From positions 806,001-870,000 of the forward strand of contig CDLV01000014.1 of NCBI GenBank assembly GCA_001244265.2: DNA of 64,000 nt, given 5' to 3'. Made by a program: the position numbers and the translations under genes. Each line of letters begins with the position of its first letter. The stretch's first letter is position 1. The notes under the pieces are model-generated. The model searched no databases. It was not told where the DNA came from and saw nothing but the letters and a program-made list of their open reading frames with translations. This document shows, one piece after another, positions 1 to 64,000 of the stretch. Source of the stretch: Microbotryum violaceum (taxonomy: Eukaryota).

Positions 1-1475
1 AAGTATGACCCACAACCACGCCGGACTTGCTCATCCGCGCGGCAGAAACCGAAAGAGGCGATTGAGCGGTCGAGCGGGCGCCGACACCGTCCAAGAAGGT
101 ACGTCGTTCAGCCTGATAGTCCAGAGAACGCCCTGCTCTTCCCTGATCCTCTAACACCTCCACTTATAAGCATGCCCATAATCTTAGAAAGTTGCTGACG
201 ATAGCGCTGAGAAGCTCTGGCCGGGAAAATCGACGCGGCTCTTATGGCGTGCGTGTGTCGGCATAACGCTGTTTCCGAGATGTCCAACCTTGAGAGGAGC
301 GGCGGTACGTACGTCTGTACCATCTTCACAAGATCATTGCAGTGTTAAATTACTGTCCTTCTCATTGAGGGTGGCTCGACATTTTAGGCTGTACTATGCA
401 TTGGCTCTGATCAAGCACGTAGCAGAACAAGAACAACCCGAAGCCAGAATTGGGGCCATGTAAAACATTGCCTGCAACCTCAAGCATCACCTCCAGAAGG
501 CGCGTATAGGTAGCCAATTCTCTCTTGTGGTCGACTCGACTGAACATACTCGTTTCTCGCCCTGTTTAGAGCGACGAGCAGTGCCTAAACGAGCCCTAGT
601 TAGTGCCTAAATTGCCCCTCGTCTTGAATTTGCCACAAGTGTCTTGGCGCTTTCGCGCATCAATGGCCCTGTCAAGTCGAGCTGGACCCTCAATTTTTCC
701 CCAACAAGTTCGGCTGCACCGATGGCGAAAGCGTCCAGGTATCATTCACTGCAGGTTATATCCGCCGAAAAGTGACTGCCGCCGAAAAGTAAACACCTCT
801 CATCCGAGCAGCCTGCCGTACTCGGCGACTTGCTGTGAGCGTGTGCGGCCCCTAATGCTAACTCGGCTGGGATCTGTAAACGGTTTAGGCCACTGACGCA
901 CGACCTGCGCCATGGGAACTGGGTGCGTGTAACGCCCGAAGATTGTCGTTGGCCACGTGACGTTCAATTATTAGCACAAGCTGCGAATTTCAGTATGAAG
1001 ACACGTAAGTCGCGACCACGGCTAAGTACCTATAAGATCGGCGGAGCTGACTGGAGTCACTGGGCGTTGGAGTCAAAGTCCGACTTCTGGGGTAGGTATC
1101 TCGGTAGCTAGGTAGGTAACGGCAGGTGGAGTCTTGCTATCCATCGTGACTTGCCCTGCCATCCGACCTGATCGACAGCACGCCGGGTTGCGCCCCCCCT
1201 GGGCCTGGGCCTGGTCCGCCCATCATCAAGGACGGCGGGCTTACTAACTTGAAGTTGGAAATCGATCAATTCGGGTCCCTAGGTACGCACGGGGGCCACC
1301 TTTTTTTTTTTTTTTTTATCTAATAGATTTCATTAACAGCATATCTATATTAATGCCTAAAAATCCTCGGAAAAGACGGAGGGAATGCAGTTAAGCACAC
1401 TGGCGAGGCCAGTAGTGTGGGACTCGTTGACCTTGGAACAAAATCAACCATACCCACTAAAACCCCCTTAGGCGG

Positions 1476-4400
1476 TTACAGCGAAACCAGTCGTCCCTTG
1501 GACTCCTGGATGGACGCGCGGAGCTCCTCAAATGCCGTTTCGGCGATCGGCTCCAGAGGATCCGACGAAAATCGACGGCGACGAGAGAGCTTCCAGATCG
1601 CGTGGAAGAAGAGTAGACGCAGCTCGACGGGTCGGCGTTCCGAGCGAGAAACGACCGGGCACACGAACTGAACAAAGTCGGGGTGTGGGATAGGAGTGAG
1701 CGCAGACCAGAGGCGGCGGGCAAACGGGCAACCGACCGCAAGGTGTGCCAGGGTCTCCGGAGCCTCCGACAGGCACATGACACATGCGGTAGATCGATTG
1801 TGGAGAGAACGGCTATTTGGAGAAGCGATTTGGCTACCTGGATGAAGTGAACCTAGGGAGAGGAGGTGGGCCGTGTCTTCGGCGTCCGAATGAACCCTGC
1901 GAATCTTGCGTAGCGCCTTCCACCAGGCATTCCAGCGTTGCTCGGGGAGACAGAAAACCCTCTGATGACCGAGAGGGAGGATAGGAGGGTAGAGGAAGGC
2001 TTGGTGGCGTTTGGACGCGTTCACAAACGAAGACGGAGTCATCACCTCGCCATCGGGTCCTCGGAAAAGCGTCGGGTTCACCGAGAGTCGGATTCCGTGG
2101 CCTGCTGGGAAGTAGAGGACGTGTGTTGCCCACCGCTCCAGATTCGGGCTCTTGGAAAGTTCGGGGGGTTCAGCGTTGTCACCAAATCCCAGGCTTCGAA
2201 AAAGCGGATCCATCGTGGAGGGAGCAGGGCCTTCGTCTTCCTCACTGCGCGTTCCCACTGTGGAGGAGGGTGGCAAAAGTAGGCCCACCAGATCCAGACC
2301 CACGAGCGACGATGTGGGTTGGGGCCTGATTTGGGCAAGGTAAAGGGGGTGCGTTCGTTCGCCGCCTGAAGGCGAGTGCGGATGTCGAAGAGGTGCCGAA
2401 TGAAGCAGCCGTCCGGGTCCCGAAGATGAAAGACCCACTTGGCGTGATCGACCGCGAGGCGCCGAGGTAAGTCAATCAAGCCAAAGCCGCCGTGGTCGAG
2501 AGGGGTGCAGAGGCGCAGCCGAGAGACCTTCGGGGGTTTCTGAGATCCGTCCGAGGCTCGACCGTGGATAGCGATCATGACCGCGTCCTCGATCTCCTTG
2601 ACGACGCTCTTGGAAGCTGGGATGAAACGATTATGGTAGAGAATCTTCGTGTAGCAGTAGATATTGATTATCGAACATTTCGCTGCGTACGGAAGGTCGT
2701 ACATTGGGATGGATCGTATCCGGGCGACGGTCGCGGACTTGACCTCCTCCCAGCCCGCATCCTCGGCGATGTCCACCCCAACCTGCACTCCCAGGTAACG
2801 AAACTGCGAGTCGCTGAGACGCCAGGACCCGAGGTGTGAAGGGATCGGACGGTCCCTGAATGACCCGAGGGGTAGAGGAAAGATTTGGCGTTGCTGAGCT
2901 TGCTGGCACTTGCCCGCTCGTACAGCTCGATCGCCCGATTGAGGTGGTCGAGGTCCGAGGTGTCGTGGAGAGCACAGCAGGCATCGTCGGCAAAGAGAAG
3001 TTCTCGTATGGTTGGGAGTCCCGGGCTCGCGATGCCCTTGACTTGTGACCGCAACTGTACGGCGAAGCCCTCAATTGCGAGAACGAAGAGCGACGGAGCC
3101 AGCGGGTCGCCTTGTCGAACTCCCGAGAGGATATCGAACGCGGCCGAGAGCCATCCGTTGAGGTAGATTGAGGCGGATTGGTTTGTATAGGTCGCTCGGT
3201 ACCATTGGCAGGCTTTCGGGCCAAGGCCAACGGCGCTGAGGACTGCATCGATGTAGGTGTGGGAAAGACGGTCGTAAGCCTTCTCGAAGTCCATCACTGC
3301 GAGCAGACCGGACACCGGCTCTGAACCCGGGAGCCCAGGATCCATGAGACACTGCACCTCGGCGATGTTCGTGCCAATCCAGCGGTTCGGAATGAAACCG
3401 CGCTGGGTCGAGCCGATCAGGGTCTCGAGCAGAGGGGCAAGGCGCTGGTTGTGGGCTTGGGAGATGATGCGTTCATCAGCGTTGATGAGTGATATGGGGC
3501 GTTTGTTCACCAGCCGATCCCTCTCGCCGCGCTTGTGGATGAGGTGGATGTGGGCAGTGTGGCGGGCCGACGTTCGAGAACTGGCGTCGTCGGTGGGGAT
3601 CGAGTTGATGACGTCGCGGAGGATGGGGCCTGTGGCTGTCCACGTTGCGCGGTAAAACTCGACCGGGAGACCGTCGGGTCCAGGCGAGGAGTTCGACTTA
3701 CACGCCTCTTGTGCCTTTGTTATCTCCTCTAGGGGGTACACTCCTTCGAGCTTGTCCGAATCGGCAGGGGATAGGCGAGTCGAGGCGAGACCGTCGATAA
3801 TCTTCTCCAAGGCGTCGTCATCGATAGCGCGATCCTCGTAGACCCCTTCGAAGTACTTGCTAGCGGCTCCAAGCATCGAGTCGGGGTCGGAGTGGACGAC
3901 ATTGTCGACCGAGAGGGAAGGGATGAGGTCGGATGCGCGCACTTTGCGTAGGCGGATGAAGATGGAAGATGGGCCCGCGAGGGAAGGATCAATGCGGGAC
4001 CGCAGCGCCGCGCCGTAGCGCGAGTGATCTGCCTTCGCCTCCTCCGATCCTCCACGTCGGAAGCGGGCAAGTGTGCGAGCCAGAGCCTGAAGCTCGGGCA
4101 GCAAGTGTTGTTTGGTGGACGTCCAAGCTGCTGATGGGTCGTCGGGCGTCTGGAGGAGGGCTTCATTGTAGAGGGCCTGGACAGTGGAAGTGAGGTATTC
4201 GCAGGTCGCGTCGCCCTCGATCACGTGCAAACCCAACTTGAATTTACCCGGACCGATGTCGATTGCGCCCGGCACTTGGAACCGCGCCGCCACCATCGAG
4301 TGCGTCGATTTGAGGACAGGAGCCCAGATTTTGTGGTCGTGGAAGAGGTCGACCCAATCAGGCGAGACATAGATGCGGTCAAGGCGACGGCACGTGCCGG

Positions 4401-5045
4401 GCGCTGAGCGATTCGTCGTGGCTCGTCCTTTGGGATGGTGAAGCCGATAGACATCAAAGAGGTTGTTGGCCGTGGCAAGGTCGCGCATCTCCTGGCCCCC
4501 ATAATTCGTCCCGTTTTGGTTCTCCGAATCGAGGGGTTGGGACTCAACACAATTCCAGTCCCCCCGACTAAGAGCGCAGGCGGCGAGGGCTCGTCGCGCA
4601 CGACTTGTCGGAGGGCTGTGCTGAGATGTGAGAGGAAACGCTTTTTGTCTGGCTTGTCGGAGGAAGGCGCGTATATTGATACAACCCGGATTTTTGAGTC
4701 TCCCACGCGAAAGGTGGCGTCGGTGACTCGGTCGGGGAAAGCGAAAGAGGCACGAAGAGTGTTGGGAGGTGACTCGGGATCAATAGTGATGACCACGGAG
4801 TCGCTCTTCCAGAGTATAGCGGTGTTGTTGAGAGGAGTGAAAAGAGCGGAGAGCTTTAAGTCTTGGCACTCCTGAGTCCACTGGGCAACCCTTTCCGGGG
4901 AAGGTCGGCCCGTTTCGCTCAGGAGAAAGACATCGGCGTTATGGGAGCGGAGATTGGAGAAAAGAGAGGCACGCTTACGATCTTCATTGATTGACTGCAC
5001 GTTGGCAGCAACAAAAGACACGTTTGGGATCTTAATTGTGCTCAT
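1476..5045 (-). CDS. LINE ORF2: APE endonuclease, reverse transcriptase and C-terminal zinc finger (split by three 1-nt frameshifts in this sequence)
   Basis: Endonuclease motifs AANVQS, FLLSET, SIYAP, GGDWNC (after frameshift repair), RLDRIY and THSMV. RT motifs SSPGPDGL, KRPISLIN, QRGF, DFEKAYD, GVRQGDPLAPSLF, LFADD and YLGV, then GGFGL. Zinc finger CVMC...ETLAHLAVGC. Spread over track ORFs 4221-5162, 2668-4488, 2078-2788 and 1476-2438. Confidence 0.93.
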
Positions 5046-6449
5046 CGTCTTGCTCCATAACGTCGTCCACGTCCTCGGGGGTGCTTCTTGGTCTTTGCCT
5101 TCTTCTTCGGCATCTTCGTCGGCGTCGGTGGCATCGGGTCGGGCTTTGATCGCTGAGGGCAACGGCGAGGAGGGCCGGGGGTTCGGCTCGGAGGCTTCGG
5201 GGCAGGCGGAGTGGGCGGGTCTTCACGAGTGGCTGGTGTGGAGAGGGCAGCAATTGACTGGGAACGAGTGATGATCGTCTTTGGCGTTGGTGTGGCCGGA
5301 GCAGGGCTTGGGGGCGAAGGGGTCGTCTCCGAGCTGGGGGACTCGGAGGATTTTTCAACGAGGGGAGGGGCAGTTGACTGGTTGGAGGCGGGCAGGGGGC
5401 GGAGTTGGGAGGGAAATTGAAGGAGAAACCGGGGCGAGGAGTCTCCGACAGGGGTTCAGGCTGAGCCCTGTTAGATGGATCTTGGGGCTGGGCAGCCAGG
5501 TCCTGATCTGGGTTCACTCGACGTTTTTTGGTCTTCAACGAGCGGTCGGGCGCGGGTGGCGCAGGGATCGACTTGGAGGCCGGGGGGCTTTGGTCATGGT
5601 GGAGGCTTGCGCGGCACGTGACTCGGGAGTGCCCTGGGGGCTCGACGCGAAGCGGCGGCCCGGGCAATGCTGGCTGGCGTGCGAGGTGCTTGCGCACGAC
5701 TTGCACGCCGGGGCGACGGGGCAGTCCTTACGGACATGGGCCGCGGAACGGCAGAAAACACAGTGGCGCATGCCACCGGTGATCCTGAGCGGGATACGCT
5801 CGGTCACGCCGTCGCGTTCAATGGAGATGGATGCAGGAGGCAATTTGTTTGGGTCCCCGAGGGCAAGAACAAAGTCATACACCCCAGAGATGTGCCTAGT
5901 CTTGCCAATGTAATGAGTGCGGCGAAGGAGGACCTTGCCGTACTCGGCAATCTGCTCATCAAAGAGGCGGAGGCCCTCTACATCGGAGAAGAAGCCAGAA
6001 AGGGTGCATTGAATTAGACCAGTAGTGGCTGAGAATAGTTTCTCGACTTGGCACAAGGTCTTTCCAACGGTCAGACCATTCGCGACCAGGTCGGCGATGT
6101 CGGCGTCCTTAGGGAATCGGATGCCGTGTTGTCCCTTGATGACGCAGGGCATGGCGCCTGCAAGGGCCGGGTAGTGGTGATCGAGTGCTGAGAGCACTTT
6201 CTCGGAGGTGGTCGCGGGAGGGGTTTTGATGATTACACAGTTGGCGATGTTGTGAATCATCGGGTGGGAGGCAACAGTCGTGGCGGTGGCGGGGGTGGCG
6301 TTGGTCTTCGCATGGGAACGGGCGGAGACGGCCGCGGAGTACGACTTGGTTTGGGCGGTGACGGTGACGCCGGTGGGGTCGGGAGGGCGATTAGGTGCTA
6401 TAGCACCGGGGGTGGCATTGCTGGTGTCGTTGTTGTTGTGGTTGTTCAT
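5032..6449 (-). CDS. LINE ORF1 (gag-like nucleic-acid chaperone) with two CCHC zinc knuckles and a Pro-rich/acidic tail (frameshifted in this sequence)
   Basis: ATG at 6449 (MNNHNNN). CVFCRSAAHVRKDC and CKSCASTSHASQHC knuckles. Continues through homopolymer frameshifts to DDEHN* at 5032, directly upstream of ORF2. Confidence 0.85.
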
Positions 6450-6554
6450 GCGTGTCGCCCTCAGTTTTTCGATTCGCCTTGGGCCGAAACCTTTCAGAAG
6501 AATCAAGTGATTAGCCAAATCAAGTCACCCCGAAGAGGGGGAGAGGGAAAGGAG

Positions 6555-6648
6555 AAAGATTTGGACTAAGAGCGTTGGCGTGCATCAACAACGGCAATTT
6601 TAAGTAAAAGGCGTAAGATTGATTCTGTGGTCGATACACCGCTCAGTT
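6555..6648 (-). ncRNA. U5: U5 spliceosomal snRNA-derived sequence (5' domain through an Sm-like site, no obvious 3' stem-loop) at the LINE 5' end
   Basis: Minus strand reads AACT GAGCG GTGTATCGAC CACAGAAT CAATCTTA CGCCTTTTACT TAAAATTG CCG TT GTTGATGCAC GCCAA CGCTC TTAGTCC AAATCTTT. This gives the 11-nt U5 loop I (6613-6603), a 7/8-bp closing stem, the conserved CCG, a 10-bp stem, a GCCAA bulge, a 5-bp basal stem and Sm-like AAUCUUU. Confidence 0.85.
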
Positions 6649-6661
6649 AAAACTTTTTTTT

Positions 6662-7048
6662 ATTTTTTTATTTGATAGACTTCATTGACAGCATAATTAT
6701 ATTAATACCTAGAAATCTTCGGAAAAGTCGGAGGGAATGCTGTTACGCACACTGGCAGAAGCCAGTAGTGTAGGACTCATTGACCCTGAACCAGGATCAA
6801 CCATACCCACTAAAACCCCCTTTGGTGTCTTACAGAGACACTAGGCGACCCTTGGACTCCTGGATAGAGGCTCGAAGCCCCTCGAACTCCGTTTCGGTGA
6901 TCGGTTCCAAAAGATCCGACGAGAATCGACGACGGCGACAGAGCTTCCAGATCGAGTGAAAGAAGAGGACTCGTAGTTCGACAAGTCGACGTTCCGAGCG
7001 AGACACGACCGGGCATACAAAGTCCACAAAGACTGGGTGGGGGGTAGT
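6662..7048 (-). mobile_element. 5'-truncated older copy of the same LINE family (ORF2 C-terminus, 3' UTR, A-tail)
   Basis: Aligns by eye to ~1309-1695. Encodes FVCPVVSRSERRLVELRVLFFHSIWKL...QESKGRLVSL*, close to the ORF2 end of the full-length copy. Interrupted A-tail at 6654-6669. Confidence 0.93.
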
Positions 7049-8034
7049 TCGTGTTGATGGACTGGGCCACTACTTTCGAGCTCATAGCCTTGACAAGGTC
7101 ACTCGCGCCTGTCCGGTCCTTGTTTCAGGTCTCCCTCAAAGATTCGTTTTAATCAGCAGTTCGGCTGGGCAAGCTTCGAGAACCACCTCGGCCTCCGGGC
7201 TCAAGATGGCCGAACTCGGCAGGCTGCGCGTGGAACGCAAGCCGCCTTCAAACGCCAAACGCTCTTTCGCACGTCGTGAATAGGCGCTCGGTGGTCAACT
7301 AATGAAGCTTCTCGCGTCTGCGAACGAGGAGTCGTCGGCCTGTTCGGCGGACAAACGAATGCTCTCTGTGTTCAGTAGTGTCGACGGCAAATGAAATGAA
7401 GGACCTGGCCGCTTTTCACTCCGCTATTTTTGCCCCGCAGATCGAAACAGCAGTATGTAGTGATTTTCTCTTCCTCTTTTCCTCCGAGGCCCCACTTTTC
7501 CAGCCCCGGCCCTGAATCCCTCGTCGTGACCTCCATTAGCTTTGTCCCTACCCCCTCTTGGTCTAGCTCTGCCATTTACCATCCTGTCCTCGTGAATAGC
7601 TTGCCCGTCCCTTTCTCGACGATACCCACAAAGACCTCGCATCGCCATCCGTGACGATCGCTTCAGGATTTGGAGCTTGTTCGGATTTCGGCCTTTGACA
7701 GGTGAGCTTGCGTCATAGTAAGAGAGGCTGATCTACGCGCGCGCCGAGGGTGCCTGACACGGCTCGCCGGGGCCCCGGCCCCACGCCTCGTCCCTCGCCA
7801 CTCCGCGACGGTCGGTGCTCAACTTTGCAATGAGCAAAAGCTCGACCACGGACAGTCAGAAGACACAAATCATGGATCTGTGCTGACAATCCGCATCTGT
7901 GTCTCTACCCGACCGTGTCGTCATTACCAGACCTCGTCCGCGCCCCCGCATTTCCTTCCCTCCTCTCGACCACTTCGCGCTTCAGCTCATCTCGTGCCCC
8001 AATATCGACGAAACAAGCACCGCCTTTAACAGCC

Positions 8035-8868
8035 ATGGCTTTCTCGACATCTCAGAACTTTGACCACGATGCATCGTGGGCATCTTTTCTCGAGCCGTCC
8101 GCGTTTGCCGAAGAGTTTGACACGGACCCCTTCGCGAGTGCATCCTCACCCGGCGCCTCGAGTTCGTCTTCGCTGGCGTCGGCCTACGACTACTCTCCCA
8201 TGCTCCCAAGCGGCCTGTTGTCATCGGTGTCTTCGCTCGATTCACCCGCTTGGTCCGATGCATCCGAGCCCACCACACCTCCTGCGTCGGCGAGCAACCT
8301 TGCATCCGAGGTCTGTCTCGTGACCTACGATCCCTCGAGCTTCGGCGATCATTCGGCAACTTGGTCATCTTCACCAGCCCAAGCTCTCGCTCTCAAAGCA
8401 GCCAAAATACTCGATGCAGCTTTAGCCAAGAAGCAAAAGCCGCAAATGGTCCCCCCCGTAGTGGTTCCGTCGCCTCTCACGTCCCGTCGCGTCGAGTCGG
8501 GATCGCTTTTCAGCTACAGCTCTCTCGAACACGAAGCGCGCCAACTCGCAAGTCGCCTCTTTACTTCATCGACCTATACAGGTGGCAAGGTGCCCGTCGC
8601 CTCTTCGTCACGACTATACCTCTCTCGTGCGCACTACCTCGAGAAGAAGCGCAAATGTGTCAGCTCTTTGCCTTGCTCCGGAGCGGCCGTCGCCGCCGAG
8701 ATCGCTGCGGCGCCGATGCCCCGTCTAAAGTCGAGGAAAGGGGGCCGACCGAGTTCAGAGATGTCGCAATGGTTACAAGCTCTACATGACGCCGAGGTGC
8801 GAGCAAGTTTAGCCATCAGCAAGCGCAAATCACCTACAACGACTTCGTTGAAGCTGCCGTCGTTCTGA
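8035..8868 (+). CDS. Hypothetical Ser-rich protein with a basic C-terminus (~277 aa)
   Basis: Long open frame from ATG 8035 (MAFSTS). A probable 5'-UTR intron spans 7702-7930 (gtgagc...gctgac...ccag). No recognisable domain. Confidence 0.6.
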   Translation: MAFSTSQNFDHDASWASFLEPSAFAEEFDTDPFASASSPGASSSSSLASAYDYSPMLPSGLLSSVSSLDSPAWSDASEPTTPPASASNLASEVCLVTYDPSSFGDHSATWSSSPAQALALKAAKILDAALAKKQKPQMVPPVVVPSPLTSRRVESGSLFSYSSLEHEARQLASRLFTSSTYTGGKVPVASSSRLYLSRAHYLEKKRKCVSSLPCSGAAVAAEIAAAPMPRLKSRKGGRPSSEMSQWLQALHDAEVRASLAISKRKSPTTTSLKLPSF

Positions 8869-9790
8869 GCGGTAGTCCATGCGCTTCAAGTTTGCTCGGC
8901 GATTAGCCGATCGGCCGGAGCGACCGACCTTTCGAGTCGGACAGCGCGGAGCTGCCGATACCCTACTTTGCCTGCTCCAGTGGTACCTAGTTCCCACCCC
9001 CGCATTCGCAGTACCGCGTCATTTAGCTTAGCTTGTTGTAAGAAAACCTACTCATCCTATACCTAAAAGTTGTACCTGCCTCCGATCTTCGGCCTGGCGG
9101 TCTTCCTCTCTCCACAAGCCGAGCCTCTCGCTTTGAAGGGCAACTCTGAGACCTTTTTTCGCCTGTGTGTTTTTTGGCTGCGTGTTTTTCGGCTGCGATT
9201 TCAATTGAGCCAGCAGCTGCCCTAGTAGTAGTGCCCGACGCGTTAGCCCCTTCGCGCGTCACGCGCGAGGATTTCTTTGCCAGTCGGTGGCGGAGGGCGA
9301 CTTTTTTTATAAAGAAGTTTTGAAGCGCAGCCCACCCTCTTTGGCGCAACTTTTTCTTGACCTTGCCAATATATCAACACTTTTTTCAGCACGCACGAAC
9401 CTTTTATTAAAGGCTAAGGAAAGGCTGTCTACGACACAGCCATGAAGGGGCGCTAACTTAATCGAGGACCGGAACGGACCGCGCGCTCCCACGTCAAGCC
9501 GAGGGCCCCTCTTTTCTGTGGTCATGATAAGCCTCCTCCGCCCCCGGTGGCGTTCGGCCTATTTTCGTTTTGGCTTCGGGTGGGGACCCGTCGTGGTGGT
9601 GGCTGATGAGCCTGGGCCTGCGCCCTAGCGGTGCTGAGCGTTGTAGCACCAGTTTGGAAGGCAGAATGACGTAGGAGGGACCATTCGGTCAGACGCTGTC
9701 CGTCCTGTAGGGGTTTCGTTCAACAATTAGACAAAGGGGAGAAGGATCTCGGGTTAGCAAGAGAAGCAGTCGACTGGCAAGCCAGACTAA

Positions 9791-11543
9791 TTATAATGAT
9801 GCCAGATTCCAAGGAAGTTGTCGCGCTAGTTCCGCAGCATCATCATTCATCGAGTCGTCGATCTTCACTGGGCGCTTGACCAATCGACGCGCGGCACTTC
9901 GTGCCGAACTAACTGCCTTTGAAAAAGCCAATGCTCTTCGCCATATGTGCAATCCGAGACCAAACGTTGCGCACGCGACATGGTTCAGTGGATTAATAAT
10001 AGACGCCACGCGACCCAATTCCCGAATGGGGTCGACGGACGTCCCTGCAAGTGCTGACATCACAGCGAAATGATTCGGCGGCGCGCGCGCGCGCGCGCTC
10101 GCAAGATCTTCGATCCTTGCCGAATTATGAGACACGGCAACTTCCTTTGCCTTCTGATGGCGATCGAGCGTGTATCGAGCGCCGATTTCCGAACTTGACT
10201 TGTGCCACCGTTGCGTTGAACCCACGGGGAATATAGGCGCTCCGTATCCGGTGACTCCGGGACAGAAGAAAGAGAAAAGAAAGAATGAGCTCACCCTTTG
10301 TATGGCGTCGACCCAACGTTGGCGTTCATCCAAGCGTCGTTGGATCTGCTCGGTCGGTCGGTCGAAAAGATCTTCGACGTCTTCGGGCTCGAGAACTCGA
10401 GACTCAGCTTCATCAAGTACAGGCTTGAACAAGGTTGAGAGCAATTCCGAAGTCGCTGCCAGGGCTGGCTCGAAGAAGAAGGCTGTGACCGCGACGTCGG
10501 GTCAGCATGCGCTTGGGCTCTAGACAGGGGTTAGCAACTCACTGCGAATCATCTTCCATTTCTTGCCCGTGCCTGCCAAAGAAATGGAATGATGAGCTTT
10601 AGAGTGTGGAAGGCAGCAGTCAGGGTCGGATGCACTCACGACTGCGAGGTGTGTAGCGCTTCGTGCCCATAAAATATTGTGCAAAAGCGGGATCCGGCTC
10701 GTCGGGGCCTTCCAGAACCAGCCTGTCCGGAAACAATCTCGTCATCAGGGTGACACAGAGTCAAAGGCGATCTCCGGAAGGGAAATTATCTTACTTTGAT
10801 CGGAAGCAAGAGGAGCACAGTCGGGCCCGTAAGAACCAGTCGACTTTGCGAGCGTTTCCCTTTCCACACCCCTGCATACCGCCGGCTCACGAAGAGCTGT
10901 AATGAGGCCCAGTTGGTTCGGTATCTTATACAACGCTCTCGATTACAACGTACCCTGCAAGTCCTGCCAAACGCCAGGTTCGCCAATTGCACTTGTCCGA
11001 TCGGTATAGTGAGGTCCCAGCAATCGAGCTGTGGCAATTGCTCGGCCTCGCGCGCTCGAGTCCACAGCGACGACGATCCGCCGGAATTGAGCATCCATTG
11101 ACGCGTCGATTTGGATACGCGGGTCAGCGATAGCAACGCCGGCGAGGGGAGATGGGTTGCAATCTAGATGTTTGCGATCCGAATCTGATAAGTGTGCACA
11201 CTTCTGATGGGGAGCAGTGAGTGGCGGGGGGTCACTCTAGGCAGTCTAGGCTCTAGCTCGGGTGGACTCGCCAGTTGAAGCAGTTCGAGGGGCAGCGACT
11301 CGAAGCGAGATATCGCGGCTTGCTCGCGAGATCTGTTTCGTTGCTTCCGAGGTTGTTGCGGTGTAGCTGCGCTTCGTGGTCTTCATGTCAGCCCAGCTTG
11401 AACGAGCGGGGGCCGAAGTCGAGGGAGTGAAAACGTCACACGAGCACTGCACGTGACGTGGACTCCTGGTTTGCAGTGAGGGGCGGATGGGATCGCAAAA
11501 AGCTCGACGTACTCTCGCTGCGGGCCTCTGTTGCCTTGGACAT
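9791..11543 (-). CDS. F-box protein (multi-exon)
   Basis: Spliced N-terminus MSKATEARSE/TTPQQ...FESLPLELLQL/IATHLPSPALLSLTRVSK...LWTRAR...FGRTC, a typical basidiomycete F-box followed by a Cys-containing region. The 3' end is uncertain. Confidence 0.65.
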
Positions 11544-11879
11544 GTTGACTTTGTGGCCGTGCACACGACTGACGTAAAGCAAGGGTGTCGCTCTGAGAGA
11601 GCGGGCCAGCGGGGGGTTACCGTGGGCTTGACCGCCTGTGCGAGCGCGTACAACTGCATACAATCCTTTGAAGCTGAGTGTATGCGCCCGAGGAGCGCAG
11701 CACCGGGCGCGTCCGTCGAGCCAGGCCAGTCGAGCCAAGATGGCTTTCGGTCACTGCTGCGTCGCAGCATCCAGTGGCACCATCGAAGCGGGAGTAGTGC
11801 TCAGACTGCGAAAGCACGCGTCACATAAGCACTGCACATCGCTCGACACGAGGCCGACATGGCCACTGCGGCGGGACAA

Positions 11880-14800
11880 ATGAGCGCGAGCATGCTCGAA
11901 CCGAGGGATGCCGGCGCCGCGACTCGACAAAGTGCAACGGCGGGAGCTGGAGCGGGCCCCAGTACAAGCACCAACGCCAACACCGGTGCCGGTGCCGGGG
12001 CGAGTACGACCGACTTGGCCAACTCGGAGTTTGTCGAGACGCGTTCGGTCAGTCTCACACGACGGGTAGTCGTCTCGTTGGCGGCTGAACGTATCGGAGC
12101 TGACCGGCTCACCGGCTGACCGGCTGACCGGCTCACCTGCCATCTCCCCCACCCCGCCCCACCCACACATACTCGTTCACTCGGCAACGGATGCGATGCG
12201 CACACCGTAGGTCACCCTCGAGTGGAAAGTCACCAATCTCAAGGTCTTGTTCGAGTCGAGCAAAGGCGACACCAAGAGCAAGTGTGTCAAGGTCAGTCGG
12301 GGCAGCCAAGTGCCGGTCGGGCCATCCGCCAGCCGAGTCGCTCACCTCGTTCGCCACGCTCTCGCCCAGTCGGCTCTGTTCGACAACCACCGATGGCAAA
12401 TTTTTCTGTACCCCAACTCGGGAGTAGAGCAATACGTATCACTCTGTCAGTCCATTGCTCCAGAGCGCATCCTTGTCGCCCGCTCCAACTCTGGACTGAC
12501 CCCCACATCACACGTCCCATCCTCAGATCTCTCGTGCGAACCGACCGCCATAGAAAAGGAGCGCGGAGCCGCCGAGAGGGCCGGTTGGTCCCCTTCCAAC
12601 ACGACCACGAGTCCTCCTCCCGGATCTGCTGTTGGAGGTGCCGCAGCAGGGCGTCAATCGGGCGCTTCCGGCGCGCTGTCCAAGGACGTCAAGGGTCCGT
12701 GGCGCCGCGAGGGCAACTTCAAGTTCACCTTTGAGGCGAGTCACCAGGGCCGAAGCTGCTTACATCCACTGTCAAAACATCCAATCTAGGGCTCAAGCTG
12801 ACTGGGGGTCATCACACGCTCTCTTTTAGGCCCGCACCGTCGATCGACGCATGACGTTCAAGCAAATGGAAGCCAACGACCACTCCTTTTCCGACTCGGC
12901 TCGCAACTGGGGCTACGCCAATTTTTGGAAGCGTTCGGATGCGTACTACAACAACTCTCAAGTGCGCCTTGCCGATGCCTTCCTCATCTCGTGCACGATC
13001 GTCTATTCGCCGACGCCGCCGACGCCTCCTCCTTTGCCGAGGTTGTTGATCCCCAAGGACCTCGTCGCGGCGTATGCGGCCATGTTCGACGACCCCGACT
13101 ACTCCGATGTCGTTTTTCGGATACGTCCCTCCAACCGCCCGAATGTACGAGAGAAGAGGCTCTACGCCGCCAAGAAGATTTTGGCCGGACGATGCGAATA
13201 CTTTGACACGAGTAAGTGCTGTCGATCTCTCCCAGAACATGCGCATCAAATTTTCGTGCTGAGCAAACTGCTCAAATCTTCTTTTGTCAACCTTAGTGTT
13301 CAACTCGGGCTTTCACGAGTCGTCGTTGGCTCATGTGTCTCCGATCACGGGCGGGCCGAAGGCGAGCAGCTCGCCCAGCCAGTTCGCCGAACTCGACGAC
13401 GAAGACGAACTCGACTTTCCCGAGTCGGACAATGAGGAAGACGACGACTGGGATGAGGATGACGACTCGGATGTCGATGACAGCCAGGCCGACGACGCGT
13501 CGGATGAAGATGCTCAATCCGATGGTGCGGCCCCGGAGGTAACGCAGACCGACCTGTCAGCTTCGCTTCCTCGTCGCGATGGTGGATCGACCGGCCAGCT
13601 TCTTCCTGCCCAGACTGTTGGCATGGATCGAGGTAATTCGTCATCGTCTTCAGTGGGCGAACAGCAATCAGGACCCTTGATGGCGATCGCTAATCAACCG
13701 AGATCGGACCATGGTTTGCGACCGTCCTCGGCAGCGATCTCGGATGATGAAGGGGAACGACCGCGTCGCAACGACGATACGCACCGAGCTCTTTCAGACT
13801 CAGACGAGGGCGCTGAGGATGGTGGGCACCGTACCCCCGAACGAGCCGCGAGGGCTTCGAGGGACGGAGGAGCGCTGACTTTTGTCGACGCACCCGTGGC
13901 CCCTGAGTCGCCCGTCAAACCTGCGACGACGAAGAAGGCTCGCCCCGGCCGTAGGGATAACTTTGGATCGAAAGCAAGGTCGAGGGCTGTTGACTCAAGA
14001 CCTAGGTTCGAGGTGGTGGTCACTGATGTCGCGTGAGTGTTTGAACCTCATGACCAGGGGCTATATTTGACTGCGCGCAAGAGTGCTCACACTGGTGTTA
14101 TGGCCCTTCTTCCGCCCTCAGCTACCACTCGTACCGCGCCCTTCTTCACTATCTCTACACCGACTCGATCACCTTCGCACCTCTGGCCTCCACGTACCAC
14201 GTCGCCAGGGATGTGGCTCTCGCCTTCGACACCCCCTTCCCCTTCTCGAGTCGACGCGCCTACTTGCTCGCGAATACGCCTTGGCCGCAGTCGAAAGGCG
14301 GGGCAGGGCCTTGTAGCGCCAAAGCGATGTATCGTTTGGCAGATAAGCTTGGTTTACCCGAACTGAAGGAGAGGGCTTATGAGCGTGAGTTCGGTCACGT
14401 TCCCGCGTCGACGGGGCCAGTGGTCCTAAGCAAACCCTTCCGTTCCTGACGCAATACAGATATCGTCAAATCACTCACCGCCCAGAACGTAGGTCGACAA
14501 TGCATAGTTCGAAGAGTGCTGCACTCTCTTACGGGCCTGCTGTTTTTGCATCTCATTCAGATCCCCTACGAAGTGTTCGGCTCTTTCGCGGCTCGGTTCG
14601 ACGAGATCAAGCGCGTCGAAATCGCCTTCTTGCTCGAACGCTGGAACGATATCAAGGCGTCGCATGGGCTGCGCAAGGTGTTTGCTTTCATTCGTGGGAA
14701 TCGATTCCCAGGTCAGTATCATTCTGGTCGCTGCCGGACGCCTACGGCCGCGTAGGGAAAACCCTGGGCCTTTATTTGGCTCTGCGCTGACTGATGTCTG

Positions 14801-14905
14801 GTCTGTGCTCCAAAAACAGGTTTCGAGGAGGTGTGGTTGCGCATCATCGACCACTTGGAAGTCAAGATGACCCCTGGGATCGAAGGGGACGACATGAGGA
14901 TCTGA
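11880..14905 (+). CDS. MATH-like/BTB-POZ domain protein (putative cullin-3 adaptor), multi-exon
   Basis: VTLEWKVTNL, WQIFLYPN, LSCEP and NWGYANF (MATH-like). MFDDPDYSDVVF...LYAAKKILAGRCEYF, YRALLHYLYTDSITFAPL and SAKAMYRLADKLGLPELK (split BTB). Confidence 0.85.
12099..12137 (+). repeat. Tandem 8-mer (GCTGACCG/GCTCACCG), about 5 copies, in the first intron of the BTB gene
   Basis: gctgaccg gctcaccg gctgaccg gctgaccg gctcacc read directly. Confidence 0.85.
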
Positions 14906-15364
14906 ATAAGGGGCATGGCTGTGTCGGGGGGGGGGGGGGGGGGGAAGGGGGAGCTTTCTATGATTCTGGGTTCGGACCGCTCCACGCTTCGCTGTAGCTG
15001 ATTCTTCTGTATAGTGTATGGTGCTTTTTTATGTACTTCCTTTGTCTGTATGTAAATGATGCCAACTCGTTGACGTGTCTCACCCCTCTTGCGACCTCTG
15101 GACCCTGAACGTGGTGCTTTCATCGTTGAGACTTAACCACGGCGACGTTTGCTGCTCTCCTTCAACGAGGGGCCCTCCCATCCCACCAAAACTCCGCTCC
15201 AGTCTTTCAAGTAAAGCATACAAGGCAATCTTGCCCTTCGAATTCCATGCAAAATCCAAGCGCCCTCGACGACCCCAAATCTCTTCTGCGCCTCCTCGAA
15301 AACGCGGTCGCAGTAGAAAGGCACCTCCTCGATCCACAACCCAGCGCTAGAGGGATTGTTGAGT

Positions 15365-16061
15365 TCAAAAGGGCTTGTCCGAGTCCGGGGTCGTGTCCTT
15401 GAAGTAGGCCGAGATCTGCAAGAGGAAGGAGAGACGACGCGGTGAGCACTGTTTCAAGGTCGGGGCACTCCTTTGGGGGTTCCGCCGTCGAAGATCAAGC
15501 GCGGGGGAGACGTTGGATGATAACGTACGACAGGGATCTTATCAAGAACTGTGGTGATCGATGGTGGAGGGTAGGCATCCGACGAGGACAGAAGCACGTC
15601 GCGATGGCAGGTGGTCCGGAGATGAGGGAGAGCGCGCGAGTCAGCTCCAGCAAGCGGGCTCTCACAAAAGTCTCAAGTCCTTGTCGAGAGCTTGAACGGA
15701 CACTGACCATCGTGTTGGAAGAGCGGGATGGGCGAAAGGAACAGAGCGCCCGCACCGGCGAGGCCGACGCCCCAGAGAGCCAACGGCACACCCCATCGCG
15801 CGGCACCTGAATAGAGGGAAGTACAAACCACATGATCAGTCAGGAGCGCATGGGGCAGGGGACGAGCTCAGAAGCTCAGTCACGATGCCAACGCACGAGC
15901 GGGGGTGAAGCCGAGCAGGTTCGGTTGAGGCTTGACAGGGGCGGCGGAGAAGCGGTGGCTGTTGTTGGGGCGAGCGTGGTAAGGGTGTGAGCACGTGCGT
16001 CGATGCTGCGAGTGCGAATGCGAGTGCGAGTGCGTGTGAGGTGGGGGACTTACGCGGCCAT
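15365..16061 (-). CDS. QCR10: Ubiquinol-cytochrome c reductase subunit 10 (small multi-exon gene, absent from the ORF track)
   Basis: Spliced peptide MA...PQPNLLGFTPA...AARWGVPLALWGVGLAGAGALFLSPIPLFQHD/VLDKIPV/ISAYFKDTTPDSDKPF*. This matches the basidiomycete Qcr10 pattern of one TM helix and a D-x-T-P-x-x-D-K-P-F end. Confidence 0.85.
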
Positions 16062-16593
16062 GGCTCAGGATGGACTGCAGAGAGGAGGGCTGTGAACGAC
16101 GACGGTTTGGTTCGGTTGGTGGCAGTGTTGGCTCAGGCGCGAGTTGCGGAGCTTACCCAGGCTTACCCGGCCCTACCCGGCGGGCGTCAGCGGGCGTCAG
16201 CGGGCGTGGGTTGGCTCAGGCGTGGGCTATACTCAGCCTATTAGGCGCGGTCGTCGGGGCCAATAGGCTAGAGCACTACAGAGTAATACGCACGTCAGCG
16301 AGAACTCGGCCTTTAGCTCTTGCATCTGTTCCTGCAACGTAGCACGCACTCTTTTCCTTTTCGTTGTAAGGCGATCAACATCCCAGGCACGCCGCAACCA
16401 CTTGATGAAGCTGAGAGCCTCCCCTCATCGAGCCACTGCAGTGCAAGTGCAGTCGTCTAGCAATAAGCAAGCGCCCCTCCCGTGTTCACCTGACAACCGG
16501 CAGCTGATCGGATCGCGACAGCTTTCTCGAAACTTGGGACGGCTCAAAGCAATCCCGATCTTTACGGCCGACGACACTCGTCATTCCTGCAAT

Positions 16594-17622
16594 ATGCCAC
16601 CCAAAACATCCACACAACTTGGAAATGGCGATGCTCCGAGTCCAAGACCTCGCAAACGCGCCCGCACGACGATCGACCCTTCCGAATCGGAGCAGGTCAC
16701 TCGTCTCGATCCCAGCTACCGACTTCCCTTCTTCCAGGCTCACGTGTACTATGTCCCCGAGTTCGTCGATCCTGATGTAGCTACAAAGTGGTACGACGAA
16801 CTGCTAGTGATCCCGGGATGTGAGTGGCCGTCCCGCACGACCCTTGCTTCCTGAAGGCGAGGAGTGAAAAATTGATCCCGGAGCTCTTCTTGAACGCCTT
16901 CCACAGGGTATCAACCGACGCTAAAAATGTACGGTAAGTCGATTACGCAGTCCAGAAAGATCTGTGGTCAGTTTTTCCCGCCCTTGAAGTCACCCGCCTT
17001 GGACACTGAAGGAAGAAAACCCTTCTTTCTAGCGTATGCGACCGATCCTGCTCTCACCGTCAAGTACAGCGGCACGACGGTCGATATGCGATACGACTAC
17101 CCACCGGTCCTGTCCGAAATCCAAAAGATGGTCGAAGAAGAGCTAGGTGTCTCGTTCAATCATTGCATGTTGAACCTATACGCGGATGGTACGTCCCCGA
17201 CTGGCCCCTCATTGAAAAGATGCCGAAGGTGGCGGGCACCACCACGATGGCACTGACAAAGTTTTGCATGATCGGTAGGCAAAGTCTACATCGGGAATCA
17301 CCGCGATAACAAAGAAAACAGAGTCATCGCCTCCGTCTCATTGGGAGCAGAACGGACCTTCATCATGACCCATGCTCCTCCCGCAAATTATTCTCGACGG
17401 GACAAGGGCGAATCAAAGTCTGCTACGATACCACACAACTCGGACCACGAAGGAGAAGAAGACGGGTCTGTACTGCTAAAGTCCCACAAATGGAAGCTTC
17501 ACCATGGATCCTTGGTCGTGATGCAAGGGGAGACTCAGACGTACTGGAAACACGAGATTCCGAAAGAGCCAAAGGTCAAGGGAGGGAGGATTAGTCTCAC
17601 GTTTCGGCAGTTGGTGTTTTGA
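16594..17622 (+). CDS. AlkB-family 2-oxoglutarate/Fe(II) dioxygenase (ALKBH2/3-like)
   Basis: FNHCMLNLY, HRD iron ligands (YIGNHRDNKE), IASVSLGAERTF, GSLVVMQGETQTYWKHEIPKE and RISLTFRQ. Confidence 0.9.
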
Positions 17623-18875
17623 CGATCATTACACGCCCAATTTGCAGTGTCTGGCAAGGTTTGTAGATTGCATGCTGCCCGCAAAAAACACCGATTGAAG
17701 AATGGCACAGGCCAGCTGCGGGTAGGGACATCACCAAGCGGGCCGGGCTTCCACGGCGTCTCAGATCTGAGGCGAACCCGCGCCGTTGAATCATCGTCTC
17801 GGAGACGGATTACGCAAGCAGTTCGTCTGCGCTAATTCTACATGTTGGTGCGATGTTTCGAGATGTTGCGCTCCTATTTACCGTTGGGCGTATTGGTGAA
17901 AGCGCGGGGATTCGCAGTTGAGCGAAGGACTCGGGACCATTAGCCGAGGACTGCCAGAAGCGGCGGGAGAAGGTCCAAGTTCGGAGCCTCGACGACGCTG
18001 ACAGACCACCTCTCGGTTCACCGTAGCAAGCTCATGCGATGATGAGTTATCTCGTCACCGTTGGCTCGTTCTGCGTAGTCGTTATCCTCGTTTGACGGCA
18101 TCGCGGAAGAACCTGAAGGATAAGAGTCTATCAAGAGAGCTTCGGGCTTCTGCAGTCGCGTCAGGCTTGTGTGCATGATCCGAGTGATCAGCACGGACTT
18201 CACACGAACGAAACCAGTCTAGGAATCCAGTAGTAAAAGGGGGTAGCTGGATGGCTTGAGCTACTTCTTTGCGACTGTACAAGAGTAAACTGAGTTGGTA
18301 CGCAATCAGCCGCAATCGGGGCAAAAACGTGAGATTGGCGCTGCAGCCGATCGCCGCGGCGGCCGTTCCAGCGAGGCAGGGGTTAGTCCCGGTCGGTGTT
18401 TTGCAGCAACGTTACGCACGTTCGCAATGGCTACACCAGCTCAGTGGGCAGTGGATGCATACAGGATGTGCAAGGTAACCATGACGCACGACACACTGCA
18501 GTACAAATGCAAGGGGGCAGTGATGCTTCGACACAAGTTGAGATTTGGATTGACATAGGGAACGAACGAGACAAGAGCAGATGAAAGAGGGAGTCAGGGC
18601 ACCAGAGAGAATATGGGCTCAACGTTGAATTATGTAGGTAGGTTAGGGTGAGCGAAAGAACGGGTGCTAAGACAAGCTTGGAGCCCTTCTCGCAGACAAA
18701 AAGGGGGAGGATGGAGGACGACGAATAAACGGAGGACGAAGAGCGATCAAACACGTCCACCATCACAAACAGAATGACGATCTATATTAAACAGAAAGGG
18801 AAGAGGGCTATGTCGAAACAAGGATGCGATGCACGGTCCAGAAAGCAACCGGATGCGTGGCGAGTGGCGACTCGC

Positions 18876-21800
18876 TTATGCGGGGCGCGAGCCAGCACGG
18901 GAGAGCTGGGCACCGGCCGAGGCGGCTTGGCGCGACGAGAACCTCGACAACTCGTTTGGCGAGATCGAAACCTTCTTGCCACCCAGACCGACCGAAGCCT
19001 GAGCACGGCGCAAGAACGAGGTTCGGTTCGAGTAGAGCGAAGCGGTGCGCGATTGGGTGCGGGTCATGGGTACACCTGTGTCCTGGACGGCGGTGCGGGC
19101 CTTGCGCGACGCCTGGTATTGGCGAATGATGGCGCGCATGCCGAACTTGACAAGATCTGTGGATGGGCGCAGGTCAGACGTTAGCGAGAGCAGCTAGGGT
19201 TCAGCGTGAGCAGCCGGAAGACGTACCCAAGGGGAAGAACTGCGCGAGAGGAGAGGAGGGGCAGAGGAGGAACGAGCATGAGGCGAATCAGCGACCGAGC
19301 GTCGATGTGAGCGAGCGAGAAGGGCCATAGGACGCGAAAGACTCACCCAGACGATGTTCCAGATCCAAACAAAGCCAATGTAGCCTCCTGAGATCGATGA
19401 AACAGCTGTGAATGACCAAGAGCCGTAGGCAGCTATGATTGACGAAACGAGTTGTGCCAAACAAAAGGCACCAAAGAGTGCGAGGGAAGGACGTTCGAGG
19501 AAGAACCATCCGTGAGATCGGGTGATGAAAATGAGGGCCTGCGAGATCTGGGCGACCTGGAGGTAGATGATCATGTGGATCTTGGGGTCGTTGGGGTCCG
19601 AAAGTTGTTCGAGACCGAGCTTGTCGGCGCAGAAAGAAGTATCCATGACGACCAAGTAGCAGGCGATGGTGCCAACGGCGAGGTAAAGACCGTAGGCGAC
19701 GGCGTAAGCAAAGATCTCGGCCAAGTCCCACGAGTCGGGCGTGTTCGAGGGCAACACACGATCAACGGAGAGGGTCATGATCGTACCATCGTTGAGCAAG
19801 GCAATGATAAGAACCATGAAGGGAGGGAAGTCGAAGCGGAAGGCAAAGGCCATGATCGCGAAGCCGACGACGATACGGATCGTGACGGCGCAGGCGTAGA
19901 TCGAGTAGTTGCGCATACGTTGGAAGATGACACGCGATTGACGGATGGCGTGAACGATGGTTGACAGTCCGGGTTCGGTCAAGACGATATCGGCAGCACC
20001 GCGAGCGGCATCGGTGGCGCCTTCGACGGCGATACCAACGTTGGCACGGGACAAGGCGGGGGCATCGTTGGCACCGTCACCGGTCATGGCGCACAAGTGA
20101 CCGAGGGCCTGGAGGCGCTTGACGATCTCGTACTTGTGTTCGGGGAAGACACCGGCAAATCCATCGGCATCCAGGATCATCTCGTCGAGCGAAGCGTGCT
20201 TGCCACCTTCGGGGAAGCCACCGGTTTGCAGGACCTTGGCGGGGTACATGTGTTCACCGAGGCCGAGACGGCGACCTGTCTCCTTGGCGATGGCGAGCTG
20301 ATCACCGGTAACCATCTTGACGCGGACACCGAGGGCTTGGGCATCGTCGATCGTTTGCTTGGTGTCTTCACGAGGGGGGTCAAAGATGGCAAGGAGACCG
20401 ATGAGTTCAAAGCCGTCACCCCTGTCCTCGTGGTTGCCCGAGGGAACGTTCTCGAATGCGACGGCGAGGGCACGGAGACCACGCGCGGCGAATTCCTCGA
20501 CATCCTTCTCGAGCTGGTCCTCGACCTCGTGGCTCTTGTTGCGCGAGCACAATTCGATGATGACACCGGTCATACCCTTGGTGACACGCTTCATCTTGCC
20601 GGTAGACTCTTCGATGTAGGTAATTTCGGTACGCTTGTCAGTGGGGTTGAAGGCCTTGAAGTCGACCAACTTGATACCCTTGCGCGCGAGCGAGATGTCG
20701 CCACCAATGGCACCAGTAACGCAGGTGTCGATGGCGTCCATGTTTTCCGTTCGTGAGGCGTACGCAGCGTGGAGGATGACGGTCTGGGCATCCATCTCGG
20801 AGTAGGTCTTGAGGGTCGTCAAATCGATCGTGAGCTTGTTAGTCGTGAGCGTACCGGTCTTGTCGGAGCACAAGATCGTGACACCGGCGAGTTCTTCGAT
20901 GGCGGTGATACGGGTGACGATGGCTTTGTACTTGGCAAGCTGCTGAGCACCGACGGCGAGCGTGACGGACAAGACGGTGGGCATGGCGATGGGGATACCA
21001 CCGATCAAGAGGACGAGGATGCAATCGAGGCCACGGCGGTACGAGTAGTGGAACGCGGGGTATAAAATGACGATTTCGAGGACAATGAAGAGACCGATCG
21101 AGCACAAACAGAAGAGACCGATCTGGGCGAGAATCTTCTGCAAGTGACCAGTCGAGTCGTCATCGGCACCGACGAGCGAGGCAGCGCGACCGAAAAAGGT
21201 GTTGGCACCGGTAGCGATAACGACACCCTCGGCTTCACCTTGCTTGCAGATGGACGACGAGAAGCACTGGTCCCCGACCTTTTTGCCCTGGGGCAACGAT
21301 TCGCCGGTGAGACCCGCTTGATCGATCGAGACCGTGATGGCATCGTAAAGACGGCAATCGGCGGGGACAATGTCACCGATCTTGAACGCGATCACATCAC
21401 CAGGGACGAGGTCGGCCGAGTCGATTTCGTTCCAGACGCCGGTGCGGCGGCACTTGGCCTTGGGGGCAAGCGATTCCATGAGGGCCTTGACAGCATTACC
21501 AGCAGATCGTTCTTCGTAGTAACCAATACCAGAGTTGATAAAGAGCAGAAGGACGATACCGACGAAATCTTGCCAATCTGGCGGCTTGCCTCCTCCGTTG
21601 GAGAGGGCGATGGCAACCAAGGCCGCGCCTTCCATGACCCACGAGAGGGGGTTCCACATGAAGCTGCGAGAGATGCAGAAGGGGCAAGGGTCAGCGTCTG
21701 ACTGGGCTCGGCGCGGCGACGACAAAGAATGGAGAGGAGCGCGGGAGGATGCGTGCGCTGATTTTCGACGCTACGTGGGCCAATTCCCAGAGCGGAATGT

Positions 21801-23281
21801 CCCGCGGGACCCGGCTGACGCACGAGAAAATAGTGCTGACTTACGAGAGGAACTGCAGGAAAGCAGAAGTTTCCTTGTGCTCGAGCTTGTTGGGCCCGAA
21901 AATCTCGCGGCGGCGAGTAGCCTCCTCCTCGGTAAGACCCTCTTCCTTGCATCTACGAGGGCGGTTGTTCGGGAACGACCAGAGGATGAGGAGGCACGTC
22001 GGGTGGCGATCGAGGCGTTGAAGTGATGATGAAAATGATTAGACAGTTCCGGAAGGAAAAAGAGAAGAGGTAACAGAAATGAAGGGAACAAGCTGGTCAG
22101 CACAAGGTTTGAAGGGCTGGCATGATCCTGTAGCTGTGCTCGTAAATGGGGAAAACGAGTGACGTTGATTGATTTTCGCCCGGCTGGCGCACGCTACTTC
22201 GCCGGCGGACCCCAAGGGTCGCGGCCAAGGGTCGCACAAAGTGCAGGTTCGGAAGCTACAGATGGTCGAATGACATAAGAGGACGGCAGAGCGCTCGGTG
22301 CGCATGGAATGGTACCAGCTCTAGTGCGCGATGGAGCGAGTGGATGCCAGTCTCGTGACGCCCAGATCCGCCCAAAGTGACCGGGTCGGGTGGCTCAGTC
22401 CGCCGCCGTGGCCTCCGCCTCCTCTCAGAGACCGCCGCAGAGATGCAGAGTCTCGCAGGAGAGATGAGACAGACACGGGAAAACACACGAGCCAACTCTG
22501 ACAAAGAACATTGCTGGCATGCCATCGCAGCATCCCGAGCAGTGACCCACTCGTCCACCATTGGGCGAACCAGCCTCCAACCTGGCCTAGGCCACGGCAG
22601 GCGGAGCCCAGGGGGTTTGAGCCGTTGTGCCAAAGCGAGGCGCGGGGGACCCTAGAAAAAACTTAGGCCGCCCGCGACGACCGAGAAACGCCCGCGCGCT
22701 AGGCAGTGCTGTGCGCCAGCCAACATCGACACCCGCGAGATTGGGCCGCCGGTAGACCTCGAGATCGATCTCCGCCCGCCGCCCGGCAAAACCCCCGTAA
22801 CGGACGCTAGCGAGAGCACACCATCATGCCTCATAAGGTCGATCACGTGCCCCAGGACAGCATGTAATAACAGCTCCAAGAGGAATCGCTCCGGGAAGCA
22901 TGGCCGAAGAGAAATATGCGTCGCAGACAGAACGAGCACGCAACCCGAAGCGGAACACGAAACCGAGACGGGAATGGGAACTGACTGCAAGAGGGTCCAG
23001 ACGTCTTCGAGCTCGACTTGCTCCAGGTCGACCTTGTCCTTGTCGTACAAGTCTTCGGCCTTGAGCTCGATGGTGGACATGTCGACGTTGGCATGCTTGA
23101 CCTGACGTTCCTCTTCAAAAGTCTTGTCGAAGCGGCCCTCCTTCTGAGCCTCGGTCGGCGTAGCCTCCGCCCGACTGCTCATGGCAGCGGCGGGGGCGAC
23201 GGCGGCCGGTGCAGGCGATGTGGTGTCGGTCGTCTTCTTCTCGGCCGAGATGTCGGACGCTTGCTCGTTGTGGTCGGCCAT
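18876..23281 (-). CDS. PMA1: Plasma-membrane P-type H+-ATPase
   Basis: FGPNKL, FMWNPLSWVME, TGES, GIPIAMP, CSDKTGTLT, DPPR, MVTGD and TGDGANDAPAL. Starts MADHNEQ at 23281; last exon ends ...AGSRPA* at 18876. Confidence 0.97.
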
Positions 23282-26176
23282 GTTGCGCGAACACGGAACG
23301 GGGCGAACGGGTGAGAGGGGAGAAGCGGAAAGGGCAGACGGGCGTGCGAGGGAGGGCGAGCGGAGGATAAGGAGGGAACGATTGCACGGGATCGCATCAG
23401 TGCTGCCAGCGGCGCGAAATTGGTCTACTGCGAATTGCGCACGGGGGGCATCAAGTTGAACGAACGCCGGCCGGACGCAGAGCCTTCGCGCCAAAATGGG
23501 CCGAAAGTCGGACAATAAACAGCTTCCCGGCCGCTGGTTCTTGCTCGTTCGAGCGCGTCGCCCTAAACAGGCCAAAGTCCCAAAAGGCAGCTCCCCTAGC
23601 CCTTTTTTCGCACTTCACGGACTTGGAATGGGAATTTGTAGAGACCCCACCGACCAATAGGATGAACGAGTAGCTTTATCCCGACCCTTCCCCCCGACTG
23701 GCAGGTGCAGACCATCCTCGTCGAGATCAGAGATCCCGTTCATTGTAGTGAGTTTTTCATCTCGGTATCTTGGTGTCTACAGTCACCACATTCCCAAAGC
23801 CGTAAGTGGTATTTAGCCAATTAATGCCGCGTCGGACGGGTCTGTCATAACCAAGCCTTCGTAATCGGAGTTCGGCCACACGCGCGCCGGTTTGTCCGCA
23901 GCGCTGAGGTAAAAATGCTGACCATGACGAGTACCGGCACGATACGCACGGTCGGTACTCAGGGCGGTTCGGTTCGGCTTTCACCTACGTTATATGTGTA
24001 CGTCACAAGGCATCTACCAGACCTCTATGGAATTCATGATGGAGCAGCCTCTCAATGCGGAGTCAGCTTGCTCTGCACGCAATCCCTTGCACCTCTGATC
24101 AAGACCGAGCAGAATTAGGAGTTGCCCAAGACGACGACGATTCGCGCGGTCGCGCAAATTAGGGCATAAAGAGCAATCAAGCTCTTGCCTCTTTCTTTTG
24201 GATGCGCGGAAAGGTCAAAGAGCTCAGGAGTCAGACTTGTGCAACTCGAGCAGGAATTTACCATAGCGATCGACCTAAGCCTACGCCACCTCAGTCTATT
24301 TTACCATATAGCTCATTCTATCCATACTTGATTTTACAAGCCCCTTGCGATAACCTGGCATTTTCTTACTCAGGTGTGTATATGTTGGGTCGTCCCGTCC
24401 GCCAGCGACCGGATTGGTACAAATCGTGCAGCACTTGTGCATGCGAAGCAGCTGGTCGGCCAATCAAAGATATGTGCTCGATAATGGTAATACGAGCACC
24501 TCAATAATTTCTTTAGAAAATACAATCAGGGCGACGGAGCTTCTACAGTAGTCTTCTACCGATGAAGTTTTTCTCAAACATTCGTCGACGTTAATCAGCG
24601 CAGGCCCAGTGGCACCTCCGCAATATGTTTTATACTGCAAGTTGCCTACTGGACCTGGACGAAATATCGGTGTCAGTGATGCCCCAAATCTGCTTTAGCA
24701 AGAAGAGATGGTCCGAGAGCAACATCCTGTACCGCTGTAGCTAGGCGATCCCCGAGGGGCCGCGAGAAAAGAATGACCACGGAGGCGGTATCTGCCGCGC
24801 AACAGCCTCGCCGACCGTCCAGGGCAGTGTCTTTTGCCACCTTCTCCTGGTCTTTCACTGAGTGTTTCCTGTAGCCGCCGCATCTTTTCCTGCCTACTCA
24901 CCTAATCCAGCTTGGGAAAGAAAAAAAGCACCAGATTCTATAATTACCGGTAAGGGTGCGCGAGCCGAGGAAAGAATGACGATGATGAATGGACGGACAG
25001 CGATGCCGACTCTAAACTCGCCCAACGCCCGCACCGCACCCGCGGAGTTTGCGGAAGCGAACCGCGCGCCGAAGTTCTCGGCAGCGCCAATTCGGTCCTG
25101 CCGCAGCCTTATCAATCTATTTCTGACCTCTGCGAAGCTCCAATGCCGAAGCACCGAACCCCTCGAATGAGCACCATGGTTTTCTTTTCTGTGTTCAAAG
25201 TTCAACGCCCGCCGACGGGGCCGGCACTTGCTGACTGATGAACCCCCAATCCCCCTCCCCGTCCTAACCCCCTCGGCGCCTCGGGGCGTTTCCAGGGTGT
25301 TGGCGTTGAAGGCGACAGCAAGGTGTACAGGCCAATCGGAACCCGAGAGTTTGTCCACCCGCCTTATCGTCCGGCATCACGATCAGGCTTCATAAATGAT
25401 CTGTTCAGTCCCAAGCCACTCGAGTGTGTAGAAAGGCCGCTAGCGTAGCGAACTGGTACCGAGGTATATGAGTATCAATGTAGTTGATCGTCTCCGTTGA
25501 ATTGTGCTGCCAATGACCAGCTACATCGACACTTAATCGATTCGAGGCGACGAGTCGCCGATCACTTGATTGCGAAGCTGCGGAGGCCGAGATGTCAATT
25601 CTCAAATCCTGGACAGTGGGCACACCAATAATCCTGGCCAATAAAGGCGGAGAAAACAGGGCACAGCTATACAAGCTACGATGTTTGATCCTGTAACATG
25701 TCCTATGCGCCTACCCGGCCGCATCGATGGTGGTAGTTGGTACTCATGCTCCGCGCGTTCGACCGGCCCCTGCAGCGCGGAAAAATTGGGGCTATAAACT
25801 GTCTCATCTTCAAGACCTTGCATGCGCTATCACGCTGATAACACTCCTTAACAGCACTTCATAACAATGTGTCCGAGAATCCGAGTTCAAGACAGGAGCG
25901 GTAAAGATCGAACTCTCGAGCGGGAATCCAGATTCCGAGTTGTCCACTTAGCGGTCCGCACCGGCCTGCCTGCGAAGAAGAATGCTGTTATTTTCAGGTG
26001 TGGCATAAAATCATAGTCTGTGGATGAGGTGGCCAGGACAACGGACAGAGCTGAAACAACGAGGATACGTATGCAGATGAGTAAGCGAGAAGTCCAAGCG
26101 AGCCAACTTGGCGTGCCGCGACGAATGGAGAACCGGGACCCCTCCGCGCCGCCTCAACACCAAAGTGCAAGCCAAC

Positions 26177-29100
26177 CTAACCGACAAACTGTCTCAACTG
26201 GCTATGAGCAAGCCTCTCCACCGCTCGGATCTCGTCGAGCCCCCGTCGGTCGTGCGATGCGGCTATGGTATCCGCTCTCGCATGCAGGCAGACAATGACG
26301 GTCTCGATTACTTTGGGGACAAACTCGCGCACCTCCTCGGCCTGGCGGAAAGATCATTGCAGGAGCTCCGGTCAGCTTCGTGCTGCAACACCTCTCGAGA
26401 CATCAGGGAACATGCGACGCACCTTCCTGTCCATCGCGGAGAGGCACTTCTGCACCCAGAGCAGATACTGTCGAGCCTCGGCGTTGAAAGGCCCGGGTTG
26501 CCCGGAAAGGCGCCCTGCGAGCTGATATGCGAGCGATAGAATCACAGGAGGCGAGATCCGCGGCGGCAACGATGTGGGAGGGAAGACGCGGTCGGCTGTG
26601 GCGGGAGATGAAGATCCGATGATACTCAATAGTTCAGCAAATTCGGGGGCGTGCTGCGGTTGCAATGCGTCGGTGAACTATGGGGAGGTGGAGCGAAACG
26701 GTGTGAGCACAGGGCAGTTCAGGGATAAGTAGCCCGTCATAACTGACCAATTCTTCATAGTCTTCATCGGCATAGTCCCCGTCAGACGATTGTGAGTGAG
26801 TGAATGTCGAAAGCGCACTGGAAGAAGAAGGCTGCCGCTGGATCGGTGCATGCACCACCTGCTGAGTCGGCGGGTGGGGCTGGGCTTGGGAGACCGAGGC
26901 TTGTCGTCGCGATGTCGATGCGCCTGGCTGACAATTTGGTGCTGCAGCGACCGGTGATGCGGATGATCTGTTGCAAAGAGAGAGCACGAGCTGCTCCATC
27001 CGCACCAACGAGGTCTTGAGCTCCGAGATTTCCCCCTTGAGGTCGCCGACCAAGGTTTCCAGCTCGACGATCGCACTAGCCTGCTCCTGCACGATCTCTT
27101 TGCGCACGTCGGTCATCTCGGCGAGGACGGTGTCGCGAACCGACTGCATCACACCCTCGACCGCCGAAGCGAGCGATGAATTGAAGCCAGGGATGACACC
27201 AGTGGCAACGACCGACAGCAGCTGGCGTTCGACGGCTTCAGAGATGGAAGGAACAATCGCAGCCGATACACTCTGTGCGATGTGGTTGCTCATCTCAAGA
27301 CGAGACAAAAGCTTGCGCAGCTCTCTTGGTAGCGTCTGGCCACCGGAAACAGACTAGCGTTAGCGATTAAATCGGATGATTATCAGAAACTCGGCAACAC
27401 TACTGACCTCGCTCATAGCCTCCTCAATCCCTCGAGCGACCTGTTCGTTGATCGAAGCGGTGACCAACTTGCTCATCGACGGGATGACCTGCGCTCGCAT
27501 CTGCTCCCTCACCGTCGTATCCAACTTCTTCGACAACGCGCTCGACACCAGTTTCAACAAAGTTTCTTGTCTTGCTACATCCGCGGCTCGGTCATTAACC
27601 CGTTCCTCGGCGGCGTGGTGGGCTTGCATCTGCATCTCCTTCTGAATCGCCTTGGTGATGCGGTCCTCGACTCTGCGCAGCTCACGGGAAACGTCGGGTG
27701 TGACTGACGCCTGTTTCGCTCCTTTCTGACCACGCGCAGGTGTGCTGGGATTGCTGACCGGATCCTCGACTTGGTTGTGAGTCGCCTTCCATCCGGGGAT
27801 GTCGCCCTCGAGACCATTGGGACCATCGCGAGAGCTCACTTGAGGTACCTCGGCCGCGACGCTGCCGGGTTCCTCCTGAATCGGGTCCTCGAGTTTCAAC
27901 TTGGCCGCCAGGCGAGAATAAGGAGAGGATGTCGAGACTTCATCGACATCAACCACAACCTCGACTTCCGACTCGACGCGAATCGATCCCTCCAGGCTCA
28001 TACGTCGACCGGGTCCGCCGTACGGTTCATCGTCGTCGTCGCTGTCGTGCCCTCTACCCTTTCCCACCGCGAGGCCGGGGAAGTCGAACGTGACGGCATG
28101 CAAGCCACCAGGATGAGCGATGAGCGTCGACAACGATGGTGTGTCGCTGGAACGTGCGCCCGAAAAGGCCTCGTCGACGGAGATCTCGATGAGAGGTTCG
28201 GCAGTGGCGATCTCGGCGACATGCTCCACTCGCGGCTCCATGAGCTCGCTTTGATGGGCAAACAGATCGCAGTCGGGAGCTGAACGTGAACTCTCGGACT
28301 CGTCAACACCGATTCGGAAAGCGAAAAGCGATCCTCTGGCGGAAGAGGATACGAAAAGGGTGGTGCTGGGCTGGTGGTAGAAGAGATGGGCAAAATTGGT
28401 ACAGGACTGGGCTTCCTCCACTTTCGCAGAGAGGGTGAACTCGATTGAATTCGGGTCAGGGGGCGCGTGGCCGCCTCGAGAGAGTGACAGCAGCTGGAGA
28501 TGACTACCCTCACGAGCCGCCAGGACGAGCCCAGCCGGTCGTCCGTTCGAGGTGGTGAGGAAAGCGATCTCGGTTGCTTCCGCGCCATCGGCTGGGGTCA
28601 ACGATCGAGACCACAGAATCTTCTCCGGGGCGCTGGTCTTGCGAATCGTCACCTCAGATCCGACGGTGAGAGCAGCGAATGCGGTGCCATCGGGAGAGAA
28701 GCATACACTGGCCAGCCCTTCCCCACAGTTCGCAGTTCGCACCGCAGACTCGATCGACACATCGGGCATTCGAGCCCGCTCTAGGTGCATGATAAGGACG
28801 CTCGACGAGCCAAGTACGAGGGCGAGTCGTGGCACGGTGGGGAATTGAGGGTGGAATCGGGCCGAGCGGAACCTGGCCCCCTCCACGAGAGCGGAGCCCT
28901 CCAGCTCGAGGACCTTGTGCGTCGGTGCATTATCTTGTGAGAATGAATCGGGCACGCTGTACACAATCAGACGGCCATCGACGCCGATGCTGGTGATCAT
29001 TCGCGAAGCATCGGCCTCGGGTGCAGGCGCGATCGACAAGTCCGCGATCGCAGATTTGTGGCCCTTGAGCAAGATCTTGGCGCCCGAACGACGATCGACA

Positions 29101-30836
29101 ACACGGATGCGGCCTTTGCTCGTACTCCATACAAAAACGTGGGAGGTGATGGCAGAGCGACGCCCCGGCGACCATTCGTACGGGACCTCGAAAAGCACGA
29201 CCGGAGTCGTTTCTACTAGCGCTGCGGAGTCGAGCGAATCCAAGTTGGGTGCCGAAATATCGATGGTGAGATGCTGAGCCATGGGCGGTGCAATCGAGCC
29301 TCGTCTCGGAGGCAGTTGAAGCCCGCGTGGGGCCCACTTTGGTGCATGGCTCGGCGAGTCGGAAAGGTACTTCTTAACGAGCAGATCAAGCGGAGCAGCT
29401 TTTGTCGCAGTCAAGGCTTGACCCTCTTCAGCATCGTTCCCCGCCTTATCCGAGACATTTATGTGTTCTTGGCTGGCTGGATGGGTCGAATTTGACGGTA
29501 CCGACGGCGGAGCCGCAGAGGCCGGGCGGGGCGTGGGCAGGTCCTCCGCTTCCGACGTTACAATGCTGACCTTCGTCTTGGGATCGACAGCCTCATTCTT
29601 CTCGTGCTGTAGTTCAAAAGCATGTGCTTGAGCGAGTATGTCGAAAGGCGAAACGAAAGCTCCAAATTTCGGTACAGAACCAGGGGTTGCTGTGAGATCG
29701 AGCGCCGGGATTCCGATCAGCTTATGAGTCGCCGTGCATCGCGCCGCGTCAGAGACATCGGTCACACTGACCTGCCCTTTCTTGCTTCTTCTCTTCCTTC
29801 ACAATGTTCTGACTCGATGATTTGCGCGTTTGAGGAGTGCTTCCGTTGCTGATGATCTGTTCCGGTCCCTTTGTCTGCAGTGCGGCTCGCTCCACTTCCT
29901 CCAATGTGAGCGCTGCAGTTGGTCTCGAGGTCGAGATGGGGTCCTTCTCCTCTGGCGTGACATCTAACGACCATGGTTTGTTGTTTCCCCACACCTTGGC
30001 AAAGATCGAATTTGGATCTATGATTGCGGACTGGAGCTCCGCTGTCGTCGTCGTTGCCGCCAGGGAGGTCATCATTTTCGACGAAGGCGGAGGCGAGGGG
30101 AACGAAGTGGGCTGTGCAGTCATAGCTCCGGGCCGTTGGGTAGGCGAGGCAGGAACGACCGAAGAAGGAGATGGGATCGCAGTATTTGTTGTTGAGGACG
30201 GCGAGCTCATGCGCTGCAACAAAGAGAGGAGCGAAACGGATCCGTTGTTCGCCCGATGCGGCGGGGTTGACGGCGCTGCTGCTGTAGAGCACACCGTCGT
30301 GCCCGACAAAGGGACGCTCGGCGACGAGGACGGCGATGTTGCTACTGCTACGTCCGTGCCAGTGTGGCCTTGGAAGGACGTGCTACCCAGGATCCTATCT
30401 TCACTCGCTGACCTCCTAACCCCATCGTCCTGGCGCGTAGACTGGACCTGGGAGTGCGGCTGGGGCACGGGGACCCCAGTGGCAGCCGCGGGCGAGGTTG
30501 CGTGTGAGACCTGTGAGGCAGGTGAGGGGTGGGGCGTGCCGAAGGCGCTGCGAAAGAGCCGCTCAAGCTCAGCCGCCGGGTTGGCCGCAGGAGTACTCGT
30601 ACTACTTTCTGGTCGAGCGGTCGTGTTTGTGGTTGCAGATGGTAGCCTCGAAGTCGACGGGGCGGGCTGCGACGTCGACGGTGATCCCCCAGCGCGGAGC
30701 AGCGAGAGCAACTGCGACGCATCGGCCCTGCGCGATGTGGATCAAGGTGGGGTCAGTGGGTCAGTCCTCGTACGGGTGGAGCGGCGATCGAGACGTCGTC
30801 CACACTCCGAAGGCCCCCATCTACGATGACTTACAT
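26177..30836 (-). CDS. EDC4: EDC4/Ge-1/Pdc1-like mRNA decapping scaffold (WD40 propeller, coiled coil, C-terminal helical domain)
   Basis: WD region GRIRVVDRRSGAKILLKGHKSAIADL, coiled coil with RQETLLKLVS, and C-terminal VILSLAYQL...LLWVQKCL. The start codon is split by intron 30728-30834. Confidence 0.75.
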
Positions 30837-31344
30837 GTTGAAGAGCTCGGACAGGCAGGCGGAAGAGTAGTCCGTCCGCGCTGTGGTAGGTCAGTGAGGG
30901 AGAATGGGTCAGAGGTGCGACTCGCGAGCCCGGCACGGCGTGGCGGCGGCTCAGAGAGGCTCAGAGGACTGCTCCGCGTCGGCGGGGGACCTGCGTCAGA
31001 CTGATGACGGGCAGTTTGTATGTCTCAGATGACCAAAGACAGCCTTACACTTCCTTCGCAGCTCTCCTAGCCCGCTCTCACGTCTGCTATGACTTCAGGG
31101 CAACTACTTCCTACGCGCTAGAAAATGTGCTAGTAGGTGCTCAAAAATGGTCATGTAGTGCGTGCGAATGCTGATGCGTAAAAATCACAAAATACAAGGA
31201 AAGGGAACGAGCGTAGAACTATCCGTACAAACATCGTGACGCTTGACTCTAATAGCGATAGAGGCATCTTGGGCATCACGACTCGATCACAGTGGCACTC
31301 GATGCTTCCTTGTCATCGGTGACGAAATCCACCGAAGCCGCCGG

Positions 31345-33410
31345 CTAGCCTGATTTCTCCTGAGCCAAGACCGAGTGCGACGCGGCGACCATCGTCTTGT
31401 ACAAGACCCCAGCAACGATGACAAGGTTTGCTATGGTTAAGGCAAGACTCGAATTGGTCGTCGACGGAAAGGTCTCCCAGCCCACTTCGATGGCGAGCCA
31501 CAGGCAGACTCTGGGGCGCGGGAAGAAAGCAGGCCCTTCGTGAGCTGATGAGCAAAGGCTACTGAGAGGACGCTATGGGGGCATGTGAGGGGACGCACCT
31601 TTGTACCAAGTTGAACTCAGTCTGCCATAGTAGAAAGACAATTTGATGCGCATACCAAGCGTAGAATTGGTAGTGCAATGAGCGCGCAAACACAATCCCG
31701 ACGAGATTCGAGAGGAAGAGGATCTTGCAAACGCCTGAGAATCAAGGAGCACGGAGCTAGTTTGTCAGTGCCACTCCTCGAGGATGTCATGAAAGTGCTC
31801 CTTTAGTGGAGGAGGTTGTAGTCAGGTATTTACGTTGGGGCGTCGGCGCGAACGAGAGAGGCGCTTCGTTCGGTCGTTTGAGCCCTTGCCTCAGCAGCCT
31901 TACGGGTCCACTTTCCTTCCAGCTCCAAGTCAGACCGCACACGATCAGAATAGCAGCATGCGATATAAGTAAGAGTTTGCTGAAACCACGGCCTTCGAAG
32001 AGAGGCCGCCCAACCCAGCGCCAGTTGACAGTCCACTCCCACAGGAATTCGCGACCAAAGTTGAACGAGGTCGCGAAATAATCGATCGCCTTTGCTCGCG
32101 TGCCCAAGAACGGTACCGCAAGCAACATCTGGGTCGATCCGATGGCGAGGAGCTGCAGAAGCGTCTTATAAACACCGAGGGACGTGTAGAATAGATACAA
32201 GAGACCCGGAAGGTAGAGCAGGAAGTTCATTTTGATCGAGAGCGCGAGGCTGACAGCACCCAGGGGAAAGCACACATCAGCCGCGGATTGATGGACATCG
32301 GATGCAAGGTGGGGAAGCCAACTCACGAGAAAAGCAAAGTACCCGTGGTCCAAATCTTGGGGCCACCATTCGGCCTCGTCCACGCCAGGACGGCTGCGTA
32401 GAACGGTAGCATCGCCGGCGCCTCATTGAAGAGCCGGAGGGCGTAGATCGAGTGCAGTCGCTTTGAAAGACACATCAGCACCAAAGCATACGGCGGGACC
32501 TGTGTATATGAGATGGCTCATAAGAAAACTCCAGTGAGTAGGGTGTATCCATGTGGTTGAGTGTGCCTCTTCATGACCAGGTAGACGTACGCTGCCGCAT
32601 CGTCGGATAATCTCAAATACGAAACCGAGCGTGACGAGGTACAGCTGCGCAAACAGGCACTGGGCGGTTCTGATGTCGAGTCCCCCCCGTGTAATGTAAT
32701 GAATCCCCGAATAGACATACAGAAAGCCCGCGGGGTATCTGAGACGAGCAGCGTGCAAGTACCGGTCAATCCCACTGCAAACTCTGATTCGACCCGATCA
32801 AATGAGGCGCGCGGGGGACTGACACCAGTGGGCCGGTATCCCCTTTGATGAGGGAGTATTGTCGCTCGCCGCCGATGAACAAGCTCGACTGTTGCATGTA
32901 GGTTGAGAAATCGATCTCGGTATCTGTGTGTAAACATGGAGCGAGTGGAACATCGCAGGCGATGATCGGTGAGCGATGGCTTATGCCCAACGTGGAACTG
33001 AACCATTCAGGGGCAGGGGTACTTTGCCCGCCCGCCGCCAAAAACGGGCGTACGCAGTGGACACGTGGATACCGAACGACGCCCAACTTGAAACCTCGGC
33101 AACAACCTGCCCATCCCCGTCGCGCACAGCTGAGCACATCGTACGTACATGGAATAAATCGAATGATGAGGGTCAACAACGCGACATCGAACACGAACAG
33201 CAGGCCGGCGACAAAACCAAAGTACCGCTGAGTGGTCAACACCTGCTGCAGTCTCCGCAGCGCCGACCGGTGCGCGATGACGGCCGCGCCGTCAGGCAGC
33301 TTGTCGGCCAAAGCTTGAGCGCCGCTGACGAACATCGGGGCCGAGCTCCGAGCTGGCACAGTCCGCGACCTTGGGTGCCACGGGTGGTTGATATCGCTGC
33401 GGCCACCCAT
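31345..33410 (-). CDS. ALG3: Dol-P-Man:Man5GlcNAc2-PP-Dol alpha-1,3-mannosyltransferase
   Basis: [59 protein letters not shown] and [13 protein letters not shown]. Confidence 0.95.
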
Positions 33411-34267
33411 ATCCGATTGGAGACGTCGAGATGAAGGAACATCTGTCAGAGGTGTGACGTGGGCTCGAACAGCGCGTTCGGTCGAAGAGGAGTAGGGCGT
33501 AACGTGCTCGAACTACCTCGGTCATGAACAGGAGCAAACGCGCAGTCAAGTTCGCAAGTTTGGACGGGGGCTATTTTCGGCTGCGCTGCGAATAGCGCGA
33601 TTGGCTTTACGAACAGCGCGCGCTCTGAGCGCTGCAGCGCTCGAAGATAAGCGCGACGCGTCGATGTCGTATTGAGGTTGCTACCAAAGATAGTACCGCG
33701 TATAGCGACGCCCGCATCCGCGAAAATTCCTATTTGGCGATTGGAGAGAGGGATGCTTAATCCCAGTCAGAGTGGTTAACACAATCCTGAAGATCGAAGA
33801 TGTGAAGTGTTATCAGGCTTGATACAAAAAGGAAGGAAACTCCCCACTCAACCGGCTCTTTGACAGAGTCGACTTACGAGTGCTTCGCTCAACCTTCGCG
33901 CATCGACTCGGCTTTACCTAACCGAACGATCATCTCATCACTCGTGCTAGCCATCACCGACCAGGGTGCTGGCATTCTCCATCATAGTCCACCACATCCC
34001 ACCGCTGAGACCCCGCACGTCGACGCGTCTCCGAGGCATTCTCGAGCCTTTGCTCCCTGCCCCTGCTCAGTCGTATCGGCTCTTCACAAGGCCACCCGAT
34101 TGTCAGGACATATCGAGCATCTACGACTCCTCTTTGACCGGACATAGGACATCGGTAGTACCAAAGCCAAGTACACTTGCGCTTTGTCGCGTCGCAGCGC
34201 GTGCCCGTCCCCGGACCCATTTGCGACCCCGCCTCGCTACACTTTGGAGACGCATCCAGCCTTCACG

Positions 34268-34965
34268 ATGTGTGCGTAGACTCCTTTCATAATATTGGAC
34301 TATGAAAAGGGGCTTATGTGTTGCGGTGTGAACTCTCCAGGCAAGCACATCCTCAATGTCCAAGCCGCGATTCGAGCCCCGTGTTGTCGCCAATGGTTCG
34401 ATGTCAGTCGAGACACGACTCGGACGGTCTTGTGTGCTGTATAGTGATATGTTGTGCTGACTGAGTCCATGTCGTAACCTGTCTTACCACTGCAGTGCGC
34501 CGAATGCCATGCCGAAAAAGAGGACCACGACTTGACCAAGACGACCGAGATGGCTTTCTTGTGCAAGAAGTGCAAGAAAGCGTTCCGAAAGGACATGACC
34601 AAGTTTGAAGAATCAGATGAATACTGCCCACATTGCGACAACCATTTCGTGGGTTCCTCCGTCTTAGTCGTGATACCGATGACCGGTGGCGCGGATATCA
34701 CCAGAGCCTCACACTTTTATTCGAATCGGGTCTCTTTCTCAGGTCATCGACGCCAAGACACCGCAGCGTGTCATCGAGTTCGAAACAGAGGATCTACGAG
34801 TTGATGCGAGGTCAGTCTCGAGAACTTCGTCAATCTTAATACATCGGTTGGACTGCGGCTGACCATACCTCATACCTGCGCCGATCTCACAGAGGTCTTA
34901 GAGATGAACGACAGCGCAACTTGCATACAAGCGACATTGATGCATTCGTTGATCAGCTCGGGTGA
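34268..34965 (+). CDS. Small CHY-type zinc finger protein
   Basis: Spliced MCKHILNVQAAIRAPCCRQWFD/CAECHAEKEDHDL...CKKCKKAFRKD...YCPHCDNHF/VIDAKTP. Confidence 0.88.
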
Positions 34966-36389
34966 ATAAACTCATCAAGGGCGGACCCTGCATGTAGAGT
35001 GTCCAACAACAACTTGTGATGTTGGACTTTTCAGACTCAGATCGCGTCTCCTTGCCCGCTTCCCTTCGCGAATAAAGGTCGAGTTCATTCTTTCACAGCC
35101 GTCTTGCGAATAGCACTGCATGAATGTCGTCGGACCTGCATATTACTACATAAAAACAAAGTCAGGCCAGATTTATGCCCTCCAGCAGAACCTGAATTTT
35201 GAAATCACCTGTAGACAGGAAGACATGACTGACAGTCTCGCTGCCCGGCATGCGCGAATGGCTTTTCGGCTGATAATCGTCAACATCCAGGGAGATTCGT
35301 CGATTTTCGACCTCATATACTGCTCGGACTTTGCGCATATACCCGGGGGCCGTGTACGAACGAGAGCGTTGCCGCGTTCGGATCGCGACGCCGCGCCAAT
35401 GCTGCCAAACGCCCGGTACGTGCGCGCCATCAGTTTCGTCGTGCCACGCGACATCCCCCGCCCTGTAACAGGGGCGGGTCCGACTGGCGTTCTGGGTACG
35501 CGACTTGTGCCCTTGAGCTGCGAGAAACTATCAAGTCGAGAATTTGATCTTGCTCACAGTGGAACCTTCTATTCCAGCCAAACGGGTGAGACCCAGTAAT
35601 AGCTGATGTCAATGGGTGCGGACGAATGGGGATTGTAATTGTAAACGTCCTGGATGTCTTACTCGCTATGTCTCAGACCGCCAGTTTGAGACGGCGTCCT
35701 CGACACCGGCCCAAAGTCCAGACTCCCTGGGTCCAGATTGCAGCGAGTCAGCGACATCGAGCCGGCGTACGCGTCCCTCCCTCGGTGACCGGGTCCCATG
35801 GGTTAGGTCTTTATCCGGGACGGGGCGGCCGTTTCTTTGGTCTTATTACCAGTAGAGCTACAGGTACCTTCGCAACGTCTTTCACCGATGTTCGTTTGTC
35901 GTCAGTTGCCATTTGGCCTCGGTTGGACCGGCCGCGGCGCGTCGAGCTCGAAAATTACCTGATGGCGGACGCTGCTGAAATTTGAGCCATGCCAGGCTAA
36001 CGGCTATAAGCAATCGAAGTACTACCGTTGCCTCGCTCGTTCGAGGCAGGATCCACTTGGGCATCTCACTTTGCTTTCCCGTCTTTAGCATCCCTGCGTT
36101 CCCTCAAACATCCGTCCCGAAGCACAGACAACGTGACCGATCGATCTCCCGAGACCCACAGCGCGATCGGACACTCCGCTCGTTCGTAGAGCCCAGTCAG
36201 GGCAGGTCCAAGCGAGATCGCCCCTTTCGCCCACTGGCGCTGGTCTTGTCCGTCGTGACTGAGTCCGCGTGTGGGACAAGGTGGTAGTGCGCCATCGCAA
36301 CGCACGCGCCTCTGACAGATCTATTGCGCATGGAATCGACACCGACTCATGCCATTCTTGCGCCGACCGAGTCGTCGAGTCACCTCACA

Positions 36390-39159
<2,770 letters not shown>

Positions 39160-40198
39160 GCTCGTCGTCCCTTCTCTGCATTGGATCGACTTGAGGGGGC
39201 AAACCACGATGAGGTAACTCGGTCGCCTTTTTCGTTTCTTCTCCATCATCTGTCGCATGTCTTCTTATCTTTATCGCATCTCATTTCAGCATTTCATTCA
39301 TTTCTTCCGCTCTGCTTGTCTTTCTTCGGGGAGCCTCCCCTCTCTGCTTGTACTGTTCTACTCTCGCAACTAGCATAAGCCATCGTCTTCGCGAACGTTA
39401 GCACGTCCGCTAATATTTCAACTTCAAACGGGATGCAGGGACCGATCTGATCACGTATTATGAATGTCCGCACTGAGAAATTGGCGCATGCGTGTAAGAC
39501 GGCTTGCCCCGGCGCTGCCTCGGCTGTCCTCGGCTACTCCTCGGCTCGCCGGGGAGGTTCCCCGTGTTTTGTTTCGCTCCAAGCTTGAGGTCTTTGGTCT
39601 CTGTTGTCTACCAATTATCCGACCGGTCGCCTTCACTGAATCCGCTCTTGGACTATGTGAGCCTTCTCTTCCAAAGCTCAAGCTTACCCCAAATCAGGAT
39701 ATCGGCTTCCCAATGTGAGAAGACCTGAATCCGGCATTCTCAATCATTCCAGTGATTCGTGAACCGCCGGGCCCTCCTGACCCGACGGAGACTGACGGCG
39801 CTCGGCGAATTGCGAGGGAATGGCCCGACGTGCCTGGATCTGTCTCGTCGCTGCTACGTCTTCACGCCTGCACAGTGAGACACTACACCGACACGAAGGC
39901 CTGGTCGACCAAGCTAAGCCTCTACCTTGCCCTCTGCTGCCGCTGACGGGCTGTGCATCGGCATTGGGTTTCGTCTCTGCCTCCCAGCCCCACGTCTCGA
40001 AACAACTTGCAAGCTCTCGTTCGTACACTATCGTTAGCAGCCACTGTCTTCAGTAACTTGGCATCTCAATCAAGACCTCCCGTAGATTACACTCTGGATA
40101 TCCTACCTCGACCAGCCAACACCGTTGACGCGGTACACCCCCACTTGGAACAAGCACCCGCTCTTTAACTCATCTCTCTCCCCGACACCCAGTGCGTC

Positions 40199-41901
40199 AT
40201 GTTGGCCACAAGAAGGTTGTTCCAATTGAATCGATCCAACACGATCGGGTTTATTGGTCTTGGTGCCATGGTCAGTCGCGCGACCATCAACGGCGCCTGG
40301 GAATCGACTTGGGCTTGGCATCGCTGACCTCCTTTGCTCTGCCCGTCCACCAACCGCGCCCACCCATCCCATCTTCATTCGAACACGGCCATCAAATCAC
40401 CCAACTCGCCGACTTCCGAGTCTAGGGCCGTGGTATGGCCGCAAACTTGCTCAACAAAACTTTCGCCAACCAAGAAGGTGTCTACGCCCCCGAAAAGCAA
40501 AAACCCGCTTTCGTCGTCTACGACGCCCACACCCCAGCCGTCGACGCCTTCCTGAACCAACATGTCCGAGCCTACGCCGGTCGCGATATCATCCCCGCTT
40601 CGTCCCCCGCTGGAGTCGCCAAGTTGGCTTCCACGATCGTCACCATGTTGCCTTCGTCGCCTCAGGTCCAAGAAGTCTATCTCGGCGACAACGGTTTGTA
40701 CGACGGGGTTGAGGGTCTTGAGGGCAGCGAGCGGAAAGCCGAGACCTTGTTTATCGATTGCACGACGCTCGAGCAAGGCGTTGCCAAGGAGGTGGCTGAG
40801 AAAATGGGCACGCTCGGTTCAGCCATGATCGATGCACCCGTTTCGGGAGGTAAGGGGGAACAGAGGGACTTCTGGGCGAGCCCACGAGCCGAATCTGCGC
40901 CGGCACTGACGATGCCTCGTCCCGATCCTCGGTGGCCTGCTTCTCTTTGTTCCAGGTGTCGTCGGAGCTCAAGCCGGAACGTTGTCGTTTATGGTTGGAG
41001 GTCCGAAGGAGGCTTATGAACGAGCTCAACGATTCTTGACGTTGATGGGTGCGAGGTCGATCTACTGCGGAGACAGTGGTAACGGGTTGGCGGCCAAGAT
41101 CTGCAACAACTTGCTGTTGGGTGACTAGGGGTAGCAAATATCGATGCGACCGTTCGACTTGGCATGTACTCACTTTTCTTTGAATTTGTGCACACCAGGT
41201 ATCTCGATGGCGGGTACGGCCGAAGCGATGTTGCTTGGCCAATCGCTCGGCCTCGCCCCGGATTTGCTCGCGTCTATCCTCAATACCTCTGTAAGTTCTT
41301 CCCATGGACAATCATCGAATGGGTATTACCTTCTCACTTTATATGCGGTACGCAGACTGGGAAATGCTGGGCGTCCGAAATCAACAACCCCGCACCCGGC
41401 GCATTGCCCAAACTGAAGCCGCCAGCCGATAGGGGATACCAGGGAGGGTCAGTTTCTTCAAACTTTTGGGCCGCGTAGTCACCTCCAGAGCTTGAGAACC
41501 CATATAAGAGCCTTTCCGCTTCAGATTTCTGTCCAAATTGATGGCCAAAGGTTCGCACCTATCGTGCTGCGCGGGTGTCAGGCAAGTGCTTCAACTGACC
41601 GACGCCCCTCCTCGACTAGATCTGAACCTCGCCATTGCGGCATCGAAAACGACGGGGACACCTTTGCCCGTGGGTGGTCTCACAACAACCCTTGTACGTC
41701 AATTGTCTTGCACCTGCTTCATATGGACTCAGACTGACACACCTTCTTTGTCCGCGTATTTCCTAGTACAACACCCTGTCCAAACACGATGATTTCGCCA
41801 ATATGGACTTCTCGAGTGTGTACGAGTACCTGCGAATCGCACAAGAAGGGGCCAAGCAGACCGAAGGCGGCGATCCATTCACCGGGGGGCGTAAGCAGTA
41901 A
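40199..41901 (+). CDS. HIBADH: 3-hydroxyisobutyrate dehydrogenase, mitochondrial
   Basis: IGFIGLGAMG, TMLP, DAPVSGG, TLSFMVGG, AAKICNN and DFSSVYEYL. Confidence 0.92.
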
Positions 41902-42031
41902 TTGAGAAACACTTGAAAATGACAGAACACAGAAGGCCGTGCATGATGAAACGAGGTGTAGTACAATCTAGATTTGGTGCACGCATTCTAAGGCTGATGG
42001 GTGAAGGTAGAGGTACCGCTGGGTCTTGTCG

Positions 42032-43678
42032 CTATGCCATGACGAGGATGAACGCGGTTGTAGCCCACGACACGTATAGCACACCCATCGGTGCTTGGAT
42101 TAGATTGAACGGGGGCGTATACGACGCTGATGACGTTTTCCCCGCTGGCTGGCCGGTGAGGACCCCTGTGGATCCTGCAATGACGGCCGTGGTGAAAGCG
42201 ACCGTTGGATTCGCGACCGATCTCGAAGAGGTGACGGTCGGAACGGCGATCGGGATATAAGTTGGTTTCATCGATACGATCGAGCCATTCATCAGTACCG
42301 TCTCCCCCGAATCGATAGCTCCTCCTGATTCCGCGGTCTGTAGAGCGTTGAGGATGACTTGGGCCAATAGACCATGAACGGGCCATGTTGGGTGGTAGGA
42401 GGAGGCCCAGACCATCTCAGTGAATGGCCAAGGGCAAAGAGGCGAGTCAACGAAAGGGTCCCCGGAGACGTATTCGTAAGCCGGGCAGACATTAGTCGCG
42501 TCGACGAATCCATATCGAAAGGGGTCGTCGAGGAGAGAGTTAAAGAAAGGTTGGGTGTCAAAGAGCATCGCTTTCGTACCGGGGTAATTGAGCGGGATCC
42601 GTGGGATGAAGGATGCGAGCATTGCATTGTACTTGTCGACGTTTGCGCCAAAGATGGTGATGTTGGTCGCATTGTAGGATTGAACCAGAGGCGTTCTTTG
42701 GGTTGGGGGAACACCGAGGACGAGAAAGTTGCGGGCCCCGTACGAGTAGAGGGTATTGATCACGTCGACCCACGTCTTGTTGAACCGAGGCTGAGCGTCG
42801 GCGTACAAAATGTTCTGGATGAATCTGGATCGTCCATAGATCTGGTCAGTATAGCTACCGCAAGGAACAGCGCTGTCGAAAGGGGCACAATCTCACCCGA
42901 ATCCTACATCGTTGATACCGATCCAGATCGCTTCGCCGATACGAATAAAATATCAGCAAGTGGAGACACGGACCAAGGCGTTGTACTGGCAGGACATGAC
43001 GACTCACTGAACAAGGTGTCATTGCTAAGCCACTTTGCTTGAGGTGGAGGAGGAACGAAAAACCTGTGAAAGTCGATCACTTGGTCGACCAGATCCGGCG
43101 CTGTTGAAGGTACAATCGCATTCGAGGTCGTGGCGCCGAATCGCGCAAAGTCAAACATTTGTCGACTAGCGTTGACGTTCGGGTTCGAGAGCGCGAGGTA
43201 CTGGAACCAGTTTAATCCATTGGTGGAGGTGTTGCCAAAATAGGTGATGTTGTTGATCCCGTTGGCTGGGTCGTACCCACTCGCGGTGTAGGAATCACCG
43301 AACCCGAACTGTTTCGACGTCCGACACCATGTCAGAAAAGGTTGGCGGGCGCTGGTCAGTCCGAAGGCGGTTCGACAGAACAAGCCAGTGTGGGCATTTC
43401 ATTTCACCTACGAAGTGCTTGAAGCTGTAGTAGTCCAATGGCTCACCCGCAGTCAGCAGTATTGGGTCTGCGGTTGCGACGGACAAGAGCCTTGCGATGA
43501 GCAGTACTAGCATCCCTAGAGCGGGAACGACAACCCGCCGGAGTAAGCTTGGCCGTCGGGCACGAACTCCGGCTACGGCACCGTCATGACCATGGGCGGC
43601 AAGGGGGATCGCCAGCTCGTTCACTGGGCCCCTTGGTCTCCGTCGAGCTGCCGATAAAGAGTGGCTGATGTGCTGCAT
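42032..43678 (-). CDS. SGNH/GDSL hydrolase, carbohydrate esterase family 16-like, with a Ser/Thr-rich stalk and hydrophobic C-terminus
   Basis: FGDSYT, TSTNGLNW, DFARFGAT, LYSYGARNFLVLGVPP, FDTQPFF and YHPT, plus an N-terminal hydrophobic segment. Start uncertain. Confidence 0.85.
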
Positions 43679-44306
43679 CGCGGTGTCGGAACGTCACATG
43701 AGGCCTTTAGGTCCAGAGATGGAGTTGCTCCGCGGGGCCGAGTCAGCCGAGTTCCGGCTAGCTCGAGCGTTGATGAGGAGGAACCGGGGGGAGCCATTTC
43801 GATTTCGCCGCGTCGAAGCGGTCACGGGAAAGTCGACAGCGGTCGGGTGTGGGTCCGTGCGCGCGTGCGTGCTCGCTCATGCGCCTAGCGCGTTCCGTGA
43901 GGCCTACGTTTAGGAGAGTTCCGCAACCAGACAAATCCTAACTTCCAACCGTCTTGGACTTTGTGACAGCTTCCATCGTGAGGGGGCGTAGCATCTCTCG
44001 CCTTGTGTCCGGCCGCTTACCACTGGCGAGGGACGCAAGTGGGGGTTCAACGGGTATCGCTGTTGGCGGAGACGCAGCATGTTGTCCCGAGGCAGCAAGT
44101 CCAAGTACGTCTGATGCTGGTCCCACGTGGTTCTAATATACCGCTTACTAACCGAGAGCTCTATGGCTGCAGCGACAGGCATGTGCGATCGCCTGTGAGC
44201 CCCTGTCTCCAGAACGTGTCGCGACGCGTCGCACCGCCTTCGTGCGACCTCGGACTGGTGTGACAGATACTGAATCGGCACCGCCTCTCCTTCACAGTCT
44301 TTTACG

Positions 44307-46654
44307 ATGGCGTTTCCCGAGTCGACTTTGAAGAGGAAGAGACCGTTAGGCATACCACGGATCACGTTCGTCCGCATCGAACTCAACCGGCGGCGAGCGC
44401 TCGTGCTTCCCGTTTTGCGACTATTTCTGCCCGGTGCAGGCCCCGCTTTGCCCCAGTCACGACTACTCAGTTCCCACATCAATACAGAATACAAGCGTAG
44501 GGACAGTATACCCGACGACATCATCGAGATGCACTTTGCCCGCACTCTGCTCGTCGTTGTCGCTTCGTGGATCGTCTTTGTCGGGCCTCTCATTCTTCTC
44601 ATTTTGACCGTGCGACTCGCCTTTCGGTCCAAAAACGTCTTCAAGACCATCTTCAGACCTGAGGAAATAGAGCGGATTTGGAGATGGGAGATTGCGTGTG
44701 GGCATTATCCCTCGGCACATCCAATCGACATCACTTTCGGCACTCACTCGCATCAGGCCGGGGTCGTCACCCAAATACCGAACCCGGCACGACCATTCAT
44801 CGGTTCCGATAACCTTCTGGTAGAAGAAAACACTAGCCTGACGGTCAAGATCGTCCCCACGGGTCCCTCGCGCTTCTACCTTGTCCCGGAACCACTCGTG
44901 CAAATAGACGGTAAAACCTACCTCTCGCGACCGGCCAGCAATGCAGCGCTCGACATGGATCAGGTCATGGAACACTGCGAGTTTCCAAAGGGCTATGTGC
45001 GAGATTGCTTGACGTTCTTGCGCGGCGAATCCGTCGATATCAAAGCTCGGCGCAGGTATTTCGTTGCCGAGGAGGCCGACTCAATGCTCAGCGAGCAAGT
45101 CCTGTCCGAAGTGGAGGTGCAGAGGGCATCGATGGGCAAGGTGATCAGCGTCGACAGCAACGTTCAGTTCGAAAGAAAGCTCCAAGCCCGGGAACAGTTG
45201 TCCCTCGCATCCCTGCCCATGATCTCATCTCCTCTCCGACAACGTCACGCGACCTTTCCCAACGCCGACATCGCATGCGATCCCGAACACCCGCGGCTTC
45301 TGCACATGTACTGGACTGGACCCTTCACCGACAAGCCCTACATGGCGGTCATCTCATTTCTATACACGCAAAATCTCGGACTGAACATACCCTTGGGTGA
45401 ACACCCGTCCAAGACTCACTGCCGACCACAACTCTGGATTTGGATCAACCCCGTCTCGGCGGCTGCACTCCTGCCACCGGAAGGTGCGGCCGAACAAATT
45501 CAACGCGATCTAGAAGCCAACAAATGGAGCAGCGCACTACTCCACCCGCGTTGGCGTGATGTGGTGCATTTCAAGCTCTGGAACACCTCGCAACAACTCG
45601 ACAATGCCGAGGAACTCAAGGGGTGGCGGGAGAAGAGCTTGTTCAACTCGCACGGTTACAAGTACAAAGTAAGTGAGCAGCGATGTCCCCTCCCCGTGAG
45701 TCTGAGCTGATTCAATCCGCGCAATGGAGCAGGACACGGTCAAGAAAACAAACGAGGAATTCCGGCGGGTTGGGACGACCGACAGCTCGCATTACGACCG
45801 CCTTTCGGTCGTCATGTCCGACATGGCCCGCTTCCTGCTCCTACACCAGTACGGCGGAATGTACGTCGACGCCGACACCATCTTCTTGCGGGATTGGGAA
45901 CCACTCTTTTCGTGGCGAGGCGCTTTCGCGTACCGGTGGTCGAGGCTCAATCTGTACAATACCGCCGTGCTCAAGATGGATCGCAAGACCGCGCTCGGCC
46001 ATTTCATCGTTCGAACGAGCGTCGAGAATGGCTTCGATTTCCACCCCATGAGCGTTGCGCACTACACCCAGAACGCTAAGACCCAGAACCTGCTCAAAAT
46101 GCTGCCAGATGCTCTCTTTGATCCTGCTTGGCTCAACACGTGAGTGCTTCCTCGAGACGCTGCTTTCAACCAGAACCGACCATCTTGCCTTTCTTCAGCG
46201 AGAACTATCAGCGAGATCGCCCAGCTCAACCCTACTTCAAAAAGTGCGTCTGGCGCGCAGCGAAGACTACCCATTCCGATCGCAGAGCTCACGCACGATC
46301 TTGATGCCTCTTCTCTTCAGATTCGAGGACTTCTTTCAGCCGCCGAAAAAGGGTCGGGGAGGGCCGGCGACTTTCGATCATTTCTTCAAAGGCGCCTTCT
46401 CTTACCACTACCATAACTTTTGGTGGCAACCTTTCGACCCGGTGCGGAACTATCCCGACCTTGATCCAAAGGTCGAGAGGGCGTCGCTTTCAGGGCAAGA
46501 GCAGGGCGAGATGTCGTGGTCGACGATGCTGAAGCGACATTTTGAGGCCTTCATCCGAGCCGAGGAAAGGAACATGTACGGAGAGATGATCGATTTACGT
46601 CCTGAAGAGACCGACGACGGTGACGATGTCATTGATGACGATGACGACACATAA
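44307..46654 (+). CDS. DXD-motif glycosyltransferase (GT32-like), type II membrane protein
   Basis: N-terminal TM segment, LHMYWTGPFTDKPY, SDMARFLLLHQYGGMYVDADTIFLRDW, YNTAVLK and FSYHYHN. An extra upstream exon is possible (acceptor at 44297). Confidence 0.8.
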
Positions 46655-46806
46655 CTACTTGCTTCTAGATAGATATCGGTAGTGTTGAATGCTGGCGTGA
46701 AGTGCAATTGCAATGCAGATTAACAGCTATACGCACCGTGCGGATGCGTGTGGAAAAGCACATGAACAACAAAAAGAGAAGCAGGGTATGCAGAGACGTC
46801 ATTCTC

Positions 46807-49800
46807 TCAATGAGAAGATTGCTTGTATTTGTCACTCGCCTCGATCTGGGCCGAATCGGGATCGAACGTGTTCCGAAGGCCCAGTAACGCTTTCGACACC
46901 GCTTCCGAGGCCCCAATCATCGGCTTGAGCACGGCGACGGGAACAGCGCGGACAACGGCTCGAACGGGACCGTCGTCACCGGTTTGCTCATACATCTCCA
47001 TAGGCAGGGCTAGGATCGTCTGCGCGGCCGAACGCAGTTGTCCACCCATGGTGCGGTAGGCCGACTCGATCCCTTCTCGCACGTCGCTGGGCTGCGCAGC
47101 ATACCGACTGATGAGTTCTTGGCGCTCTTCGTCGGTGAGCAGGTGGATCGGATCGTTGTCCTCCGCGGAGGCGGAACCCTTGTCGGATGTTCCCGCAACC
47201 GAAGGAGCGTTGCGGTTGAGACCGTCATAGCTTGCACGCGTCGGCACAGAGGGTCGGTTCGAGCTTCGACCGCCGCCGCCGCCGCCGATGAACGTTTCGG
47301 CCTGCTCCAGGATGACTTGAGTACCAGTCGCAAGTCTAGCGCCAACACTGAGCGCCTCCATCGTCGTCTGAAGGGCGAAGGCAGTGGCGCCCTTTTGTAG
47401 TCCACGAACGACGCGACCGTCTTTGCGGAATTGCTCAATGGGGAGGAGGACAAGATTTGCTACCCCGGAACCGACGTTGACAACAGAGCGAAAAGGACCA
47501 ATGCCGGAGATCACATCAGCGAGCTGGTTGGCCTTGACGTCCTGGGTCCAAATGTCTTGGACGAGGTCCGATAGACGTGTCGAACCGGCAATCCCCGTCA
47601 CGACCAGATGCCGCAAGGTGATCTCGGAAGCATCAAAGTTGAAAAAGTTCATCAACTCGGCCGTCTTGCCACGACGAAGCGCGTGGTAGTCGACGCGTTT
47701 GGCTTTGTAGTCAAGCTTGATCTTGACAGGAAGAACCTCGACTCGCTGGAAGAAAGGCTCTGCCGAGGTGGCGTTCGGCGCCCTCTCGGCAGTACCAGCT
47801 TTTGAGGCCTTGTTGGGCGCGTGGAAAGCGCCGAAAGCCTTGAGAAAGTCAAGAGCATCTTGATCGACGTAGAGTCGAAGAGGAGAGATCTTGATCTGCG
47901 CGTGAGAGATTGTTCAATCTTTCGAGAGCGTAAAAGATTAAGGAGGAAGCAGTGACATACCTTCAGGGCAAGTTCTTCACTAGCTCCAACTGAACGACCG
48001 ACGGGACGCATCTTGTCGAGCTCGACTCGAGCCATCGACGTCCCCGATGCCCGAGGTACTCCTCCATCAACAGGCCTTAATTCGGTAAGGAATTTGCGCC
48101 AAGTCGAAGTTTTGACGTTGTCGAGGATGTCAAACGCGTTGACGTCGATACGGATTCGAGAGGCCCACTTTTCCGTCGCACCAAAAGCATCGAACCGAGC
48201 CGACAACGCCGTCAGATTGATCTCGATCGCATGCGACGTCGATCGGGTCAGTCGCTTGCGAGACTTTCCCACGGCCGTCCTTGCAAGCTGAGAAGTGCGA
48301 GCGATGTTTGGCGTAGCTGCGCCACTGGGCATCGTTTGCCAACTGCTGACTGAAGCCGCGCTTGCTTCTTCGCCCACGTCCGATGACGTGTCATTGAGCT
48401 CCTCGTTGATCGCAGCGAGCAATTCTTTGGGAGGCAGCTCGAATGCGCCAGGCGACAGGCCGAGTTGAACGGATCCGAATACAAGAACCGAGGCTTGCTG
48501 TTCTGCGCTTGCATCGGCAGTTTGACCGCTCGCGAGTAGCTGCCGGATCCGTTCGAGGCGGCGACGGATGGCCTTGCGTTCATCCTGAATGGCTTTGCGG
48601 GTCGTATGCCAATCGTATCCTTCGTGTAGCATTATGGAGATATCGCAATTCAAGACGCGACATCGTGTGATGCTCGGTGGACTGATACGAAACGCGGGGA
48701 ATGAAATTTGAGCAATCGGCTCGATAAAAAGGGTCCGGGCATGTGACGACTTACCATCCGATGCGAGCATCTTCCTCTTCTCGAGGCACAGCCAAGTACT
48801 CATCCAGGATACGAAGGCCTTTTGGATCAAGCATGCGGATTGTCTCGCCATCGATGTCCGAAATGATTTCCCCAGGACGATCAGTAGAGGCCTTTTGTCC
48901 AGGGCTAGGTGGTTGCGGCGTTTGTCGCCCACGCGAGCTGGGAGTTTGTTGGAGCGCATCGGCGAGGTAGGCCAGGTTAGTCGGCACATCATCGGCGAGG
49001 ATTTCGGGGCAGTCGACCAACAATTTGGCGTGCTCGAATGCGCTGGGATCGAGGCTCGCGAGCACGTCTACAGACGACTGGCCCAGGTGCACGCGCTGAG
49101 TTGAAAATTTGGGTGCTGGGACGGGTGACTCAGTCGTTGAGGGTCGGAAGAAGGCGCTTTGAAGAACGTCGTTGATGATGTCACTAACACATGACATTGA
49201 GTCTGCGCAGATTGAAAGTTTCACCCTCGAATCGGCGACCTCGAGCTCAAAGTCGGGCAAGACGAGGCCATTGCCCTGTCGGATTTGGATCGACGAGCGC
49301 TCGAGATGCGCCAACTCGGCGAAACCCCGCGTCTTCCAAAATTTGAAGCCAAGTTCGCGTGACGCGTCCTCGGTTGACAAGGGATCTCCTGCACCTTCGA
49401 CGACAAGAAGTCGCACCTCCTTCGGTTCGACGATGATCACCGTCCTAGGCATGTCGGGCATGAGATTCGTCGCCACTCTTGCCTGACCAATCGAAACGAC
49501 GAGCTGCGACCCGTCCGGCGTCGGTGATGTAACGTGGATCGAGCCATTGTTGACATTCAGTCTGATCCGGGTCAATTCATTCGGCACGACCGTTTCGAAT
49601 GCACCAGCCGGCGCTTTCGCGAAAGTCGACAGCTCGCGCGTCCAGTCGAGCTCAGCGGTGAAGAAGTAGGTGAAGTTGCTCAACGTGAGCTGCACCTTGG
49701 ACTCTTTGAGGCTCGTCGATTTTTCGACTGAGCTGGTAAAGTCAATCCGGAGCACGGGGTCCGTGGCTGCAGCCGTGGGTCGAGGAGCCACAGTACGCGC

Positions 49801-52800
49801 GAAGATCTGTGTGTTCGTCGAGGAATTTGATGGTGCTTCGAACGTCACGTTTCCGAACGTGGCGAACACATGCAAGTCGTTTTGGCTGTTGCGCAGCACA
49901 TGAAGGTCGATATCGACGTCGGCAGCGAGAGCTCGAAGGTGCCTGTGGGCCTGCTTCCCCTCGTGGCCCGGACCTGCCGGTTGGACCTGTTTATCCATCC
50001 AGAGGTCCAGGACGAGGTCCGTAACCTCGACTTTGACGGTCGTCGCGCTCACCCCAAAATCACCACTACTGTCCTCGCTCTCGCTGTCGGCTCGCGCACG
50101 ACCCCTCGAGAAGCTCTTCGCGCCAAAGTATCGACTGCTGATCATCTTGGGATTGCGTTCCGAGCGTATTGAGAAATCTATCGAGCTGTCGTCGACCCGT
50201 GCATCGGCGAGGCGGGAGCTCCATTGGGCCAGGTCATCCGCGAACAACTGAAGACCGTCCAGGGTCATTTTGTCCACCGAGGCACGGAGTAGAGGAAGCG
50301 AGCATTCAACTACGGTCGTTGTGCTCGTATCCGCGGAAGTCGGGGACTGGGGCGACGAGTCTCCTAGACCTGCAAGTTCAACAGATTGCTGTCGAATCTT
50401 GATCAAAGGCACCCGTGGTCGGTTCTCCACAGGGTGGTGGGCGAGATGGGTAAGTGACAGCAAGGCCCGAGCCGTGGACCACGCATCATCATTGCTGGGC
50501 GGAGGCGCAAAAAAGGCCAAGGCACGCGTCACGGAAATCGTTGTCGTACCAATGGGATCATCAGGCGAGCGCGGGAGAAGCGATACGGCGAGGTCGTGAA
50601 AATCGAGCACGACGATGCCGGACCTCAGAGGATCGTCCCAAGCCCGAGCCCGACCCAAGCTACCCTTGGGCGGTGGGCAACGAATCGAAATTCTTAGCAT
50701 AGAAATATTGACGTCTAGGCCCGATGTAGCTCTCTCAGGCGGGGCCGCATCACTGAACGGAGCCGACCTGTTGTGCGGACGATTGAAACCGACGGGCGTC
50801 GAGGGCCGAGGAGTTTGAGTGTCATGCTGCCCACTGCTGTCGGCCGTTCCAATGACCGAGACGAAGGTTTGCAACCGCTCGACGAAGCTCAGATCGAGGA
50901 ACAAGTGGATCGGCTGCAATCGTATGGAATCTGGCGGAGAAAGGGTCGAATCTCAGCAGATGGCACGGTATGATACTCTCGCGGGACTCACTGGAGCCGC
51001 TTTGCACTGTCACTGTCGCAGCGGGTGCTGGCTCCTCCGGCTTCATCGCTTTAATACCCACTCTCAGCTTGAAACGAGTTCTCCATCCTTTCCCTTCCGC
51101 GAGCTTGTTCCTCTTCCAATCGATCAAGTCGAAGATAGGGAACGCGTCCTCGACATTATATTGCCTTTCTAAGTCTGGATCCGAGACGAGGATCGGAAGA
51201 GTGGTGTTCTTGACCTGCCCTTCGCTTGTCGTAGTACAGAGTGATTCGACGAGCGAAAACGAGCGCAGTGGAAAAATGGTATGCGGTGGATCTGTAGAGT
51301 GCCGTTCGACAAAGGCTCCCATCCCTTCAAGACGTAATCGCAGATGATCGCAGGGAAGGTTGAATATGGTTGGATGAGCCCAAAAGGTGTCGAGTTCGGT
51401 TGCTGAGGGCGTCATTGACGAGGGAGAGTGGGCGACAATGAGCTGGAAGAGCTTGACGCCGATCGCGATCGTCAGGTTCGGAGAGGCCGAGCGAGCTTGC
51501 TCCGGTGTAGCTCGCGATACCGTTTGAGTAGAAGGCGGAAGACGTGACGTCACGAGTTCGGCGAGTTGGAGGAAAGATTGAATCTGATATGGAAGTACGC
51601 TGATAGTGATTGGTACAGAAATGGTCGAACGAATCTCCAGCTTGGGCGGAGCTCCTCTGTTGAATCGCGGAAAGAGGTCCTCGGGCTCTGCCGGCGTTTG
51701 TGACTTGGGAGCAGCGGTGGACGTCAACGAAACCACGATGGGCTCAGATCCGAACGACAATATAGTGTCGGTTTCGATGGGCTCTGCCTCACCCTCAAGG
51801 AACGGGTTGCTGTTGCTGTCGTTGTCACGCGACTGGCGGCCTCCTATGCTCGACTGGTTGGACGATCTTTTCTCAAAGGTGGATCCTCTCGCACTGGCAT
51901 AGACGGACTCGCCCATAGGAGCACAACTCTGCGCCGACACGAATGACGTCCGTAAATCCGCGATCGATTGAGACATCATCATATCGTGTTCGGGCGTTAG
52001 ATCTTCGTCTTCTGATTCTTCCGATTCGGTTGACGATGCATCATCGTCGCCAGCTGGCTGAGTCGGTCGTGGTGTACCAGGTCTTCCCAGGTTCACGCCC
52101 GTCTTGAACCTAATGTCAGGCTTAGTTATCGACAGCTGGTGTTGGCTCAAGACGTCTTCGATCAAGCCATCGTTGCCAGGTACTTGATCACGCTCAGTAT
52201 CCTCGTAAACGATCTCGTCGATGCTAAAGACGAGTTGGTGCTCTTCCTCGTCGTCTTCCCATAGCAGCGTGACTTTGAGGTTTCTGACCCTCACCTGCAA
52301 CCTTGCCAGAATGCGATCGATCAAACCGGCCAGCATCGTGACCTCTTGAGCTTGTTCCTCGTCCATGGACGATCGACCGGCGGTGGTCGAGCCTCCACGC
52401 GTACTCCCAAAGGCGCCGGGGAGTTCGAGATCTGGCTCTGAGTGGATCGAGAGGTGCAGTGACTGTCGCAGTGCCTCATCATCCTTCTCGTCGAGTTGAT
52501 GCTTGACAAACTCGGACGCGACAGTGACGGACAAGATGCTCTCTGCCAAAGCTGCCTCGTCTCGCTCATCGTCTTGGTCCTCGTCTCCACGGTGATCGGG
52601 TGGCGATGTGGGGCGGCGATGACACTGAGAGGCTCGGGCTCGAGTTGCGCTGCCGCTGCCAGCATTGAGAGTTTCGTGCGACGCGGACAGCAAGTCTTCT
52701 CGATCGACATCGGATCCGTTGTTCGGGCTCGACCGAAGCGGTTGGACTTTGAGCGTGATGCACAAGTCGTCCACCTGCAACGACAGCGCTCGGCGTGAGG

Positions 52801-53250
52801 AGAGGGATAACGGGAGCGAGACCTGCGCGATGGTTTGGCCGGTGGTCCCACCGACGAAAGACAAGGGCAGTCCGGACAGTAGGGGTTCTATGGCCTGTGG
52901 AATGATTGTATACGGTCGTCAGCGGCAAGAAGGTCTTACTGGGTCGAGCTGACCGGCGACCGCAAACGCAGAGTCGGCGATCGTGCCGTGACTGGGGAGA
53001 GCCCCCACGGTCAGAGTCGGGAAACACGCACCTCGGGGTCGAGTTCAAGCGCCTGCAACTTGACCAGACCATTCCCTAGGTCGGCCTCTATCGATTCGTC
53101 GTCGAATTGCCCCTTGACAAAGGTACCTATCGAGCGCCTGAGCAGGAACGCGAGCAATCGGTGCTGCAGCTTGGCCGGCAACGACGGCAACGGGAGCGAC
53201 GACCACGAGATGGAGGGGAGGTACGAGGCGAGGTAGGACCATGGCGGCAT
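46807..53250 (-). CDS. ATG2: Autophagy lipid-transfer protein Atg2
   Basis: Chorein-N start (LQHRLLAFLLRRSIG...IEADLGNGLVKL), CADS motif, LHEGYDW, LDYKAKRVD, and an ATG_C end (VPVAVLKPMIGASEAVSKALLGLRN...DKYK). Confidence 0.96.
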
Positions 53251-54259
53251 CGTTCAGAGGGTGAGGGGGTTAGGGGGTCAGGGACGATGTCGCCGTCAGA
53301 ACTGGCGAGGCAAGGTAGGTACGACGTGGATTCGGCTGTGCTTGGTACGACCGAGTCACCGAGGACGGCCAGCGAATCCGAACGGCCAGACGAGGGGGGT
53401 TGGGAGAACAAGCTCTCGGCGGGGACGATGGGAGAGGATAGACGTCGACCAACGCACGCGTCTTCAGGTCGACATGCAGGACGAGGCGATGCTCGTCATT
53501 GATGGGCGCCTCTACCTACGCGAACCGAGTGGTGAACGTCGTGGGTGCGAGTCCAACCGTAAACCGAGGGCGCCACCGGGCACAGGGCGCAGCAGGGCGC
53601 CACATGCCCAGCACGCATGCTCGAGCGCCGCCGTCCGGTCCACTCCGAGGTGCCGCCGATCGGGGTTCCGGAGCTCGTTCCGATCGGGCATGACTTTACG
53701 TACCATGCCTGCTCTACCCGGTTCCCCCCCCATGAACATGATTGAAATTGTAGATTGGACTCGTACATACTGCAACCTGTAAGTCGAGTCGATGATTCAA
53801 GTGTCGGGTTGGTTTGAAGCCGAGTTCTATCGAATGGTTTGCAAACCCCATTGCACATGGCAAAGGGTCAGGTGCTCGCGAATGTGCAAGACCATGTTGG
53901 GCCAGCTTGAAACTGTACTGTGTTCAGAAATACAGGGTGAACAAATACGCGAGACTTTGGTCGCAGAAGCTGAGAACTTGAGAACGCTCTCGCCAACGTG
54001 GCCCGCACGGACCGCATCGACTTTCAGAACGGGACCGTGCGCCGTGCGACCGACCCACTGCACTCAATCCGTGCTGGCGAGCTGCAAGGCCGCTCTCTCG
54101 CTGTGTTCATTCACCCACGTTCGCTCTTCTACCCTCTCGGCTCTTTCTAGGCCGTCTATCCTGCTCTCCCCCTTCGTTGGCTGCTCGCACTGATGGTGCT
54201 TTAGCTGAAGGCTCATCCCACGGCGCCCAAGCCAAAAGCAAGGAAGGCATCCGAGCGTG

Positions 54260-57200
54260 ATGGCGAGCGCCGTCGTCGAGCGGATGGACATCTCGTCCGA
54301 CTCGGCCTCGGCATTCAGTTCTGGATCGTCAGAATCCGGATCAGATCTCGAGATCATCGACTGTCGACCGGCAACCTCCGCGCTCGAGGTGCTCGCCATC
54401 ACCGACAGCAGCTCCAGCTCGGACCGGGGATCCGACATCGGCAGCGATGACGACCTCACGATCGTAGCTCCTTGTCCAAAACATAGCCCCGTGGCTTTAA
54501 AGACTCTTACCGTGGCCAAAAGATCCGGGCGGGCATCACCACCTCCTGCATCAGATTCCAACACGGCCACCCCGACAGCCGCTCGCGACGCTTCACCCCA
54601 TCCCACATCGACAGCCTCGACAGCCTCGACAGCCTCGACAGCCTCGACAGCCCCAGCTTCGACAGCCACCACCCTCCAAAGAAAGTCACTGCAGAAACAG
54701 GCCGAAGCAAGGCCAGCCGGATATCTTGTCATTTCCTCCGACGAGGACGGCGGCAACGACGACGATGAGGACAGCAGCGACTCGATTGGCAGTGAGCTTG
54801 AAATCACCGTCGTTTCGAGGTCGTCTCCGAAGCGTGCGCCGGCCGTGGTGGTTCCACCCGCACCGCGCCACGAATCCAGTGGCGACGATCTACCTGCACC
54901 TCAGGGAAGTCAAAGCTTGACCTCGTTCACCCCATCGGCGCCCCCGTCCTTGTCTACGTCGATTCCTCGCAAAGGGCTTGTCGAGGTTAGTACGCGACCT
55001 CCCGGGGTGCGAAAACCCTGTCTGAACCTACTCACGCCCGCCCGTCCGCTGATTTAATTGGCAGGCCCAGCCCTCAAACCAAGGGAGCATCGTCGCAAGT
55101 ACGTCCCAGGTCCAAATCGAGCAGCTGTTACCCCTCTCGGACGTACCGCCGCCTGTGCCCCGGCAGCCTTCCGTGGGCCCCAGGCAATATGTGCTCCCCC
55201 ACCCGCCCGTTTCCACGTCCCGCCTGTTTATCCCCAAGTCGAAACCTTCTTCGTCGTCGTGGTCGTGGAAAGCTCGACCAAATCCCACACGTCTGAACAC
55301 TATTCGAGTCAACTTGTCGTCAAGCCTGTTGAAGAGTGGTGACGAAGGATGGGTAAAAGCCATACCTCGACGATTGAACGCTCCCGAAGATCGGCTCTCT
55401 CGCCTTCCACAATCTCCTCCAACACAGTCGAAGACCCTTCCGACCGGTCCAACACGGCACCCAAGTCAATCACCTCCAAAACAAGACACAACTCAACCGT
55501 CCCCGATGAGACCACCTACTCGTGCAGCTTCAGCTCTGCCACAACAAGCCCAAACTCGTCGCTCGAACGATCTCGGTTTGAACTCGAACACGGATTCGAG
55601 CGAGGACGATCTTCCTGCGCCTTTCGGATCACCGTCAAAAAAGCTTCCTGGGAAAGAAGACGTTGCTGCTGCGCTTCCCACACCGGCTGCTACAATCTCG
55701 CCATCTCTCGCCTCGGATTCGTCCTTGACCGTTGACAAGGGCAAAGCGCGAGCGTCGGAATGGACCGATCCAGACTCTGATCAGGAGATCGAGGCCGACG
55801 ATGAGGGAGAATCCCCTGTGTCTTCGATGCATCGAAGAACGCCGGAGCACTACCCTGCCTTCCCCCAGCGAAGCCCCGGTCGTCCGAGCTACTCCAACCT
55901 CGCCAGGGAACCCTTGACGAGCGCAGCTCAGACGGCCAAGACAGCGCATTCCTCAACTCGAGATTTGGATCTGTTCGCTCCCACACCGAAACAAGGCAAG
56001 ATCAACCGAACAAAAAAGTCGCCCAATCCTCTTGAGGTATCCTCGTCCCCACCGATGAGCACTTTGGTCAACCGGAATCCGACCCCTGACTCGACTCCTG
56101 AACGCAAAGCCGAAGCCGAAGGCCCTCGACCCCCTTCGGAGCCGTCTGCTCCGCCCGGATTTCCTGACGGTATCCAGGTGATAGATCACAAATGGGATGA
56201 GATGAATCAAGAGGAACCTGCTGTCGCTACCCAAATGGAATCGACGGTCCCTGATGGCTTCCAAGTTGCTGCTCATCTTCACCCCGATCCTACGTCAGCG
56301 CAGCCGGACCTAACCAGAAGGGCCGAAGCGCAACGATTACAACGAGAGCGAGAGCGGGCACAGCATGCCATCGAGGTAAGAATGACTCAAACCGACACAA
56401 TTTCCGATGTTGAGGTTCCGCTGGACCCCGCCTCGATCGAGGGCCGCTCGGCTCTAAATTTGACGATCGTCAAGAAGCGTCGATTGGGCGGCAAAAAGGA
56501 CGAACTCAAATTGGGGACCCGGGAGCGGCGCAAGTCCAAGAGGGTCATCAAAGCCCCTTTGCAGACGCTACCGAATGGTCTGATGGAGGTCGATATGAAG
56601 GCGGATCACGAAGTATTGGCACAAGTGGAAGATGTGAATCAATTCGTGCGTGAGGTGAATATGGAAGTGGCGCAAGTCAACGAGGAGATAGACTCTTTGC
56701 AGGAGCGGTTTGAGAAGGTCAGTCCAGATGTGTGGGGTATCATAGGCCTGTATGGTAGGTCGCCTTTGACTGAACACGTTCTGGTGACCTCCTGCAGTTC
56801 GTGTTGCTCGAATCCGCGCGACCGCCGAAAGAGCGACAAATTCTCGGTCCCGAGCTCGAAGACGAGAAAAAGTCGGACGTAAGGGCGACCTTGATCCAGC
56901 TTATACTCAACGCCCGAGCTTTTGAGATGCAAACTGGCGAAAAGGCGGACAGGAACCCTCGGTACGACACCAGTAGCCACACGCTCTTGTTCGAATCCTT
57001 GATCGCGGACGTCAACAGCAGCGAACTGAGCGCGCCGTGTCGCATTCGAGTGATCCCTCCCGTTGATGGTGGCAAGCCCCATGCGCCGCCGTTCGAGTTC
57101 GTCTATACGAACCGTGTCATCCTTCCTCAAGGCTCGGCCCCGGAAGCACCTTCTTCATGCGATTGTCAAGGCAACTGCGGCGACCCGGCCAATCTCAAAC

Positions 57201-58464
57201 GATGCGCCTGTCGGCAGCGTCAACGGGAAGCGAGTCGAACAATCGGCACGGAGAACGAACGCTCGGGTCACGACTCGTTTGCTTGGGAGTCGGATGGGAC
57301 GTTGAACCATGAAGTTTTTGGTTGCAGTGATCCGATTTGGGAGTGCAACGCCGGCTGCGGTTGCGATGACACGTGCGTGAATCACGTCGTTGGTAAGAAA
57401 CGATCGGTCGACGTCGACATATTTTGGACAGGTCCTATGAAAGGATGGGGGGTGCGTAACCCACCCTCGCATGACCTCGATCCCCAATCGTCGATGCCAT
57501 TCATGCCTGATGGGGGTTCCGTCTATCGCGGTCGCGTCATCCGTCGCGGAGAATCTCTGGCCATCTACGCGGGCGAACAGATCCCGACTTCGAACACTCC
57601 CGAACGCGTCGAGGTCTACGACAAGCTTTGCCGGAACTACATCTACGACTTGGACCACTTCCATATCCCCGAAGAAGCTGGCAAGGACCACTTGTACCGC
57701 ACCCAGGGGCGAAAGCCCTTGTCGGGGAATGCAACGAAGAAGGCCCAAAAATACGGGCGGGACCTCGCTGCCTTCGCTGTGCAATACAGGGAACGAGTCT
57801 GGAACAAGGAGCTCGGGTATTGCGTCGATGCGTTCTTGCGTGGGAACTGGACCCGGTTCTGTAACCACTCGTGCTCGGAGTTCAATGCCATCTCGAGGCC
57901 GGTCTACGTCGACGAGGGTCGCGTCGAACGGCCCTTGCTCGTTCTCTTCGCCAGTCGGGACATCCAACCGGGGGAAGAGATCAGGATCTCGTAAGTCGCA
58001 AAGTTGTTGCTCGGTCAACGCTGCACGTTCTGACGAATTGGACTTCCCGTTTACAGCTACCATTCGGAATCGTCCCCCGAATTCAAACAAGCACCTAACC
58101 AAACCCGAGCCCAATACAAGACGTTATTGAGACAATATCGCGCAAAGGCGAATGCAAGGCGAAAGCAAGCTAGACCAGAGTTTCGATGCTATTGTAAGCC
58201 GAGCAGATTGTGGAGGTCCGTGTACGAGGATGTGCCGATACTGACGCGATGACTGCTGCTTTCTTACCGCTCTTCCCGCAGGCGGCGAATTCTGGTGTCG
58301 GGGAGTTGTACGTTGCGCCGCGGTGATCGTATTGGGCGTATAAGATCAAGGCAGCTGACTGTTCTCTTTCGTTTTTCTTTGACCCGCAGATGTTTAATGG
58401 TGGTGACGATGATTCAGACTCAAGCGAGCTAGATGAGACTGAGCAAGAGGAGGCTCCGAATTAG
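54260..58464 (+). CDS. clr4: SUV39/Clr4/DIM-5-like histone H3K9 methyltransferase (pre-SET, SET, post-SET)
   Basis: Pre-SET CDCQGNC...CAC...ECNAGCGCDDTCVN. SET GWGV, YAGE, RFCNHSC, LFASRDI and EEIRISY. Post-SET CYC/GEFWCRG assembled from small exons. Orthology to Clr4 is inferred. Confidence 0.8.
54608..54669 (+). repeat. In-frame 9-bp tandem repeat (TCGACAGCC) encoding STA repeats
   Basis: Five consecutive tcgacagcc copies plus a sixth nearby, in the N-terminal part of the SET gene. Confidence 0.85.
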
Positions 58465-59341
58465 AGGCCTCAGATCCGGCAACGGGGTGCTAGAGTCCAT
58501 GACACCCCGCACAGTTTACGATTAGTGGAGATGATTAGGAACTACAGACCACTTGTTCGCCTACGAGAACTTGGACTCGCAGTCCTTTCGCCGTATATTC
58601 GACGGGTCGCAGAGAGTGGGGGCGCGCGAGAAGCTAGGCGCAGGGCAGTGACCGCACCATAAACTGGCCCAGATCCCCTATCGATGTTGATTGATGACTG
58701 CCGGACGTCTCTGGATGGGCCAACACGGGGTCATGAACCGGATGAGGGCCGATGAGCGTCCGTGCACTCGATGCGGGAAGTGTCTCAGCGCATGCTCGCG
58801 ACCTTCCCTTTCCAGCCCGCGGCGCCACCTCCAGCCTCCTCGAGCGAACGGTCTCGCCGGCGCTCCAACGAGTGAAGCCCAAGGCCGTGCACCGACTTGT
58901 AATCATGGCCGAACACCCTTCGCCCATGGGCGATCAGAATAACCTAGAATGATCTCTCGCCCGCGACGTCGCACCCCCCAAGACAAATTGGTTCGGCGCG
59001 AGAAGTCGGTGAGGCCCGCTCTGGACCTTTTTCAAGAGCTGAGCGCTGCGCCTTCGGCGAACTTTCCTCACTCCAGCGAGCCGCCTCGCTCGGTGCCTAG
59101 CAGTGCCATTCTCATTTCACTTCGCCTCTTTCCCTCTTTCCCTTCGACCGTCGTTTCCTGCGTCTCGTCTATCCCTTATCTCGGCATCTTCTCGGAGAAC
59201 GTTCACACACTCGTTTGAACCTGCAACTTCGAAGTTCGATCCGTCGGACTTGCTCGAGCCCGCGGGCCCCTCAAGCCACCCCTACTCCCGAGCCGTCGCA
59301 AGCTTGAAGCCAGGGCATATCCGATCGGTCCCCGTATTACG

Positions 59342-59967
59342 ATGACTTCTGTCATCGACGCTCAGGCTACAGCTCTATCGGCATTCGTGACCATCAGTGA
59401 GTCCAATGCAGTCTGCACACTCGGAAAGTTGGCAGAGTACTGATGCAGCAGGCTTGAACTTCTTCCAGTTTCGAAGGTCGTCTCGGATGCCAAGTCCCTG
59501 GCCTCGGAAGCCACTGCGACCGCAGCTACGGTTGGCTCGAGCGCTACAAGCCACTCGACGACGCATTTCAACCCTGTGAACAATTTTATGGCACTTCCAG
59601 AGACGACGGTATGCTATTTTGCTCTATGAAGATATCCCAGGATGTTTTGCAGAAGCTGAAATTGCCGTATTCGACCCGTCTTCGCCCACTTTTGCCATCT
59701 CCGTGCTGCGCTTCTCGCCTCATACAGAAAATCATCATTTACGTCTGCGTCGGTCTCGTCATCCTCGTCCTCATGGGCTTTTTGGTCCTTTGGGTCATGG
59801 ATCGATCGGAGGAAAAGGCCGATCGAAGGCGAGAATTGGAACTGCCGATGCGGTCACCACCGGTCGTGACCTTTGACGAGGGGGCGAGCTGGACGAACTC
59901 TAGTAGCAGGACAATAGACGGACCTTGGGAGCGGAAGAAGAGTTGGGTCTATAGGGGTGATGATTAG
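59342..59967 (+). CDS. Small single-pass membrane protein (3 exons)
   Basis: MTSVIDAQ.../ISKVVSDAKS...PETT/KIIIYVCVGLVILVLMGFLVLWVM...GDD*. Canonical splice sites, an S/T/A-rich N-terminus and one TM segment. Confidence 0.6.
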
Positions 59968-60275
59968 GGTCAGGATTCATTCAGATTCGTTACGGCGACG
60001 AGATGTTGCGCTGGGCCATTTCGGGTGTTTTAACGACGATATCAGCGTGGTGCTCGAACGGGGATGGACGCGGCGATTTCAACTGTTTGCACCACGACTT
60101 AAAACCCATTTCAACTCCATTCGAAATGAGGAGCCCATCGTCGCGCGCATCCGGTTTCGAGGGTGGTTTACTTTGCTATGGAGGGGGCCGGCTGCAGTGG
60201 TCGTGGGGCCGGTCTTCTATTTCGCTGTCACTTGCATATCACACGCATGCCTTATCTTCTCTTTCCTGTTTTTCG

Positions 60276-60277
<2 letters not shown>

Positions 60278-60320
<43 letters not shown>
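60278..60320. repeat. T43 homopolymer
   Basis: 43 consecutive T read directly. Confidence 0.95.
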
Positions 60321-60860
60321 CATCTGTTTCTGCGAATTGCAACATTTTTGTAATTGGGATTGTTGACCATCGCGAACTATGCCATGATCGCCCTCGACAA
60401 GACCGCGGTCTCAGCCAGTTCTCGAATAAGGGGGCGGCCCACCCGTTTCTCAGCTGCAGGTCTGGTCCAGGTCGCGCACAAAGAGAGTCAACGGCTGTCA
60501 ATCACTCGGCCAACGCTGCCGGAGAGAGAAGCGAGTCTTCCATATCTAACCCCAGCAGCGAGTTACCAGGTAAGTGTGCTCATAGCACTTCTTGTCGTGT
60601 CGAACGCGGGGCCGACGCGCGCGAGGTGGCGCCTCACGTGGCCCTCGGGCATGGTGGACCGACCCAGCCGGAGCGCTTGCGATGCCTGGCGCGGTGTGTA
60701 GAGACCCAGCGTGTACTGACGATAGTTCGTGTCCTCCTCCCACAGTTCCGGACGGCCTCTGCCCACTCGTCATCATTGACTGTCCCAAGCAGAGCTGAAC
60801 GACCGACGCCGGGCTGGACATTCGGTGCGATTGAGGGCCGAGTGAGAGTGAGCAGCACCC

Positions 60861-62708
60861 ATGACGAGCTCGCGACCGACACGTCGATCAACCGCAGCGG
60901 CGGCCGCAGTCGCAAGTTCATCAGCCAGTGGTCAAGGGACAGCTGATGACTCAAAGAAGGTAGCAAGACGATCAAGCACCCATCGTAGCGCTACCGCAGG
61001 ATCAAGCTCGACTGCGAACGCCTCCACGTCCGTCGCCGCTTCGGCCCACGCTTTGGTCCCGAGCTCGGCTCGTCGACTTCGGTTAGGAGACCATCCGGAC
61101 GTGGGTGGATCATCTTCCGACGGTGCGGAACCGGTACTAGCAGCTCGCACCGAAGGTTTGGTCGCACGCAGACTCAAGTGCAAGGCCCCCGTCTCGCCCA
61201 AATCTTCTCGATCGACCTCACCGCAACTGTCCGAGCTCTACGATGGCTCGTACGGCAGCCCCGACGTGGACGCCCCACCTTACTCGCCTCCGGACCGATT
61301 GACGCGCCTCTCTTCCGAACTGCTGGCGCTCATCTTGGCACACCTCTCGCCCAAGACGGAGCCAGACCTGTCGTCGCTGTACCGCTGTGCGCTCGTGTGC
61401 AAGGGCCTGCTGCCCCACGTGCGCCTGCATATGTACCGAGATCTCCGGATCGATACTCGAGTGCATGCGCATGCGATGCATCGTACCCTCCATGGAAATG
61501 ATGTCAGCAGGGCCGTGAAGACGATTGTAGCAGATGTGGGAATGATGGCCAAGACAAGTTCCCAATGGGTTGGTGAGTACCCGACGCCCGAGATCAAAAC
61601 CTTCGTTTCGCGCGGCTCACTGATTCTGGCTCTCGCGTCGACAGGATGGTTCCTGTTTCATTCGATGCACTCTTTATGTGGCATCATTGGTTCGTGTCGC
61701 ACCTTGTTGTCATTGACGATCTGCCTTCCCGCCGAGGCAACCGCGTGGACCCAGTCGCTCTGTTCGGCGCTCATCGATCTTAGAATGCTCCATACGCTCG
61801 TCAAGGACCTTGACCCAAGTCGAGAAGGGGCACCCGGGGTCGGTCGAGCCGAAAGGATGGATGTCGGATGGCGACCGCGCAAGTCGACGAGTATGTGGAG
61901 CGTCAGCCAGTTGCTCAAACCGCTGGCCTCGTTGCGCTCCCTGACCACATTGAGACTCTGCGGCATCTCGTCCGATTCGTCGACGAACCCTCCCACGGCG
62001 CCTCACCAACTGCGACTGACCGAAGTCGTCCTGATCGAAGTCAACATCACCAACACGGACTTGTTACACCTCCTCGGGAATGTGACGACGCTCAGGAAGC
62101 TTACGCTGTGGTGCTCGTCGTTGTTATCGAAGCGAGGACTGACGCACGTGCTAAAACGGTGTCCGAATCTGGTCGAGCTCAAAGTCGGAGGAAGTTGGTT
62201 CGGAGCCAAGGACGAAGGTACGCCCGCAAAAATGACATATATTGTTCTGTGTCGCTGACCTGTTTTGATAGATGATACCAACTTCCCACTCGATGCTTCC
62301 CTTGCGAGCCTGCCTCGGCTCCGAGTCATCCACGTCTCGGGCTCGCTCATCTCCCCGGTGATCCTTCTGCTGCCCTCGACCAACCTCGAGCATCTGCTCG
62401 TCCACGGTGCACCGGCGTTCACACCCCTGGCGATCCATTCCGCTTTGGCAAGGATGCGTTCGGACCCCTCACCCATCGCGAGGCTGACGTTACCCGAGAT
62501 GGTTTTACAAGGTGAGGAGGCTCACACGAGTAGCGGTGGTCGACAAAAGCTTGGCAGTACTTGTGCCGATGTGGGATGGACCGAGCATTGGTTGTTCACC
62601 GTTAAGGCGACCGCGCAGGCCAAAGGGGTGATTTTAGAGAATGGGAGGGAGGGCATGGAGGGGAGGGAAGATGACTTTGGGGACGATAGTGGGAGTGATC
62701 GAGGTTGA
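60861..62708 (+). CDS. F-box/LRR (RNI-like) protein
   Basis: LTRLSSELLALILAHL...LYRCALVCK F-box, followed by LRR-like repeats (LRSLTTLRL, LRKLTL, CPNLVELKV, LPRLRVIHV). Confidence 0.85.
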
Positions 62709-62968
62709 GAATCGGTTCTGGCTCCAGTGTTGTCATTACTTTGATGTGTATTGTACCAAATTGATTTACATTGTTCTTCCTTTGAGCGACGAGGCACTGG
62801 GACTGCCTAGAGCGCGATATAAACGGGAAAACCTTTGAAAACGGTCGAACCGAGGCCTCCTGACCTGCTGGGCTGGGGCGGGCTGGAGCACACAGTGCCA
62901 CACAGAGCTGCGGGTTGGTTGGCCTTCGCATCGCCAGCGCCCACCGCGAAACGACGCCGCAAGCCACG

Positions 62969-63979
62969 ATGCAACGCGCTCTGACACCGCTACTGCGCGG
63001 CAGTACACGGCCAGCCTTGGTCACGAGTGCATCGTGTTCCACCTCTACCTCTACCTCACCCCAACCCGTGCACTCGCAACACCAGTGGCCTTGCAGATCG
63101 GCGCCGTCCAAAGCCGGGAAAGCGGCAGCGGCGAGTGGTCCGGTCGTCGAAGAAGCAAAGGATCTGTCGCATCTACTCGCCGTCCAGCCTGGCCCGACAT
63201 CCCGATCTCGTCTCCAGGACCACTACTCCAACACGCTCTCGCACGACCTGCTGTACATGCTCTACCACCACCAGACGCACGTCCAAGCCGCGACGCAGCC
63301 GAACCCGACCTCTCGCGCGCCCGTCTGGTCCCCCGAGAACGCCTACGCCAAGAACCGAGCACCTCCACGACCCAAAGGGAACCGTTACTTGGTCCCGAAC
63401 CAATCCTACACGAGCGCAGCGACCTTGCCCAAGCTCGAGGCGATTGTGCTTTCTTCCATGGCGCGCGAGGCGTTGACCAACAAATCGACGCTCCTCGCTT
63501 TACAACAATTTTTCTCCGCCATCACGGGTGAGGTCCCCCAGTCGATCCATCCCGGTCCTTATGGTCCTGGTTCGGGCCAGGGTCTGGTCGTGACCAAGTC
63601 GACCAAGAAATCGGCGAGCTTCAAGATCCGCGCCGGGATGCCGACCGGCGTCAAGGTCCAACTCAAGGGACAACCCATGTACGACCTCCTCGATACCTTG
63701 GTCGAATTTGTGCTGCCGAGATGGAAGACGTTCAATGGCGTAGCATTGCCACCGCGTTCGGCACCTCGACAAAGCCCCGCCGCGACGACTGGGGTCGTCA
63801 GCTTTGGTTTGCCCCCGGAGACCATGTCCCTATGGCCGCAGGTCGAACTTAACCTCGATCAATACCCGAGGACGTACGGAATGAACATCTCGCTCATCAC
63901 ATCCGCAAGAGGTCGGGGGGCGCAGGAGCAGGCAACAGCCTTGTTGAGTGGGTTGGGCATTCCGTTCGTCAAGAGGTGA
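62969..63979 (+). CDS. MRPL7: Mitochondrial ribosomal protein uL5m
   Basis: SRLQDHY, PKLEAIVL, ITGE, FKIRAGMPTGVKVQLKG, VLPR, GVVSFGL and LLSGLGIPF, with an N-terminal presequence. Intronless. Confidence 0.93.
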   Translation: MQRALTPLLRGSTRPALVTSASCSTSTSTSPQPVHSQHQWPCRSAPSKAGKAAAASGPVVEEAKDLSHLLAVQPGPTSRSRLQDHYSNTLSHDLLYMLYHHQTHVQAATQPNPTSRAPVWSPENAYAKNRAPPRPKGNRYLVPNQSYTSAATLPKLEAIVLSSMAREALTNKSTLLALQQFFSAITGEVPQSIHPGPYGPGSGQGLVVTKSTKKSASFKIRAGMPTGVKVQLKGQPMYDLLDTLVEFVLPRWKTFNGVALPPRSAPRQSPAATTGVVSFGLPPETMSLWPQVELNLDQYPRTYGMNISLITSARGRGAQEQATALLSGLGIPFVKR

Positions 63980-64000
63980 AAAGTCAACATCGAACAAGGC

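Follow-up and report, generated by a model that had tools for sequence, protein, structure and literature searches.

In the stretch of Microbotryum violaceum DNA analysed here (64 kb, referred to below as the window), a complete copy of the U5 spliceosomal snRNA stands directly 5' of a LINE, LINE-A, which is probably full-length and coding-competent, and just behind the 3' end of a second LINE, LINE-B. We consider it probable that a U5 RNA copy was joined to the 5' end of the full-length LINE-A in one retrotransposition event. The parts, their order and their borders, read 5' to 3' on the minus strand, are as follows:

down to about 7071, minus strand: unique DNA
7064..7070, minus strand: candidate target-site duplication (TSD), upstream copy of the shared 7-mer GTGGCCC
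7048..7063, minus strand: 16-nt filler at the 5' junction, neither TSD nor LINE; LINE similarity begins at 7047
6654..7047, minus strand: LINE-B, a 5'-truncated LINE 3' end of a second subfamily, 394 nt, 83% identical to 1302-1693; it contains the ORF2 end, the 3' UTR and an A-rich tail finishing in A8 (6661-6654)
6648..6653, minus strand: GTTTTA, six letters between the LINE-B A-tail and the U5 5' end (direct reading)
6517..6647, minus strand: complete U5 spliceosomal snRNA retro-copy, 131 nt, placed by the Rfam RF00020 match and the borders of contigs from one public run (X15); stem I with loop I, internal loop, Sm-like stretch, 3' stem-loop and short tail
6450..6516, minus strand: 67-nt leader between U5 and LINE-A ORF1, taken as the LINE-A 5' UTR
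5032..6449, minus strand: LINE-A ORF1, about 473 aa after read-through, with the ATG at 6449; interrupted at 5581 and 5394
1476..5134, minus strand: LINE-A ORF2, split over several frames; reading through the breaks puts its first ATG at about 5134
1301..1317, minus strand: A17 tail of LINE-A (direct reading), followed by GGTGGCCCCC
1293..1299, minus strand: candidate TSD, downstream copy of the shared 7-mer GTGGCCC

The U5 copy and its borders

The whole 64-kb window was scanned with cmscan against 4227 Rfam families, and the U5 model (RF00020) gave the sole gathering-level match, at 6645-6526 on the minus strand, with 55.3 bits against a gathering score of 40 (E 2.1e-6). The alignment is untruncated and spans positions 1-117 of the 117 of the model, so that the match is to the full model. 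When the 741 bases from 6380 to 7120 were rescanned permissively, the E-value for U5 was 2.4e-8, and just the R2 element appeared among the other RNA families, at chance level (E 0.78). All the consensus positions of the 11-nt loop I, CGCCUUUUACU, are identical in the RF00020 alignment (11/11), and stem Ic, which closes this invariant loop, is found in the predicted fold. The single-sequence minimum-free-energy structure has -27.6 kcal/mol (z -2.04), 7 of 200 shuffles being equally good. The original prediction, made from the letters alone, had named this segment U5 and had listed loop I and several stems; the model score bears out the name, and the loop and stems are present both in the RF00020 alignment and in the single-sequence fold. 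The Sm-like stretch does not follow the consensus in that alignment, reading AAUCUUUCU instead of AAUUUUUG; the model continues through the 3' stem-loop to 6526, with posterior probabilities of only 0.3-0.6 in the left arm of this stem-loop. An exact 24-nt U5 pattern gave 0 matches in metagenome contigs.

Public runs were screened for the region 6000-7600, which gave 24 runs; 20 contain part of it and 15 at least half of the sampled words, from 8 studies. No confirmed RNA run was among those listed, the RNA labels being guesses. The contigs of four of the 24 runs (X1, X6, X15 and X16) were aligned to 900-7600 at 80% likeness, and the contig evidence rests on the 32 of 1551 contig pieces and the 21 of 190 loose ends listed. 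A second U5 copy was found in the X15 contigs, and it stays similar to the window through the Sm-like site and the 3' stem-loop, to 6517. Among the loose ends listed, X15 contig sequence agrees with the window from 6517 towards higher positions, preceded by 32 unlike letters, and also up to 6647, followed by 33 unlike letters; the simplest reading of these matches would be one short contig, possibly two, with U5 in another context. Compared with the Rfam match, the likeness ends no more than 2 nt from the start and 9 nt past the end. Since this independent copy matches to 6517 and to 6647, U5 is placed at 6647-6517, with a length of 131 nt. An end of U5 at about 6555, followed by a pyrimidine-rich leader, had been proposed; this part of the original prediction has to be corrected, since the model aligns the Sm-like stretch and the 3' stem-loop to 6526 and the X15 copy extends to 6517.

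The X15 copy, which we infer to be the native gene, differs from the window on both sides of the U5 segment, beyond 6647 (across the GTTTTA side) as well as before 6517, and the window U5 is therefore an RNA-derived copy, without promoter or gene flank. The upstream promoter region and gene flank of a native gene are missing, the LINE A-tail ending 6 nt upstream of U5. These two observations agree with the view, held from the start, that this is not a native U5 locus. As a copy that lacks the U5 promoter, the window U5 is, judged from its sequence context, a passenger and not a functional U5 gene. It has the orientation of LINE-A and lies directly 5' of it; no A-tail separates the two, and the A17 tail stands at the far end. 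No 3' part of U5 was found after the A17 tail, where GGTGGCCCCC follows, either in the Rfam scan of the 64-kb window or by direct reading. The LINE-B tail forms an A/T-rich tract 6-30 nt ahead of U5.

The two LINEs and their flanks

LINE-A ORF1 (P0001) has two CX2CX4HX4C (CCHC) zinc knuckles, read from its translation, and no Pfam family was found in it. It has 17 database relatives at E <=0.001, all the named ones being from Microbotryum species, and the best shows 75% identity across 88% of the query, which places the window in an anther-smut-like basidiomycete. Searches for ORF1 gave 47 pattern matches in metagenome contigs and 2 matches in viral contigs, with 0 confirmed in either. For ORF2, the Pfam search of the broken minus-strand ORFs detected a reverse transcriptase (RVT_1, E 8.8e-19), together with weak matches, below the cut-off, to an AP-endonuclease (Exo_endo_phos, E 0.0015) and to a C-terminal zinc-binding domain (zf-RVT, E 1.3e-4). 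The RT-bearing ORF matches human L1 ORF2p with E 8.2e-32, against E 6.7e-12 or weaker for R2 proteins. These matches point to an L1-like APE-type LINE, an assignment that stops above the clade (L1, Tx1, Tad1 or other). A count in M. lychnidis-dioicae gave 392 LINE copies and no SINEs (PMC4469406).

The public contigs have an extra letter relative to the window in nine alignment rows, which represent seven distinct breaks (2162, 2868, 4559, 5076/5079, 5198/5199, 5394 and 5581), with one more G, C or A each; all nine border a run of 4-6 G or C. Where contigs have 0 other letters, those gaps are all that separates them from the window, for example in X1 records 5 and 6. When an N was inserted at the seven breaks, eight fragments of 163-703 codons became two long frames, measured stop to stop: one of 498 codons, in which ORF1 ends at 5032, and one of 1347 codons, in which ORF2 ends at 1476. 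The LINE-A frameshifts are probably assembly errors, i.e. homopolymer undercalls of long reads. Because the read-through restores two long ORFs, the donor LINE appears to be an intact element. The LINE-A family is young, with contigs showing 0 other letters over 343-910 nt in X1, X6 and X16.

Other apparent frameshifts in the assembly may share the homopolymer-undercall cause. Elsewhere in the window, an ATG2-like autophagy gene (47652-52366, minus strand) is present in three ORFs that match successive parts of Pfam ATG2_CAD, a split that may stem from introns or from homopolymer errors. The rest of the window is DNA with ordinary genes, among them those for a P-type ATPase and a Pre-SET/SET methyltransferase (19194-21659, 56927-57994). 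No tRNA genes were found in the 64-kb window.

The comparison of the first 7 kb with the window returned one repeat pair only, 6654-7047 against 1302-1693, with 83% identity. The sequence directly upstream of U5 had been described as the A-tail of another LINE, and this similarity to the LINE-A 3' end confirms it. The 65 differences between the two 3' ends comprise 38 transitions and 27 transversions. RIP was considered as the origin of the 17% divergence and was rejected because of these 27 transversions; the identity level and the transversion share therefore indicate that the two LINE 3' ends represent different subfamilies, LINE-A and LINE-B, and not RIP-mutated copies. X16 record 16 shows 1 other letter over the 383 nt of 6663-7045, beyond which it extends through LINE body to a flank unlike that of the window; in each of the four runs, the summed contig depth peaks over the LINE-B part. 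Taken from the contigs, LINE-B is young and abundant, and, since it would be young, the LINE-A and LINE-B RNAs could have coexisted. At position 6687 the window has a G, and all the covering contigs of the four runs (29 of 29; 9, 7, 12 and 1) have an A. The G could be a private change or an error of the window copy; otherwise, none of the contigs would derive from the window locus.

At the outer borders, other LINE-B copies in the public contigs listed continue beyond 7045 into the LINE body, whereas the window does not. GTGGCCC is the only 7-mer common to the 91 nt that precede the composite and the 76 nt past the A17 tail; its frequency in shuffles is 0.008 in a test chosen post hoc, it has only 7 nt, and 16 unexplained letters stand between it and the LINE-B fragment. 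An alternative duplication, A8G at 6661-6653 and 1308-1300, would apply if U5-LINE-A had entered the LINE-B tail, and is trivial inside an A-tail. The GTTTTA letters would be either extra 5'-junction letters or the G that ends an A8G duplication plus TTTTA. Two short repeats were set aside as candidates for microhomology or for remnants of an old U5 head, both being near chance: the 8-nt repeat ACTTGATT (6525-6518 in the U5 tail, 6508-6501 in the leader), by a rough pair count, and the 7-mer AACTGAG, common to the U5 start and the leader (6466-6460), by a rough count in about 200 nt.

At the U5 end of LINE-A, X6 record 28 follows the window over 5652-6466 with 0 other letters in 815 nt, then has 51 non-fitting letters. 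X15 record 14 follows it over 5335-6455 with 2 other letters in 1121 nt, plus two homopolymer gaps, then has 41 unlike letters, and the 30 of them displayed show no resemblance to U5. X16 record 21 covers 5966-6492 with 0 other letters and stops there. The LINE-A copies that leave the window at 6455 and 6466 may be slightly 5'-truncated beside their flanks, or may have other heads. The parent LINE-A family thus occurs without a U5 head (X6 record 28, X15 record 14), as would be the case for the LINE part of a chimera. Because other copies part at 6455, at 6466 and perhaps at 6492, the 67-nt leader could be something other than a LINE 5' UTR.

On the other side, flank contigs of X1 (record 8) and X6 (record 29) enter LINE-B with 0 other letters, reaching 7018 and 7040. 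No contig bridging 6493-6662 was found among the pieces listed (32/1551) and the loose ends listed (21/190), and the U5 junctions are therefore without independent confirmation. No empty site was seen either, since the contig rows listed include no joint row linking both flanks. X16 gives no cover of 6493-6662 in the rows listed or in the depths, and X15 has zero depth at 7172-7395; neither speaks for or against the junctions. The first 500 nt of the LINE (5966-6499) have, in X1 and X16, a summed depth several times that of the rest of ORF1. This excess is the reverse of the usual 5'-truncation gradient, and a short derivative, expression or a contig-summing artefact are possible causes. A copy-number reading of the summed depths (the U5 bin of X1, the near-flank of X6 and X15) was dropped, because sums are not copy numbers.

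Origin of the composite

Three origins had been put forward for the U5-headed LINE: a source copy inserted in a U5 gene at the Sm site, U5 as the fixed 5' UTR of the whole family, and a one-off template switch or ligation. The U5-gene source, as proposed, is contradicted, since the whole U5 lies upstream of the LINE, none of it follows the A-tail, and the X15 likeness runs past the Sm-like site. The fixed 5' UTR is contradicted by the near-identical LINE-A copies of X6 and X15, which diverge before U5 (at 6466 and 6455); U5 is therefore not a fixed part of the family. The one-off origin is the best fit of the three and the one that we favour, as a probable but by no means certain reading.

From the layout we infer a template switch and the following order of events. 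The LINE endonuclease would nick an A/T-rich target and the reverse transcriptase would prime on the LINE-A poly(A). The whole LINE-A RNA would then be copied and, at its 5' end, the enzyme would switch to the 3' end of the U5 snRNA and copy it through to its capped 5' end. Less likely, the U5 and LINE RNAs could have been ligated prior to reverse transcription. The completion of the event can be envisaged in two ways. In a sequential version, the cDNA would be joined inside the A-tail of a pre-existing LINE-B, with A8G as the duplication and TTTTA as extra letters, and GTGGCCC would then be LINE-B's own duplication. In a tripartite version, a second jump onto the tail of a LINE-B RNA would stop after about 400 nt, and the composite would be flanked by GTGGCCC. 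Both versions fit the flanks, and we do not rank them.

A chimera formed in one event is supported by the arrangement itself, a cellular RNA copy 5' of a LINE in the same orientation, with ends that are RNA ends. The complete U5, bordered as the RNA is and without promoter or downstream flank, counts in the same direction. So do the recent activity of the LINE-A family, of which the copies departing at 6455 and 6466 represent further loci, the apparently intact donor, the youth of LINE-B, and the precedents from human and fungal LINEs (PMC4476161, PMC11838501, PMC2104539). Against it count the absence of a clean long TSD, the six letters GTTTTA, which have no assigned source, the 67-nt leader, which may not be LINE 5' UTR, the junctions left unbridged by the contigs listed, and the off-consensus Sm-like stretch. 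The completeness of both partners also counts against it, since in the human cases the U5 parts are 3'-truncated and the L1 parts usually 5'-truncated (PMC4476161, PMC11838501).

The junction could also belong to a U5-headed LINE sublineage, arisen from a chimera or from a master copy immediately downstream of a U5 gene and transcribed from upstream of U5, which would give U5-first progeny and represent the autonomous counterpart of snRNA-headed SINEs. The LINE-A behind U5 looks intact and could still move, and the A/T-rich LINE-B tail upstream of U5 might serve as a promoter. Recurrent snRNA heads on retroposons are known, as in SINEU (PMC4494074). The summed depth of the U5 bin in X1 exceeds what the LINE-B contigs at 6687 would explain, such depths not being copy numbers. 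However, LINE-A contigs identical or nearly identical to the window depart at 6466 (X6) and 6455 (X15) without U5 at the junction. A retro-copy of an snRNA brings no promoter, snRNA promoters being upstream of the transcribed region (PMC4494074), and internal LINE promoters would be expected to start downstream of U5. We regard such a sublineage as unlikely.

Independent neighbouring insertions appear still less probable. LINE endonucleases prefer A/T-rich DNA, and repeated hits at one spot happen, so that a U5 processed pseudogene could have been inserted beside the LINE-B tail and a later LINE-A exactly at its 3' end; in a variant, a native U5 gene would have been flanked by LINE hits. Two or three events exactly at the U5 RNA ends, 6647 and 6517, would be needed, and neither an A-tail nor a duplication surrounds U5 alone. 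The native-gene variant is further opposed by the LINE-B tail, which at 6 nt from the U5 start leaves no promoter, and by the different sides of the other U5 copy (X15). Sequential and chimeric insertions can nevertheless look alike (PMC11838501).

The least probable of the explanations, and in our view very improbable, is a misjoin of a U5 locus and LINE copies by the long-read assembly. The systematic homopolymer undercalls of the window are those of an assembly that was un- or lightly polished, the G at 6687 disagrees with the A of 29 of 29 contigs of four runs, and the gap at 6493-6662 is not bridged by any contig among those listed. A misjoin is, however, unlikely to fall exactly at both U5 RNA ends, in the orientation of the LINE and beside an A-tail. 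Moreover, the X1 and X6 flank contigs that enter LINE-B with 0 other letters show that side of the composite to be real, and 15 of the 24 runs listed contain at least half of the sampled words of 6000-7600.

Significance and comparison with known chimeras

With this locus, LINE-driven RNA chimerism would be recorded from a basidiomycete LINE, in addition to the U6/L1 and U5/L1 chimeras of mammals and to MINE of an ascomycete. Copying apparently went all the way to the 5' end of the LINE's RNA and then, beginning at the 3' end of an Sm-class snRNA, through the whole of that RNA, which bears on the choice of acceptor templates by LINE reverse transcriptases and on the gain of new 5' heads, as in the snRNA-headed SINEs. 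With its intact-looking LINE, the locus offers a natural test of the propagation of an acquired head. There is an outside chance that the chimera is not a dead end, and that the A/T-rich LINE tail may drive transcription of the intact LINE with its U5 head, so that a U5-headed autonomous sublineage would be founded in anther-smut fungi; if so, U5 structure, Sm binding or cap hypermethylation might affect the fate of the element RNA. In practical terms, the segment is a pseudogene of U5 and, if not recognised as such, would be annotated as a gene.

Mammalian snRNA/L1 chimeras (U6/L1, U5/L1 and U3/L1) resemble the window in that the snRNA lies 5' of the LINE in the same orientation and is directly fused to it, with poly(A) at the LINE end; switching of templates by the LINE reverse transcriptase, or RNA ligation, is given as their origin (PMC4476161, PMC11838501, PMC6789731). 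Seven human U5 copies are tied to retrotransposed sequence, and three of them are explained as template switches from L1 or other retrotransposed RNA to U5, their U5 parts being 3'-truncated at 83, 78 and 98 of 116 (PMC4476161). In contrast to human U5/L1, the window U5 is complete down to its 3' stem-loop and tail, and its LINE partner seems to be intact over its full length. In the U6/L1 chimeras U6 is full-length and L1 mostly truncated, although some near-full-length L1s that carry extra sequence at the 5' end have been reported as well (PMC11838501). Unlike in the mammalian cases, the host of the window element is a basidiomycete fungus and its ORF1 has CCHC knuckles.

Among fungi, the MINE/MGL chimeras of Magnaporthe grisea share with the window a LINE that has a full-length copy of a cellular non-coding RNA at its 5' side (PMC2104539). 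In that study, 33 chimeras of WEIRD RNA or Mg-SINE with the MGL LINE are reported, one of them tripartite with a 14-bp duplication; double template jumps lead to three-part elements, and some copies are transcribed (PMC2104539). The partner is the 1.1-kb WEIRD RNA or Mg-SINE, whereas in the window it is an snRNA, and the MGL parts are truncated, spanning 230-5461 of about 6000 nt (PMC2104539). The MGL duplications are clear, with 10-20 bp, whereas that of the window is not (PMC2104539). The GCC*A/U motif of the MGL switch sites is inapplicable at a 5' terminus such as that of the window.

A LINE joined to snRNA sequence is also seen in Keno and Utopia, which target U2, and in a Tx1 family that targets U5 (PMC4640811; PMC4494074, fig. 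3 legend). These elements sit inside native snRNA genes, with the remainder of the gene after the 3' end of the element (PMC4640811), whereas in the window a complete, uninterrupted U5 precedes the LINE without any gene context, which is not the arrangement of a targeted insertion. The U1/U2-headed SINEs (SINEU) and the 5'-transduced L1 and SVA subfamilies likewise carry a cellular RNA at the 5' end that a template switch probably added (PMC4494074). They are multi-copy, with one shared head junction, and non-autonomous, whereas the window represents one known locus of an autonomous element (PMC4494074). SINEU shows that snRNA heads can turn into heritable parts of retroposons (PMC4494074).

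A search of a limited literature collection gave no relevant report, by title or abstract, of a U5/LINE chimera in fungi or in Microbotryum. The suggestion of novelty, that a U5-headed or U5-targeting fungal L1-type family was not known to be described, was nonetheless too strong, given the human U5/L1 chimeras (PMC4476161), the fungal chimeras of LINE and cellular RNA (PMC2104539) and U5 as a Tx1 target (PMC4494074). Taken together, the U5-LINE of the window is most likely another case of the known snRNA/LINE chimera type seen in mammals, with related chimeras in the rice blast fungus. Although supplementary chimera lists elsewhere might include other full-length LINE partners, it is unusual in the completeness of both partners and in its host group.
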